Positions 1 to 64,000 of a stretch of 64,000 nt of DNA are shown one piece after another (positions within the stretch are counted from its first letter, which is position 1; the number at the start of each line of letters is the position of its first letter). The notes beneath the pieces were generated by a model. That model did not search any database. It saw only the letters and a program-made list of their open reading frames with translations, and was not told the DNA's origin. Source of the DNA: Alphaproteobacteria bacterium (GTDB taxonomy: Bacteria; Pseudomonadota; Alphaproteobacteria; Sphingomonadales; Kordiimonadaceae); contig JAJFIS010000041.1 in assembly GCA_021774735.1 (NCBI GenBank), forward strand, positions 91,844 through 155,843, read 5' to 3'. A program made the translations under genes and the position numbers.

Positions 1-1388
1 TTACCAATACCCGTGGCTGCAAACAAGATGATGAAGAGTATCAAGAAGGGATAGAAGAACTCTTCTGGTGTAGCAGAAGCATATGCCATCTTCATATAGT
101 ATGCTACGCCAAGCGCGCTTGCCACCATCACTACAGAAATTATCTGGGTAACTTTAGCGCCGCCCATGCGGTCAGCCCACATACCGCCAAGTGGGCGAAT
201 AAGGGCACCAATGAAGGGTCCCATCCAAGCAAACATCAAAGCGCTAGGTCCATTGGGGTTTATGAGGTCATGGGTCATTGCGCCATCAACCATCACATGC
301 TGATAACCAAAGATGACCTTGATCGCCAGTGCAAGTGCGGCTGAAAAGCCAATGAAGCTGCCGAAGGTCATGGTATAGATAACCGTCATGGCCCATGTAT
401 GCTTATTGTCAAAGATTTGATATTGACGTTTCAAGCTGTTTTGAATTTTCCCAGGGATAAGTTTCAAGGCAAACACCGTTGAAACAATCACTATTGGCAA
501 CACAATCCATTTGGAAAGCTCAATACCGGATCCACCAACAACCGCAGGAAGCAGAAGCCACAGACCAAAACTTGCGGTAACCAAACCGATCGCCAGCATA
601 CCGAGAATTTTACCAAAGCTGCCAAAGGCTGAACTAGCATCGGGAGACACATGTTCATCACGAATATTGTTCATGCCAAACCAAGTCGCTATTGCTAGCG
701 GGATCAAAATGAGAAGCCACACCCAACCAGCATTAAAAATATAGGTATCCGTGCCTGCAGGAATTTTACCGATCAATGTACCAGAGGTGTTTTGCAAAAC
801 CATGCTGTCGCCGCCAAACAGGCCAAATGTCATCACCAAAGGCACCACAACTTGCATTGTGGTAACCCCGAAATTACCAAGGCCCGCGTTCATACCGAGA
901 GCATAGCCTTGAATTTTTTTCGGAAAGAAAAAGCTGATGTTGGACATGCTTGAAGCAAAGTTACCACCACCGAAGCCGCTAAGAAGCGCCATCAATTGGA
1001 ATTGCCACAGCGGCGCGTTGGGATCTTGTAACAAGAAGCCTGTACCTGCAGCAGGTACTATCAAAAGGGCGGTTGTTAGAAAGATTGTGTATCTTCCACC
1101 AGCTATTCTTATAAAAAAGCTGGATGGTATGCGCAGTGTTGCGCCAGAAAGGCCCGCGATGGCCATTAAAGTAAATAGTTCACTTTGCGCAAAAGGAAAA
1201 CCAAGGTTCAGCATCTGAACCGTGATAATGCCCCAATAAAGCCAAACCGCAAAACCACAAAGCAAAGCCGGAATGGAAATCCACAAATTGCGTGTGGCTA
1301 TTTTTTGGCCGGTGTTTTCCCACTGTGCTTCGTCATCGGGATTCCAGCCGTAAAGGTCATGGGGGTTTTTATTTTGTGTATCAGTCAT
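1..1388 (-). CDS. narK: MFS nitrate/nitrite transporter (NarK2-type), C-terminal end cut by window edge
   Basis: Minus-strand frame is open from ATG at 1386-1388 (AGGAG 7 nt upstream) to position 1. It is absent from the ORF track because no stop lies in the window. Translation starts MTDTQNKNPHDLYGWNPDDEAQWE. It has a multi-TM hydrophobic pattern and a GLGNFG nitrate/nitrite-porter-like signature. Confidence 0.85.
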   Translation of the reverse strand, partial: MTDTQNKNPHDLYGWNPDDEAQWENTGQKIATRNLWISIPALLCGFAVWLYWGIITVQMLNLGFPFAQSELFTLMAIAGLSGATLRIPSSFFIRIAGGRYTIFLTTALLIVPAAGTGFLLQDPNAPLWQFQLMALLSGFGGGNFASSMSNISFFFPKKIQGYALGMNAGLGNFGVTTMQVVVPLVMTFGLFGGDSMVLQNTSGTLIGKIPAGTDTYIFNAGWVWLLILIPLAIATWFGMNNIRDEHVSPDASSAFGSFGKILGMLAIGLVTASFGLWLLLPAVVGGSGIELSKWIVLPIVIVSTVFALKLIPGKIQNSLKRQYQIFDNKHTWAMTVIYTMTFGSFIGFSAALALAIKVIFGYQHVMVDGAMTHDLINPNGPSALMFAWMGPFIGALIRPLGGMWADRMGGAKVTQIISVVMVASALGVAYYMKMAYASATPEEFFYPFLILFIILFAATGIG

Positions 1389-1457
1389 TTTAAATCTCCT
1401 AAAGGCTGTTGCCACCTAAGCCATCTGGCTGGGGTGACAATCGCGCCTGATGCGCCC

Positions 1458-2774
1458 TTATTTTGCAAGGGCTTCAAGTTCTGGCAGATCACGTGGTCCG
1501 CTAAGTTCAGGATTATTTTGTTTGTCGAGCCGTAGGATGGAAAAGTGCATCCAAGCCAGAGCAATGCCGATGATGACCGTCAGCAGCATGAAGCAGCTGG
1601 TCCAAACACCGATCATATCATTCATGATGCCAAAGGTGATAGGCAGAACAAAACCGCCGAGGCCTCCGATGAGGCCGACAATACCACCAACTGAGCCAAC
1701 ATGGTCCGGATAGTAAACTGGAATATGCTTGTAAACCGCAGCCTTACCCAATGACATGAAGAATCCGAGGATGATCGTCAGAAAAACAAACATTTCAAGT
1801 GGGATCGTAATGTTAAACTCAACAGGGCCATCGATGCCAGCGACCGTATACTGCGTGGATGGATAGGACATGATGAATGTGCAGATCACACAGGCGATAA
1901 AGGTCCAATACATCACTCTGCGGGCACCGAACACGTCTGACAGATAGCCACCGAGTGCGCGGAAGATACTACCGGGCAGTGCATACATTGCTGCCAAGAC
2001 GCCTGCTGTTGTTAGCTCAAGGCCATAAGCGCCAACATAATAGCGTGGTAGCCACAATGCCAGAGCCACATAGGCACCAAAAACAAAGAAGTAATACAGA
2101 GAAAAGCGCCATACTTGGATGTTTCTCAGCGGCTCCATCTGTTCAGCAAAGCTGGCATGCTCGGCACCAGAGGCCTTGCGTTCCTTCAAAGCGGGATCAT
2201 CTTTAGCAAAGATGTAATAGAGAACGCCGGTCACAGCCAAGATGATGGCATAAACCTGTGCCACACCTTGCCAAGCACCACCCATGGCAATGAGCAGGAA
2301 TGGCGCACCAAAGTTGGTAATGGCCGCACCGACATTGCCCATCCCAAAAATACCAAGTGCTGTACCTTGGCGCTCTTTGGGGAACCATCTGGATACATAA
2401 GCAACCCCAACGGCAAAACTACCGCCCGCGAGACCGACACCAAGAGCTGCTACCAAGAACATCTCGTATGTATTGACCATTGTCAGCAAATAAGCGGCAA
2501 CTGCTGTAAGCAGCATCTGCACTGTATAAACGATCCGACCGCCATATTGGTCGGTCCAAATACCCAAGAACAACCGGCTAAGGGATCCGGTTAAAATTGG
2601 CGTTGCCACCAAGATACCAAATTGGGTGTCGCTTAAGCCTAGCTCAGCTTTAATTTTCATGCCGATAATGGAGAATATGGTCCAAACAGCAAAACAGACC
2701 GTGAAGGATAGCGTACTGACCGTTAGGGCCCGTGTTTGCTCACCTTTTGTTACATTTGCAACGTTCATCGTCAC
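1458..2774 (-). CDS. narK: MFS nitrate/nitrite transporter NarK/NasA family
   Basis: 438-aa ORF with MFS motif GIWTDQYGGR and nitrate-porter-like GMGNVGAA. The track start codon is GTG. ATG at 2766-2768 lies 6 nt after AGGAG and is the likelier start. Confidence 0.9.
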   Translation of the reverse strand: MTMNVANVTKGEQTRALTVSTLSFTVCFAVWTIFSIIGMKIKAELGLSDTQFGILVATPILTGSLSRLFLGIWTDQYGGRIVYTVQMLLTAVAAYLLTMVNTYEMFLVAALGVGLAGGSFAVGVAYVSRWFPKERQGTALGIFGMGNVGAAITNFGAPFLLIAMGGAWQGVAQVYAIILAVTGVLYYIFAKDDPALKERKASGAEHASFAEQMEPLRNIQVWRFSLYYFFVFGAYVALALWLPRYYVGAYGLELTTAGVLAAMYALPGSIFRALGGYLSDVFGARRVMYWTFIACVICTFIMSYPSTQYTVAGIDGPVEFNITIPLEMFVFLTIILGFFMSLGKAAVYKHIPVYYPDHVGSVGGIVGLIGGLGGFVLPITFGIMNDMIGVWTSCFMLLTVIIGIALAWMHFSILRLDKQNNPELSGPRDLPELEALAK

Positions 2775-2826
2775 CTCCTAGTGCTAAATTCTGATGAAAA
2801 CATGTACCCATGTGGCATGGAATTTC

Positions 2827-2840
2827 TTGACCTTGATCAA
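2827..2840. promoter_or_regulatory. FNR/Crp-family box TTGAC-CTTG-ATCAA in the divergent narK / regulator intergenic region
   Basis: Read directly from the sequence: 9/10 match to the TTGAT-N4-ATCAA consensus. The centre lies about 60 nt upstream of the narK start and about 100 nt upstream of the regulator ORF. Confidence 0.6.
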
Positions 2841-2933
2841 GTGTAGGGTTCATAACTAGATATGCAAAGAAAAAAAGGGCTAAATTAAACATGAAAAATC
2901 ATGCTATTCCCTTGAAATATCTATAGTTTTGCA

Positions 2934-4586
2934 TTGCTAAACGATGAAAAAGCGTCAATTTGTCACATGAGAAAGGCACCAATGGATTTTGCAGCCCCAA
3001 CTACTAATCCGGCTCAGGATATTCTCCTATCAATGGCAGAGGTTCTACACAGCCTGCAAAGGGAACGTGGGTGCGCTTCAATTTTCTTGGATAGCGAAGG
3101 AAAATATTTCACCAAGCGGCTGAATAAGCAAATAAACCGAACATCAAAATTGATAGCCAATCTATCCATCTTAATTAGTGACAGCGCTTCATTGAAAGAT
3201 TTGCCTGATTTTATTGAAAGCAGACTGAGCGCCCTCAATATTCGATTACAGTCCATAGGCAAATTGCGAGCGCAGGTCTTAAAAGACGATATCAAATATA
3301 CTAAGGCAATCAATGATTATACCTTCAGCCATAATATCCCGCTGTTGGATGATATGATTGAACTTGCCCAGCGTACTGATGAACATAATTCAGCACTTGT
3401 CAGCGCCTTTGCTAATTTCCTGCAATGGAAAGAGCGTTTGGGCCGTGAACGCGCCCTTGGTACCCGTGGTTTTTACAAATTCGCCTTCAAAAACCCTGAA
3501 TTTTGTGACCGCATCATAGCCTTAACCGCTGAGCAACAAACCTATTTGAACTCTTTTTTAACGATCGCATCCCCCTCTCAAATTGCTTTGGTTCGTGATA
3601 TTCTTGATGGTTCAGACATGAAAACCATAGCTGACTTCCACCTTAAGCTGGAAGCTGGAGACAACCTAGATGGCCATAAAGAATTCACCGCAGAATCCTG
3701 GTTCGATATTCTGACGAGGACTATGGACCAGCTTCATAACGCTGAGAAAAAACTGATCATGTCACTTGCTGGGGCTGCAACGCATGTTGGCAACCTCCAC
3801 AGCACGGATTTAGAATCAGGAGTTAAAGTCCAAAAGCCATTTTTAAAGTCCCTCGCGCTTTTTTCAAAATTAGAAGACACCGAACTTGATGACTTATTGA
3901 GCTTTGCTCAAATACGCCATTTTGAAAGTGGTAAAATCTTATTTCTGCAGGGTGAATCAATCCAGCGCATGTATGTTATTCTCGAAGGCTGGGTGAAAAT
4001 ATTCAACGGTACAGAAACCGGCGAAGAGACAGTGCTGCAAATGCTATCCACAGGCGAAACTCTACTCGATTCGGCGATTTTTCTCAATGCTGCTGCCCCA
4101 GTTAGCGCACAGCTGATTGAAGATGCAACGCTGCTTTCAATCCCTGCGCCGGTCATGCGGCAAAAAGTTAAGGACAATGGCAATCTCGCCATCAGCATGC
4201 TGAGCAATGTATCCCTGCGCTCACAGCGGCTGATCCATCAGATTGAGCAATCGCGGCTTAAATCTGCCAGAGAGCGGGTTGGTTGGTTCTTACTGCGACT
4301 GTATCTGAACCAAGCGAACCAAGAAAGTGAGATTTTTCTGCCATATGATAAATCGATCATTGCGTCATATCTTGACATGCGCCCTGAAACTTTTTCTCGC
4401 GCACTCAAAAAATTACGCAGCGATGGCTTCGTAATCTTAAAAGATCGAATTTCTATTCCCAAGGATAAATCACTTTGTGCCTTTTGCGATCAACATTTGG
4501 CCGGTACTTGTGACTTTGTTGGCACCCCCAACTGCTCTAACCCCAATATTGCTGATCTTGACTTAGTGGAGATACTTGATGCGTAA
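2934..4586 (+). CDS. NIT-domain / Crp-Fnr family fusion transcriptional regulator with Cys-rich C-terminal tail
   Basis: N-terminal half carries NIT hallmarks (LQRERGCASIFL, WKERLGRERALGTRGF, TAEQQTYLNSF). C-terminal half has a cNMP-binding-like barrel (GKILFLQGE..MYVILEGWVKI) and a Crp-type HTH with ETFSRAL. The tail reads CAFCDQHLAGTCDFVGTPNC. The track start is TTG; ATG at 2967 or 2982 (GAAAGG upstream) may be the real start. Confidence 0.8.
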   Translation: MLNDEKASICHMRKAPMDFAAPTTNPAQDILLSMAEVLHSLQRERGCASIFLDSEGKYFTKRLNKQINRTSKLIANLSILISDSASLKDLPDFIESRLSALNIRLQSIGKLRAQVLKDDIKYTKAINDYTFSHNIPLLDDMIELAQRTDEHNSALVSAFANFLQWKERLGRERALGTRGFYKFAFKNPEFCDRIIALTAEQQTYLNSFLTIASPSQIALVRDILDGSDMKTIADFHLKLEAGDNLDGHKEFTAESWFDILTRTMDQLHNAEKKLIMSLAGAATHVGNLHSTDLESGVKVQKPFLKSLALFSKLEDTELDDLLSFAQIRHFESGKILFLQGESIQRMYVILEGWVKIFNGTETGEETVLQMLSTGETLLDSAIFLNAAAPVSAQLIEDATLLSIPAPVMRQKVKDNGNLAISMLSNVSLRSQRLIHQIEQSRLKSARERVGWFLLRLYLNQANQESEIFLPYDKSIIASYLDMRPETFSRALKKLRSDGFVILKDRISIPKDKSLCAFCDQHLAGTCDFVGTPNCSNPNIADLDLVEILDA

Positions 4587-5025
4587 AATTTTATTACCGC
4601 CGTTGATTTTATTTGCTTGCCTTGGCGCGATGATTGCCCTGAAAATTTACGCCCCGATGGGGGTATGGCTGACGGGCCCACTGACCTATATTGGGGTCGC
4701 GCTGATGGTGGTCGGTGGCTATATTCCGGCGTGGGGTGTGCAAACTTTCAAGAAGGCAGAGACCAACCTGATGCCTTACAATGACCCCGATAGCATGGTA
4801 ACAGGCGGCCCTTTTCGCTTCTCGCGCAACCCCATGTATCTCGGCATGTTGATTCTGTTGATCGGCGTCGCTATTATTTTAGGCACAAAATCCAGCCTGA
4901 TCGTACCGCCTATCTTTTTCGCTATCATCAATTGGTACCATATCCCCTTTGAGGAAAGCCGCATGGCAGCCCACTTCGGCGATGGCTTTGAAGAGTATAA
5001 AAGCCGGGTACGGAGGTGGGTTTAA
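4579..5025 (+). CDS. Isoprenylcysteine carboxyl methyltransferase (ICMT)/PEMT-family membrane methyltransferase
   Basis: Motifs FRFSRNPMYLGMLILLIG and IPFEESRMAAHFGDGFEEYKSRV, plus 4 predicted TM segments. ATG at 4579 has GGAG 7 nt upstream and overlaps the regulator stop by 8 nt. Confidence 0.75.
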   Translation: MRKILLPPLILFACLGAMIALKIYAPMGVWLTGPLTYIGVALMVVGGYIPAWGVQTFKKAETNLMPYNDPDSMVTGGPFRFSRNPMYLGMLILLIGVAIILGTKSSLIVPPIFFAIINWYHIPFEESRMAAHFGDGFEEYKSRVRRWV

Positions 5026-5213
5026 TGGCTGAAAAGGGGCTTGGCCTTCCGAATAGTCCGCCCCAACCCATGATGGGCCACACCTTAAGCATATGCCACA
5101 AGTGCCATATGCATATAATTAACGGTGTACCGAAGAAAATTTTTAGGTTATTCCTAAAGGAATATACGCGTTAATGTTTATCACTTTCATAAAATGAATT
5201 TTGAGAGACTTCT

Positions 5214-5861
5214 ATGCTAAGCCAATCATTTGAACGAAGTAAGCATGTCTACCGTAATGATGAGTTCGTTGAACTGATAAAGGATGCGGTTAGATTTTTT
5301 AATGGCACTCCTGTTCATCGATTTACTCTGAATGAAAAATTTCTTGGGGCGGGTGTATATGCTCTATATTACACTGGAAAACATGAGCCATATAATGATT
5401 ATTCTAAATTAAATCGACTTTCATATGATTACCCAATCTATATAGGAAAAGCTGTTCCTAAAGGGTGGAGGCAATCACGAGTCTCTGATGGAGAATCCAA
5501 GCAGTCGAGCGAACTATATTCACGAATTAGGGAACATGCTCGTAATATTGAAAAAGTGGACGGCATTGACATATCAGATTTCTCATGTCGGTTCGTAATC
5601 TTTGAAGCGGATGGCTCAGATATGATTGGAGCAATAGAGGCTGCTTTAATTAAGCTTAATAAACCTCTATGGAATTCAGTAGTAGATGGATTTGGCAACC
5701 ATACTCCTGGAAAAGGGCGTTTTAACCAGGCCAAATCAGACTGGGATGTCTTGCATCGGGGACGAGAGTGGGCCGATAAATGTAATGGTATACCTAGCAA
5801 TAAAGCCGATATACTTGAAAAAGTCTCTAAACATTTAGCTATGTTTGGGGGGGAGATATGA
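5214..5861 (+). CDS. Eco29kI-family (GIY-YIG) type II restriction endonuclease
   Basis: 215 aa with a GIY-YIG-like core (GVYALYY ... PIYIGKA ... R..EH). The overall sequence resembles my recollection of R.Eco29kI. It is followed by a C5-MTase with an ATGA overlap. Confidence 0.75.
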   Translation: MLSQSFERSKHVYRNDEFVELIKDAVRFFNGTPVHRFTLNEKFLGAGVYALYYTGKHEPYNDYSKLNRLSYDYPIYIGKAVPKGWRQSRVSDGESKQSSELYSRIREHARNIEKVDGIDISDFSCRFVIFEADGSDMIGAIEAALIKLNKPLWNSVVDGFGNHTPGKGRFNQAKSDWDVLHRGREWADKCNGIPSNKADILEKVSKHLAMFGGEI

Positions 5862-7039
5862 GGTCGATTGAGCTTTTTTCTGGTGCAGGTGGATTAGCAA
5901 AGGGGCTAGAAATCTCTGGGTTTGAGCATGTAGCTTATGTTGAAAATAACCGTGATGCATGTATAACCCTGCGAAATAACTTTAATGCCAAAAAAGTTTT
6001 TGAAGGCGATATTAGAGAGTATGAATTTGATACTCTCTCAAATATTGATGTTATTGCTGGAGGTCCACCTTGTCAGCCTTTTTCATTAGGGGGGAAGCAC
6101 AAATCATCATCAGATGAACGTGATATGTTCCCTTTAGCAATAAAAGCTGTTCGATCATTACGCCCAAAAGCATTTATATTTGAGAATGTAAAAGGTCTAT
6201 TAAGGCCATCCTTTTCAGACTATTTTAAGTATATTTTACTACGCCTTCAATACCCCGATTTCAATTGCGAAAACAGTAATGACTGGTCAAAGAACTTTTC
6301 TCTCCTTCGCGAATTCTCTAGTAATTCTAGCACAACACCAGAATATAGAGTTCAGTTTCAATTGATGAACGCTGCTGATTACGGCGTCTCTCAAACTAGA
6401 GAACGTGTTATTATAGTTGGAGTTCGTTCTGATTTAAATTCTAGGTGGCTATATCCAGAGGGAAAGTATACCCAAGACCGTCTACTATGGGATCAGTATG
6501 TTTCTGGTGAGTACTGGGAAAAACATAAGATTAAAAAGGTACCTGAATATTCACATTCAAAACATTTTTTAAGGAAAATTGAGACCATTAAAAAAAAATA
6601 TGGCTTCATTCCACCACGTTCTCTACCTTGGAAAACCTTAAGAGATGTCTTGAGTAACGTACCTAATCCAAAAGCTATGCATCAAATTGGAGACCACCTT
6701 TTCCGTGCTGGTGCTAGAAGTTATCCGGGGCATACAGGAAGTATGTTCGATCAACCATCCAAAACAATTAAAGCCGGTGATCATGGTGTTCCGGGTGGTG
6801 AAAATATGATCCGATTTTCTGATGATTCAATCAGGTATTTAACAGTATATGAAGCCAAACTTGTTCAGAGTTTTCCAGCGTCATTTAAAATACATGGGGC
6901 GTGGGGAGAAGCTATGCGCCAAATAGGCAATGCTGTTCCAGTAACGATAGCCGAAGTTCTTGGCGCGGAACTAAAACGAGTATTATCTGATAACTCTAGT
7001 CAACAGACTAACCAAAAATACCTTATGAGATGCGCATAA
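5858..7039 (+). CDS. DNA (cytosine-5)-methyltransferase
   Basis: C5-MTase motifs are present: I (ELFSGAGG), IV (GGPPCQPFS), VI (ENVKGL), VIII (QTRERV) and X (QIGNAVP). Confidence 0.92.
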   Translation: MRSIELFSGAGGLAKGLEISGFEHVAYVENNRDACITLRNNFNAKKVFEGDIREYEFDTLSNIDVIAGGPPCQPFSLGGKHKSSSDERDMFPLAIKAVRSLRPKAFIFENVKGLLRPSFSDYFKYILLRLQYPDFNCENSNDWSKNFSLLREFSSNSSTTPEYRVQFQLMNAADYGVSQTRERVIIVGVRSDLNSRWLYPEGKYTQDRLLWDQYVSGEYWEKHKIKKVPEYSHSKHFLRKIETIKKKYGFIPPRSLPWKTLRDVLSNVPNPKAMHQIGDHLFRAGARSYPGHTGSMFDQPSKTIKAGDHGVPGGENMIRFSDDSIRYLTVYEAKLVQSFPASFKIHGAWGEAMRQIGNAVPVTIAEVLGAELKRVLSDNSSQQTNQKYLMRCA

Positions 7040-7091
7040 CTTCTCAAGTGGTATCTCTTTCATAAAAACCCCCTATATATTGCATAAAAAA

Positions 7092-7113
7092 AGCCCCACA
7101 AACCTGCAGGGCT
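7092..7113. terminator. Bidirectional rho-independent terminator between the MTase and thiC
   Basis: Stem AGCCC / GGGCT around loop CACAAACCTGCA. An A-run lies on one side and a T-run (TTTTACATTTTTT) on the other. Confidence 0.55.
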
Positions 7114-7145
7114 TTTACATTTTTTGCAAGATTAAATTGTAGCCG

Positions 7146-9078
<1,933 letters not shown>

Positions 9079-9154
9079 TGAAACATATAATTTAAGAGAT
9101 CTATATGTACGCCCGCACCCGATTATTGGCAAGAGATAGTAAGGGCCATCGCTA

Positions 9155-9190
9155 TAAAAAAATGACGGCCCAATATCGCCTGGACCGCCA
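9155..9190 (-). terminator. Rho-independent terminator downstream of the chemoreceptor gene
   Basis: Minus strand: UGGCGGUCC-loop-GGGCCGUCA (9 bp including 2 G-U pairs), followed by UUUUUUUA. Confidence 0.55.
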
Positions 9191-9223
9191 TTAATGTTAT
9201 TTAGAATAGCTGCAATTTTGTTG

Positions 9224-11452
9224 TTAGTGGGCACCATCTTTACTGAAAATATCATCAACACCACCAAGGAAAGATTTGATCATATCGCTAATTTTTTCAG
9301 AATTACCAGACAGCATTTGGCTAGAATTATAAACCGTATCAGCAGCTGATTTAGTCTGATTTGTACCGGCTGCAACGCTGGTGATATGCTGGCTAACATC
9401 TTGGGTGCCCTGTGCCGCATCTTGAACATTACGCGCAATTTCGTTGGTCGCCGCTTGTTGCTCCTCCACCGCAGATGCAACAGCCAGAGCAAGTTCAGCC
9501 GTTTTTTCCACCGCATCTTGAATGCTGCCCATCGCAGTCGCAGCTTCATGGGATTTTTGTTGAACCGACTGAATTTGTGTTGATATCTGCTCGGTTGCCT
9601 TCGCGGTTTGGCTAGCAAGGGATTTCACTTCTCCTGCCACAACGGCGAAGCCTTTACCAGCTTCACCCGCCCGCGCTGATTCTATAGTAGCATTTAAGGC
9701 GAGCAGGTTGGTCTGCTCGGCGATATCATTGATCAAATTAACCACTTCAGATATCGCCTGCGATGCTTGCTCAAGGTCCACCATGACTTCAGCGGTTTGC
9801 TTTGCTTGCCCCGCTGCTTCATTACTGGCTTCGGTTGAATGTTGAATTTGGCGACTAATTTCCAAAATTGAAGCACCAAGCTCTTCCGCCGCACTCGCCA
9901 CAGTTTGCACATTGGCGGTCGCCTCTTCCGCAGCTGCCGCAACACTGGCTGACTGGATGCCCGTTTGCTCTGACGTTTCTTGCAGAGCAACCGATGTGGA
10001 AGCAAGTTCGCTTGAAGCATCGGTCAAATTGCCAAGAGCTTGATTTGCATTAGTGTCAAAATCTTCTATGAGCGTCGTAAGCGAACTGGTTATCGCTTGA
10101 CGCTTTCCCTCGGCTTCACGTTCATCATTTCTTTTGCGCTCCGCCATTTCGGCCTCAGACCGCATGCGTTCTTCATCGGCACTTGCTTTTTCGGCTTCTG
10201 CTGCTCGTGCTTCTTCACTTAGGCGTAAGTTTTCTTGCGCATTCACCTTGAAAACATCAATGGCCTTAGCAATATCACCTACGTCATCACCACGATCAAC
10301 ATATGGTACTGACAGTTCTAATTTACCCTTCGCCAATTCAGCCATGACCGATACAATTTTTGTTAGCGGCGAAGAAACAGTCATTGACACAAAATACGCT
10401 CCCACTGTTAAAAGGGCTGTGAGTATTACGGCCATCCAGATTAGTTGGCTTACGAGCCCATCAGAAGGCTCTTGCACTTCACTAAGGTCAATTTCACCCA
10501 TCATAGCCCAAATTACACCTTTAAAATTGATCGACCCAAATGCGGAGAGAACCTCAATACCGCGGTAATCTTCAACGGTTAAAATCCCTGTTTTACCATC
10601 GAGGGCCGCTTTTGCACTTTCTGTATTGATTTTGGTTTTCAAAATAGTTGAGGTTTCGCTAAAGCGTGAATCTGATCGCATGAGGCCATCATGACCAACG
10701 AGATAGGTTTCACCGCTTTCTCCCATACCAACTGATTGTTGCATAATGCTATTTATTTTATCTATTGGCATTTGGAAGGAAAGCACCCCGATCATATTGC
10801 CATTTGCATCCATTACAGCCTGTGAAATAAAGCTTGCTGGCGCTCCTTTGCTGGGCTGATAGGGTGCAAAATCTACAAACTCTTGGCCACCGCGTGCGCT
10901 TAAGGTAGACCTAAAAATATTACCCAAATCGGAATCTCGCCACTGTCCCGTTTGAACATTAGTGGCAAAATCAGGCTCCTTAAAAACCGAATAAACCAGA
11001 TTACCTTTCAGATCGAATAAAAAGACATCATAGTAACCCCGTGTTTGCTGCAGGTTTCTGAACCAATTATGGTATGTTACATGTGCTTGTGTATATTCTG
11101 AGCCATCCCCGGCATTGGTTAGTTTTTCCATTTGAGGTGTCATATAAAGGCGCTGAATTTCTGATGTAGGATCACTACCCATCGCGTTCCACCCACCTAT
11201 GAACGCTGTTATAGCATCTGCAGTGAAAGGGTTTTTAGCGACAAGTTCAAGGTCTTGTTCAATCGATGCTAAATAAATTGATAATTCTGAAATTCGTGAT
11301 TGGTTAATAGCCTCAAGATTTCGATTTGCCGCTTCATCCAGAGCTGACTCAGCGGAAAATTTGCTAAATAAAGTTAAGCTTAAGCTTACGGTTAACAGAA
11401 ACACTACCACGAGAGCAGGTAATTTAATTGCGAGTTTAATATTAGAAAACAT
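9224..11452 (-). CDS. Methyl-accepting chemotaxis protein with periplasmic dCache-like sensor, HAMP and MA domains
   Basis: 742 aa. It has an N-terminal TM, a roughly 300-aa periplasmic domain, a second TM, and the highly conserved signalling hairpin ([35 protein letters not shown]). Confidence 0.92.
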
Positions 11453-11575
11453 TTTATTAAAACCTTAACTATGATTCCGCAATTCTATACTTAAATATCA
11501 TTGCGAATATGATCCGAACATCCCCACCTGACGAATCGAAACTACATCTCAAAGCTTTAAAAAGTATGAATTAGT

Positions 11576-11589
11576 TTGATCTATATCAA
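11576..11589. promoter_or_regulatory. Perfect FNR-type box TTGAT-CTAT-ATCAA upstream of the chemoreceptor gene
   Basis: Read directly from the sequence. The centre lies about 130 nt upstream of the MCP start codon, in an AT-rich intergenic region. Confidence 0.5.
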
Positions 11590-11745
11590 AAAATTCAAAA
11601 ATTTAGATGAAACCATCGCATATCAAATGCATATATTATCATACATAAAAAAAGTACTCTTAGCCTTACACTACATTTGCGAAATAATTAAATATAGCGT
11701 CATAAGGAGTATATAATATATGTCATTATACGATTATTTGGTATA

Positions 11746-12234
11746 CTATACTTCAAAGGACTGTATAAATTGAAGTTCTGTTGTGTTTGATATATCATTC
11801 AATATACGGCATTCTTTTTGCCTAACATATCCTTCACGCTCATAAAAGCGATGCGCTCGCTCAAATCTTAAGTCCGACCATAGGTTGATTATATTATCAC
11901 CGCGCGATTTAACAGCTAACTCCACCAATCGCAGTAAACGCACGGCAAGACCACTACCTCTCATTTCATTTAATATGTATAATCTCTTCAATTCACACAT
12001 CTTTTGGCCTTCTGGCGTATAGCCTATACATCCCACAATCTGGCCAGCTTTTTCTGCCACCCAAACCTCACCACCTTTTGCTTCATAATTGCTGCGTAAG
12101 TTGAAAAGGTCAGCGTCCAAATTTTCAAGGTCGAGGAAAACGCCTTCAAATTCGGCAAAGCACGTACCAATAAGGTTACACAGAGCCTTATAATCGCTGT
12201 CTTCAGCATAGCGTATTGTTAAGTTAGTCATCAA
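11746..12234 (-). CDS. GNAT family N-acetyltransferase
   Basis: 162 aa. It has an acetyl-CoA binding-type motif (RGSGLAVRLLRLVE) and a GNAT-like fold pattern. A 1-nt gap separates it from the upstream gene. Confidence 0.8.
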   Translation of the reverse strand: MMTNLTIRYAEDSDYKALCNLIGTCFAEFEGVFLDLENLDADLFNLRSNYEAKGGEVWVAEKAGQIVGCIGYTPEGQKMCELKRLYILNEMRGSGLAVRLLRLVELAVKSRGDNIINLWSDLRFERAHRFYEREGYVRQKECRILNDISNTTELQFIQSFEV

Positions 12235-12235
12235 C

Positions 12236-13873
12236 TTATTCCAATGGAATTTTTCGTGTCATTAGCCAGTTATTTCTATATTCAAATGATTTATTAACTG
12301 CTTCAATCTCTTTAACTGTCATATCAGGGTGCCATGTCTCAAAAATCAATACCACCCTCAAACTATCACTGCCATTGATCGCCTCATGGTCAAAACTATC
12401 ATCAAAGGCCAACACTTTCCCCTCTTGCCATTGCCTCCATTCATCAGCACATCGGATTCGACAACTTTCTGGTACTATGATTGGGAGATGTACCGTCATT
12501 CGGTTATTTGCAACGCCAAAATGCGGTGGGATATGTTGGTTGGGTTTGAGTAGTGAGAAAAAAGCCTCTATTGGGTTTTCACCGTGTTTCGCGATTGGTG
12601 TCTTTAACAGAGCCGCAATAGTTTTCGGGAAGTAAGGGGCTATTTCTTCATTAACTTTCGCCTCCCTAAAAAGGTCAACAGCTTCCCAATTCAGAGAATT
12701 TACAAGCGGAGCAAACATGGAGCCTAACACCATGTCAGGCCCTATATAGGGATGGCCCTTTCCAACGATTACAGACTGAGCATTCAAAAACTCCTCTTGA
12801 ATATCAGACGCAACTTTTTCTAAATCCTTCACCCACGGCATATCAATGTCGTCTACAAAAGTAACAGGCTTTAAGCTGGGAATGTAAAATAAATGTGGCT
12901 TTTGGTTCGAATTTTTAAAAGAGAATGGTCTGTCATGAGTTTGCACCCAAACAGCATCAGCTACTCTTTTCTCGTTTGATGTAGTTTTCCGGTGAAGCTG
13001 GCTTAAAAACTTACGATATAATAATTCCAGCTCTCGAGACATACCTTGTTCATTCTGACTGCGCCTTTTATCATTAGCGAAATTTCGCAGGCTTTCGTCT
13101 CTATCACAGCCTAGAGAATACACCTGAAGGGCTTCACCATCTCTCTTCGCCATCAAAAGTGCGTAGGCAGCATAGAGATATGCAACAATATTCTTGGGCG
13201 CTAAATTCAATGTATTTAGATGCGCTTTCAAGCTATTATGTGTATTCCCAAAACCCTGTTCCAACAAAGCTAAATGGTGTTGCAGTAAAGGGTGAAAGTT
13301 GAACAAGCCCGCATACCTGCGCATTGCGCTTAACTCTTCGGCACTATTTCCCAAAGAGGAAGCAATTTCCAACTTCATCGCCAAAGCAAGGGGGTCATTG
13401 GGATTATGCTTCAAACTTTCTTCTAGTTTACTTATTGCAAATGATTTAAACTGTGGTTCTTGCTTTAAAGAACTCATAGCTTCGTCACGAATCTTAGCAG
13501 CCATGACAGCCTGCTCTCTAGAAACGTTATATTTTCCGAGGATATCAACACCCCTATTCACAAGATGCTCCAGATTAAGCATGGGATTACAGGTTACTGC
13601 AAAACCAAATGCTTCTTCTGCATTTTTGTTATCCCCAATAGTTAAATACTCAGCACCAATCTCTACCCACAAATTTGTATTGGTTGGGTTTTCAAGAATT
13701 TTTCTATGTATTTCTTTAATCTTATTATTTGGGTTCATATCATTCGGGTAAATAAGAGTAATGTCATCTGTGAAGGCTGCTCCACCTAAGCACTCAATAA
13801 AGTTTACATTAAGGAATAGAGCTAGATCACAAATCTGCCAAGGATTAATCGCGTGATTGAAGGTAGAAGCCAA
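12236..13873 (-). CDS. TPR-like repeat protein fused to aspartyl/asparaginyl beta-hydroxylase-family 2OG oxygenase domain
   Basis: The C-terminal roughly 200 aa match the AspH/LpxO-family pattern (HIPPHFG..MTVHLPIIVP..WQEGKVLAFDDSFDHEA..RVVLIFETWHP). The N-terminal roughly 300 aa are helical-repeat/TPR-like. Confidence 0.75.
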   Translation of the reverse strand: MASTFNHAINPWQICDLALFLNVNFIECLGGAAFTDDITLIYPNDMNPNNKIKEIHRKILENPTNTNLWVEIGAEYLTIGDNKNAEEAFGFAVTCNPMLNLEHLVNRGVDILGKYNVSREQAVMAAKIRDEAMSSLKQEPQFKSFAISKLEESLKHNPNDPLALAMKLEIASSLGNSAEELSAMRRYAGLFNFHPLLQHHLALLEQGFGNTHNSLKAHLNTLNLAPKNIVAYLYAAYALLMAKRDGEALQVYSLGCDRDESLRNFANDKRRSQNEQGMSRELELLYRKFLSQLHRKTTSNEKRVADAVWVQTHDRPFSFKNSNQKPHLFYIPSLKPVTFVDDIDMPWVKDLEKVASDIQEEFLNAQSVIVGKGHPYIGPDMVLGSMFAPLVNSLNWEAVDLFREAKVNEEIAPYFPKTIAALLKTPIAKHGENPIEAFFSLLKPNQHIPPHFGVANNRMTVHLPIIVPESCRIRCADEWRQWQEGKVLAFDDSFDHEAINGSDSLRVVLIFETWHPDMTVKEIEAVNKSFEYRNNWLMTRKIPLE

Positions 13874-13897
13874 AAGCTTGGATAAGGTTGCTGAGAA

Positions 13898-14335
13898 CTA
13901 TTTAGCTTTATCTGGTGATTTATGTCGCGGCTTAACATAATCTTTAAGAAAGGCAGCAAAATGCAAATCATGTTTTAATATATCTTCAACAAGATCATTG
14001 ATGCCGCCATAAATGCACATCTTCCACTCTTCTAATGTTTTGTTATCCGTGCATATAGTTTTGGTTTTTTCTAAAATATCAACATGTGCTTGATTGTGCT
14101 TGCTCACCTCATAGCCATATCCGCGCATGATTTCCTCTTCTTCGATAAAATGTTCAGATAGCTTCAAACAAAATAAATCCCAGCGTACGCGGCACTGATC
14201 AAGGTCACCCTCAAGCCATGCGTCAACAGTATCATTGATCAGGCTCACCAAATATTGATGATATTCATCAATGTCAGAGACCCCGACAATAAAAGCGTCC
14301 GATAGCTCTAACTTTTTTAAATACCTGTCATCCAT
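13898..14335 (-). CDS. Hemerythrin-like metal-binding protein
   Basis: Motifs DIDEYH, SEHFIEEEEIM and HNQAHVDIL fit the H / HxxxE / HxxxH hemerythrin ligand pattern. The last H-x4-D element looks atypical (KHDLHF). Confidence 0.75.
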   Translation of the reverse strand: MDDRYLKKLELSDAFIVGVSDIDEYHQYLVSLINDTVDAWLEGDLDQCRVRWDLFCLKLSEHFIEEEEIMRGYGYEVSKHNQAHVDILEKTKTICTDNKTLEEWKMCIYGGINDLVEDILKHDLHFAAFLKDYVKPRHKSPDKAK

Positions 14336-14538
14336 TCGCTATAACTCACGAAAGTTTATTGTTTTACTATTCAAGCAAGTTACCTAAAAAGCCTTAAAGA
14401 ACAAATAATATTAATTCACATTTAAGCAGACTTGATGAATTATTATTTAACACCAACCTAAGAAAAATTCACATAAATTAAGTTTAGTTATAAATAGAAA
14501 TAGAAAACTCTTAACTAAACCAACATCAAATAACCATT

Positions 14539-14571
14539 AAAAAGCCGCTCAGCTTTATGCTAAACGGCTTT
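14539..14571 (-). terminator. Rho-independent terminator of rpsD
   Basis: Minus strand: AAGCCGUUUAGC-AUAAA-GCUGAGCGGCUU (12 bp including 2 G-U pairs), followed by UUUUU. Confidence 0.65.
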
Positions 14572-14608
14572 TGAATTTTTAAGTCTGATTACGGGTTTAA
14601 ATAGCCAA

Positions 14609-15220
14609 TTAACGGCTGTAAAATTCAACAACCAAATTTGGCTCCATCACAACAGGATAAGGCACTTCATCCAGCGTTGGCACGCGGACGAATGTCGCTT
14701 TAGCGCCATCAACGCTCAAATATTCTGGCAAATCACGCTCGTTGCTCTGGCCCGCTTGCAACACCATGGGGATAGTGCGCGATTTTTCACGAATCTCAAC
14801 AACATCGCCGGCTTTAATCATCCGGCTTGGGATGTTACAGCGCTTACCATTCACCAGCACATGGCCGTGATTGACAAATTGACGGGCAGAGAAAACGGTC
14901 GGTACAAACATTGAACGATACACAACAGCGTCAAGACGGCACTCAAGAATACCAATCAGGTTTTCGCTGGTGTCACCCTTGCGGCGAACCGCTTCGTCAT
15001 AATAACGGCGGAATTGCTTTTCGAGAATATTACCGTAATAGCCTTTCAGCTTTTGTTTAGCGCGCAACTGCACACCAAAGTCGCTGAGCTTACCTTTACG
15101 GCGTTGACCGTGTTGGCCGGGGCCATAATCACGCGAATTAACTGGTGACTTTGAACGGCCCCAGATATTTTCGCCCATACGGCGGTCGAGTTTATATTTC
15201 GCTTGAATACGCTTGGACAT
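14609..15220 (-). CDS. rpsD: 30S ribosomal protein S4
   Basis: 203 aa with typical S4 N-terminus ([22 protein letters not shown]) and an S4 RNA-binding domain. Confidence 0.97.
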
Positions 15221-15289
15221 TGAATCGCTTCCTTAAAATTGCGCCACAGACGTGCCCAAGTCCTTGTCGATATGCTCGACGTGCAAGAT

Positions 15290-15332
15290 AGAGGGCTGTG
15301 TGTCTGCGCGGACAGGGACACTATTGCCCTCT
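15290..15332 (-). promoter_or_regulatory. Compound hairpin in the long rpsD 5' leader
   Basis: Outer 7-bp stem AGAGGGC/GCCCTCT (15290-15296 / 15326-15332) and inner 5-bp stem GTGTC/GACAC (15300-15304 / 15317-15321). Confidence 0.5.
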
Positions 15333-15354
15333 CCATTCGATTAACAGTGCGCGG

Positions 15355-15383
15355 GATATAGGCGGCTTCATGGCCGAAGTCAA
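15355..15383 (-). promoter_or_regulatory. Sigma70-like promoter of rpsD (TTGACT-17 nt-TATATC)
   Basis: On the minus strand the -35 TTGACT lies at 15383-15378 and the -10 TATATC at 15360-15355, with a 17-nt spacer. This implies a leader of roughly 125-130 nt. Confidence 0.55.
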
Positions 15384-15417
15384 GCATATTAGCACCCTAC
15401 AGAGACTAAAGCGGTAA

Positions 15418-16344
15418 TCATTCCTTTAGTTTATTGATATGATTTTCCAAAAGGGCACTAAACACAGTCGGCTGATCAATCATGATGAAATGAAAACTGT
15501 CATCAACCAGTTCAATTTTAACCCCTTCAAGCAGGGCATATTGGGCTGTAAATAACTGTTTTAATTGGTCCCTTGCAAAAGGCATAGCGGTCGAATAGGC
15601 GACTACTACAGTTATAGGAACTTTTATTGCGGCCAATGCCGCGCGGTAATCCATGCTCAGCGTTTCAGAAATAGCTTTAGCAATAGTCCCTTGGTCTGAT
15701 GCTTTCGTCCAGCCTTCAAGGGTTGGTAAAAATGAAGCTGTATTCGACAGTATAGGCAGCCCTTGTATCTGGCTGGTGATAAAAGCTTTATGGGGCATCG
15801 CCTTCATTTGATCGCCCAAATATCCCGCACGGGTCTTCGCTGCTTCTGGACTAGTTCCGGGCATAAACAGACCTGCCAAAAAAGGTAAACTGTCTACGAC
15901 CACAACACTTCCTACAAGTTCAGGATGCTCCCGAGCCAACATTAAGGACATCAACCCACCGATCGAATGGCCAATAACAACTGCGTCTTTAACCTTGTCC
16001 TCGGCTAGAGCATGCGCAATCTCAGCAACAGTTGATTTCAGAAAAGGCATATTTCCGGTTCTTGCGGGTTCGCCAGCAAAGCCGGGGGCAGTCACTATGT
16101 AGATAGTATAATCTGCTTTGTATTTCTCAACCCAGTCACGCCACAAATCACCATGAGTGGAAAGACCGGGTATGAAAACCATAGCTGAGCCATTGGCTTT
16201 ACCTTCCTGCACAATACTCAGACTAAGAGCAATATTACTAAAAGTTAGGAATGGAATGATGATGGCAAATATTTTCAAATATGATTTCAGCATGTGGTTA
16301 TCCTTATGTCGAAGTTTATTATGAATGTAAAGTAAGCTTGACAT
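15418..16344 (-). CDS. Secreted alpha/beta-fold hydrolase
   Basis: GHSIGG nucleophile elbow. A signal-peptide-like MLKSYLKIFAIIIPFLTFSNIALS begins at the second Met (16293), which is probably the real start. Confidence 0.8.
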   Translation of the reverse strand: MSSLLYIHNKLRHKDNHMLKSYLKIFAIIIPFLTFSNIALSLSIVQEGKANGSAMVFIPGLSTHGDLWRDWVEKYKADYTIYIVTAPGFAGEPARTGNMPFLKSTVAEIAHALAEDKVKDAVVIGHSIGGLMSLMLAREHPELVGSVVVVDSLPFLAGLFMPGTSPEAAKTRAGYLGDQMKAMPHKAFITSQIQGLPILSNTASFLPTLEGWTKASDQGTIAKAISETLSMDYRAALAAIKVPITVVVAYSTAMPFARDQLKQLFTAQYALLEGVKIELVDDSFHFIMIDQPTVFSALLENHINKLKE

Positions 16345-16383
16345 ATCAAGGAATAAAAGACTATGTCAAGCTTACTTTACATT
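16324..16383. repeat. Perfect 22-bp inverted repeat with 16-nt spacer
   Basis: AATGTAAAGTAAGCTTGACATA (16324-16345) is the exact reverse complement of TATGTCAAGCTTACTTTACATT (16362-16383), checked base by base. Confidence 0.95.
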
Positions 16384-16523
16384 TTGCATTAATTTACATC
16401 GAAAGTTATGCTTCCCACCGCATCGCTTCTTCCTTTTATATTGGTATTACAACTACCCACATCAATATTCTTGAAGTCGGTCCAGAAGCTTCTGATACTC
16501 ATGGCTAATCGAAGGAAAATAAC

Positions 16524-16678
16524 ATGCAAAAGCCATCATTCATTCGCGCCATCGAGCTAAGCACTATTACCTTTATCAGCACAATATATGTCGGCACTCT
16601 ATTATGGACTGATGATGTTGCAATGAAGGCTTTGGTGGCTGGGGTGTCACGCTGGGCATTCCTGAAATGGCAGGTTTG
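16524..16678 (+). CDS. Hypothetical small (51 aa) membrane protein
   Basis: ATG is preceded by AAGGAA. Translation: MQKPSFIRAIELSTITFISTIYVGTLLWTDDVAMKALVAGVSRWAFLKWQV. No family recognised. Confidence 0.3.
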
Positions 16679-16728
16679 AAAATAATAGAATAGGGATATG
16701 TCTTATAAAAATGAAAGGAAGAGCCCGT

Positions 16729-17772
16729 TTAATTAAGTCTCGCTTTTGCTCCTCCTAAATCTTCCCAATTGCATCTATACATTGGGTCTGGCATTTCTCT
16801 TGCGCTATCAATAGCCAATCCAGTCAAGTAACGAACGCCATTTTCTTTACATTTTTCCGCTTGCTTGAGCGAATCTACACCATGAGCAAAAACCATAAAG
16901 CCCAATTTATTTGCTCTATACATAAAAACTTTCAGCATCTTTTCAAATAAGACGAAATCTTTATCAGAGCTTATGGCTGGTAAATCAATCGCAACCAAAT
17001 TGATGCCACAGTTGTTTATTTTTTCTAATAAATGAAATTCACTGACTTGAACCACAACAGTAATATTTTTAATTACTTTTTTTAAAGTGTGGATGATGTT
17101 TGCAAGGCGTTCTTCGGGTAAATTATCAGGTATATCAACAAGTTGTAAGTTTATCATATACCGAATATTTCTCGGTAACGCCTTGCAATATTGGTAATAT
17201 TTTTCAATTAATTCTTCATTATGCAAAGTGGTATAGGACAAGGTGCAAGCCGCAATATAGCGAAATTTATTCTTGCTAAGCTCCTTCAACAAACATGTTG
17301 CTTCAATAATACTATAGTAATCATCACTCCACTTTTGCTCGTCTTCTGAAAAAGCAGCATCCGGTATATCTGCATAGCGTTGATACAATGAAAGTTGCGC
17401 CGTTTTTAAGCGCGCTAAACTCCCAATCATTACACTCATTTTAACATCATAAACCGGCTCATAACATAATTGAGCATTCTGAAATGATTCGCTTAAATCT
17501 TTAGATAATTTAGGAGAATTATAGGAATTTGCGTTTTCAAGCGCTGCTTTAATTACCGTTAGACGAGGTTTCCAGCGGTCTCCAAATTCTGAGGTGCTTT
17601 TGTCATAAACATTTGGAATCATGCATGAAATTGTGCAATTAACAGGCTTTTCATCAGCAACACGGCAACCAACATAAGTGGGGCACTCAACTGCAAACAA
17701 ATCAATAGCTTGCTCAACAAACCCCGCATCCAACAATTTAATAACTTTACTCGATATTTCTACCATTCTCAC
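16729..17772 (-). CDS. Degenerate EAL-like domain protein
   Basis: By-eye alignment to EAL landmarks: YEPVYDV..GSLARLK (QPI..EALxR), INLQLVD (EITE), LVAIDL (DDFG), AHGVDS..NGVRYLTG (AEGVE..QG). Catalytic acidic residues are mostly replaced. An N-terminal Cys-containing segment of about 95 aa precedes the domain. Confidence 0.5.
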   Translation of the reverse strand: MRMVEISSKVIKLLDAGFVEQAIDLFAVECPTYVGCRVADEKPVNCTISCMIPNVYDKSTSEFGDRWKPRLTVIKAALENANSYNSPKLSKDLSESFQNAQLCYEPVYDVKMSVMIGSLARLKTAQLSLYQRYADIPDAAFSEDEQKWSDDYYSIIEATCLLKELSKNKFRYIAACTLSYTTLHNEELIEKYYQYCKALPRNIRYMINLQLVDIPDNLPEERLANIIHTLKKVIKNITVVVQVSEFHLLEKINNCGINLVAIDLPAISSDKDFVLFEKMLKVFMYRANKLGFMVFAHGVDSLKQAEKCKENGVRYLTGLAIDSAREMPDPMYRCNWEDLGGAKARLN

Positions 17773-17973
17773 ACCACACTGAAAAATCTACATAGGTGAG
17801 TATAAAGTTTTGTTGTGAATAAAATATAAACAACTTAAAAATTACTTTTAGTAAAGTCTGGTTTTCTCATCGTCGGTAATAAGGGCCTGCACCTGTTGCT
17901 CTGTTGCGCTTAGCTTACTGTGCGCAACCATGGCCCGCGCCAGTGTCGGCACCAACGCCCGTTCCGGCCAGCC

Positions 17974-18867
17974 CTAATCCCTAAATCTTCGTATCAAACT
18001 GCTGGTATCGTGCCGCCCGCCGCCCATGGCCTGCACATCGCTGTAAAATTGATCTACAAGGGCCGTCAGCGGTAAACTTATCCCCAAGTTGTTGGCTTCT
18101 GCCAGCACGATAGCCAAATCCTTGCGCATCCAGTCTACCGCGAAGCCATAATCAAACTTACCATCGATCATGGTTTCCGCCCGGTTTTCCATCTGCCAGC
18201 TTTGCGCCGCGCCCTTGCTGATGACATCCACCACCGCTTTCGCGTCCAACCCTGCGCTCATCGCCAAATGCAGCGCTTCGCTTAGGCCTTGAACCACCCC
18301 TGCGATACAGACCTGATTGACCATTTTGGCGGTTTGCCCCGCCCCCACGGGTCCTAGCAAGCGTACCATTTTAGCATAGGCCTGCATTACCGGCTCAGTT
18401 TTGTCATATATAGCTTGGTCGCCGCCCACCATGATGGTCAGCGCGCCGTTTTCAGCCCCCGCTTGACCGCCAGATACGGGCGCATCCAAAAAGCCTACCC
18501 CACATTCAGCTGCCGCTGCCGCCATTTCACGGGCACAGTCCGCCGATGCCGTTGTATGGTCGGTGAAAACACTGCCCGCATCCATGGCACCAAAGGCACC
18601 ATCCGCGCCCAAGCATATTTCGGCCACGTCTTTATCCGCGCCGACACAGGCGAAAACAAATTCAGCGCCGCTAACCGCCTCTTTGACGCTACTTGCACAG
18701 CGGCCACCATGTTCGCGCACCCATGCCGCAGCCTTGCTGGCTGTGCGGTTATAGACCGTCACGCCGTGGCCCGCTTTTGCCAAATGCCCTGCCATGGGAT
18801 ATCCCATAACGCCCAGTCCTAAAAATGCTAGCTTGCTCACTGCTAAAACCCCGCTACACTGTACCAA
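17974..18867 (-). CDS. NAD(P)-dependent oxidoreductase, 3-hydroxyisobutyrate dehydrogenase family
   Basis: Rossmann motif FLGLGVMGYPMAGHL and the overall HIBADH-family pattern. The real start is probably nearer VSKLAFLG. Confidence 0.85.
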   Translation of the reverse strand: MVQCSGVLAVSKLAFLGLGVMGYPMAGHLAKAGHGVTVYNRTASKAAAWVREHGGRCASSVKEAVSGAEFVFACVGADKDVAEICLGADGAFGAMDAGSVFTDHTTASADCAREMAAAAAECGVGFLDAPVSGGQAGAENGALTIMVGGDQAIYDKTEPVMQAYAKMVRLLGPVGAGQTAKMVNQVCIAGVVQGLSEALHLAMSAGLDAKAVVDVISKGAAQSWQMENRAETMIDGKFDYGFAVDWMRKDLAIVLAEANNLGISLPLTALVDQFYSDVQAMGGGRHDTSSLIRRFRD

Positions 18868-18930
18868 AATTTGAATTAGTCAACAGTGTTAGGCTGCGCG
18901 TATGCTGCTGTCTAGCGGTAAATATAGCGA

Positions 18931-21333
18931 TTGAGGGCATTTATGAAAAAATGGGCAAAGCGAATCAGCTTAGGTATTTTGGCGCTGGTTATAGTGATCG
19001 CACTTGGCGGATATGGCCTTTTTTATGCATCCTTACCGCAAACATCAGGCACGCTTATGGTGGAAGGTGCTAAGGGCCCCATTAACATCACCCGTGACGC
19101 AAACGGCATTCCCCATATTAGCGCCGATAGCGAAAATGATCTCTATTTTGCCCTTGGCTTTGTTCATGCCCAAGACCGCCTATGGCAGATGGAAATGAAC
19201 CGCCGCTTGGGCAGTGGCCGTCTGGCTGAAGTTCTTGGCGAAGGCAATGCCTTAAACGCCGACAAATATTTCCGCACCCTTGGTTTCCATATTAAAGCTA
19301 AGCAAGCCTATGACAATATGCCAGTGGAAGGCCGCAATGCCCTGAATGATTATGCAAACGGCGTTAATGCCTATCTGGCGCAGGCCAGCATTTTACCACC
19401 TGAGTTTATTTTGACCGGCCATAGCCCCGAGCCATGGCAAGCCACCGACACGCTGGTTTGGATGAAGGTTATGTGGATGAGCCTTTCGATGAATTACCGT
19501 AAGGAAATTGGCCGTGCACAATTGATGACCAAGCTCACGCCTGAACAAGTAGCGCAAATTTACCCTCCTTACCCCGGGGATAACCCACCCACCTTGCCCA
19601 ATTTTACATCCCTATTGGCACCCGAACAGTTAAAAGCAGTCGCCAGTGGTTATGGCGCTGAAATGCCCGCAGGTTACGGTTCTAACAATTGGGTCGTCAG
19701 TGGTAAGCGCACCAAAAGCGGCATGCCAATGTTGGCCAATGATCCCCATTTGGGCCTTAGTACGCCAGCCATTTGGTACTTAGCCCATCTTCATGACCGC
19801 TCCGCAGACCGCCATATGATCGGGGTTTCCCTGCCGGGTGCCCCCGTCATAGTTCTTGGCCGTAATGACCATATTGCATGGGGTTTCACCAATACGGGGC
19901 CTGATACACAGGATCTATTCATCGAAAAACTGGTGGGGGACGATCAATATTTAACCCCCGCAGGCCCGGTTGATTTTACCACCCGAACCGAGACTATCAA
20001 TGTCAGTGGCGGTGAGCCTCTCACCATGAATGTGCGTGAAACCCGCCACGGGCCAGTCTTGTCGGACCTTGGCGGCGCATCAAAAAGCATCATTGATGCT
20101 GATCATGTTCTAGCCCTGCAATGGACCGCTTTGATGCCCGAAGACAATATCGTTATTGCTGGCATTCATATGATGAAAGCTCAAAACTTTGATGACTTTG
20201 TCAAAGCGGGGGCGGACTATGCAGGCCCTGCCCAAAATATGGTTTACGCCGACATAGACGGTAATATTGGTTACTTCTCCCCCGCGCGCATTCCAGTGCG
20301 CCGAGCTGATAATATCATCAATGGCCGCATGCCCTCTCCCGGCTGGGACGCTAAATATGACTGGCAAGGCTTTCTAAACTATAGCGATCTGCCGAAACGC
20401 TTTAACCCTGCCTCTGGCATGATTGCAACCGCCAATGAGAAAATTGTTGCTGATGACTACCCCCATTTTATTACAGGCGATTGGGGCCTGCCCTACCGTG
20501 GTAACCGTATTCGCCGCCTGTTGGAGAAAGGCACGCCCCACGATGCGGGCAGCTTTCAGGAAATGCATTCGGATACCATCTCAGATGTCGCTTCGGACTT
20601 ACTGCCTTTGATGCTAGATCTGGCAACGGATTTACCCGATGACATCCGGGCTTCACTGACCACATGGGACCGCAGCATGGATGTGACCAGCACCAATGCG
20701 ATCATCTATTCCGCATGGCACCGAGAGCTTATCCGAGCGCTTATTGCTGATGATTTGGGGGACCTTTTCCCGAGCTTCCATCGCTCAAGGCCCATTTTTG
20801 TCAAGGCAATTTTAGAAGGCAAAGAAGGCCACAGCGCTTGGTGCGATATAATTTCAACGGACGAGACCGAAACATGCATTACTGCCGTTAACAATGCCTT
20901 CAATGCCGCATGGGCTGATCTTGAAAGCCGGATGGGCAATAATGATTGGCAAAGCTGGAAATACGGCGAACTGCATACGCTGGACCAAAAGCACATGCCC
21001 TTCTCAATGGTGCCCGGCCTAAAGCATATATTCAGCATTGTTCGCCCACAACAGGGCAGCAATTACACCATCAATGTTGCAGGTAACAGCATGGGCAGCA
21101 CCACGCCCTATAGATCATCCTTTGGGCCAAGTTTCCGGGCTATTTATGACTTTGCCGACCTCAACAAAAGCAGCTTCATATTGCCAAACGGTCAGTCAGG
21201 GCACCCCATGTCGCCCCATTACAGCGATATGTGGCAAAAGTGGAATGATGTAACTGCGGTTACAATTCCCAGCACTGTGGCCGAGGGTGATGGCAGAGAC
21301 ACTTTAACACTTATGCCCGCCGCCCTTAACTGA
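18931..21333 (+). CDS. Penicillin/AHL acylase family (Ntn-hydrolase, S45) protein
   Basis: 800 aa with an N-terminal TM/signal. Motifs ALGFVHAQDRLWQME and the autoprocessing/nucleophile site GYGSNNWVVSG are present. Confidence 0.88.
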   Translation: MRAFMKKWAKRISLGILALVIVIALGGYGLFYASLPQTSGTLMVEGAKGPINITRDANGIPHISADSENDLYFALGFVHAQDRLWQMEMNRRLGSGRLAEVLGEGNALNADKYFRTLGFHIKAKQAYDNMPVEGRNALNDYANGVNAYLAQASILPPEFILTGHSPEPWQATDTLVWMKVMWMSLSMNYRKEIGRAQLMTKLTPEQVAQIYPPYPGDNPPTLPNFTSLLAPEQLKAVASGYGAEMPAGYGSNNWVVSGKRTKSGMPMLANDPHLGLSTPAIWYLAHLHDRSADRHMIGVSLPGAPVIVLGRNDHIAWGFTNTGPDTQDLFIEKLVGDDQYLTPAGPVDFTTRTETINVSGGEPLTMNVRETRHGPVLSDLGGASKSIIDADHVLALQWTALMPEDNIVIAGIHMMKAQNFDDFVKAGADYAGPAQNMVYADIDGNIGYFSPARIPVRRADNIINGRMPSPGWDAKYDWQGFLNYSDLPKRFNPASGMIATANEKIVADDYPHFITGDWGLPYRGNRIRRLLEKGTPHDAGSFQEMHSDTISDVASDLLPLMLDLATDLPDDIRASLTTWDRSMDVTSTNAIIYSAWHRELIRALIADDLGDLFPSFHRSRPIFVKAILEGKEGHSAWCDIISTDETETCITAVNNAFNAAWADLESRMGNNDWQSWKYGELHTLDQKHMPFSMVPGLKHIFSIVRPQQGSNYTINVAGNSMGSTTPYRSSFGPSFRAIYDFADLNKSSFILPNGQSGHPMSPHYSDMWQKWNDVTAVTIPSTVAEGDGRDTLTLMPAALN

Positions 21334-21418
21334 AGCTGGACCGATCGGGAAACTCTATGTTAACCTTATGCTGACATGCTCAGGCACAACAGATTAAGCT
21401 CTATCAGGCAGAAGTGAC

Positions 21419-22270
21419 GTGGCAGACGAAATAGCGCCGATAATAAAAAAGGTGAAGAAGATCAATGCGGCCGGTGCTCACGGCGGCGCTTGGAAGGTGG
21501 CTTACGCTGACTTCACCACTGCCATGATGGCTTTTTTCATGCTGTTATGGCTATTGAATGTCGCCCCGCCAGAAACACTGGAAGGCATCGCCGACTATTT
21601 CAGCCCCACTGCGGCGAGCGTACCAGGTGGCACACCAGACCCTTTGACGGATGAACAGGGGGGGCTTCAAGGTGCCACAGCCACAATCCCCGGCACAGCT
21701 AAGGATAACGAGTCTTCAGAGACAACATCCCCCGAGGAAGTGAATACACAAGCCCAGCAATTAGAAAATGCCGCCTTTGATAATTTGGAAGCCGAAATTC
21801 AAATTGCAATCCAAAAGTCTCCGGAGCTTAAAGACCTGCAGGACCAAATTCAATTTGAGGTAACCGATGAAGGCCTGAAAATTCGCCTGATCGACAAAGA
21901 CAAGCGTGCTATGTTCCGCCAAGGTACTGATGATTTATATAATTATGCTCGCAAGCTATTGACCGAAGTTGGGGTGCATATTGAAAAAATGCCCAATCGC
22001 ATTGCAGTTTACGGCCATACGGATAATCAACCCTTTCGCGGGGCCCCCGATTATTCCAATTGGGAGCTTAGTTCAGACCGTGCCAATGCCGCCCGCAGAG
22101 TGGTAAGGGCAACGGGTGTCCAAGATGGCCGCATGTTTGAAGTGGTGGGCAAAGCCTCTACAGAACCCTTATATTTAGACCAGCCAGGTCGCACAGAGAA
22201 CCGCCGCATAACCATTCTTGTTCTACGGGAAGCCCCTGTTATTCCAGCAAGTTTAGCCGCAGGCTACTAA
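21419..22270 (+). CDS. motB: MotB-like flagellar stator / OmpA-family protein
   Basis: GTG start. The TM segment with the conserved Asp (AYADFTTAMMAFFMLLWLL) and the C-terminal OmpA-like peptidoglycan-binding domain (NWELSSDRANAARR) are both present. Confidence 0.8.
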   Translation: MADEIAPIIKKVKKINAAGAHGGAWKVAYADFTTAMMAFFMLLWLLNVAPPETLEGIADYFSPTAASVPGGTPDPLTDEQGGLQGATATIPGTAKDNESSETTSPEEVNTQAQQLENAAFDNLEAEIQIAIQKSPELKDLQDQIQFEVTDEGLKIRLIDKDKRAMFRQGTDDLYNYARKLLTEVGVHIEKMPNRIAVYGHTDNQPFRGAPDYSNWELSSDRANAARRVVRATGVQDGRMFEVVGKASTEPLYLDQPGRTENRRITILVLREAPVIPASLAAGY

Positions 22271-22390
22271 CCTAAATATCCATTATAATGCAGTAAAATC
22301 ACCAAAGTGCTTCACAGATGCACCTGCGCTGGCTAATGTTCTTTTATAGCCATTCGGGATTATCTCGAGGGTGGAAATAGGAAATTTGAA

Positions 22391-24229
22391 ATGGAAGCTG
22401 CGGCACCAATGCTTCAGATGTGGCTAACTTTCGGCGTTATCTTCGCCGCTATTTTTGCCTATTCAAGCGACCGTATCCCGCTTGAAATATCCTCCATCGC
22501 CACGGTCGCAATACTGTTGTTGATGTTCCAAATATTCCCCGTTATGGACCCCAGTGGAGAAACTCTTCTTGGGCCAACCGAGATTTTGAAAGGTTTTTCC
22601 GACCCTGCATTGTTCACCGTTTTGTCTCTGCTCGTGGTTGGGCAAGGCTTGGTACAAACGGGAGCGCTGAATGCCGTGGCCCGCAAGATGGTGGTGATAG
22701 GGGAAAGTTTCCCGCGCGCCATTATTGTCGGGACGCTCATTACTGTTTTAGTAACCAGTGCTTTTTTGAACAATACGCCCGTTGTGGTTATTTTCATCCC
22801 CATATTAGTCGCTCTGGCCGATAAAATGGGCCAGCAATCATCAGCCGTGATGATGCCGCTGAGCTTTGCTGCCATCTTAGGGGGAAACCTAACCATCATT
22901 GGCTCTTCCACCAACTTGCTTGTTGCGGGGGCCTATGAACGCACAACGGGGATAGACCTGGGCTTCTTCGATTTCACCACCCCGGGCCTCGTTATCGGTG
23001 GCATTGGCATGCTCTATCTTATTTTTATTGCGCCGCGCCTGTTGGTTGATCGCAGCAGCATGTCCCGTCAACTTGCGCATGGCAGGGGTAAGCAATTTAT
23101 TTTTCAGGTTGAAGTCTCTGGGGAAAGTCGCCTTATAGACCAAACGGCTATTGCTGGTATGTTCCCAGGTCTGAAAGACGTAACCATCCGCATGATCCAA
23201 CGGGGTTCTGAAGAATTTTTACCTCCTTATGATAACATTACTCTTAGCGAAGGCGATATCGTTCTACTCGCCGCCACTCGCTCTGTGATGACCGAGCTAA
23301 TGAATGCTTCGCCGCATATGGTTTCAAGTGCTGAAGAAGAGGAAGATGATAGTAGCGGCATTAAACGGCTTGAGCGCCGGGTAATAGCCGAGGCTGTGGT
23401 TGCGCCTGCATCAAGGTTGGATGGTCGAACTCTCGCACAAACAGGTTTCCGCGCTGAAACAGGGTGTTCAGTACTTGGTATTCAACGTCGATCTCGCATG
23501 ATTAGGGCATCCATATCTTCGCTCAGGATTGAAGCGGGCGATGTATTGCTGGTTATGGGTAGTGGTAGTAATGTAACGGGCCTGCGCAATAATCGCGATG
23601 TATTATTGTTGGAATGGTCAGCAACCGATGTACCCATGACCGAACTTGCACCCAAAGCCCTAGCAGTTTTTGGTGTTATTGTTAGCTTAGCTGCTTTTCA
23701 AATCATTCCCATTGTTGTCGCCGCTATGCTCGGGGTGGTCGGCATGCTGGTTACAGGCTGCCTGAATGTCCGCCAAGCAGCACGTGCTATCGACCGTCGG
23801 GTTTTTACTATTGTTGGCGCGGCACTGGCACTGGGGGCTGCACTATCTGCTACCGGCGGCGCGTCCTTTATCGCCAGCGGCGTGGTGGACGGGCTTGAAG
23901 GTGCACCAACTGCGGTCATACTGTCTGGCTTTTTCTTGGTTATTGCTGTTTTAACAAATGTACTTTCCAATAATGCTACAGCGGTGTTGTTCACGCCCAT
24001 TGCAGTATCCATCGCGGCCAAATTAGGGGTAGATCCCATGCCTTTTATTGTTGCGGTTATTTTCGGGGCAAATTGCAGTTTCGCAACACCAATGGGGTAC
24101 CAAACAAATTTACTGGTCATGGCCCCGGGTCATTACCGATTTAAAGACTTTGTCAGAGTTGGCTCCCCGCTTATAGTTATCATATGGCTCACCTATTCAT
24201 TTTTTGCCCCATGGTACTATGGCATCTAA
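22391..24229 (+). CDS. SLC13/DASS-family permease with two central TrkA-C domains
   Basis: 612 aa. Two hydrophobic transporter halves flank a soluble insert of about 200 aa with a TrkA-C-like pattern. Confidence 0.8.
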   Translation: MEAAAPMLQMWLTFGVIFAAIFAYSSDRIPLEISSIATVAILLLMFQIFPVMDPSGETLLGPTEILKGFSDPALFTVLSLLVVGQGLVQTGALNAVARKMVVIGESFPRAIIVGTLITVLVTSAFLNNTPVVVIFIPILVALADKMGQQSSAVMMPLSFAAILGGNLTIIGSSTNLLVAGAYERTTGIDLGFFDFTTPGLVIGGIGMLYLIFIAPRLLVDRSSMSRQLAHGRGKQFIFQVEVSGESRLIDQTAIAGMFPGLKDVTIRMIQRGSEEFLPPYDNITLSEGDIVLLAATRSVMTELMNASPHMVSSAEEEEDDSSGIKRLERRVIAEAVVAPASRLDGRTLAQTGFRAETGCSVLGIQRRSRMIRASISSLRIEAGDVLLVMGSGSNVTGLRNNRDVLLLEWSATDVPMTELAPKALAVFGVIVSLAAFQIIPIVVAAMLGVVGMLVTGCLNVRQAARAIDRRVFTIVGAALALGAALSATGGASFIASGVVDGLEGAPTAVILSGFFLVIAVLTNVLSNNATAVLFTPIAVSIAAKLGVDPMPFIVAVIFGANCSFATPMGYQTNLLVMAPGHYRFKDFVRVGSPLIVIIWLTYSFFAPWYYGI

Positions 24230-24251
24230 TGAACCCTAAGACAGGAAAACA

Positions 24252-24974
24252 ATGACCGATCAAAGCGTCCAGTTTCCAAGATTTTATGTCACAGCCCCGG
24301 CTGAATGCCCCTATATTGAAGGGCTCGAAGAACGAAAGGTTTTTACCGAGTTGAAAGGGGATGACGCTTCCGCTTTAAATGAAGCCCTTGGCCGTGTTGG
24401 TTTTCGTCGTAGTCAAACCATTGTTTACCGCCCCGCATGCGAAGGCTGTGCCGCCTGCATATCGGTGCGAATTCCAGTTACTATTTTTAGCCCAAATCGC
24501 AGCATGCGAAAAATAAACAATCGCAATAAAGACTTGGTATCGGCGGTCATGCCACCCAAAGCCACTAAGGAACAATATGAGCTTCTTGCTAGCTACTTAG
24601 ATCAACGCCACCCGGGCGGGTCCATGTCAGATATGAGCATGTCAGATTACGCTGAAATGGTTGAAGAAAGCCCAGTAACAACATTGCTTATTGAATATCG
24701 CCACCGACTGAACGGCAGCTTAATGGCCGTAGCTTTAACCGATCAATTAAGCGATGGTTATTCCATGATCTACAGCTTCTTTAACATCACTGAAGACCGC
24801 CGCAGCCTTGGAACCTATATTATTCTTGATCATATTGAACGTGCTCTATGTGAAAATCGCCATTATGTCTATCTGGGATATTGGGTGAAAAATAGCTCAA
24901 AAATGGATTATAAAAACCGTTTTCGCCCCCTTGAGAGGCTGGGCTCAGAAGGTTGGTCTGTGGTAGCCGATTGA
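24252..24974 (+). CDS. bpt: Aspartate/glutamate leucyltransferase (bacterial arginyltransferase-like, Bpt)
   Basis: 240 aa with an N-terminal CPY..G motif (CPYIEGLEERKVF) and the ATE_N/ATE_C pattern including YLGYWV. Confidence 0.85.
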   Translation: MTDQSVQFPRFYVTAPAECPYIEGLEERKVFTELKGDDASALNEALGRVGFRRSQTIVYRPACEGCAACISVRIPVTIFSPNRSMRKINNRNKDLVSAVMPPKATKEQYELLASYLDQRHPGGSMSDMSMSDYAEMVEESPVTTLLIEYRHRLNGSLMAVALTDQLSDGYSMIYSFFNITEDRRSLGTYIILDHIERALCENRHYVYLGYWVKNSSKMDYKNRFRPLERLGSEGWSVVAD

Positions 24975-25040
24975 ATTTTTAGCACATCACAAAAATTTGG
25001 CCATTTGCTCTCTTGATTAAGCATCCTGCACGCCTATACT

Positions 25041-26216
25041 GTGGGCATTCTTCTATGGTATTTTTCTAAAGGAAATTCGTTGGATCAGACCGATAAAAAA
25101 GTCATCAGCCGCAGACGTATATTAAAAGGTGTTGGCACCCTTGGCACCGCAACGCTGCTGGCCGCCTGTGATAGTACAAGCAGTTCCAACGCCGCTGCAC
25201 CTGCCGTGCTCAGTAAAAAACGTGTGCTGAAAATGGTTACCACTTGGCCAAAGAACTTCCCTGGCCTTGGAACTTCCGCCGAAAAATTTGCCAAACGGGT
25301 GGAAGCCATGTCTGACGGGAAAATCACCATCCGGGTTTATGCGGCTGGCGAACTTGTTAGTGCCCTTGGTGCCTTCGACGCGGTATCACAGGGCAAAGCC
25401 GACATGTATCACGGCGCGGAATATTATTGGCAAGGCAAGTCCCCCGCTTTCAACTTTTTTGCGGCGGTCCCCATGGGAATGACCGCACAAGAAATGAATG
25501 CTTGGATCCGTGTTTCAGGCGGTCAGCAATTATGGGATGATTTGTCATCAGACTTTAACATCAAACCTTTTCTGTGTGGCAATTCCGGCCCGCAAATGGG
25601 TGGCTGGTACAAAAAAACCATCAATAGCGCTGATGACTTTAAGGGTCTGCGCATCCGCATGCCGGGTCTCGGCGGTGAAGTGATGAAACGCCTGGGGGCT
25701 ACACCCGTGACCAAAGCTGGGGGTGAAATTTTCCAAGCCTTAAGTCAAGGTAATATCGATGCCACCGAATGGGTGGGACCTTGGAATGATTTGGCTTTTG
25801 GTTTCCACACCATTGTTAAAAATTATTATTACCCTGGCATCCATGAGCCCGGAACCACCTTGTCATTGGGTTTAAACAAAGAGCTTTGGGAGGATATGAG
25901 CGCAAGCGAGCAAGCTATTATTGCCAGCGCATCGGCAGCACAGCATGACGAAACATCCGCTGAATTTAATGCCAACAACGCCCATGCGCTCAATACACTG
26001 ATCAATGAACATGGTGTGAAGCTTATGAAGTTCAGTGATGATATCCTACACGGAATGGGAACGATATCGAAAGATGTATTGCACGAGACTGCGGCCAAGG
26101 ACCCCTTCACTGCCAAAGTATTTGAAAGCTTTAGCGCCAGCCGCAAAGGCAGCATCCGGTGGGGTGAAATCGGCGAGGAAGCCTTCACCGCTGCCCGCCG
26201 CATGACCACACTCTAA
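25041..26216 (+). CDS. dctP: TRAP transporter substrate-binding protein (DctP-type, Tat signal)
   Basis: Twin-arginine signal SRRRILKGVGTLGTATLLAAC and DctP-family body. The likelier start is TTG 25080, preceded by AAAGGA. Confidence 0.85.
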   Translation: MGILLWYFSKGNSLDQTDKKVISRRRILKGVGTLGTATLLAACDSTSSSNAAAPAVLSKKRVLKMVTTWPKNFPGLGTSAEKFAKRVEAMSDGKITIRVYAAGELVSALGAFDAVSQGKADMYHGAEYYWQGKSPAFNFFAAVPMGMTAQEMNAWIRVSGGQQLWDDLSSDFNIKPFLCGNSGPQMGGWYKKTINSADDFKGLRIRMPGLGGEVMKRLGATPVTKAGGEIFQALSQGNIDATEWVGPWNDLAFGFHTIVKNYYYPGIHEPGTTLSLGLNKELWEDMSASEQAIIASASAAQHDETSAEFNANNAHALNTLINEHGVKLMKFSDDILHGMGTISKDVLHETAAKDPFTAKVFESFSASRKGSIRWGEIGEEAFTAARRMTTL

Positions 26217-26232
26217 GCCCCACAGTATAGCC

Positions 26233-26739
26233 ATGTTAGACAGAACAGCCCAATTCCTAGAAATGCTCAATGAGCGTTTTGGGCAGTTTTTGGCACTTAC
26301 GCCGCTCGCGCTTATTCTGGTTCAATTCGGCTTAGTGCTTAGCATTCATGTGTTTGCAATTGGGTCGATCAAAGCACAGGAATCGCTGCAATATATCAAT
26401 GCGCTGATGTTCCTCGGTGGTGTTGGATATACCGCCCTGCACCAAGAACATGTTCGCGTCGATCTTTTTTACAGCCGCATGAAAGCTCGAAATAAAGACC
26501 TTGTGGATTTGCTTGGCACCCTGTTTTTCATTGTGCCTATTCTTTTTCTTTTATGGATTACGGCCACCCCTTATGCCCTTGCGAGCTGGGCTAACTTTGA
26601 AGGGTCCACCGAGACCGCTGGACTGCAGTTGGTTTATTTGTTGAAAAGCACCATTTTGCTCTTCACACTCTCATTGACCATTTTTGCCGTAGGCCAAATT
26701 ATCCGGCTCTCCGTGCGGCTTGCTGGTAAGAAGGGTTAA
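26233..26739 (+). CDS. dctQ: TRAP transporter small permease subunit
   Basis: 168 aa, 4 TM, located between the DctP and DctM genes. Confidence 0.85.
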   Translation: MLDRTAQFLEMLNERFGQFLALTPLALILVQFGLVLSIHVFAIGSIKAQESLQYINALMFLGGVGYTALHQEHVRVDLFYSRMKARNKDLVDLLGTLFFIVPILFLLWITATPYALASWANFEGSTETAGLQLVYLLKSTILLFTLSLTIFAVGQIIRLSVRLAGKKG

Positions 26740-26744
26740 CGGGT

Positions 26745-28328
26745 ATGGATATTCACGCAGTTCTGACCTTATTGATGTTCATTACCCTTTTTGCATTTCT
26801 AATGACCGGCTTTCCTGTTGCCTTCACGCTTGCGGGTACCGGCTTGCTTTTTGGCCTGATTGGTATGGCGAACGGCATGTTAGACAGCAGCTTTTTAGAA
26901 TTGTTCCCCAATCGCATCTATGAGAATATTATTCGCAATGAGTTAATTTTTGCCGTGCCGCTTTTTGTCGCCATGGGGGTGATGCTGGAAAAATCCAAAG
27001 TGGCGGAAGACCTATTAGAGAGCATGGCGCGGTTGTTTGGCAATATGCGCGGCGGCTTGGGCATATCTGTGACACTTGTTGGCGCTTTGCTGGCTGCCTC
27101 CACTGGCATTGTCGGGGCAACAGTAGTGACAATGGGGCTGCTTAGCCTGCCAACCATGCTCAAGCGTGGTTATAACCCGCGCCTGGCCACCGGCATCATT
27201 GCTTCTTCTGGCACGCTCGGGCAAATAATTCCGCCCTCAATTGTGCTGATATTGCTGGCGGATGTTCTGTCTAACGCTTGGCAACAAGCGCAATTGGACA
27301 TGGGCAATTTCTCCCCTAATCCCATGAGTGCAGGCGAGCTGTTTGCCGGTGCGCTCATCCCGGGCTTGATTTTGGTTGGCCTCTATATAATTTACCAACT
27401 TGGCATGGCAATATTCCGGCCCGAAACCTGCCCTGTTGTCACGTTGGATGAAAAATTAGACGCCCTTGATAGTGGTTTCTACCAGCGGCTTTTTCAGGCT
27501 CTGTTGCCGCCCCTGTTTTTAATCGTCGCGGTTTTAGGCTCTATTCTAACCGGTATTGCCACGCCCACGGAGGCTGCCTCTGTTGGGGCTGTTGGGGCTA
27601 TATTGCTTGGAAGTGCGCGCCTTGAACGCGGTAGCGCTATTCTTGCTTGGGTAGCTCTTGGCTCTATCGCCGCTCTTCTGCTTATCGCTGGTAATTTTGA
27701 TCTCCGCATCACCCGCGCCGACAGCACCACAGCCGACCATATAGCTTTTTACGCAGCCCTTGCACTGACCGTTATTCTCGCAGCTTGCTTGATCTTCATT
27801 CTGCGCCAATTAGACAAGCGGGGCACTATGCGCGCGGTTATGCAGTCTACGGTGCGTATATCCAGCATGATTTATGCTATCCTGATTGGTGCCGCACTTT
27901 TTGCCCTCGTCTTTCGCGGGCTTGGCGGCGATATTATTATTGAAAATCTGTTGCAGGGCCTGCCCGGTGGTTTCTGGGGTGCCATGCTTGCTGTTATGTT
28001 GGTGATGTTTGTGCTTGGTTTCTTCCTCGACTTTATCGAAATCACCTTTGTTGTTGTACCCATCGTTGCCCCGGCCATGTTGGCGATGGAAGGCAGCATC
28101 GGCCCCATTTGGCTAGGCATTATGATGGCAATGAACCTGCAAACCAGTTTCTTAACCCCGCCCTTTGGTTTTGCACTCTTTTACCTGCGTGGGGTGGCGC
28201 CAACCAGCATTAAAACCACTGATATTTATAAAGGCGTGATACCCTTTGTGATTATCCAAATTTTGGCTTTGTTATTGCTAGTATTATTTCCAGAATTGGT
28301 AACTTGGCTGCCGGAAAGATTATTTTAA
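26745..28328 (+). CDS. dctM: TRAP transporter large permease subunit
   Basis: 527 aa polytopic membrane protein with DctM-family pattern. Confidence 0.9.
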   Translation: MDIHAVLTLLMFITLFAFLMTGFPVAFTLAGTGLLFGLIGMANGMLDSSFLELFPNRIYENIIRNELIFAVPLFVAMGVMLEKSKVAEDLLESMARLFGNMRGGLGISVTLVGALLAASTGIVGATVVTMGLLSLPTMLKRGYNPRLATGIIASSGTLGQIIPPSIVLILLADVLSNAWQQAQLDMGNFSPNPMSAGELFAGALIPGLILVGLYIIYQLGMAIFRPETCPVVTLDEKLDALDSGFYQRLFQALLPPLFLIVAVLGSILTGIATPTEAASVGAVGAILLGSARLERGSAILAWVALGSIAALLLIAGNFDLRITRADSTTADHIAFYAALALTVILAACLIFILRQLDKRGTMRAVMQSTVRISSMIYAILIGAALFALVFRGLGGDIIIENLLQGLPGGFWGAMLAVMLVMFVLGFFLDFIEITFVVVPIVAPAMLAMEGSIGPIWLGIMMAMNLQTSFLTPPFGFALFYLRGVAPTSIKTTDIYKGVIPFVIIQILALLLLVLFPELVTWLPERLF

Positions 28329-28332
28329 CCTT

Positions 28333-29133
28333 CTACGCCAAGGCCATATATGCCCCTGCCCCAATCAAAGCAAGGCCCGTCAGCCGGTCGAGGGCTTTCC
28401 CAAAGGGCAACAGTTTTTCCAACAATACATATAAGCTTAGTATGAGTATCCACAGTAAATTCATCACACCACCCACAAACAACAACAGCATCAATGCCCA
28501 ACAACAGCCAACACAATAAAGTCCGTGATGCAGCCCCATCATCAGCGCGCCATTTGGGCCATTGCGCCAATATCGGGCCAGAAAAGACCCCGGCATTCGA
28601 CAATGATTAAGGCATGTATTTTTCAGCGAAGACAATTGGAAAAGCCCTGCCATTATCAGCAAACAACCACCAAATACGGTACTTTTGCTCACCATCATAA
28701 GGGACAGTAATGCCCATGATTCAAGCCCATATTGCAATATGGTTGCCAGCAAGCTAAAGCCGGTCCAAATAAGCAGATAGCCTGCCATAAAACTATATAG
28801 GTTCTTATATACTGGGGTTAAATCAGCTTTTTGCCGTGCCACACGCCCATAGAGCAATATCATGGGGGCAGCAGATGGCAGCATCATACCGACCATCATG
28901 ATCGCCCACATCAGGAACATGGTGGTAAAGTAAGTTATGTCCCAGCCGATGAACACTGGCTGCATGGCATTGGTTGTAGGCATTGCCGCCATGTCGGACA
29001 TAGAAGACGCTGACGATAACAGGTAAGCCCATGACAAAAGCACGAGCGTGAAAATGGAGGCCATGGTCACATAGCGGTCCCTAGCCAACAGCTTATCCAA
29101 TGCTGTCACTTTTTCAGCGCTTCTATCCACCAA
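28333..29133 (-). CDS. DUF2182-family predicted metal-binding integral membrane protein
   Basis: 266 aa, multi-TM. It pairs with a DUF1326 gene, which is the usual partner arrangement. Confidence 0.65.
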   Translation of the reverse strand: MVDRSAEKVTALDKLLARDRYVTMASIFTLVLLSWAYLLSSASSMSDMAAMPTTNAMQPVFIGWDITYFTTMFLMWAIMMVGMMLPSAAPMILLYGRVARQKADLTPVYKNLYSFMAGYLLIWTGFSLLATILQYGLESWALLSLMMVSKSTVFGGCLLIMAGLFQLSSLKNTCLNHCRMPGSFLARYWRNGPNGALMMGLHHGLYCVGCCWALMLLLFVGGVMNLLWILILSLYVLLEKLLPFGKALDRLTGLALIGAGAYMALA

Positions 29134-29165
29134 AGGGGCTTTCCTATATCAGCAGGTTACTAAGC

Positions 29166-29801
29166 TCAGCCCATGACGCCATTTGTACCCATGTGAATTT
29201 GGGCGAAATGCGCATGGGAATTATCCCACTTCATAACAATAGGGCCTTCTGTTTCCACAGTGGAACTTGCATATTCAGCTTCACGATACTCGAACCCATT
29301 GGGCAAACGGACGCTAACCGATTGCTCCTCCCCCGTTACCGCATTGGTGATGGGGTTAAATAATGCTTTTACGATATTCTTAATATTAAACTTTCCCTTG
29401 CGGGCTTTCATATTGGCTTCAAAGTCAATGTCGGCAAATATTGGCTCATGCACTTTGGTATAGGTAGTTGCAAAGACATTGAAGATAGTGGAGCCCGGTT
29501 CCGTCTCTTCCCCTGACATAATCTTCAAAATTGCTTCTTTCTGCGCATCACTAGCCCGTGCATCAACAATGGGCAAGACTTGGCCGTCCCCTTCATGCAC
29601 TGCGCCGGGCCATTTAAAGACAGCTGCAAAACGCAAGCCATCAAGGTTCGTGTCCCCGAAATGCCCTTCGTCGATTTGAATGGCAACCGCCGCTTGGCAG
29701 TCTCCGTGCGTCGGCAGGGCATTAAATTGGCACGGACAGCCCCAATCACAATTGCAGCTGCTCAGTTCAGGTCCTTTAATTTCCCAATCTACAAATGCCA
29801 T
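29166..29801 (-). CDS. DUF1326-family protein
   Basis: MAFVDWEIKGPELSSCNCDWGCPCQFNALPTHGDCQ fits the DUF1326 N-terminal Cys motif. Start is placed at the internal ATG (29799-29801) preceded by AAGAGG; the track ORF extends to 29864. Confidence 0.7.
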   Translation of the reverse strand: MAFVDWEIKGPELSSCNCDWGCPCQFNALPTHGDCQAAVAIQIDEGHFGDTNLDGLRFAAVFKWPGAVHEGDGQVLPIVDARASDAQKEAILKIMSGEETEPGSTIFNVFATTYTKVHEPIFADIDFEANMKARKGKFNIKNIVKALFNPITNAVTGEEQSVSVRLPNGFEYREAEYASSTVETEGPIVMKWDNSHAHFAQIHMGTNGVMG

Positions 29802-30022
29802 GGTTGTACCTCTTTCCTTAATTTCCCCAAAACCATCTCTCTCTATAACATGAACAAAGTTCACGGTCTTGTAAGAAATAGTTGCTCACCCACAAATATC
29901 CCGAATATATAGTAATATTATATCGATATTTCATATAAAATTGAAATTATTATTTAATATACTGTATACTCTTAACTGCTATGAATGCTAGTACTTGTCG
30001 ATGGCTATGATAGGGGAATGAA

Positions 30023-31423
30023 GTGTTAAGAGTGTTGCGTATAGTTAGATCACTGCTTCGATCGCTGCGGATAGACACTCGCGGCGCTACGGCTGTTATC
30101 TATGCTCTTTCCATCATCCCTATTCTTGGTTTTGTTGGCTTAGCCATTGATGGCGCACGGGTTTATTTGCTGCGGGATGCCCTGCAAAAGTCCCTTGATG
30201 CGGCTGCTTTGGCGTCTGGCCATGTGCTCGACACCGCCAATATTGAAGCCGACGCCCAAATGTATTTTGATAGCAATTTCGACAGCCTTGCTGCTTATGC
30301 TACTGATAAAGTTGTTACGGTCACTAAATCAGCAGACAATAATATCATTACACTTAATGGATCAGCTGCCGTTAATACCACCTTCATGGCGCTATTTGGA
30401 TTTGACAAAGTTACTGTAGCGGGCCTGACCGAAGTAACCCGTGAAACTCGCGGCCTTGAGCTAGCGATGGTGATGGACAATACCGGCTCTATGGCCTCCA
30501 ACAACAAAATGGGCGATATGAAAGCTGCAGCCACGAGCTTGCTCGACAAGTTGTACGGCGGCAAATCCTCTAGCCCACTTTTATATGTAAGCGTGGTTCC
30601 TTTTGTTGCTGTGGTAAATGCAGGCGGTGATAAAGCGAGTTGGCTAAACGCCAACTCTCAGGCACGCATCACCAATGGCGACTTTGCCTCGGTTGGCTGG
30701 AAAGGTTGCATCATGGCGCGGGGTGCACCATTTGACCAAGATGATACACCGCCTGGTGCAGCACCATTTGAAGCCTATTTATGGGACAGCGGGCAATATG
30801 GAAATAATGATTGGAGAGATAGAAGAGGAAGGCCTAATAATATCTCTCAAGGACCTTCATCTAGATCACGTAGCCCCAACAAAGGTTGTGGAGATGATGT
30901 TCATCCACTTTCCAATACCAAGGCCGATGCCCAAGCCGCCATTGATGCCATGCAACCTTGGGACAGGACCGGCACCCATATCAATCAAGGTATGGTTTGG
31001 GCATGGCGGGCAATTTCTCCCAATTGGCAAGGCCTGTGGGGTGGCCCTACGCCGCCAACAATGCCGCTTGAATATGCAAATTCCCTAATGGATAAAGCCG
31101 TTATAGTGTTAACCGATGGTGATAATACAATCTTTTCATCACAAAAAACGGCATACGGTAATAAAGATGATTTTGGCTTTGGTAATAATGGCGTTAATGA
31201 ACTTAATAATCGCATGACCAATGTCTGCGAAGCCATGAAGACCGAGAATATCATTATTTTTTCAATTACCTTTGGAAATGGCATCAGCGCAGATACCCAA
31301 TTGCTGATGGAAAGCTGTGCCACTATACCAGCATATTATTTCCATGCACCCAATGGGACCGAACTTAACGATGCTTTTGATATTATAGGCAAGCAATTAA
31401 GCAGCCTGAGGCTTTCACGGTGA
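30023..31423 (+). CDS. tadG: TadG-like pilus-assembly protein with von Willebrand A domain
   Basis: N-terminal TadE/G-like segment GATAVIYALSIIPILGFVGLAIDGARVY. vWA MIDAS-like motifs LAMVMDNTGSM and VIVLTDGDN. Confidence 0.8.
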   Translation: MLRVLRIVRSLLRSLRIDTRGATAVIYALSIIPILGFVGLAIDGARVYLLRDALQKSLDAAALASGHVLDTANIEADAQMYFDSNFDSLAAYATDKVVTVTKSADNNIITLNGSAAVNTTFMALFGFDKVTVAGLTEVTRETRGLELAMVMDNTGSMASNNKMGDMKAAATSLLDKLYGGKSSSPLLYVSVVPFVAVVNAGGDKASWLNANSQARITNGDFASVGWKGCIMARGAPFDQDDTPPGAAPFEAYLWDSGQYGNNDWRDRRGRPNNISQGPSSRSRSPNKGCGDDVHPLSNTKADAQAAIDAMQPWDRTGTHINQGMVWAWRAISPNWQGLWGGPTPPTMPLEYANSLMDKAVIVLTDGDNTIFSSQKTAYGNKDDFGFGNNGVNELNNRMTNVCEAMKTENIIIFSITFGNGISADTQLLMESCATIPAYYFHAPNGTELNDAFDIIGKQLSSLRLSR

Positions 31424-31424
31424 T

Positions 31425-31982
31425 ATGATGGCATTATTGAAAAGAAATATCAGTCGAGACCAAAGCGGTGCAACGGCAATTGAATTTGCCCTGACCTTCC
31501 CCGCTGCGCTTCTTTTGCTTATCGGCATCATGGAAATTGGTTTTTCCTTTTTTGTTGGTGCAACGGTTGAAAATGCTGTGCTTAGTGCCTCCCGCCTTGG
31601 GGTCACGGGCTATAGCGAAGAAGGGCTCAACAGGGCTGAGCAGATATTACAAGCGGTCGAAGAAGGGTCTTATGACACCATCGATATGGATAAAGTTACG
31701 CTGGACACGCTAGTTTACGAATCCTTCGATCTTATCGGTGATGAAGAACCCTATGTTGATGAAAATGAAAGTGGCTCTTATGATGATGGCGAACCCTTCA
31801 CGGATGTGAACGGTAATGGTGCTTGGGATGCTGATATAGGCGCTGCTGGTCTTGGAGACGCTGGAGATATTGTTCTTTATCGGCTGAGCTATTCCACCCG
31901 CAGCATGACCGGCATGTTTGACCCCATATTAGGTCTGATCACCCATGAAGCTGCAATTGCGGTCAGAAATGAGCCATTTTAA
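31425..31982 (+). CDS. tadE: TadE-like pseudopilin
   Basis: N-terminal GATAIEFALTFPAALLLLIGIMEIG, the TadE-family motif. Confidence 0.8.
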   Translation: MMALLKRNISRDQSGATAIEFALTFPAALLLLIGIMEIGFSFFVGATVENAVLSASRLGVTGYSEEGLNRAEQILQAVEEGSYDTIDMDKVTLDTLVYESFDLIGDEEPYVDENESGSYDDGEPFTDVNGNGAWDADIGAAGLGDAGDIVLYRLSYSTRSMTGMFDPILGLITHEAAIAVRNEPF

Positions 31983-32530
31983 TGCTAAAGAAATTGCGCC
32001 ATTTATTGAAAAATTCACGCGCCGCTGTTGCGGTGGAATTTGCCCTCATGGCACCCGTATTCATAGGCCTTTTGCTCACCACTGTGGAAACAGCATACTA
32101 TCTGATGTTACATACCAAATTACAAAGCGCCTCCATGTCTGTTGGTGACCTTATCACCCGCGACGAAACCATTTCAGAAGGCATTATTATTGATCTGTTT
32201 AACGTTGTTGACGAAATTATTGATCCCTACCAAACAGGACCTGGATCTAAGGCCATTGTCTCAGCTATAGGGGAAGTGGGTAACCAACCCCGTATTATTT
32301 GGCAGCGAGAAGGTGCGGGTACCTTAAATATTGCGGCTTCCATTGGCGGTGTTGGCGACACGGCCCAACTGCCCGACGGCTTCATCATACGCAACGGTGA
32401 AACCATCATCATCACCGAATTATATTTCACATATCAGCCTATCATAGTTCCCTTTATAGGCACCAGCCAAATCAAGAAGGTTGGTTACCACCGACCGCGC
32501 CTGAGCACCCTGCAGGAAATTCAGCCTTAA
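31982..32530 (+). CDS. TadE/TadF-like pseudopilin
   Basis: N-terminal AAVAVEFALMAPVFIGLLLTTVE. Its start overlaps the previous gene stop. Confidence 0.75.
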   Translation: MLKKLRHLLKNSRAAVAVEFALMAPVFIGLLLTTVETAYYLMLHTKLQSASMSVGDLITRDETISEGIIIDLFNVVDEIIDPYQTGPGSKAIVSAIGEVGNQPRIIWQREGAGTLNIAASIGGVGDTAQLPDGFIIRNGETIIITELYFTYQPIIVPFIGTSQIKKVGYHRPRLSTLQEIQP

Positions 32531-32532
32531 AT

Positions 32533-35142
32533 CTAATCAGCAATATTTGGCCGTAACCACCGTGTCGCCTGCTCTACCGAAACACCGCGCCTTTCTGCAA
32601 AATCCTTCAGTTGGTCCTGACCAATTTTGCCAACGCCAAAATAATGGGCATCCGGATGGCTGAAGTAAAAGCCAGAAACCGCCGCTGTCGGCACCATGGC
32701 AAAACTTTCGGTTAAGCTGATACCCGCCGCATTTTCTGCGTCTAGCAGGTCAAATAATTGGCGTTTATCACTATGGTTGGGACAAGCAGGATAGCCGGGT
32801 GCTGGCCGTATACCTCGATATTTTTCCTTAATCAGCTCCTCATTGCTGAGTTTTTCATCCCCGGCATAGCCCCAAAATTCAGTGCGTACACGCATGTGCA
32901 TATGCTCGGCAAAAGCCTCTGCCAACCGGTCAGCTAACGCCTTTAACATTATCGAGCTGTAGTCGTCATTTTGAGCTTCAAATTCAGCCAGTTTTCGCTC
33001 GATGCCAATACCTGTTGTGACCGCAAAACCGCCTAGCCAGTCATCAGTGCCTTCTCCGGCCACAAAATCAGCCAGACAGTCATTGGCACGGCCACTGCGT
33101 TTGCGCACCTGTTGGCGGAGGAAAGAAAAGCGATTATCATTGGTGCCAGTTTCCAGCACCACATCATCGCCGTCAGCAAACGCACGCCAAAAACCAACAA
33201 CGCCTTTAGCGGCTATCCATTTCTCGCTTATGATTAGCTTCAGCATATCTTGGGCATCTTTAAATAACCCGCTTGCGCTTGCACCAACAACCTTGTCTTC
33301 TAAAATGGCCGGATAGTTACCGGCAAGTTCCCATGTACGGAAAAAAGGTGTCCAGTCGATCTGATCCACTAACTTCCCCAAAGGGTAATCATCAAAGACT
33401 TTGGTGCCAGTAAAGGTTGGCTTAGGCGGTGTATAGTCACTGAAGTCGGGTTGACCATGGTTGGCACGCGCTTCCGTGATAGAAACAAGCCGGTCCGCTT
33501 TCGGGTTGGCAAGGCGCTTTGCTCGTACCTCATCATATTCAGACTTAATGCTGGCGGTGAAATCGGCAGAATTATCGTCAGACATTAATTTACTAGCCAC
33601 ACCAACGGCGCGTGAAGCATCCAGCACGTGAATAAGGGGACCATCGTACGCAGGGGCAATTTTAACCGCTGTATGCACCTTGCTTGTGGTCGCACCGCCA
33701 ATCATAAGCGGCACATCCATGTCTAAGCGCTGCATCTCTTCCGCCACCGTCACCATTTCCTCCAGTGACGGCGTGATCAAGCCCGACAGGCCGATGATAT
33801 CAGCTTGCTCAACACGCGCAGTTCGCAAAATATCAGCCCATGGCACCATGACACCGAGGTCAATAACCTCAAAATTATTACATTGCAGCACCACGCCGAC
33901 AATATTTTTGCCAATATCATGCACGTCGCCTTTAACCGTCGCCATGACGATCTTGCCCTTGCTTTTGCTGCCTTCTTTTTCGGCGTCAATAAAAGGCTCA
34001 AGATGGGCCACAGATTGTTTCATTACCCGGGCGGACTTCACCACTTGCGGCAGGAACATCTGGCCGGAGCCAAACAGATCGCCGACCACATTCATGCCGT
34101 CCATCAGCGGTCCTTCGATCACCTCAATGGGGCGGTCAGCTTCGAGGCGCGCCTCTTCAGTATCCTCAACAATAAAGGTGTTAATGCCGTTAACAAGGGC
34201 GTGTTCTAAGCGTTTGGCAACTGGGGCTTCGCGCCAAGATAGATCCTCAAGCCGTTCTTTTTTCAGGCCACGGTATGTATCGGCAACCTCTAGCAAACGA
34301 TCTGTTGCATCCGCACGGCGGTTCAAAATAACATCTTCAACCCGGTCCCGCAGGTCGGTTGGGATATCGGCATAAACGGTTAATTGCCCAGCGTTTACAA
34401 TGCCCATGTCCATACCCGCTTGAATAGCATGATATAGAAACACACTATGCATGGCTTCACGCATCGGGTCATTGCCACGGAAAGAAAAGGAGATATTTGA
34501 CACCCCACCAGACACCTTGGCGTGAGGTAAATGAGCTTTAATCAGGCGCGTAGCTTCAATAAAATCAACGCCATAAGGGTCATGCTGCTCAATGCCGGTG
34601 GCGACAGCGAATATATTCGGGTCAAAGATTATATCCTCAGGAGGAAAGCCAACCTCGTCGACTAAAATATCATAACTACGTTTGCAAATATCATATTTGC
34701 GCTGGACAGAATCTGCTTGGCCGTCCTCATCAAAGGCCATAACAACCACCGCAGCGCCGTAGCGCATCACCATTTTGGCATAGCATTTGAAATCTTCCGC
34801 ACCTTCTTTCAGGCTGATGGAGTTCACCACCGCCTTACCTTGCACGCATTTCAAGCCTGCTTCAATCACCGACCATTTGCTGCTGTCGATCATTATTGGC
34901 ACCCGGGCGATGTCGGGCTCAGCGGCAATCAGCTTCAGGAAAGTTTCCATCGCCAGTTCCGCGTCCAACATCGCATCATCCATATTGATATCGATGATCT
35001 GGGCACCATTTTCCACCTGCTGACGGGCAACCGTTAAAGCTGCGTCATAGTCATCCTGCATGATGAGCTTTTTAAAGCGAGCAGAACCGGCTACATTGGT
35101 GCGCTCACCGATATTGATAAATTGTGCAGTTGCTTGACTCAT
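32533..35142 (-). CDS. metH: Methionine synthase MetH, pterin-binding + B12-binding + AdoMet-activation domains (lacks the Hcy domain)
   Basis: 869 aa starting directly in the pterin-binding domain ([19 protein letters not shown]). The cobalamin motif DVHDIGKN is present. Confidence 0.93.
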
Positions 35143-36218
35143 GACAAATCACTCCCGGCCGGAATGATAGTGATGGGATCAAGGCCTGATAGCTGCATTT
35201 TAGGGGGGAGTGTTGGAACCTGACGAGGCGACTTACCTTTTACAGCGGCGGCAATTGCTTCGATATGGTCCGGCGTTGTGCCACAGCATCCGCCTGTGAT
35301 ATTAAGCAAACCATTATCGCACCAGTCTGCCAGTTGGCCCGCCATTATGGCTGGGGTTTCATCATATTCACCCATTTCATTGGGCAGACCTGCATTGGGG
35401 TAAATACAGACAAATGTATCTGCAATTTTGGATAGCTCCACCGCGTGGGAGCGTAAATGTTCCGCTCCAAAGGCACAGTTCAAACCAATAGTGAGCGGCT
35501 TGGCGTGTTTAACCGAGTTCCAGAAAGCTTCAATGGTTTGGCCGGAAAGGTTACGGCCCGACATGTCCGTTACCGTGCAACTCAGCATGATCGGCAATTC
35601 CCTGCCAAGATCATCAAAAGCGTCTAGCGTCGCCATTATAGCGGCTTTAGCGTTCAAAGTATCAAATATTGTTTCAATAAGGATAAGATCGACCCCGCCT
35701 TCAATAAGGCTGTCCACTTGATCCCGGTAGGCCACGACCATCTGGTCAAAAGATACCTCGCGAAAGCCCGGGTTGTTAACGTCCGGCGATACGGTAAGCG
35801 TTTTATTGGTTGGCCCTATGGAACCCGCCACATACTTTTCTCCAACACCACCGCTTGCATGCCAAGCATCAATGGCTTCCCGCGCCAATTTGGCCGATGT
35901 CACATTCAGCTCCTTGGCTAAAGCTTCCATGCCATAATCACCTTGGCTAATGCTGGTGGCATTAAAGCTGTTGGTCTCAATAATGTCAGCACCAGCATCC
36001 AAGAAAGCCATGTGAATATCTTTGATCATATCGGGTTGGGTTAGTGTGAGCAGGTCATTATTACCCTTCACATCTTGACCCCAATCAACGAAGCGATCAC
36101 CCCGGTAATCATCCTCTGACGGTCTTTCCTGTTGGATCATTGTGCCCATGGCACCATCCATGACCATAATGCGTTGCGCCATTATTTCGCGCATTTTCTG
36201 TTCCACTGACTGGGTCAT
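35139..36218 (-). CDS. Homocysteine S-methyltransferase domain protein (N-terminal module of split MetH)
   Basis: 359 aa with the Hcy-binding/Zn Cys pattern ([14 protein letters not shown]). ATGA-type overlaps occur with both neighbouring genes. Confidence 0.9.
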
Positions 36219-37138
36219 AAGCTTGGTCCGCTATTGTTTGGGCGAATGCCTAACATATGGCATATGACATAGGTTAGTTCTTCCCGGTTGAGAGTATAAA
36301 AATGGAAATCTTTGATGCCGCCCGCGCTTAACCGTCGGCACATTTCACTAGCGACCGATGCCGCAACCAATTGCCGCGTTTGGGGGCGTCCATCAAGGCC
36401 TTCGAACATATCTGCCATCCAATTGGGTACCGATGTACCATTCATATCTGCGAAACGTAGCAGCGTTTTAAAATTAGATACCGGTAAAATGCCTGGGATG
36501 ATAGGCACATCAATGCCGTAAGACTGGCAGTGATCCAAAAAGCGAAAATAACTATCGGGCTCGAAAAAAAACTGGGTGATGGCTTGGGTGGCACCCGCAT
36601 CAATCTTGCGCTTCAAATTATCCAAATCCGCCGCTAAAGTAGCACTATCCGGATGCATTTCAGGGTAAGCTGCCACCGAAACTTCAAAGTCCCCAATATC
36701 ACGAATGCCCTTTACCAATGCTTCTGCATTTGCATAGCCCTCAGGGTGTGGCTGATACCCCATTTCAGGGTCAGCAGCATCCCCGCGCAAGGCAACAATA
36801 TGGTGCACCCCTGCTTCCTTATATTTCCAGATAATGTTATCGATCTCATCCCTGCTGGCCCCAACGCATGTTAGATGCGCCGCTGGGGCAAGGTTCGTTT
36901 CATTCAAAATTCGCTTAACCGTGCTATGGGTTCGCTCCCGTGTGGACCCACCGGCGCCATAAGTTACCGAAACAAACCGCGGGCTAAGGGTTTCAAGCTT
37001 TTGAATCGATTGCCAAAGTGTTTCTTCCATTTTGGCGGTCGTCGGCGGGAAAAACTCAAAAGAAACTCTTGCTCCCACAACTGGGCTTGCAAAAGATGGA
37101 TTTGTTAAACTATTTGATCCACTATTATGTGTCATCAC
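36215..37138 (-). CDS. metF: Methylenetetrahydrofolate reductase
   Basis: 307 aa with MetF pattern (SFEFFPP, VTYGAGGSTR, HLTC). Confidence 0.93.
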   Translation of the reverse strand: MMTHNSGSNSLTNPSFASPVVGARVSFEFFPPTTAKMEETLWQSIQKLETLSPRFVSVTYGAGGSTRERTHSTVKRILNETNLAPAAHLTCVGASRDEIDNIIWKYKEAGVHHIVALRGDAADPEMGYQPHPEGYANAEALVKGIRDIGDFEVSVAAYPEMHPDSATLAADLDNLKRKIDAGATQAITQFFFEPDSYFRFLDHCQSYGIDVPIIPGILPVSNFKTLLRFADMNGTSVPNWMADMFEGLDGRPQTRQLVAASVASEMCRRLSAGGIKDFHFYTLNREELTYVICHMLGIRPNNSGPSL

Positions 37139-37158
37139 GCACGCTTTCTACTCAAAGG

Positions 37159-38094
37159 TCAGCTTATTGGTTGTTTAACCAACCGCCATATCTTTACTGT
37201 CAATTTTTTGGCCGCCATATTAGTGGTATGAACCACTTCAAGGCCGCCGCCTTTGGCCCATTTCTGGACTTCTTTATCTGCAAACCCAAGCCTTCTGTGG
37301 GCATGCTCTTCGCGTAGAAATTCCAGCTCATGAGGGGCAAAGTCCACGACTAAAATCTGACCGCCCGTTTTTAAGGCCCTCGCCGCTTCACGCACAGCCA
37401 TCGCAGGGTCGTTCGAATAGTGCAGGACTTGATGAAAAATCACCAAATCTTGTGAGCTATTATCAACCGGCAGGTCATACATATTACCTTGTCGGGCTTG
37501 GCAGTTTGTAAGCCCCTTTGCCTCAAGATTAGCCCGCGCGACGGTTAACATTTCACGCGAGATATCTAAGCCAATCGCTCTTTTACATAACGGCGATACC
37601 AGCTCCAACATGCGGCCTGTACCTGTGCCTATATCAAGGACACCGTCGCAAGATTCGATTGATATCTGTGAAAGCAGCTCGGCTTCCACCTCAGCGTCTG
37701 GCACATAGAGCGAACGAATCTTATCCCAGTGTGGCGCATTTTCGTTAAAATAATGTGATGCTCTTGTCGCTTGCTCAGAACGAACTTGACGTAGCCGTTC
37801 AATATCTTTGGAAAAATCGGGATCTAACGGGTCCAACGATGCAATGAGGGTCTCAAGGAATGCATAGTGACGCGGACTTTCAGAAATTCGGTAAAATACC
37901 CAGGTGCCTTCTCTAAATCGGTCCAGCAAGCCTGCTTCGCATAAAAGTTTAAGATGACGCGAGACACGAGGTTGACTTTGGCGCAATATCTCAACCAGCT
38001 CACTGACCGTAAGTTCACCGTGGCCAAGCAAGCCAATAATCCGAAGCCGAGTTGCTTCCCCTGCCGCCCGCAGTGCTACCAAAATCTGATCCAA
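37159..38094 (-). CDS. sahR: ArsR-type HTH fused to a SAM-methyltransferase-like domain (SahR-like regulator)
   Basis: N-terminus RLRIIGLLGHGELTVSELVEILRQSQPRVSRHLKLL (ArsR HTH). C-terminal class-I MTase motif VLDIGTGTGRM. It is the first gene of the metF/metH operon. Confidence 0.7.
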   Translation of the reverse strand: MDQILVALRAAGEATRLRIIGLLGHGELTVSELVEILRQSQPRVSRHLKLLCEAGLLDRFREGTWVFYRISESPRHYAFLETLIASLDPLDPDFSKDIERLRQVRSEQATRASHYFNENAPHWDKIRSLYVPDAEVEAELLSQISIESCDGVLDIGTGTGRMLELVSPLCKRAIGLDISREMLTVARANLEAKGLTNCQARQGNMYDLPVDNSSQDLVIFHQVLHYSNDPAMAVREAARALKTGGQILVVDFAPHELEFLREEHAHRRLGFADKEVQKWAKGGGLEVVHTTNMAAKKLTVKIWRLVKQPIS

Positions 38095-38146
38095 GTCTAT
38101 ACCCTCCTAAGGATTGAGCTTAGTAACTGTTTTTCATTTAAAATCG

Positions 38147-38170
38147 ATATATAAAGATATACTTATATAT
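38147..38170. promoter_or_regulatory. AT-rich 24-bp near-palindrome upstream of the sahR-like gene
   Basis: ATATATAAAGATATACTTATATAT is self-complementary at 20 of 24 positions (counted by hand). It lies 53-76 nt upstream of the sahR-like start. Confidence 0.4.
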
Positions 38171-38267
38171 GTAAAGAAATATATAACGTCTTATCTGAAT
38201 TTTCCGTGATATGATATTTTTTACCTGTTTTCTTATCAGATACCCGCTATAGCTACATTTATATTTC

Positions 38268-39167
38268 GTGGAAAATTATAGCCATTGGAAAAGGTTAATA
38301 AAAGTGTCTATATCAATAATGCAGCCAAAAATTAAGGGGTATCCCATCAGAATAGCATTTACCGCACTTGTCATTTTGTTGGTATCTGCTTGCAGTGGTT
38401 CCAATGTAAATGTAGAAAATTCTTCCCGCTTCGACCAAACCATTGAAGACCCTCATGAAGGTACAAACCGGGCTATTTTTAAGTTTAACAAGGCTATCGA
38501 CAAAGTAATTTTAAAACCTCTTTCAGAAATCTACCGCTTCATTGTGCCTAAACCACTACGCATGAGCATTACAAATGTGCTCGCGAACCTTATGGAACCA
38601 TGGAACTTTACCAACGCTGTCCTGCAGGGTGAAGGCGAACGTGCCAATGTGATTTTCCAAAGATTCTTAGTCAATTCAACCGTTGGCGTTGGCGGCCTTA
38701 TTGACACTGCAAGCGAATTAGAGATCCCCAAATATACCGAAGATTTTGGCCAAACCCTTGCAACATGGGGTGTCGGTGAAGGGGTTTATCTTGTTCTCCC
38801 ATTCCTTGGTCCATCTGATAGCCGTGATGCCTTTGGTGTGACTGTAGACCTTATCGCAGATCCGGCCAATTTTGCCATTGACGCTATGAATATCAAAGGG
38901 GCGCAGCTTAGCCGTATCGGGGCCACCGTTATTGACCTTAGAACCCAAAATCGCAAAATTATCGACAGTTTGTATGAGGAGCGTGACCCGTATATTCTTG
39001 CCCGTAGCGCCTATATTCAAGCTCGCCGCAATGCCATATTAAACGGCAAAGCCCCTGAACCAGTTGAAGGTGAAGAAGACCTGTTTGATGATATTGAGGA
39101 CCTTGAAGACTTTGACGATGAAGAACCTTCTTCCCCACCCGAAAATGAAACTGACAAGGACCGATAG
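38268..39167 (+). CDS. mlaA: MlaA/VacJ family lipoprotein
   Basis: Lipobox LLVSAC, conserved DPHEGTNRAIFKFN and MlaA core, plus an acidic C-terminal tail. The real start may be ATG 38319. Confidence 0.88.
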   Translation: MENYSHWKRLIKVSISIMQPKIKGYPIRIAFTALVILLVSACSGSNVNVENSSRFDQTIEDPHEGTNRAIFKFNKAIDKVILKPLSEIYRFIVPKPLRMSITNVLANLMEPWNFTNAVLQGEGERANVIFQRFLVNSTVGVGGLIDTASELEIPKYTEDFGQTLATWGVGEGVYLVLPFLGPSDSRDAFGVTVDLIADPANFAIDAMNIKGAQLSRIGATVIDLRTQNRKIIDSLYEERDPYILARSAYIQARRNAILNGKAPEPVEGEEDLFDDIEDLEDFDDEEPSSPPENETDKDR

Positions 39168-39240
39168 ACCCGCCCAACAAGGACCATTGCTTATAACCAT
39201 CCCTATTGTTACAGTCTTCTTGATTGTAAGGGAATTACAC

Positions 39241-39810
39241 ATGACACTACTTATCACTGGGCTTGTTGTTTGGATCGCGATCCATCTTTTACCTAGCTAT
39301 TTTACGGGCATCCGCGCCAATATTATTGAGAAAAGCAGCAAACATGTCTATCTAGCTTTTGTCGCAATAACCGTTTTAAGCGGCCTTGCCATGATGATAA
39401 TGGGCTGGCGCAGTTCAGGTTTTTTCCCGCTATATGACATCCCCACTTGGGCCGCTAAAGCGACACCCATATTAGTTCTTGGCGGCTTCATCCTGTTTTT
39501 TGCCTCAGGCAGCACTAGCAATATTAAGCGTTTCATTCGTCACCCACAGCTGATGGGGGTAACGCTTTGGGCCTCTGCCCATTTAATGGCGAATGGCGAC
39601 CTGCGTTCAATAATTTTATTTGGCGGCATGTTGTTTTGGTCCATCATGATGATGATATGTTTGAACCAACGAGATGGCCCATGGGAAAAGCCCGCCCCCC
39701 AAAAAATGATCAAAGACATCATAACCGTGGCCGTAGGTGCCGCAGCTTATGTGGGAATGATACTTATCCACGAATGGCTTATCGGTGTGCCACCAACTTT
39801 AACGATGTAA
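39241..39810 (+). CDS. nnrU: NnrU family membrane protein
   Basis: RHPQLMGVTLWASAHLMANGDLRSIILFG matches the NnrU signature. Start is placed at MTLLITGLVVW; the track ORF begins at 39064. Confidence 0.8.
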   Translation: MTLLITGLVVWIAIHLLPSYFTGIRANIIEKSSKHVYLAFVAITVLSGLAMMIMGWRSSGFFPLYDIPTWAAKATPILVLGGFILFFASGSTSNIKRFIRHPQLMGVTLWASAHLMANGDLRSIILFGGMLFWSIMMMICLNQRDGPWEKPAPQKMIKDIITVAVGAAAYVGMILIHEWLIGVPPTLTM

Positions 39811-39813
39811 TCA

Positions 39814-41169
39814 TCACTTCGACGATAGTGGCAATGGCGGAGACCAAGCCGGGTCCGATGCCATATGCGGCGTTCTTACCAAATGTTCATTGAAGCCTGT
39901 TAAGTCCACTGACCAAAGGGCTGTACCGCCACCACCACCCTTGCCGTCATAACGCTCGGTGCGGAAATACATCAAAACCCGGCCATTGGGTGACCATGTT
40001 GGCCCTTCATCTTGGTAGGCGTCCGTGAGCAAGCGTTTTCCACTGCCATCAGGTTTCATGACCCCTATGCGGAACTTGCGATCCCCAATCATAGTAAAGG
40101 CAATAAGATCACCGCGCGGCGACCATACAGGTGTTGCAAAGCGCCCTCGACCAAAGCTAATGCGATGAACGTTACTACCATCGGCATTCATCACATAGAG
40201 CTGCTGGCTACCACCTCTATCTGAGTTGAAAACAATCTGGCTGCCATCAGGCGAATAGCTGGGCGAAGTGTCAATGCCGGGATGGGTGGTTAGCTGTGTA
40301 ACGCGGCGGGTGCGCAGATCCATGACAAAAATGTCCGAGTTGCCATCGGTTGCCAGTGACATAATCACTTTATTACCATCTGGCGAGAAACGCGGCGCGA
40401 AGGTCATGCCTTCAAAATCACCCAACACCTCAAATTTATTCGATAGAATATTGAACAGATATACCCTCGGGGTATCGTTGAAATAACTTAAGTAGGTTAT
40501 TTCCTGTTCATTCGGTGAAAAGCGCGGCGTTAACACGAGATATGAACCGTCGGTGAGATTTTGCTGGTTGGCTCCATCTTGGTCCATGATCGCGAGGCGT
40601 TTGATCCGATTAAGCGGGTCACCTGTCTCGGAAATATAAACGATCTTGGTATCGAAATACCCAGATTCGCCGGTAAGGCGATTATAAATACGGTCACTGA
40701 TAACATGGGCAATGCGCCGCCAACTGGAGGCAGGAGCCGTATAAACCATGCCGTCGAGCTGACTGCCACTCGCCACATCCCACAAGCGGTATTCCACTCT
40801 CACACTGCCATCAGCCAATCGTTCCACGCCGCCGGTTATCAAAGCCTGTGCCCCAATAGGGCGCCAATTTGAAAATACTGGCTGAGTGCTGGCTGATTTT
40901 ATCTGCTCAATGAAGCTTTCAGGGTCTAGCGGGCTAAAGAGCCCTGTGCCACCGAGGTTATTAGAAATGACTTGCGTTATGCCTTCACCGATTTCGCTGG
41001 TCTGACCAACCGCAGTTTCCATATCAGTTGAAGTTACAAAGTCCGGCACAGCAACGGGCATCGCGGCCTGCTGACCCCGCGTCACATCAATCTTCAATTG
41101 GGCCACAGCTGGCAAAGCCAAAACTATAACCGCAACTAACCCCATTAAAGCCTTAAACAAATATCGCAT
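39814..41169 (-). CDS. tolB: Tol-Pal system beta-propeller protein TolB
   Basis: Signal peptide [24 protein letters not shown], followed by the TolB N-domain and WD40-like repeats (SPxxSPDG). Confidence 0.93.
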
Positions 41170-41182
41170 AATATCTTCAGTC

Positions 41183-42025
41183 CTATTGTCCCAGCAAGCG
41201 GGCACCGTCAAAGTTAAATTCTAATTCGCGCCATTCATCATAGCGATCTTGGGGCAAATCTGTATAGGGCGCACATAATCTCACCGCCCGCTGGGTACTT
41301 TCCGCAAACACCCGGAAGAAACCATCATCCATGTGGGCAGTATCCATAATTTTAGGAACGCCAGCAAGTTGCCCGTCGCGGTGTAATAAAACCGATATCC
41401 GCACCCGCATCTGGTCAACACCCTTGGCACCCGAAGGTACATTCCAACATGTGCTAACTTTATCGGCAAAAGCATCAATAAGTGACGCTGTCGCCAGCTT
41501 ACCCGCCAAATCACCAAGTCTTGGTTTATCCTTTTCCTCAGCTTTTTTCTCTGCCAGCTTTTCCTTATCAATCAGGCTCTCATCTTTTTCTTCCTTGATC
41601 GAGCGATCAATGAGGGCCGCTAGTTTAGACGTTTTAAGGCGGCTCGGTGGCTTCGGTTTCATGCGGGGCTGAACCTGACTGCGCAAGCGCTTGCGTTTAA
41701 TCACTTCAGGCTTCGGCTTGGGCTTTAACTTTGGCACAGGCTTGGATTTAGCGGGTGCTGGCAACGGCACGGCATCCAAGGCTGCATCTGGCGTAGCTTC
41801 CGCGCGCGCATAAACTTGTCTTTTAGACGCATCATCCGGCGCTTCTTTTTCAGCTTCCTTGGCTACTTGTTCAGTTTTTTGGGCGATAGCGATAAATTCA
41901 ATAGCGATTGGTACAGGTACATTGGGTGCATCCCGCGGGAACATAGGCACACCAACGGTAAAGAGCGTAATAACGCCCATGTGCAAAGCTACCGAGAATA
42001 TGAATGATGCCTGTGTTTCTGTCAC
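41183..42025 (-). CDS. tolA: Cell envelope integrity protein TolA
   Basis: N-terminal TM, Lys/Pro/Glu-rich linker and TolA/TonB-like C-terminal domain, positioned between tolR and tolB. Confidence 0.85.
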
Positions 42026-42094
42026 TTGATCTTAATCACTATATTTGAATTACCTTTTCAGGCCTGCGTCTAAAATCATGAGGGCTAGCCCCAC

Positions 42095-42520
42095 TTATTT
42101 CTGTTGTGCCAGCAAAGCTACTTTTGAAAACCCAGCCTTGTTGATCGCCCCGATAACTTCCATCACTCGGCCATAGTCAAGCCTTGTGTCACCGCGTACA
42201 TAAATCCGCAAGTCCCTGCGGTTGCCTGCAATCGCCTGCAAGCGCGGTATCAATTGCTCAATGCTGATAGTAGTTTCTTGGATAAATATGGCACCTTCAT
42301 GATTAATGGTAATTTCTAAGGGCTTATCATCCTGCGGCAGATTCTGCGCACTCGCTTTGGGCAGATCAACCGCCACACCGCTTGTCAGCAGCGGTGCCGT
42401 CACCATAAACACAATCAGCAACACCAGCATGACATCAACAAAAGGCGTGACGTTAATTTCCGCCATGGGGCGGTACCTGCCACTGCCCTTTCCTGCACCA
42501 TGTCCAATTGGCGCTGCCAT
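42095..42520 (-). CDS. tolR: TolR (ExbD family)
   Basis: 141 aa with INVTPFVDVMLVLLIVFM motif. Confidence 0.9.
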   Translation of the reverse strand: MAAPIGHGAGKGSGRYRPMAEINVTPFVDVMLVLLIVFMVTAPLLTSGVAVDLPKASAQNLPQDDKPLEITINHEGAIFIQETTISIEQLIPRLQAIAGNRRDLRIYVRGDTRLDYGRVMEVIGAINKAGFSKVALLAQQK

Positions 42521-43245
42521 TAGGAAGCTCGCTCATCAAGTTGGCGCGATATAATGGCCGAAAATTCCTCAGAGAAGCCCTCAACCCGGCTGGCATAGCG
42601 CCCTAAATCGCCAGCGAGCTTGTTATAAGCCACCACCGCAGGAATGGCCGCCACAAGGCCGAGCGCAGTGGCAAGAAGCGCTTCCGCAATGCCCGGTGCC
42701 ACAGTGGCCAGTGAAGTATCAGACGCCATAGCGATGGAGGTAAAACTATTCATAATGCCCCACACGGTACCAAATAAACCCACAAAAGGCGCGGCAGAAC
42801 CGATGGTCGCGAGAAAGCCCACCTGGCCTTCCATGCTGTGCATTTCACGTTGGGTCGTAACCCGCATAACCCGGTGGATACGGTCCTGCATCATGGCTTT
42901 GTCAGGGGTACCTTGGCCCGTACGACCAGAAATACTGCGCTGCCATTCCCGCATGGCGGTAACAAAAACCGATGCCATAGGGTGGTCCGGCGCGCGTTTG
43001 ACCGATTGGTAGAGGTCTTCCAGCGAATTACCTGACCAGAAAGTATCTTCGAACCTGTCAGCCTGTGCACCCGCTTTTTTAATCCTTCGCCAAGTGGCAA
43101 AAATAATCGTCCAACCCCACAGGCTGGATAATATCAGCAATATCATCACGCCTTGAACGATAATGTCTGCTTGGGTGAACATGCCGATAATTGAAAAGTC
43201 GGTAGTGCCAGCCAATGTTGCAGCTTCAATATCCTGTAACGCCAT
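42520..43245 (-). CDS. tolQ: TolQ (MotA/ExbB family)
   Basis: 241 aa with conserved GLFGTVWGIM and TVAPGIAEAL segments. Confidence 0.92.
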   Translation of the reverse strand: MALQDIEAATLAGTTDFSIIGMFTQADIIVQGVMILLILSSLWGWTIIFATWRRIKKAGAQADRFEDTFWSGNSLEDLYQSVKRAPDHPMASVFVTAMREWQRSISGRTGQGTPDKAMMQDRIHRVMRVTTQREMHSMEGQVGFLATIGSAAPFVGLFGTVWGIMNSFTSIAMASDTSLATVAPGIAEALLATALGLVAAIPAVVAYNKLAGDLGRYASRVEGFSEEFSAIISRQLDERAS

Positions 43246-43276
43246 AGTTATCCTCTCTAGCGAAAAGTCTCATTCA

Positions 43277-43741
43277 TCATTCTATTGGCTTCAGCCAACT
43301 ATTCCATGTTTCTCTGGTCCGTAAGGGCCATCGTTTGGGCCTGCCATCTTTGCCAACAATTGCGACAGAAACATGACCGTCCGCCACCAGCTCGCCGCTT
43401 TCCAGCGTAATCCACTGTTTGATCTCAACCGCTGCCGCCCGCAAGCGGGTTATCTGGCAATATCCAAGCAAAATATCCCCCGCCGTTGATTGGCGGTGAT
43501 AGGTAATGTTAACGTTGCGCACAACATAGGTCAGCGGGCCGCCCTCGGCTTCGCTTAGATCGAACAAATAATCGACATCCGCCTCACTCCCGCGAATGCT
43601 TTCAGACCGTATGCGCTCAAAAAAGCTAACGTAACGCGCATGATAGGTCATGCCGCCAATGTCCGTGTCTTCATAAAACACCCGAATAGGATAGCAAAAA
43701 ATGCCGTCCTCCCATGTGCCGCCTGTTGGCTTTAAGCTCAT
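43277..43741 (-). CDS. ybgC: YbgC-type acyl-CoA thioesterase (4HBT fold)
   Basis: [15 protein letters not shown] hotdog motif. The gene sits upstream of tolQ. Confidence 0.88.
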
Positions 43742-44784
43742 ATATTGTCCTCTAACATATCAATTTGGTCCCCCGGCATGCCTTTCGGTGGGTTAATGCC
43801 CAGATGCTTCCAACCCATGGCAGATAGCGCCCGTCCGCGCGGGGTGCGCTGCACGAGGCCTATTTGCATCAAAAAGGGCTCGATAATATCTTCAATGGCA
43901 TCGCGGGGCTCGCTGAGCGCCGCCGCCAGTGTTTCCACCCCCACCGGGCCACCACCATATGTAACGCCTATACAATGTAAGTAGCGCCGGTCCATACTAT
44001 CCAGACCAAGCTTGTCCACTTGCAAGCGATTGAGCGCCGCGTCCGCCGCAACTGCATCGACCATGTCGCGCTCTGCTACAATCGCAAAGTCACGCACCCG
44101 GCGCAGCAAGCGCCCTGCTATACGCGGTGTGCCACGGGACCGGTTCGCCACTTCCTTTGCCCCGTCTTCGCTTAAACCTAACTCCAGCAGCCGCGCAGCC
44201 CGGCGCACCACTTCGGTCAGCTCTTCAGGGCTATAAAAATCTAGCCTGGTTGGAATGCCGAAACGGTCCCTGAGCGGCTTTGTAATAAGCCCTGAGCGGG
44301 TCGTGGCGCCAATGAGCGTAAAGCGTGGCAGATCAATACGCACAGAGCGCGCCGATGGCCCTTCGCCGATGATGAGATCGAGCTGAAAATCTTCCATCGC
44401 TGGATATAATATTTCCTCCACCGCCGGGTTAAGCCGGTGAATTTCATCAATGAACAGCACATCATTTTCTTGTAAGTTTGTTAGCAGCGCTGCTAAATCG
44501 CCCGCTTTCGATATTACGGGACCGCTGGTAGCGCGAAAATTCACCCCAAGTTCTTTAGCGACAATTTGCGCCAGTGTCGTTTTGCCAAGCCCGGGTGGAC
44601 CAAAGAACAGCACATGGTCCATGGCGTCACCGCGCTTTTTGGTCGCTTCAATGAAAATCTCAAGATTTTCCCGCGCTTGCTTTTGGCCGATAAATTCCGA
44701 CAGTCTTTGAGGCCGCAAACCCGCATCAAGTCCGTCGCGCTCGGTGTCTATTGGCGTCACTAACCTGTCTGCATCATCGCTCAT
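43738..44784 (-). CDS. ruvB: Holliday junction helicase RuvB
   Basis: Walker [10 protein letters not shown] and RuvB-specific segments. Confidence 0.97.
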
Positions 44785-45392
44785 GCGCTCAGCTCCTTAA
44801 GACCAGCGGTGATCAAGGCAGAAAGGTCTATATCCCCCTCCATTTGCGAGGCCGCTTTTGCAACAGCACTATGCGCGTCCATAGGCCGGTAGCCTAGGTT
44901 CACCAGTGCTGACACGGCATCTTCCAGCTTGCCGCCAGCCGCCACAGCGCCGCCAGGCTTAGCCGCAGCCGTGCTGGGAGCAAGGACAAAAGCGGTTACC
45001 TTGTCTTTCAGCTCGTTGATAATGCGCGCGGCCAATTTGGGGCCAACACCATTGGCGCGGCTGACGGCGGTTTTATCCTGCGCCGCGATGGCGGTTTGAA
45101 TTTCGTCGGGCGAAAGAGCGGATAGTATCGCCAAAGCCACCTTAGCACCGACACCCTGAACGCTGGTCAACATCCGGTACATGTCACGCTCAACAGTGGT
45201 TTGAAAACCAAACAGGGTGATAGCATCTTCGCGCACTTGGGTATCGATATGGAGTTGCAGCGCCTCGCCCAAACTTGGCAAAGCGCCAAGGGTACGGCTG
45301 CTGGCCTGCACCAAATAGCCGACGCCGCCAACGTCAACTATCAACCAGCCATCGCCGACGCTATCAAGTTGTCCTGTTAGTTTTGCAATCAC
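44781..45392 (-). CDS. ruvA: Holliday junction DNA-binding protein RuvA
   Basis: [10 protein letters not shown]-terminus. The GTG start at 45390-45392 overlaps the ruvC stop (GTGA). The track ORF extends artificially to 45443. Confidence 0.93.
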
Positions 45393-45886
45393 CCGCTTCT
45401 GCCTTTCAAGCTTTGTGCATAGCCCACATGATGCGCATGACAAATGGCAACTGCAAGGGCGTCGGCTGCATCAGAACCGTTTATTTTCACGCCAGGCAAT
45501 AAAATCTGAACCATAGCAGCCACTTGCTCCTTACCCGCATGGCCCGCCCCAACGACCGATTTCTTGACGTGATTGGGGGTATATTCCGCCACTGCTATGC
45601 CCAAACTGGCGGGCACAAAAAGCGCGATGCCCCGTGCTTGGCCCAGTTTCAACGTCGATGTCGGGTTCTTATTGACGAAAGTTTCTTCCACTGCGGCAAA
45701 ATCTGGCTGCCATGTCTGGACCACTTCCATCAGGCCCGCGTGCAGATCAACCAACCGTTCAGCCAGCGTATCCTTCGCGTTAGACGTAACGGTGCCATTG
45801 GCGATATGGGTCAGCCTTGTCCCTTCGGCCTGCACAATGCCCCAGCCGGTTTTTTGCAGACCCGGATCAAGACCCAGAAGCCTCAT
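45389..45886 (-). CDS. ruvC: Holliday junction resolvase RuvC
   Basis: [17 protein letters not shown]-terminus with catalytic acidic residues. Confidence 0.96.
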
Positions 45887-45907
45887 GAATAAACGGTCCC
45901 TCTTCTC

Positions 45908-46654
45908 TTAGCCAAGCTCGGCTAAAACATCAGCAGAAATATCATAGTTGCCGTGCACCACCTGCACATCGTCATCATCATCAAGCGCATCCAAAAGCCG
46001 CATCAGCTTTTCCGCTCCGTCTTTGGTCAGGTTGGTTGGCTCTTTGGGTTTGAAAATAAGCTTAGCACTGGCAGGGTCGCCGCCGAGCGCTGTGGTTAAG
46101 GCCGTGATAACGCCGTGCAGATCGCCTGCATCGGTATAAATAGCATGGCCGTCATCGTCACTTTCAACATCCTCTGCGCCCGCTTCCAAAGCGATCTCAA
46201 ACATGCTGTCAGCGTCTGTCACATCCGCTGGGTAGGTGATCTCACCCACGCGCTCAAACATAAAGCCAACCGAGCCAGTTTCACCCATATTACCGCCAGC
46301 TTTGGCAAATATAGTCCGCACATTAGAGGCGGTACGGTTGCGGTTGTCGGTCAAAGCTTCAACGATGATACCAACGCCGCCGGGGCCGTAGCCCTCATAG
46401 CGCATTTCCTCATAATTTTCTGCGTCACCGCCCTCGGCCTTAGCGATGGCACGGGCGATATTATCCTTCGGCATACTTTGTTGGCGCGCTGTGGTGCAGG
46501 CAAGACGCAAGCGCGGATTCGATTCCAGGTCGCTGCCCCCCATTTTCGCCGCAACGGTGATTTCCTTGCTGAATTTGGAAAACAGCGATGAGCGCTTCTT
46601 ATCCTGCGCTCCTTTACGGTACATAATATTTTTAAATTTGGAATGGCCTGCCAT
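45908..46654 (-). CDS. yebC: YebC/PmpR family DNA-binding regulator
   Basis: [22 protein letters not shown]-terminus, 248 aa. Confidence 0.95.
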
Positions 46655-46800
46655 AATCTAGATCTTACCCATTTTAAACTTTACACCCTCAAGCCTTGTG
46701 GCTGAAAGCCCCCGACCTGCTCACCGTACCTTATTAACAGATTTCCACGCCTTGAACAGAGGCAGATGGTCCTAAATACCTAAAAATATAATTTATTTGT

Positions 46801-47823
46801 TCAATATCCAGCAAGGCTCAAATCAACTAATTCCATTTCATCATAAAGCACGGGCAATTCTCTCGGGCGTATGCGGAATTGATTTCGTTTTTTCGCCTTT
46901 GGCTGGGTGGAAATATTTTCGACTTTTATTCCCGGATCATAATAAACGGCTTTTTCAGCTAAGGCCTGCAAGAACTTCCCAAAATCAGTGCCTACACCCA
47001 ATGCCAAAACATGTCCGTATTGATATTGGACCAAACCACCTTTGCGTTTGTGAGAGGGTACATAGACCGCTTGAGCATGCTTTCTATTCCATTTTTCCAG
47101 CAAACTACTATAGTGCCATACTGCTGCTTCCACACCACCCTCTGACATCAGAGTGATCCCACCATTAATATCAATGATTTTGTTTGTATCAGTATCATAA
47201 CCAACCAGTTCTAATGTTAGTTTCGTTCTAGCTTGCTGTTCTCCGAATTTGTGACCCCCCCCGAAATTAAATCGATCTTCACGGCCTTTCATATCTGGAT
47301 AACCAAATAAACGAATGAAATCGATCACTCCTTGAGTTTTGTAATATCCCCCTGTCGGCTCTGGGGTCATCAGAGTTATTGCTCCACCGGACAATGGATT
47401 ATCCAATTTGCACGAATGTTGCTTCACCTCCCAACCCAGATAATCAGGCAAGTTATCTCCATTTGGCTTCACACCCAGCAAAGCCTCAAGCGTGTAACCG
47501 CCTCCATTTTGTGCCTTGTAGGGCTGTGCGATCCCATCACTGTTAAGTTTGATAGAATCGACCCATCCCATCTCATGCACTTCGCGCAATTTATCCAACA
47601 ATTGCTTTCTGGAGTTTTCATCTGATTGTCGGTTAAATACGACGCTAAAAACATTATCACTATCAAACGCTTTAAGTTCGACGCTGACAGGATTATCAGG
47701 CCCAATGATATGACCAATAATGCGCCTGTCATCTGTTATCCCAAGCAACATGACACGGCCATCATCGCGGCTCGCAAGATATTTACTCGGAGCAAACTCA
47801 GCACCCTTCAGAAAACCCGACAT
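46801..47823 (-). CDS. MvaI/BcnI-like PD-(D/E)XK restriction endonuclease, catalytic portion (possibly the 3' part of a frameshifted gene)
   Basis: GGGYTLEALLGVKPNGDNLPDYLGWEVKQH ... ITLMTPEP parallels the BcnI/MvaI G..LE..G..N...D.G.E.K..TL..P layout as I recall it. The gene is adjacent to a C5-MTase. Confidence 0.6.
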   Translation of the reverse strand: MSGFLKGAEFAPSKYLASRDDGRVMLLGITDDRRIIGHIIGPDNPVSVELKAFDSDNVFSVVFNRQSDENSRKQLLDKLREVHEMGWVDSIKLNSDGIAQPYKAQNGGGYTLEALLGVKPNGDNLPDYLGWEVKQHSCKLDNPLSGGAITLMTPEPTGGYYKTQGVIDFIRLFGYPDMKGREDRFNFGGGHKFGEQQARTKLTLELVGYDTDTNKIIDINGGITLMSEGGVEAAVWHYSSLLEKWNRKHAQAVYVPSHKRKGGLVQYQYGHVLALGVGTDFGKFLQALAEKAVYYDPGIKVENISTQPKAKKRNQFRIRPRELPVLYDEMELVDLSLAGY

Positions 47824-48137
47824 CCGAACCTCAGGATATTTAGGGTAAAGAATAAGCTGAGCGCTCGGAGCCGGAAAAGGCCCCCAACATCATCCATCCA
47901 AAAGAAGGGTAAATCGGCTTTGAAACGATCTCGTTTGCTATCAATACGACTTTCGTCCGTATAAACCTTACCAAAAGGCAGCAACTGCATAGCGGAGTAA
48001 TTGCCGCCAAGATATATTTGGTTTTTGCTATTATCGTTTGGCGCAAGACGCTTGAATACAAGCGTGACAACACCTTGGTCTTTCATCAGACCTCTAATCG
48101 CATCCAAACTTTTAAGCTCAGACAATTCTTTACTCAT
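47808..48137 (-). CDS. 109-aa ORF: N-terminal fragment or partner of the nuclease, with a possible EcoRII-N/B3-like DNA-binding motif
   Basis: VFKRLAPNDNSKNQIYLGG resembles the KRLSANDTG...GLYIP motif of the EcoRII N-domain (weak, by eye). Its 3' end overlaps the next ORF by 16 nt in another frame. Confidence 0.4.
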   Translation of the reverse strand: MSKELSELKSLDAIRGLMKDQGVVTLVFKRLAPNDNSKNQIYLGGNYSAMQLLPFGKVYTDESRIDSKRDRFKADLPFFWMDDVGGLFRLRALSLFFTLNILRFGCRVF

Positions 48138-48159
48138 AAATATCTACCCCCAATAAATA

Positions 48160-49422
48160 CTATTCAGCTGCGACAGTCATCACCTCTGCTCTATTTTTGA
48201 TCTGATCCATAATATATGGTTTCATATAGCGTGCGATCTCAGAAATTACAGGTACAACCACAGAATTCCCAAATTGTTTATAGGCGCGTGTATCTGACAC
48301 GGGTATGATCATTTCTGGCTTGCGGCCACTGTCATACCCCATCAGCCGGGCACATTCCCGCGGTGTTAATCTGCGGGGGTTGTTGCCTTCCTGCTTTATC
48401 AGAATTTCACTGCCATCTTTGTAATAGCGCGCAGAAAGAGTGCGGGCTTTTCCATCTGGTCCATTAAGGCCAAATCCAAAACCATTACCCGCCGCTTTAT
48501 GCTTGGCAGCATAGGCCTGTAGATAAGCCCATAACTTGTCGCTCAGTGTATATTTTGGGTTAACAATGGACGAAGCATTAAGCCCCTCACCCTCAATGGG
48601 AAGTGTAAACAATTCTTCTGGTGCCTCACTCTCATCATGTAAAATTGTTCCGAGCGTGGGGCCTGTTTTTGGGTCAGCGAATTTAAGGGCCTCAAGATCA
48701 AAGTCACAGTCTTCTCGGAACCCCGCAATGAAAATACGCTCGCGGTGCTGAGGGACATACCCTTTGCCGTCAATCACACGGGTACTAAGGCTATAACCTG
48801 CTTCTATTAGGGCACCAATGATGGTCGCGAATGTATCGCCTTTATTATGGCTTTTCAGGTTCTTCACATTCTCCAAGAGGAAAGCCGCTGGTCTATGGTG
48901 CTTGATAATTCGCAGCACATCAAAAAAGAGCGTGCCTTGGGTTTTGTCTTCAAATCCATGTGCCCGGCCCAAGGAATTTTTCTTTGAAACTCCAGCTATA
49001 CTAAAAGGTTGGCATGGAAATCCTGCAAGCAATAAGTCATGTGATGGAATTTCTGAACTTTTTACTTCAGTGATGTCCCCAGCAATGTGGTGGTCATCGT
49101 GAAAATTGGCGCGGTAAGTTCGCTGGGCATAACTGTCCCACTCACTGGTGAAAATACACTGCCCGCCAACGGCTTCAAAACCACGGCGAATACCGCCAAT
49201 ACCCGCGAAGAGGTCTATGAATGTAAAATCAGGCTGTGGGTTTCTAAATTTACGCTTGTAGGAAAGTTTATTGCGCAAAATTTCAAGACAATGGGACTTA
49301 GGTTCAATCTCCCCTTTTTCCCATCGATATATGGTTTTAATCGTGACCCCCATCAAATGAGCGGCCTCTTCAATAGACATAGCATTATGTTCACGAAGCT
49401 CACGAAAGCTCATATTCAACAT
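48160..49422 (-). CDS. DNA (cytosine-5)-methyltransferase with N-terminal XRE-type HTH
   Basis: HTH segment MSIEEAAHLMGVTIKTIYRWEKGE. C5 motifs FIDLFAGIGG, GFPCQPFS, ENVKNL and QFGNSVVVPV. Start is placed at ATG 49420-49422 with GGAGG 5 nt upstream; the track ORF runs to 49506. Confidence 0.9.
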   Translation of the reverse strand: MLNMSFRELREHNAMSIEEAAHLMGVTIKTIYRWEKGEIEPKSHCLEILRNKLSYKRKFRNPQPDFTFIDLFAGIGGIRRGFEAVGGQCIFTSEWDSYAQRTYRANFHDDHHIAGDITEVKSSEIPSHDLLLAGFPCQPFSIAGVSKKNSLGRAHGFEDKTQGTLFFDVLRIIKHHRPAAFLLENVKNLKSHNKGDTFATIIGALIEAGYSLSTRVIDGKGYVPQHRERIFIAGFREDCDFDLEALKFADPKTGPTLGTILHDESEAPEELFTLPIEGEGLNASSIVNPKYTLSDKLWAYLQAYAAKHKAAGNGFGFGLNGPDGKARTLSARYYKDGSEILIKQEGNNPRRLTPRECARLMGYDSGRKPEMIIPVSDTRAYKQFGNSVVVPVISEIARYMKPYIMDQIKNRAEVMTVAAE

Positions 49423-49466
49423 AATTCCCTCCACCAACCCCTGTTCAGAGCAACCCTCAAAACCTG

Positions 49467-49517
49467 GGACATATTTTGACATTACGGGAGTTGTAACACC
49501 TAGCAAAATCTATGTCC
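49467..49517. promoter_or_regulatory. Inverted repeat upstream of the HTH-methyltransferase (candidate operator)
   Basis: GGACATATTTTG (49467-49478) pairs with CAAAATCTATGTCC (49504-49517). The arms are 7 + 5 bp with a 2-nt bulge and a 25-nt spacer. Confidence 0.4.
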
Positions 49518-49608
49518 AGAAGTATTTGTTCTTTATATGTTCTTGTTTTGAGGTTGTTGTCAGCAATTAAAATCACAATTATTCACTTACAATTTGATAA
49601 TCATAATA

Positions 49609-50646
49609 TTATGGAATTAATACGATCGCATCCAGCACCTCTTGCCCCGCGCCCATGCCGCCTAGGGTGAACCATTTTCCGTCCAATTTCACCATGCCCC
49701 TATGGTCCATTGAGCTCTGATCACGCTTTGTGCGCAGCACCCATTTATCCGCTTTAAAATCCCATGCAAAAACATGTCCCGTTGGCATGGATGGCACACC
49801 GTCATAGCCAATGCCACTGTAATTATAGGCATTATCTGTGCCGCCGACGAAGACCACTTGCCCCGCTTCTGCAACCCCTGCTCCCGCCATACGGTAATGA
49901 CCTTTGCCGGGCAATTGCGGCAAGCGCCGCCACGTGATGTTGGTCGGGTTACCCTCGTCAATGGTACCCATCCAACCTTCGTTCACCGCGCCAAATTTAC
50001 GCTGGCCTTTATCGTCCTTACCCAGCACGGCAACGCCGTCAGCGATGACGAACTTATTGCCGACAATGCCGCCCGCGTGGCCAAATACGGGGGAGCCGGG
50101 ATAGTCGGTGGCGTTAAACCAGCGCATTTCCTTTGTGTCCAACACCTGCACAGCGCGCACATTGCCCGTGTCATGCCAGCCGCTCACCAGATAGATATAG
50201 CGCTCTTGGTAGCTGAAACTGACCATGTCATCGACCGGCAAGGGCATGTCGGGGGCGCGGGTGTATGTCTTGTCGGTAGGATCAAAAATAAACACTTCGG
50301 GGGTGGATTTCTCACTGCCATCGGCGGCGACCGTATAGCCGCCAAACAGCCAAACTTTACCATTCAGCCCCACGGCTGTTGCAGCTAAGCGACCCTGCGC
50401 CACCGGCACATCCGGCAGGTGCTGCCAAGCTTTGTCGCCGCTCGCAAACATATAGGCCGAACGCGATGTATCACTGTAACTTTTACCGGGCTTTAGGCCA
50501 AGGAAGGAGAAGATATAATCACGGCCACCAACGCTGACATGCGCCACAGCATTATTGGCGATCGGCTCCGGCAATGGGGGAATGTCTTGTGCTGAAACGT
50601 TCAAGCCAGCTAAAAATAGGCAGATCGAAATAAGTAAATTACGCAT
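49609..50646 (-). CDS. Secreted Kelch-repeat beta-propeller protein
   Basis: Signal peptide MRNLLISICLFLAGLNVSA. Repeated GG..xW motifs are typical of Kelch/NanM-like propellers. Confidence 0.7.
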   Translation of the reverse strand: MRNLLISICLFLAGLNVSAQDIPPLPEPIANNAVAHVSVGGRDYIFSFLGLKPGKSYSDTSRSAYMFASGDKAWQHLPDVPVAQGRLAATAVGLNGKVWLFGGYTVAADGSEKSTPEVFIFDPTDKTYTRAPDMPLPVDDMVSFSYQERYIYLVSGWHDTGNVRAVQVLDTKEMRWFNATDYPGSPVFGHAGGIVGNKFVIADGVAVLGKDDKGQRKFGAVNEGWMGTIDEGNPTNITWRRLPQLPGKGHYRMAGAGVAEAGQVVFVGGTDNAYNYSGIGYDGVPSMPTGHVFAWDFKADKWVLRTKRDQSSMDHRGMVKLDGKWFTLGGMGAGQEVLDAIVLIP

Positions 50647-50778
50647 GTTGATATCTCTCCCTGATGTTCAGATGTGACTATCTCACAGCATGCACAAAGA
50701 GCCAAGTTTCAATGTCCGTAATAGCATGGCCCCTCTTCCCTCACGCTAACACCTTCACCTAGGTAACGGAAAAGCAAT

Positions 50779-53700
50779 TCACTCCGCCGCTTCGCCCTCG
50801 CCCTTTTCGGTCATATCTTTCAGCTTACTCGCTACATAGCCAGGGGACCGAGTATAGCGCGCCAGCATGTCATAGAATACCGGCACCACAAACAGCGTCA
50901 ATATGGTGGCGAGCATCACCCCGCCGAACACGACAACACCAATGGTTTGGCGACTGGCAGACCCTGCCCCAAAGGCCATCATCAAGGGCACCGCGCCCAT
51001 AGCTGTTGACATGCCTGTCATCATAATAGGCCTCAGCCTAGTCGCGGAAGCTTGCAACAGAGCATCCCGCTCGCTCAACCCTTCATCGCGCAATTGGTTT
51101 GAAAATTCAACAATCAAAATACCATTTTTAGCCGCTAAACCAATGAGCATTATCATACCCAGTTGACTGTATATATTCAGGCTACTACCGGCCAGATATA
51201 GCCCTAAAACGCCGCCAAGCACCGCAAGCGGCACGGTGACCATAATAACCAGCGGGTGAATGAAACTTTCGAACTGTGCTGCAAGCACTAGGAAAACAAC
51301 AACCAGTGCCAATGCAAAGATGAAATAGATATCACTGCCCGCGTCCAGCAGCTCTCGTGCGGCACCTTTATAGTCCACCATCGTCACTTCTGGCAGTTCT
51401 TCGGTAACAGTTTTCTGCATAAATTCAACGGCTTCACCCAGTGAATAGCCATCAACCATACTGGCAGAAATTGTTAGCGCTCGCACCCGGTTAAAGCGGC
51501 GGAGACCCGGCGCGCCCGATGTCTCGGTTACATTAACAAGGTTATTAAGCGGCACCATGGTACCTGTTCTGGCCGAGCGAACATAAATATTTTCCATATC
51601 CATCGGCTGCATGCGGTCGCTGTCTTGTGCGCGTAAAATAACATCATATTCTTTGCCGTCACGCACATAAGTGGTCACACGGCGCCCCCCCATCATGCTC
51701 TCCAGCGTCCGGCCAATGGTTTGGATCGAAACCCCCAAGTCAGCGGCACGGGTCCGGTCCACTTGCACCCGCAATTGTGGCTGGGTTTCTTTGTAATCAA
51801 AGTCAACATTAGTCAGATTTGGGTTGGTATTAATGATCGGCTCAAGCAGCTCAGCATAGCGGCCAAGGTCAGCATAAGTATCACCGCCAATAACAAATTG
51901 CAGGGCCGACTGGCTTCCCCGCCTAGAGGATAAGCTGCTCCGCTCGATGGGCACCACTTGAGCGCCAGGGATTTTTTCGGCATATATCTTCCGCATTTCC
52001 TCTGCTATTTCGGTGGATGATCGCTCGCGATCTCCCCACCGTTTCAAGATAACAATACCAAAAGTGCGTCCAGCAGAAACTCGAACCAGCAGTTTATGCA
52101 GCTCACCATTCTCTTGCAGGTGCATTGTATTTTCTTCAATTTCTGCTGCACGTTCCTTCGCATAATTATAGCCAGCGCCTTCGGGCATTCTAACAATTAA
52201 GAAAAAAGAGCCACGGTCTTCCATCGGCGCTAGTTCAGATGGAATTTGGCGCATAAGCCCAGCAATAAGGACAAAACAAAGAATTAAGGATCCCACAATC
52301 AGTGGCTTATTATTCAAACAAACCTCAAGAAGCCGCACATACCCCGCCTGCATACGTTTAAATCCACGGTCTAACGCCGCCGCAAAGGCAGGTTTTTTAT
52401 TGCGGCGCCTAACCAGCTTTGAACACAGCATGGGGCACAGGCTCAGGGCAACCAAACTGGAAAATAGCACTGCTGCACTCATGGTGATGGCCAGTTCACC
52501 AAACAGTCGGCCCACATTGCCTGACAAAAACATGATCGGCAAAAATACACTGATCAAAACTAGGGTCGTAGCAATAACAGCAAAACCAACTTGGCGCGCA
52601 CCATTATAGGCAGCTACTAATCCCGGTTCGCCGTCTTCTACCCTGCGATAAATATTTTCCAGCACAACAATGGCATCATCCACCACCAGGCCAATCGCCA
52701 TCACAATACCCAAAAGCGTGATTAAGTTAATCGTCACGCCCGCCACATTCATAACCCAGAAGGTGGCGATAACGCATACTGGCACCGTAATGGCCGGCAC
52801 GATGACTGTTCGCAAGTTACCCAAAAACAAATAAAGCACCAAAACAACCAGCATCATGGCAATAAAGAGCGTACGATATACTTCCGTAATAGCAGAAGAG
52901 ACAAAAACACTGCTGTCAAAATTTATATTCAACGTAATTGTATCAGGTATTGTCTCATTGATACGTCCAACTTCCGCACGGATTTGATTGGCAACATCCA
53001 AAGTGTTAGCCGTTGATTGTTTTTCAATACCAATACCGATGATCGCTTGCCCATTGCCGCGGAATTGCTGGCGGTCACGCTCAGCGCCAAGCTCAACCAG
53101 TGCAACATCCCCTAAGCGGATGAAACCACCATCATTGCCGCGCCCCAACACCAACCCTTTGAAATCATCAGGTTCGCTATATTCACGGTTGATGCGAACA
53201 ATAGTGTCGCGCTTAATAGATTCGATCTTTCCCGCTGGTAGCTCAACATTTTCACGGCGCAGGGCCGCTTCAATGTCTTCCACCGTTACATTGCGGGCGG
53301 CCATTGCTTGCCGGTCCAGATATATCCTAATCGCATATCGCTGCTGGCCAAAAATATTCACCCGTGCAACACCGTCAACCACACTTAAACGATCAACAAT
53401 TACCCGTTCAGCGAAGTCAGTTAGCTCCAGCATATTCAGGTTTGGACTGGTCAGACCAAGATAAATAATAGGCCGGGTGTCTGCGTCTGCCTTGGATACT
53501 TCTGGCGGGTCGGCCTCTTCCGGTAAATTGTTTAAAACACGGCTCACGCGGTCGCGAATGTCATTGGCGGCATCGTCAATGTTGCGGTCCAAGCCAAATT
53601 CAACTGTTATGTTGGAGCGGCCATCGCGGGAAGTAGATTCGACCGTTTTAATGCCCGGCACCCCGGCGATACGGCTTTCAATGATCTGAGTAATACGGGT

Positions 53701-53880
53701 CTCAACAACCGCAGCTGACGCACCAGAATAGCGGGTTGAAATGCCAACAACAGGCGGGTCAACATCAGGGTATTCACGCAGCGACAATTGGTTGAAGCTA
53801 ATGGCACCAAAAGCAACAAGAAGCAGGCTAATAACGGTAGCGAAAACAGGTCGTTTGACCGATACATCCGATAACATCAT
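50779..53880 (-). CDS. RND efflux transporter permease (AcrB/HAE1-like)
   Basis: 1033 aa with 12-TM plus two large periplasmic loops; conserved VVDDAIVVLENI segment. Confidence 0.93.
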   Translation of the reverse strand: MMLSDVSVKRPVFATVISLLLVAFGAISFNQLSLREYPDVDPPVVGISTRYSGASAAVVETRITQIIESRIAGVPGIKTVESTSRDGRSNITVEFGLDRNIDDAANDIRDRVSRVLNNLPEEADPPEVSKADADTRPIIYLGLTSPNLNMLELTDFAERVIVDRLSVVDGVARVNIFGQQRYAIRIYLDRQAMAARNVTVEDIEAALRRENVELPAGKIESIKRDTIVRINREYSEPDDFKGLVLGRGNDGGFIRLGDVALVELGAERDRQQFRGNGQAIIGIGIEKQSTANTLDVANQIRAEVGRINETIPDTITLNINFDSSVFVSSAITEVYRTLFIAMMLVVLVLYLFLGNLRTVIVPAITVPVCVIATFWVMNVAGVTINLITLLGIVMAIGLVVDDAIVVLENIYRRVEDGEPGLVAAYNGARQVGFAVIATTLVLISVFLPIMFLSGNVGRLFGELAITMSAAVLFSSLVALSLCPMLCSKLVRRRNKKPAFAAALDRGFKRMQAGYVRLLEVCLNNKPLIVGSLILCFVLIAGLMRQIPSELAPMEDRGSFFLIVRMPEGAGYNYAKERAAEIEENTMHLQENGELHKLLVRVSAGRTFGIVILKRWGDRERSSTEIAEEMRKIYAEKIPGAQVVPIERSSLSSRRGSQSALQFVIGGDTYADLGRYAELLEPIINTNPNLTNVDFDYKETQPQLRVQVDRTRAADLGVSIQTIGRTLESMMGGRRVTTYVRDGKEYDVILRAQDSDRMQPMDMENIYVRSARTGTMVPLNNLVNVTETSGAPGLRRFNRVRALTISASMVDGYSLGEAVEFMQKTVTEELPEVTMVDYKGAARELLDAGSDIYFIFALALVVVFLVLAAQFESFIHPLVIMVTVPLAVLGGVLGLYLAGSSLNIYSQLGMIMLIGLAAKNGILIVEFSNQLRDEGLSERDALLQASATRLRPIMMTGMSTAMGAVPLMMAFGAGSASRQTIGVVVFGGVMLATILTLFVVPVFYDMLARYTRSPGYVASKLKDMTEKGEGEAAE

Positions 53881-54980
53881 TGCTTTGCTCTTTGCTGTTG
53901 AGGCGCGCTATCATTATTGTTGCCGACGATACGAACTTTCATGCCATCACGGCGCAAACGCAGGGTGCCTTCGGTTACTATATTTTCACCTGCAACTAAG
54001 CCCTCGGCAATTTCTACAATACCCGGCCTGCGAACGCCAAGCTTAACGACCCTGCGGTTGGCTATACTATCATCTCCAATGACAAAAATATAATTCTGGC
54101 CTGCAATCGTCATAAGCGCTTCTTCTGGCACGGCGACACCTGACCATTCCCGGGCCGTCAGGCGCACTGTCATCAGCATGCCCGGACGCAGTTTAAAGTC
54201 AGCGTTGTCCACCTCAGCTCGCACAGTTACCGCGCGGCTAACCCGGTCAATCCGGCTATCGACCGTCTTAACAGTACCTATGAAAATTTCTTCAGGATAA
54301 GCCGAAACCCGAGCTTCAATTTTTTGACCCCGGTGTAACACCGCCAAAAAGCGCTCAGGTGTAGCAAAATCTAGCTTAATTGTGTCAATAGCATCAATGG
54401 TGGTTATTGCTGTACCCGGCGAAACATAACTTCCAATGCTGACCTGCCTCAGCCCCAAAAGCCCATTGAAAGGTGCAACAATTTGCCGATCTGCAAGCCT
54501 TGCCCTAGCTACTTGAATGCGTGAACGTGCCTCTTCAACCCTGCGGGTTGCCGTGTCCAGCGCCGATGTCGATGCATTGCCGCGCTTTACCAGGTCAGCT
54601 ATTCGGTCATATTGCTGTTGAGCTTCGCGCATATTAGCTTCAGCTTCACGGACCTGAGCTTGCTCTTCATCATCGGATAATTTTGCCAGTAAAGTGCCGG
54701 TTTTTACCACATCCCCATCGGTAAAATTAATGGATTTAACAATTTCAGACACTCGCGCCGTAAGCATTACAGATTCGTCAGCATTAGCCGTGCCTATTGC
54801 TTCCACAACGTCAGAGAATTCGGTGGCGGTAACAGTAACCGCACGAACCGTTACAACACGATTGCCGCCGCCATGCATCCTAGGGTCTGTTGTCACCACA
54901 TCAACAGTCAACAGCCACCAGGCTGCCCCTGCCAGTCCAAAAAAAATCACTGTTAAAAAAATCCGACCCCTGGTCATCAT
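53877..54980 (-). CDS. RND efflux periplasmic adaptor (MFP)
   Basis: 367 aa with an N-terminal TM and a coiled-coil/barrel-sandwich pattern. A 4-nt overlap links it to the permease gene. Confidence 0.9.
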   Translation of the reverse strand: MMTRGRIFLTVIFFGLAGAAWWLLTVDVVTTDPRMHGGGNRVVTVRAVTVTATEFSDVVEAIGTANADESVMLTARVSEIVKSINFTDGDVVKTGTLLAKLSDDEEQAQVREAEANMREAQQQYDRIADLVKRGNASTSALDTATRRVEEARSRIQVARARLADRQIVAPFNGLLGLRQVSIGSYVSPGTAITTIDAIDTIKLDFATPERFLAVLHRGQKIEARVSAYPEEIFIGTVKTVDSRIDRVSRAVTVRAEVDNADFKLRPGMLMTVRLTAREWSGVAVPEEALMTIAGQNYIFVIGDDSIANRRVVKLGVRRPGIVEIAEGLVAGENIVTEGTLRLRRDGMKVRIVGNNNDSAPQQQRAKQ

Positions 54981-55073
54981 TACCCAATCACTTTCATATT
55001 ACAGTCATAAAAGGTGTCTGTATTTTCATTCTGGTTAATTTTATACAGCTAGCCATTTCAAGCAAGGCCTATA

Positions 55074-55961
55074 TCATCCAAATATCTGCCGGGCATACAC
55101 AATTAGTTGATCCCCAGCCAGTGCGGCACTACCACTCATGCTATAACGAGGGTGGTATAGCACCACATTGCGCGCATGTATAAAACCTTTCAGCGGGTGC
55201 CAACTGATCCCGGTTTTCCCTTCAACCAAAGCCCGTGGCACCACGGTGCCGCCAATACCGGCTGCAACCATATCCAGAGCCCTATCGTCATTTGGGGTAC
55301 GGTAAACCAGTCGCGGTCTAATGTTACGGTCGGTAAAATAGCGGCTTGTTTCGCTTAATACTTCGCAGCGGCTGCGCACCACCATGGGACAATCAGCCAA
55401 ATCAGCGACAGAAATTTCAGCGCCCGAAACATGACCTGTTGTGCTCGGCAGAACAAAAACATAGCCTTCTGTCATCAGAAGCGTCATGCGATCAGCCTCT
55501 ATTGGGCCGCGCTCCAGTGAAATCGAAAAATCAATGGCACGCTCGTCCAGCCGATTGCGTAACTCTTGCTCGCTGCCATCTTCAATTTCAAAGGCCAAAT
55601 CGGGCATTTGCTGTCGCATATCTGTGACAATTTTTTTTACCAGACCCGCAGATACTGTAGACAATACCCCAAGGCGCAGCAATGGTCGTGATTGCGCTTC
55701 TTTCATTTCCATGACAGCAATGTTACATTCATGAAATATAGCTTTTGCGCGGGGCATAAAACGACCGCCTGCATCGGTCAGGAAAACACGCTTATTGGTA
55801 CGCTCGAACAATTGCTGGCCTATTTGCATTTCTAATTTTTTTATGCCCGCTGACAGTGTTGGTTGCGTGACCGAGCATTGATCCGCTGCACGGGTGAAGT
55901 TGCCCGTTTCAACAACGGCCAAAAAATACCGTAATAAATATAGATCAATCATAGACACCAT
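55074..55961 (-). CDS. LysR family transcriptional regulator
   Basis: N-terminal [38 protein letters not shown]. It is divergent from the leucine catabolism cluster. The start may be ATG 55952. Confidence 0.9.
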
Positions 55962-55976
55962 CTATTGTTTTAATAG
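55962..55976. promoter_or_regulatory. LysR-type T-N11-A palindrome CTATT-GTTTT-AATAG
   Basis: A 5-5-5 inverted repeat read directly from the sequence, in the LysR / mccB divergent region. Confidence 0.45.
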
Positions 55977-56062
55977 TATATATCGATTTTACCTATAGCA
56001 AACAGTTGCCTAATATGCCAGCTAATTGCATTGCCAATATTACACCAATCAAAGGGGTATCT

Positions 56063-57670
56063 ATGTCGGTTCTTGAAAGCCAGACCCAGACGACATCCGA
56101 TCAATTCATGGTAAACGCGGCCTCCATGCAGGCCATTGTTGATGATTTGCGCGATAAAGCGACCCAAATTGCCTTGGGCGGACCTGAGCGTTCCCGCGAT
56201 AAACATTTGGCGAGGGGCAAGCTTTTACCCCGCGAACGTATTGAGCGCCTGCTAGACCCCGGCACCCCATTTATGGAGCTTAGCCAATTTGCCGCTTACG
56301 ATATGTATGGCGGCAGCATTAATGCGGGTGGTATCATCACAGGTGTTGGGCGGGTTTCTGGCGTTGAGTGTGTCATTGTCTGCAACGATGCCACGGTCAA
56401 GGGCGGTACCTACTTCCCTATTACGGTGAAGAAACATTTGCGCGCTCAAGAAATCGCGATGGAAAACCACTTGCCCTGTATTTATTTGGTCGATAGTGGC
56501 GGTGCCAACCTACCCAACCAAGATGAAGTATTTCCTGACCGGGAGCATTTTGGCCGTATATTTTATAATCAAGCGCAGATGTCATCGATGGGCATACCCC
56601 AAATCGCCGTTGTTATGGGTAGCTGCACTGCGGGCGGGGCCTATGTTCCTGCCATGGCTGATGAGAGCATTATTGTTCAAAACCAAGGCACGATCTTTCT
56701 GGCCGGCCCACCACTGGTAAAGGCCGCAACGGGCGAGGAAGTAACCGCAGAGGAGCTTGGCGGCGGTGACGTACATGCCCGCCTTAGCGGCGTTGTTGAC
56801 CATTTAGCTCGTGATGACAGCCACGCACTGGCCATTGCCAGACGTATTGTCAGCAATTTAAATCGCCAGAAAAATACCAAGCTGAAGCTACAAAAGTCAG
56901 TTGAGCCTAAATATTCTGCAAAAGAAATATATGGCATCATTCCGAAAGACACGCGTCAACCTTATGATATCCGCGAAATAATCGCTCGCATTGTTGATGC
57001 TAGTGTCTTTGACGAATTTAAAAAGCTTTACGGCGAGACCTTGATCACCGGCTTTGCCCATATCCACGGTCATCCGGTGGGTATTATCGCTAATAATGGC
57101 GTTCTGTTCAGTGAGAGCGCCTTGAAAGGTGCTCATTTTGTTGAGCTTTGCGCCCAGCGCGGCATTCCACTGGTTTTCTTACAGAACATCACCGGCTTCA
57201 TGGTTGGCCGCAAATATGAAAATGGCGGCATAGCCCGCGACGGTGCCAAAATGGTAACGGCGGTTGCCTGTGCCAATGTGCCAAAGTTCACCGTTATCGT
57301 CGGCGGTAGTTTTGGCGCGGGCAATTACGGCATGTGCGGACGTGCTTTCCAGCCCCGCTTCCTTTGGATGTGGCCGGGTGCCCGCATTTCTGTTATGGGC
57401 GGCGAACAAGCGGCTAGCGTTCTTGCCACCGTTAAGCGTGACGGCTTAGCCCTGCGCGGTGAAAGTTGGAGCGAAGCTGACGAAGAAGCTTTCAAGGTCC
57501 CCATTCGTGACCAATATGAAGCGCAGGGCCATCCTTATTATGCCAGCGCCCGGCTATGGGATGACGGCATCATTGACCCTGCTGATACCCGACGCGTGCT
57601 TGGCCTCGGCCTATCCGCCGCCATGAATGCCCCCGAGCGCGATACCCGCTTCGGTATCTTTAGAATGTGA
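56063..57670 (+). CDS. mccB: Methylcrotonoyl-CoA carboxylase carboxyltransferase (beta) subunit
   Basis: Acyl-CoA carboxyltransferase family with high similarity to the LiuB/MccB pattern. ATG 56063 follows AAAGGGG. Confidence 0.9.
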
Positions 57671-57684
57671 TGGAGGGTAAGCAA

Positions 57685-58482
57685 ATGAAACATTTAATTC
57701 TTGATATCTCAAACAATGGTGTTGCTACCGTCACCATTAACCGGCCTGAAGTTCACGGGGCCTTTAATGACCAAATGATCGCCGAGATGACAGTTTGCTT
57801 CTCTGATTTAGCGGATGACGATACAGCCCGGGTCATTATATTGACCAGTGAAGGCAAAAGCTTTTCAGCCGGTGCTGACCTCAATTGGATGAAAGCCGCA
57901 GCTGAGTATAGCCACGCAGACAATATGGCCGATGCTATGCGTCTATCCGACATGTTTAATGTCATTAACAACAGCCCAAAGCCGGTTATTGGCCTTGTGA
58001 GCGGCGCGGCCTTTGGCGGTGGCGTTGGCCTTACTGCCGTATGCGATATGGCAGTGGCGGTTGAGCGCGCTATTTTTTGCCTGTCCGAAGTGCGTCTTGG
58101 CCTTTCCCCCGCCACCATATCGCCTTTTGTACTCGCGAAGATCGGCGAAGGCCAAGCAAGGCGATATTTCCTAACTGCGGAACGTTTCAGTGCAATTGAC
58201 GCCAAGCGCATAGGCCTAATCCATGAAACCGCTAAAGACATGGATGAGGCAAATAACATTGTTGAAACTTGGGTCAATGCCCTGCTTCATGGGGCTCCGG
58301 GAGCCATTGCGGGTGCAAAAGCTATGGCGCAAGATTTTGCTGGTCAGCCAATCAGTGATGATCTCCGCCGAGACAGCGCCAACCGCATTGCTGATAGGCG
58401 CACGAGCGTCGAGGGTGAAGCAGGCATTAAAGCTTTCCTCACGAAGAGCACTCCAGCATGGAGCAAAAACAATGGCGAATAA
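57685..58482 (+). CDS. liuC: Enoyl-CoA hydratase family, methylglutaconyl-CoA hydratase-like
   Basis: Crotonase motifs FSAGADLNWM and GAAFGGGVGL. ATG 57685 follows GGAGG. Confidence 0.85.
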   Translation: MKHLILDISNNGVATVTINRPEVHGAFNDQMIAEMTVCFSDLADDDTARVIILTSEGKSFSAGADLNWMKAAAEYSHADNMADAMRLSDMFNVINNSPKPVIGLVSGAAFGGGVGLTAVCDMAVAVERAIFCLSEVRLGLSPATISPFVLAKIGEGQARRYFLTAERFSAIDAKRIGLIHETAKDMDEANNIVETWVNALLHGAPGAIAGAKAMAQDFAGQPISDDLRRDSANRIADRRTSVEGEAGIKAFLTKSTPAWSKNNGE

Positions 58483-60460
58483 GCGCATAAAAACGCTGCT
58501 GATTGCCAACCGCGGTGAAATTGCCGTTCGGGTGATCAAAACAGCAAAGCGCATGGGCATTCGCACTGTCGCTGTTTACTCGGACGTTGATGCCACCGCC
58601 ATGCATGTTGCCGCCGCTGACGAAGCCATTCATATTGGCCCTGCGGCTGCCAGTGAAAGCTATCTTATTGGCTCTCGCATCATTGAAGCGGCCAAAAACA
58701 GTGGCGCGGATGCTATCCACCCCGGCTATGGCTTTCTATCTGAAAACCCTGCTTTTGCACGGGACTGCGCCGATGCGGGCATTATATTCGTTGGCCCCAC
58801 GCCTGAAGCGATGGAAGCCATGGCACTGAAGGATGCTGCCAAAGCCCTGATGGTTGAAGCCGGCGTCCCCGTTGTGCCCGGATACCATGAAGCTAGCCAA
58901 GAGCTAGATACCTTGCGCAATGCCGCTTCAGACATTGGTTACCCTGTGCTGATAAAAGCCGTTGCAGGTGGTGGTGGTAAAGGTATGCGCAGTGTCGCAG
59001 GCCCCGATGCCTTTGATGATGCCTTGGGTTCTGCCCGCCGTGAAGCCAAAAACGCTTTTGGTGACGACCGGGTACTGATTGAGAAACTGATTGAAATCCC
59101 CCGCCATATTGAAGTGCAGGTGTTCGGCGACAATCACGGCGGGGCCGTGCATTTGTTCGAGCGCGATTGCAGCCTGCAACGCCGCCACCAAAAAGTAATT
59201 GAAGAGGCCCCTGCCCCCGGCATTAGCGGTGCCATGCGCGCTGAACTTGGTGCCGCAGCCGTTCGCGCCGCCAAAGCCATCGGCTATAGCGGGGCTGGCA
59301 CCATTGAATTCATCGTTGATGTTTCCGGCGGCAGTGAAAACGCACCCTTTTACTTCATGGAAATGAACACCCGTTTGCAGGTGGAACATCCGGTAACAGA
59401 AAATGTCACAGGGCAAGACCTGGTTGAATGGCAATTAAGGATCGCTGCAGGTGAACCCCTGCCACTCTTGCAGAGCGATATTAAACTTTCAGGCCATGCG
59501 TTTGAAGTACGTCTATACGCCGAAGACCCAAAAAATAATTTCATGCCTGCAACTGGCACTATTAGCAAATTCACCCTGTCGGATGCCCCTGGCGCGCGCT
59601 CAGATTGCGGGGTTCGCACCGGTGATGCTGTTACCATCCACTATGATCCGATGATAGCTAAGCTGATAAGTTATGGGCCTGACCGCAACCAAGCGAGAGC
59701 GGCAATGGTTCGCCAACTGCAAAAAACCAGTGTGCTGGGCCTTACCACCAACCGCGATTTTTTGCTGAAAGCTATCGAGCATCCAGAGTTTGCTACGGGT
59801 GCTTTTGACACAGGCTTTATTGAGCGCCATATGGAGACGTTAAATCCCCCTATAGTAGGTAACGCAGAGGCCTATGCTATCGCCGCGAGCTTGATCATCT
59901 CCACTAGGGATATAGAGACTGATTTGGACCCATGGGGGGTAAGCGATTGTTTTCGCTTAAACCTTCCTGCCAGAGAAACGTTGCACTTCAAAGATAGTGA
60001 AGGCGAAGCACTTGCGGTTACGGTTGACCATGGCTCAACATCTGCCCGATATACCATCATTGATGAAACATTCGATATTATAGCCAACAACGAACAAATA
60101 ATCATCGATGGGCACCAAGTTTCAATAGCCTCCTCCATTAGTGACGACATGGTTGAATTTTCCACGCCGGATACCATCCACCGCATTGCGCGCCATCACA
60201 TGCGCTTAGAAGGGGCGGATGACAGTGACGGCCCCGGTGCCCTGACCGCGCCCATGCCCGGCAAAATATTGGATGTGTTGGTCAAGAGCGGCGACCATGT
60301 CTCCAAAGGCGCTTCCCTTATAATTATGGAAGCCATGAAAATGGAGCAAACCTTGGTTGCTGGCCGCGACGGTGCCGTGGAAGACCTTAGCCTTTCAGTA
60401 GGTGATCAGGTCAGTGAAGGCACTCTTTTGCTAACGATAACAGACAATAAAAACGAATAA
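58472..60460 (+). CDS. mccA: Methylcrotonoyl-CoA carboxylase biotin carboxylase/BCCP (alpha) subunit
   Basis: Starts MANKRIKTLLIANRGEIAVRVIKTA (ATG 58472). It has an ATP-grasp biotin carboxylase domain and a C-terminal EAMKME biotinylation motif. The track ORF start at 58223 is an upstream extension. Confidence 0.92.
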   Translation: MANKRIKTLLIANRGEIAVRVIKTAKRMGIRTVAVYSDVDATAMHVAAADEAIHIGPAAASESYLIGSRIIEAAKNSGADAIHPGYGFLSENPAFARDCADAGIIFVGPTPEAMEAMALKDAAKALMVEAGVPVVPGYHEASQELDTLRNAASDIGYPVLIKAVAGGGGKGMRSVAGPDAFDDALGSARREAKNAFGDDRVLIEKLIEIPRHIEVQVFGDNHGGAVHLFERDCSLQRRHQKVIEEAPAPGISGAMRAELGAAAVRAAKAIGYSGAGTIEFIVDVSGGSENAPFYFMEMNTRLQVEHPVTENVTGQDLVEWQLRIAAGEPLPLLQSDIKLSGHAFEVRLYAEDPKNNFMPATGTISKFTLSDAPGARSDCGVRTGDAVTIHYDPMIAKLISYGPDRNQARAAMVRQLQKTSVLGLTTNRDFLLKAIEHPEFATGAFDTGFIERHMETLNPPIVGNAEAYAIAASLIISTRDIETDLDPWGVSDCFRLNLPARETLHFKDSEGEALAVTVDHGSTSARYTIIDETFDIIANNEQIIIDGHQVSIASSISDDMVEFSTPDTIHRIARHHMRLEGADDSDGPGALTAPMPGKILDVLVKSGDHVSKGASLIIMEAMKMEQTLVAGRDGAVEDLSLSVGDQVSEGTLLLTITDNKNE

Positions 60461-60492
60461 ATAATAAGAACGAAAAAAAGTAGGACAGAATA

Positions 60493-61659
60493 ATGCTTGA
60501 GTTCCCCCATTTAAACTTCGCCTTGGGCGAAGAAATTGACATGCTGCGCGATATGGTGCGCAAATTTGCAGAAGCTGAAATAGCCCCACGCGCCGCCGAG
60601 ATTGATGAAAAAAATCTTTTTCCCACCGACCTATGGCAAAAAATGGGAGAGATGGGCTTGCTCGGCATTACGGCACCAGAGGAATATGGCGGGGCCAATA
60701 TGGGCTACCTCGCGCATGTTGTGGCGATGGAGGAAATATCCCGCGCTTCGGCTTCGGTTGGCCTTAGTTATGGTGCCCATTCGAACCTATGCATCAACCA
60801 AATTGTGCGGCATGCAACTTCAGCGCAAAAAGAGAAATATTTGCCCAAACTTATCAGCGGCGAACATGTGGGGGCACTGGCTATGTCAGAGCCTAGTGCT
60901 GGCTCAGACGTTGTTTCCATGCGCCTTAAAGCCGACAAACGTAATGATGGCTTTCTGCTCAACGGCAATAAAATGTGGATCACTAATGGACCCGATGCCA
61001 GCACATTAGTTGTCTACGCCAAAACCAATACAGACGCTGGCCCGCATGGCATAACTGCCTTCTTCATTGAAAAGGACATGCCCGGATTTTCGACCGCGCA
61101 GAAGCTCGATAAGCTCGGCATGCGCGGCTCTAACACATGCGAGCTGGTTTTTGAAGATTGCTTTGTGCCTTACGATAATATTTTGGGCGAAGAGAACGGC
61201 GGCGTAAAAGTGCTGATGTCGGGCTTAGACTATGAACGTGTTGTGCTGTCTGCAGGGCCACTTGGCATTATGCGCGCCTGTCTTGATGTGGTTCTGCCCT
61301 ATGTGCATGAGCGCGAACAATTTGGCAAGCCCATTGGTACCTTCCAGCTAATGCAGGGCAAACTTGCCGACATGTACAGCACATGGGGCGCAGCACGGGC
61401 CTATGTATATGCGGTGGCTGCCGCCTGTGACCGGGGCGAGACAACCCGCAAAGATGCCGCTGGCTGTATTCTTTTTGCCTCTGAAAGAGCAACCCAAATG
61501 GCACTGGAAGCTATTCAATGCCTGGGCGGCAATGGCTATATCAATGAATTTGCTTCAGGGCGCTTGTTGCGCGATGCAAAGCTCTATGAAATTGGTGCTG
61601 GCACCAGCGAAATTCGGCGCATGCTAATTGGCCGTGAGCTCTTCAATGAAACCTGTTAG
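60493..61659 (+). CDS. ivd: Isovaleryl-CoA dehydrogenase
   Basis: 388-aa acyl-CoA dehydrogenase with an IVD-like pattern, located within the liu cluster. Confidence 0.9.
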
Positions 61660-61906
61660 AGCACCCCGATAAAAAACGAACCATGTTCATTTTAATCGCA
61701 CGGCATTGGGGCCATTTCGGTGCCGCGTAATTTTATTTCAAAACTATGTGCATTTTCAGTTTTTATACCTTCCATTTCTGTTAAGTTCGAAAGCTCATTT
61801 CTCAACAATGGGCATATAATCCCCGCCACGCGAGAAATGACCGGCTTATACTGATGTAAAAAGGGTCGTTAATAACATATGCAATTGGGAATTTGGAATT
61901 GCGAGT

Positions 61907-64000
61907 ATGACAGGCAAAGTTTCACTAACAGATAAATACACTCTCCGTGAGGGCCGGGCTTTCATGACCGGCATCCAAACGCTTGTTCGCTTGCCGATGG
62001 TACAGCGTTGGCGGGACCAACAAGCGGGCCTAAATACCGCTGGGTTTATTTCAGGCTATCGTGGGTCGCCTCTTGGCACCTATGATATGGAACTGCAACG
62101 CGCCCAGAAATATCTAGATGAAAGCCATATTAAATTCGAGCCTGGCATAAACGAAGACCTAGCCGCGACTTCTGTCTGGGGTTCCCAGCAATTGCACCTT
62201 TATAAGGAAAGCAACAAATATGACGGCGTATTTGGCATTTGGTACGGCAAAGGACCGGGCCTAGATCGCTCACTTGATGTTATTAAACATGCTAATGCGG
62301 CGGGCACAGATCCAAATGGCGGTGTGTTGTGCATTGGCGGCGATGACCACGCGGCAAAATCCTCTACCCTGTCCCACCAAGTCGATCATACTTTTGTCGC
62401 GGCATTCATGCCGGAGCTTTATCCGTCCTCGATCCAAGAGTTTGTTGAGTATGGCTTGCTTGGGATCGCCATGAGCCGTTATTCAGGCCTGTGGGTTGGG
62501 ATGAAAACAACGGGTGAAGTTGTTGAAACCTCTGGCACCGTTGATCTCGCCCGCGAACAACGCTCTATTTTGATGCCCAATAACTTTGAAATGCCTGATG
62601 GTGATCTGGCCATTCGCTGGCCTGACGCATGGCGCGACCAAGACCTTCGCCTGCAACGCTATAAAGGCTTTGCTGCCATGGCCTTCGCCCGTGCCAATGG
62701 CATAGACCGGGTCATTTGGGACTGCAAGAAGCCAAAATTTGGTATCATCACATCGGGTAAATCCTACCAAGATGTGCGCCAAGCCCTATATGAGCTTGGC
62801 ATTAGCGAAGAACGCGCCGGAGAAATTGGCCTGAAGCTTTATAAAGTTGGTATGCCTTGGCCGTTGGAACCTGAAGGGGTGCGTCAATTCTGCGAAGGCT
62901 TGGACGAAGTTCTGGTGGTTGAAGAAAAACGCGAACTGATCGAGCACCAGCTTCGTTGGCAGCTTTATAACTGGAAAGCAGACGTGCGGCCAACAGTTAT
63001 TGGCAAGCATGACGAAAATGACAATTGGTTATTGCCGCCTGAAAATGAACTTGATGTTGGTATTATCGCCAATGTTATCGCAGCTCGGATGGCAAAGCTT
63101 TATAAGTCACCCGAAATTAACGCCAAGCTTGAGTATTTTGAAAATCGCCGTAAAGGCGTCAAGGGCTATGTGCCTGCGATCAAGCGGGTGCCTTATTTTT
63201 GCTCGGGCTGCCCGCATAACAGCTCAACCCGAGTGCCAGAAGGCAGCCGGGCGACCGCTGGTATCGGTTGCCATATTATGGCGATCAATATGGACCGTAA
63301 CACCGAAACCTACACCCAAATGGGCGGTGAAGGCACTCCGTGGATCGGCATGGCACCCTTCACCAATGACAAACATATTTTTGCCAACTTAGGTGATGGT
63401 ACTTATACCCATTCAGGCTCTCTAGCAATCAGAGCAGCTGTGGCTGCGGGTGTGAATATCACCTATAAAATCCTATATAATGACGCCGTTGCTATGACCG
63501 GCGGGCAAGAAACTGAAGGTGCTTTTAGTGTGCCGCAGGTTGCCCAACAATTGGTCGCTGAGGGTGTGAAAAAGGTCGCTATTGCCTCTGAGCGCACAGA
63601 AGAATATGCCCTTATAAGCTTACCTGAAGGCGTTGAGGTGCATGACCGCCGGATGATCATGAAGCTGCAAGAAGAATTCCGCGATATTGAAGGCTGCACA
63701 GCTATTATTTACGACCAAACCTGTGCCGCTGAAAAGCGCCGCCGCCGAAAGCGCGGCCTGCTGGATGACCCTGACCACCGCGTGTTCATCAATGATGCGA
63801 TCTGCGAAGGATGCGGTGATTGCTCGGTTCAAAGTAACTGCGTATCCATTGAACCTGTTGAAACTGAATTTGGCCGCAAACGCCGGATCAACCAATCATC
63901 CTGCAATAAAGATTTTTCCTGCCTTCAAGGTTTTTGCCCCTCCTTCGTATCCATTAGAGGTGGTAGCCCGCGCAAATCATCAGCTGGCAAAGGTTCGCTG
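61907..64000 (+). CDS. Indolepyruvate/2-oxoacid:ferredoxin oxidoreductase family fusion protein, 3' end cut by window edge
   Basis: The frame is open from ATG 61907 to the window end and is not in the ORF track. N-terminus MTGKVSLTDKYTLREGRAFMTGIQTLVRLPMVQ. A ferredoxin-type CEGCGDCSVQSNC motif lies near 63800. Confidence 0.85.
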   Translation, partial: MTGKVSLTDKYTLREGRAFMTGIQTLVRLPMVQRWRDQQAGLNTAGFISGYRGSPLGTYDMELQRAQKYLDESHIKFEPGINEDLAATSVWGSQQLHLYKESNKYDGVFGIWYGKGPGLDRSLDVIKHANAAGTDPNGGVLCIGGDDHAAKSSTLSHQVDHTFVAAFMPELYPSSIQEFVEYGLLGIAMSRYSGLWVGMKTTGEVVETSGTVDLAREQRSILMPNNFEMPDGDLAIRWPDAWRDQDLRLQRYKGFAAMAFARANGIDRVIWDCKKPKFGIITSGKSYQDVRQALYELGISEERAGEIGLKLYKVGMPWPLEPEGVRQFCEGLDEVLVVEEKRELIEHQLRWQLYNWKADVRPTVIGKHDENDNWLLPPENELDVGIIANVIAARMAKLYKSPEINAKLEYFENRRKGVKGYVPAIKRVPYFCSGCPHNSSTRVPEGSRATAGIGCHIMAINMDRNTETYTQMGGEGTPWIGMAPFTNDKHIFANLGDGTYTHSGSLAIRAAVAAGVNITYKILYNDAVAMTGGQETEGAFSVPQVAQQLVAEGVKKVAIASERTEEYALISLPEGVEVHDRRMIMKLQEEFRDIEGCTAIIYDQTCAAEKRRRRKRGLLDDPDHRVFINDAICEGCGDCSVQSNCVSIEPVETEFGRKRRINQSSCNKDFSCLQGFCPSFVSIRGGSPRKSSAGKGSL

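Follow-up and report, generated by a model that had tools for sequence, protein, structure and literature searches.

In enterobacteria, the role of nitrate-responsive regulator of the nar genes is filled by NarXL. To our knowledge NarR has no recognisable sensor, and nitrate sensing in alphaproteobacteria without NarXL is therefore still a question. NarR senses nitrate/nitrite and takes the place of NarXL in alphaproteobacteria (PMC8139620). The window analysed here, i.e. the whole stretch of 64 kb, holds near its beginning a gene divergent from narK, whose predicted product joins a nitrate/nitrite-sensing (NIT) domain to a Crp/Fnr module and ends in a tail with four cysteines. Could this protein read nitrate for the nar genes, and does its tail provide a second input?

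Domain architecture of the regulator

The regulator lies in an open frame that reaches upstream to a TTG at position 2934, giving an ORF of 550 amino acids (2934–4586, + strand). The true start is probably the ATG at 2982 (MDFAAP...), since an AAAGG Shine-Dalgarno sequence is located 5 nt upstream, the alignments with homologues begin at that methionine and P0001, the 534-aa protein called here, matches the 550-aa ORF at 100% identity over 97% of that ORF. The coding sequence would then span 2982–4586 (+ strand), for 534 amino acids plus stop. A sequence-only reading of this DNA had described a single three-part ORF of 550 aa, with a NIT segment, a cNMP-binding-like barrel followed by a Crp-type helix-turn-helix (HTH), and a Cys tail. 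All of these were recovered, and the motifs quoted in that reading (LQRERGCASIFL, WKERLGRERALGTRGF, ETFSRAL and CAFCDQHLAGTCDFVGTPNC) were each found in the ORF; it is the length that probably has to be revised. The Pfam matches, all above thresholds, place NIT at residues 36–275, cNMP_binding at 328–414 and HTH_Crp_2 at 447–516 (550-aa numbering), and the AF2 model of the protein has an overall pLDDT of 88.

The NIT domain (3039–3758, + strand), the significance of which had been a prerequisite for the earlier interpretation of the N-terminal half, was matched by Pfam PF08376 with an E of 8e-36 and 125 bits for a cut-off of 24.9, covering 235 of the 239 model positions. It is cytoplasmic, devoid of an N-terminal hydrophobic segment, and modeled as all-helical with a pLDDT above 90; NIT-family domains are double four-helix bundles. 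Nitrate is bound through G-x-x-R in NarX/NarQ, and through Q-x-x-R plus G-x-x-R in NasR (PMC8199190). The corresponding residues of the NIT-family nitrate site (Q/G-x-x-R per half, NasR/NarX-like) are present in the regulator as Q26-R-E-R29 and G154-R-E-R157 (534-aa numbering), and in an alignment of 77 sequences each of the motif residues Q26, R29, G154 and R157 is either invariant or conserved in over 90%. Klebsiella oxytoca NasR (NIT-ANTAR, PDB 4AKK) is likewise a one-component protein with a cytoplasmic NIT domain carrying both motifs; its PDB sequence matched the regulator with an E of 2e-10, and the two motifs align to LQCERG and AGQERALG of NasR. The outputs differ: NasR has an RNA-binding ANTAR domain and acts by antitermination on the assimilatory nas genes, whereas the regulator has a DNA-binding Crp/Fnr module and lies beside respiratory nar genes. 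A Pfam scan of the regulator returned no ANTAR match and its C-terminal half is Crp/Fnr, so that it is not a NasR-type antiterminator. The linker that joins NIT to the beta-barrel (3759–3914, + strand) includes the sole internal low-confidence stretch of the AF2 model (pLDDT <50 at residues 271–275), with short helices across residues 277–306.

The Crp/Fnr module starts with a cNMP-binding-like beta-barrel followed by a long dimerisation helix (3915–4175, + strand; Pfam cNMP_binding 1e-15, 57.9 bits for a cut-off of 27.5) and continues with a Crp-type winged HTH (4272–4481, + strand; Pfam HTH_Crp_2 E 1e-10, 41.5 bits for a cut-off of 27). A Foldseek search with the AF2 model confirmed the Crp/Fnr fold, with 3fx3, DNR, GlxR, CRP and FNR at TM(target) values of 0.7–0.79. 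In the recognition helix RPETFSRALKK, residues E469, S472 and R473 are invariant among the 77 aligned sequences; this E-x-x-S-R helix and a conserved TTGAT-N4-ATCAA-type box, whose pairing is predicted, are FNR/Dnr specificity features. No cysteine is found in the Crp module between the NIT domain and the tail, so that the N-terminal Cys cluster by which E. coli-type FNR binds [4Fe-4S], C-x2-C-x5-C with a central Cys in addition, is lacking, and the NCBIfam Fnr model gave 40.4 bits for a cut-off of 228. The best NCBIfam model for the module is FtrB, below its equivalog cut-offs (NF006901, 121.8 bits vs 211; NF050815, 86.7 vs 300). The closest relatives of the module are SPOA0323 of Ruegeria pomeroyi (PDB 3FX3/3H3Z, 9e-34) and DNR of Pseudomonas aeruginosa (PDB 3DKW, E 2e-26, 28% identity). 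These two proteins and the FtrB/FixK group also use FNR-type boxes in the control of N-oxide or microaerobic respiration, but lack both the NIT domain and the Cys tail.

The stop codon of the regulator is overlapped by a gene for a PEMT/ICMT-family membrane methyltransferase (4576–5025, + strand), possibly co-transcribed with it. This position is not kept in relatives, where moaA and/or moeA, two genes of Moco biosynthesis, are often found downstream of the regulator.

Linkage to the nar genes and the intergenic box

The first gene of the divergent operon, narK1 (1458–2768, - strand), encodes a NarK-family MFS nitrate/nitrite transporter matched by Pfam MFS_1 and by NCBIfam NarK (TIGR00886, E 1.6e-70, 238 bits, under the 311.7-bit cut-off of that model); its real start is the ATG at 2768, behind AGGAGG. 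It is followed by narK2, coding for a second NarK-type transporter (1–1388, - strand), which runs off the start of the window and which in relatives is followed by narGHJI. As to how common the fusion is, a question left by the sequence-only reading, the three-domain architecture occurs in at least 120 protein clusters, and public databases list it, under generic annotation, for well over a hundred species. No characterised NIT-Crp/Fnr regulator was known to that reading, and a literature search turned up no description of one. Reference genomes gave 155 candidate loci, of which 80 could be obtained at full length; they come from Kordiimonas, Emcibacter, Robiginitomaculum, Parvularculaceae and Hyphomicrobiales MAGs. 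The orthologue of Kordiimonas lipolytica is P0007. The regulator is upstream of and opposite to narK1-narK2-narGH in 71 loci, directly adjacent in 66, and nar genes are absent from the 8 kb upstream in loci L038/L089 and L040. Separate NIT and Crp genes in locus L090, considered as Rosetta-stone evidence, were discarded: within an A-rich run a +2 frameshift links one ORF to the other, which makes this a sequencing error or else a frameshifted copy or pseudogene.

The palindrome TTGACCTTGATCAA, a predicted FNR/Dnr-type box matching TTGA-N6-TCAA, is located exactly at 2827–2840, where a TTGAC-N4-ATCAA box had been reported earlier, with narK1 divergent. Its centre and the narK1 ATG are separated by 65.5 bp, and the distance from the centre to the regulator ATG is 148.5 bp; the box is upstream of both start codons. 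A perfect TTGA-N6-TCAA is present in 58/66 orthologous narK1-regulator intergenic regions (8/66 are without a perfect box), and the density of such boxes is 2.95 per kb in the intergenic regions vs 0.075 per kb in the remainder of these loci, a 39-fold enrichment. The count within the 64-kb window alone (three matches vs 1.6 expected) is within chance, and the case for the box thus rests on its conservation across species. A putative narK1 -10 region, TACATGTT (2799–2806, - strand), lies 27–34 nt from the box centre. In 59 loci, the narK side, and that side alone, shows a consensus cATAtT at offsets 29–34, and offset 30 is A in 46/59; this spacing is the one expected for a box centred at -41.5, and the predicted narK1 transcription start is at about 2792 (- strand). 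A sigma-70 scan of positions 2700–3050 found no -35/-10 pair, which fits an activator-dependent promoter and is no evidence in itself. Taken together, the coupling of nitrate/nitrite sensing to FNR-box recognition, as put forward from the sequence, gains comparative support.

NarR of Paracoccus pantotrophus/denitrificans, the activator of narKGHJI, is similarly a Crp/Fnr protein encoded divergently from narK with an FNR-type box in between, and it has the E-x-x-S-R recognition helix and the same presumed job; it differs in having neither a NIT domain nor a Cys cluster. Plasmid matches of the Crp module were discarded as a source of Paracoccus NarR, the best of them adjoining hmp/nor, nirK/ric, nnrS or nap and not nar; NarR-position genes were reached through a NarK search. 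The NarR-position proteins of Paracoccus alcaliphilus and Thioclava, without NIT or tail, share 26–27% identity with the Crp module, below the 33–35% of DNR-like proteins. On this sequence comparison, the regulator is a positional and putative functional analogue of NarR, and not its orthologue.

The cysteine tail and alternative readings

The tail C499-x2-C502-D503-x6-C510-x7-C518 (4476–4535, + strand), a probable metal or Fe-S site, directly follows the DNA-binding wing and is modeled with a pLDDT of about 87–88. Conservation of its four cysteines in orthologues, which the earlier reading left to be verified, is strong: the C-x2-C-x7-C-x7-C spacing is kept in 116/120 homologues, and the four cysteines as well as D503 are invariant in the 77-sequence alignment. 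The view of the tail as a peculiarity of the NIT fusion did not hold, since it defines a wider Crp/Fnr clade in which many proteins lack NIT; among the best 150 clusters at 50% identity, about 100 carry the tail. In a rough NJ tree, unsupported and with many "solo" entries that are short-contig fragments, NIT-bearing and NIT-less sequences interleave. Most NIT-less tail-bearing proteins are devoid of N-terminal cysteines, and their FtrB scores (75–131 bits) are also under the cut-off. They adjoin narK-narGH, ccoNOQP-ccoGHIS, or nrdDG with a hemN-like gene, while a second NIT paralogue adjoins hemN and ccoNO. The nar, cco, hemN and nrdDG genes are classical neighbourhoods of the FNR regulon, and the presence of NIT-less members beside nar, ccoNOQP and nrdDG points to the tail as an O2/redox-sensing metal centre.

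In Bacillus Fnr, a [4Fe-4S] cluster is bound through C-terminal cysteines (PMC3520743; PMC12937710). The proteins of B. subtilis and B. cereus resemble the regulator in being Crp/Fnr members with a four-Cys C-terminal extension after the HTH, in which three cysteines plus an aspartate bind an O2-sensing [4Fe-4S] cluster needed for DNA binding (PMC3520743). The cysteines are however spaced C-x4-C-x2-C-x3/4-C vs C-x2-C-x7-C-x7-C in the regulator, and Bacillus Fnr is a Firmicute protein without NIT domain; the two tails are likened by position and Cys count and not by homology. Attempts to connect the tail with Bacillus Fnr, or with a curated family, were set aside, no NCBIfam model or solved structure joining them. 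NCBIfam has no model matching the tail-bearing proteins, nor the sister clade with C-x2-C-S-type tails. The spacing x2, x7, x7 fits no established Fe-S motif, and the search of PDB sequences with a tail profile gave nothing significant, the best match being the Zn-binding B-box of Midline-1 (LCQFCDQD, E 4.5). Judging from the invariant residues, the tail most likely holds a metal centre; that this is an O2/redox-sensing Fe-S centre is possible, at somewhat less than an even chance.

The regulator could instead sense nitrate only, with NIT as its sole input and the cysteines binding Zn or stabilising the C-terminal wing without sensing anything, any O2 control of nar being left to a FixLJ/FixK-type cascade or some other regulator. 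We regard this as rather unlikely. Four invariant cysteines with a C-x2-C at the start suit Zn as well as Fe-S, and the sole PDB match of the tail profile, although not significant, is to a Zn-binding protein. Zn ribbons pair C-x2-C with C-x2-C, and two features of the tail are atypical of them, the C-P at its end and an invariant Asp that follows the second Cys. Regarding the neighbourhoods, FtrB/FixK regulators, the nearest curated family, adjoin cco and hemN genes, yet are not known to carry a cofactor and are under the control of FixLJ, so that O2 sensing is not proven by neighbourhood alone. Against a purely structural role, most of the NIT-less tail-bearing proteins found beside cco, nrdDG, hemN and nar have no other candidate sensor residues, and a cluster of the Fe-S type at the C-terminus is already known from Bacillus Fnr. 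Very improbable in our view is a tail acting as a thiol/disulfide or NO-responsive switch, by which nitrate would be integrated with nitrosative or oxidative stress and not with oxygen as such: DNR, a haem-dependent NO sensor, is among the closest solved relatives and the nearest tail-less relatives adjoin hmp, nor, nirK and nnrS, but four invariant cysteines at fixed spacing suggest metal ligation over a single disulfide. Crp/Fnr members with Cys oxidation do exist, such as FixK2 with Cys183 (PMC12937710).

Another possibility concerns the occupant of the narK box, which might be used mainly by a different FNR-like protein, either a NIT-less tail-bearing paralogue or a canonical FnrL, with the NIT-Crp protein acting elsewhere, forming heterodimers or competing as a nitrate-dependent modulator or anti-activator. 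TTGA-N6-TCAA also precedes targets of the NIT-less relatives (narK in L083, cco in L084, nap in L088), the recognition helices are near-identical, and both regulator types are found on one contig (L084 and L057); such NIT-less paralogues, sharing box type and helix in the same genome, could therefore occupy the box. We nevertheless consider this improbable, because the NIT-Crp gene is strictly nar-linked across alphaproteobacterial lineages labelled Kordiimonadales, Emcibacteraceae, Parvularculaceae, Robiginitomaculum/Henriciella and Hyphomicrobiales, its own helix has the invariant E-x-x-S-R needed for the half-site, and inspection of the box-aligned intergenic regions revealed no second conserved operator.

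Proposed role of the regulator and its significance

Our preferred reading, which we consider likely, is that the protein regulates nar in response to nitrate/nitrite and does so through the intergenic box. The regulator would be a cytoplasmic one-component transcription factor whose NIT domain binds nitrate and/or nitrite brought in by NarK, the state of the domain being passed through the roughly 40-residue linker to a Crp/Fnr-type dimer. At the divergent narK1 promoter, this dimer would bind the TTGAY-N4-RTCAA box, whose centre lies at about -41.5, and turn on narK1-narK2-narGHJI as a class II activator, doing the work of Paracoccus NarR from the same genomic position, and that of enterobacterial NarXL. 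For the tail, here written C-x2-C-D-x6-C-x7-C(P), we favour an Fe-S cluster labile to O2/NO, of the kind seen in Bacillus Fnr, in which case DNA binding would also depend on anoxia and a single polypeptide could work as an AND gate for "no oxygen" and "nitrate present". The nar promoters of E. coli, with their FNR site at -41.5, follow the same logic of anoxia AND nitrate, but there the signals are split between FNR, with its N-terminal [4Fe-4S] cluster, and the two-component systems NarXL/NarQP, which sense in the periplasm, whereas the regulator may read one or both. Inferred in this scheme are ligand binding, O2 sensing, the nature of the metal centre and the sign of the regulation, activation as opposed to repression. 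As a whole, a nitrate/nitrite-responsive class II nar activator with a tail that preferably holds an O2/NO-labile Fe-S cluster stands, in our estimate, slightly above an even chance. More tentative, and in our opinion rather doubtful, is its most specific form: a two-input AND gate in which NIT reads nitrate/nitrite and a novel proteobacterial C-terminal Fe-S tail (C-x2-C-D-x6-C-x7-C-P) reads O2, the tail being shared with a large, undescribed stand-alone "C-terminal-cluster FNR" clade that replaces FnrL/FixK beside cco, hemN and nrdDG.

A recognised nitrate-binding module joined directly to an FNR-type activator at the nar promoter would be a testable molecular answer to the question of nitrate sensing in a wide range of Alphaproteobacteria from the sea and from sediments, and the regulator would make a compact, one-protein nitrate biosensor that works in the cytoplasm and has a defined operator. 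The Cys tail marks a sizeable uncurated Crp/Fnr clade, which may represent a new class of O2/redox sensors governing the genes for cbb3 oxidase, anaerobic ribonucleotide reductase and nitrate reductase. Should the AND gate be true, it would show the way in which many alphaproteobacteria lacking NarXL sense nitrate, and would mean that O2 sensing by a C-terminal cluster arose a second time, independently, outside Firmicutes. The NIT-Crp family is thus a widespread and uncharacterised family of marine alphaproteobacteria which, on the evidence of its fusion and conserved tail, may answer nitrate and possibly also oxygen.

Domain architecture and family of the regulator

The sequence-only reading had described a 550-aa ORF in which a NIT domain is fused to a Crp/Fnr module; it lies at 2934–4586 (+ strand, counted from TTG). 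This fusion was recovered with Pfam, where NIT (residues 36–275 of the 550-aa frame, E 8e-36), cNMP_binding (328–414, 1e-15) and HTH_Crp_2 (447–516, 1e-10) all score well above their gathering scores. The frame thus exists as described, but ATG 2982 is a likelier start codon than TTG 2934, because an AAAGG Shine-Dalgarno lies 5 nt upstream of it, homologue alignments start there and the product in public assemblies (P0001), 100% identical to the regulator from this codon, is 534 aa long. The window contains no further ORF resembling Crp or NIT. A sequence search of the PDB divides the protein into the same two halves as Pfam: NasR (4akk, 2e-10) is the only match to the N-terminal half, and the C-terminal half matches SPOA0323 (3fx3/3h3z, 9e-34) and Pseudomonas aeruginosa DNR (2e-26), FNR being far weaker (about 1e-9). 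The AlphaFold2 model, built with 77 family members as input (mean pLDDT 88), comprises an all-helical NIT domain, a linker containing one disordered stretch (271–275), a beta-barrel, a long helix, a winged HTH and a confidently placed tail; the Crp/Fnr fold was confirmed by Foldseek.

NarX and NarQ bind nitrate via G-x-x-R, and NasR retains both arginines with one Gly swapped for Gln (PMC8199190). The regulator possesses Q26-R-E-R29 and G154-R-E-R157 (534-aa numbering), which align with LQCERG and AGQERALG of NasR and whose residues are invariant or >90% conserved across the family. Neither a signal peptide nor a membrane segment was detected in the protein, so nitrate sensing would take place in the cytoplasm, as it does in NasR. 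A cytoplasmic sensor fits with the two paired NarK transporters, which could make a positive loop via imported nitrate.

The NIT-Crp fusion is a family rather than an accident. Among 5.8 billion proteins searched, 185 matched, and all of the 120 listed share the three-domain architecture, with 39–53% identity to the query, P0001 excepted. Scanning one genome per species (185,579 species) yielded 155 candidate loci, the best 80 of which span NIT to tail; in most, the match covers about 500 or more of the 534 residues, and six are cut shorter, mostly by contig ends. These 80 come from Kordiimonas, Pseudokordiimonas, Emcibacter(aceae), Parvularculaceae, Robiginitomaculum and Henriciella, and from MAGs labelled Hyphomicrobiales, Methyloligella, Rhodomicrobium and others. 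In another locus (L090, 6138–7711) there seem to be two genes, a NIT-only ORF and a Crp ORF with the tail; a natural split was rejected, as a frameshift in an A-rich run indicates a pseudogene or an assembly error. Full-text literature searches found no published description of a NIT-Crp regulator; the architecture is nevertheless already in databases across many species, labelled by NCBI only as "nitrate- and nitrite sensing domain-containing protein" or "cyclic nucleotide-binding domain-containing protein".

Putative operator and gene neighbourhood

As first proposed, the gene is divergent from narK-narK: narK1 starts at ATG 2768 behind AGGAGG, and the second narK runs off the start of the window. 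In 71 loci, tblastn with marker proteins put the regulator upstream of narK1-narK2-narG-narH and in the opposite orientation, and in 66 of these the two are direct neighbours; the complete narK-narK-narGHJI operon is visible in K. lipolytica. Downstream, many relatives have moaA and/or moeA (molybdenum cofactor synthesis), found nowhere in the window; their place is taken by a PEMT-like gene and a restriction-modification pair, an Eco29kI-family endonuclease gene (5214–5861, +) overlapped by a C5 DNA methyltransferase gene (5858–7039, +). An ordinary TPP riboswitch (Rfam RF00059, 66 bits; 8967–9084, -) lies directly upstream of thiC (7146–8972, -).

The FNR-type box noted in the narK1-regulator intergenic region, TTGACCTTGATCAA (2827–2840), recurs in the orthologous loci. 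A perfect TTGA-N6-TCAA, with consensus TTGA[C/T]-N4-[A/G]TCAA, occurs in 58/66 simple intergenic regions, usually once, at a density of 2.95 per kb versus 0.075 per kb across the remaining 960 kb of these loci (39-fold enrichment). For an activator site centred at -41.5, the -10 hexamer is expected at offsets 29–34. When the regions were aligned on the box, a cATAtT signal appeared at these very offsets on the narK side (A at offset 30 in 46/59 loci) and was absent on the regulator side; no -35/-10 pair was detectable at 2700–3050 of the window. In the recognition helix (RPETFSR), E, S and R are invariant across the family. Together, synteny, box enrichment, the -10-like signal and these residues support, without proving, class II activation of narK-narGHJI by the regulator. 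It probably controls the nar operon in response to nitrate/nitrite through the conserved box.

Within 2805–2821, on the narK1 side of the box, a palindrome CCATGTGGCATGG (2808–2820), flagged by a scan only as a terminator-like stem, overlaps the predicted -10/transcription-start region; TACCCAT (2805–2811) fits TACYYMT, the enterobacterial NarL heptamer. A second perfect box, TTGATCTATATCAA (11576–11589), is found some 130 bp upstream of a gene for a 742-aa methyl-accepting chemotaxis protein (9224–11452, -); this box may be part of the same regulon or a chance occurrence, since the window holds 3 boxes versus 1.6 expected. An Emcibacteraceae MAG (L030; 11092–12660, +, and neighbours) has two NIT-Crp paralogues separated by 1.5 kb, one divergent from nar and the other adjoining hemN, usp and ccoN-ccoO, and NIT-bearing members may therefore control microaerobic respiration genes too. 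L089 (the locus of homologue P0077), one of two loci whose upstream 8 kb contain no nar genes, has a hybrid histidine kinase and three single-domain response regulators before the NIT-Crp gene and a complete Moco cluster (moaA, moaC-moaB, moeA, moaD, moaE, mobA) after it.

The C-terminal cysteine tail

The C-x2-C-x7-C-x7-C spacing is kept in 116/120 homologues listed, one exception being a truncated fragment; C499, C502, D503, C510 and C518 are invariant and P519 is >90% conserved. The tail is not tied to NIT: 240–280 aa proteins without NIT share an ALCxFCDxxxAxxCxxxxxxxCP ending. In a search of 1.84 billion cluster representatives with the Crp module, the top 150 comprised 41–42 proteins with NIT and tail, 63 with the tail only (some fragments), 43 with neither and 3 with NIT and a damaged tail. 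The closest tail-less relatives (about 35% identity) adjoin hmp/nor, nirK, nnrS or nap.

On long contigs, genuine tail proteins lacking NIT are divergent from narK-narK-narGH (P0138, P0142) or from ccoNOQP-ccoGHIS (P0144, on a Robiginitomaculum contig that also carries a NIT-Crp/nar locus), or adjoin nrdD-nrdG (P0148, P0151; in one case also a hemN-like gene). Such surroundings are classical for O2-responsive FNR/FnrL/FixK regulators, and most of these proteins lack N-terminal Cys. FixK/FtrB-type proteins have similar neighbourhoods and no cofactor; FtrB is the nearest curated family, and the regulator scores far below its cut-off. We know of no established Fe-S motif that the tail spacing resembles, and its profile had no significant match in the PDB, the sole, non-significant one being a Zn-binding B-box. 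In Bacillus Fnr, a C-terminal extension, C(x4)C(x2)C(x3/4)C, holds an O2-sensing [4Fe-4S] cluster ligated by three Cys and one Asp (PMC3520743; PMC12937710). Of the redox, metal or Fe-S inputs first suggested, the neighbourhoods, the missing N-terminal Cys and this precedent favour an Fe-S O2/redox sensor. The spacing, the B-box match and the cofactor-less FixK/FtrB-type proteins are real caveats to this reading. That the tail is such a centre we rate somewhat short of probable; it would make the regulator a single-chain AND gate.

A sister clade of about 250-aa Crp/Fnr proteins (P0155, P0227, P0235, P0237, P0239, P0249, P0256, P0259), matching no curated family, ends in a different Cys-rich tail, e.g. 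YTCVSCSS..C and DFSCAMCSSDYPC, reminiscent of the Bacillus C-x2-C-x4-C arrangement.

Relation to known regulators

In Paracoccus, induction by nitrate/nitrite depends on NarR, a Crp/Fnr protein without a cluster whose gene is divergent from narK; its sensing mechanism is not known, and it is said to take the place of NarXL in alphaproteobacteria (PMC8139620). The regulator is an analogue of NarR in logic and genomic position but not its orthologue: in Paracoccus alcaliphilus and Thioclava nitratireducens, the proteins encoded at the NarR position share 26–27% identity with the Crp module and, unlike the regulator, lack both NIT and tail. NasR has the same NIT sensor but an ANTAR output, FNR and Dnr belong to the same DNA-binding class but the N-terminal cluster is not found in the regulator, and the idea of a C-terminal cluster may be common to the regulator and Bacillus Fnr.

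The original observation was confirmed and its interpretation supported; to be corrected are the start codon and, for the tail, its occurrence in relatives without NIT and the Bacillus precedent, and the architecture is already present in databases. The regulator is best filed as an uncharacterised one-component Crp/Fnr variant with NIT input, within an uncurated C-terminal-Cys4 Crp/Fnr clade. Its parts are familiar; their combination is a directly testable answer to nitrate sensing in NarXL-less alphaproteobacteria, and it exposes a sizeable unstudied clade of regulators.
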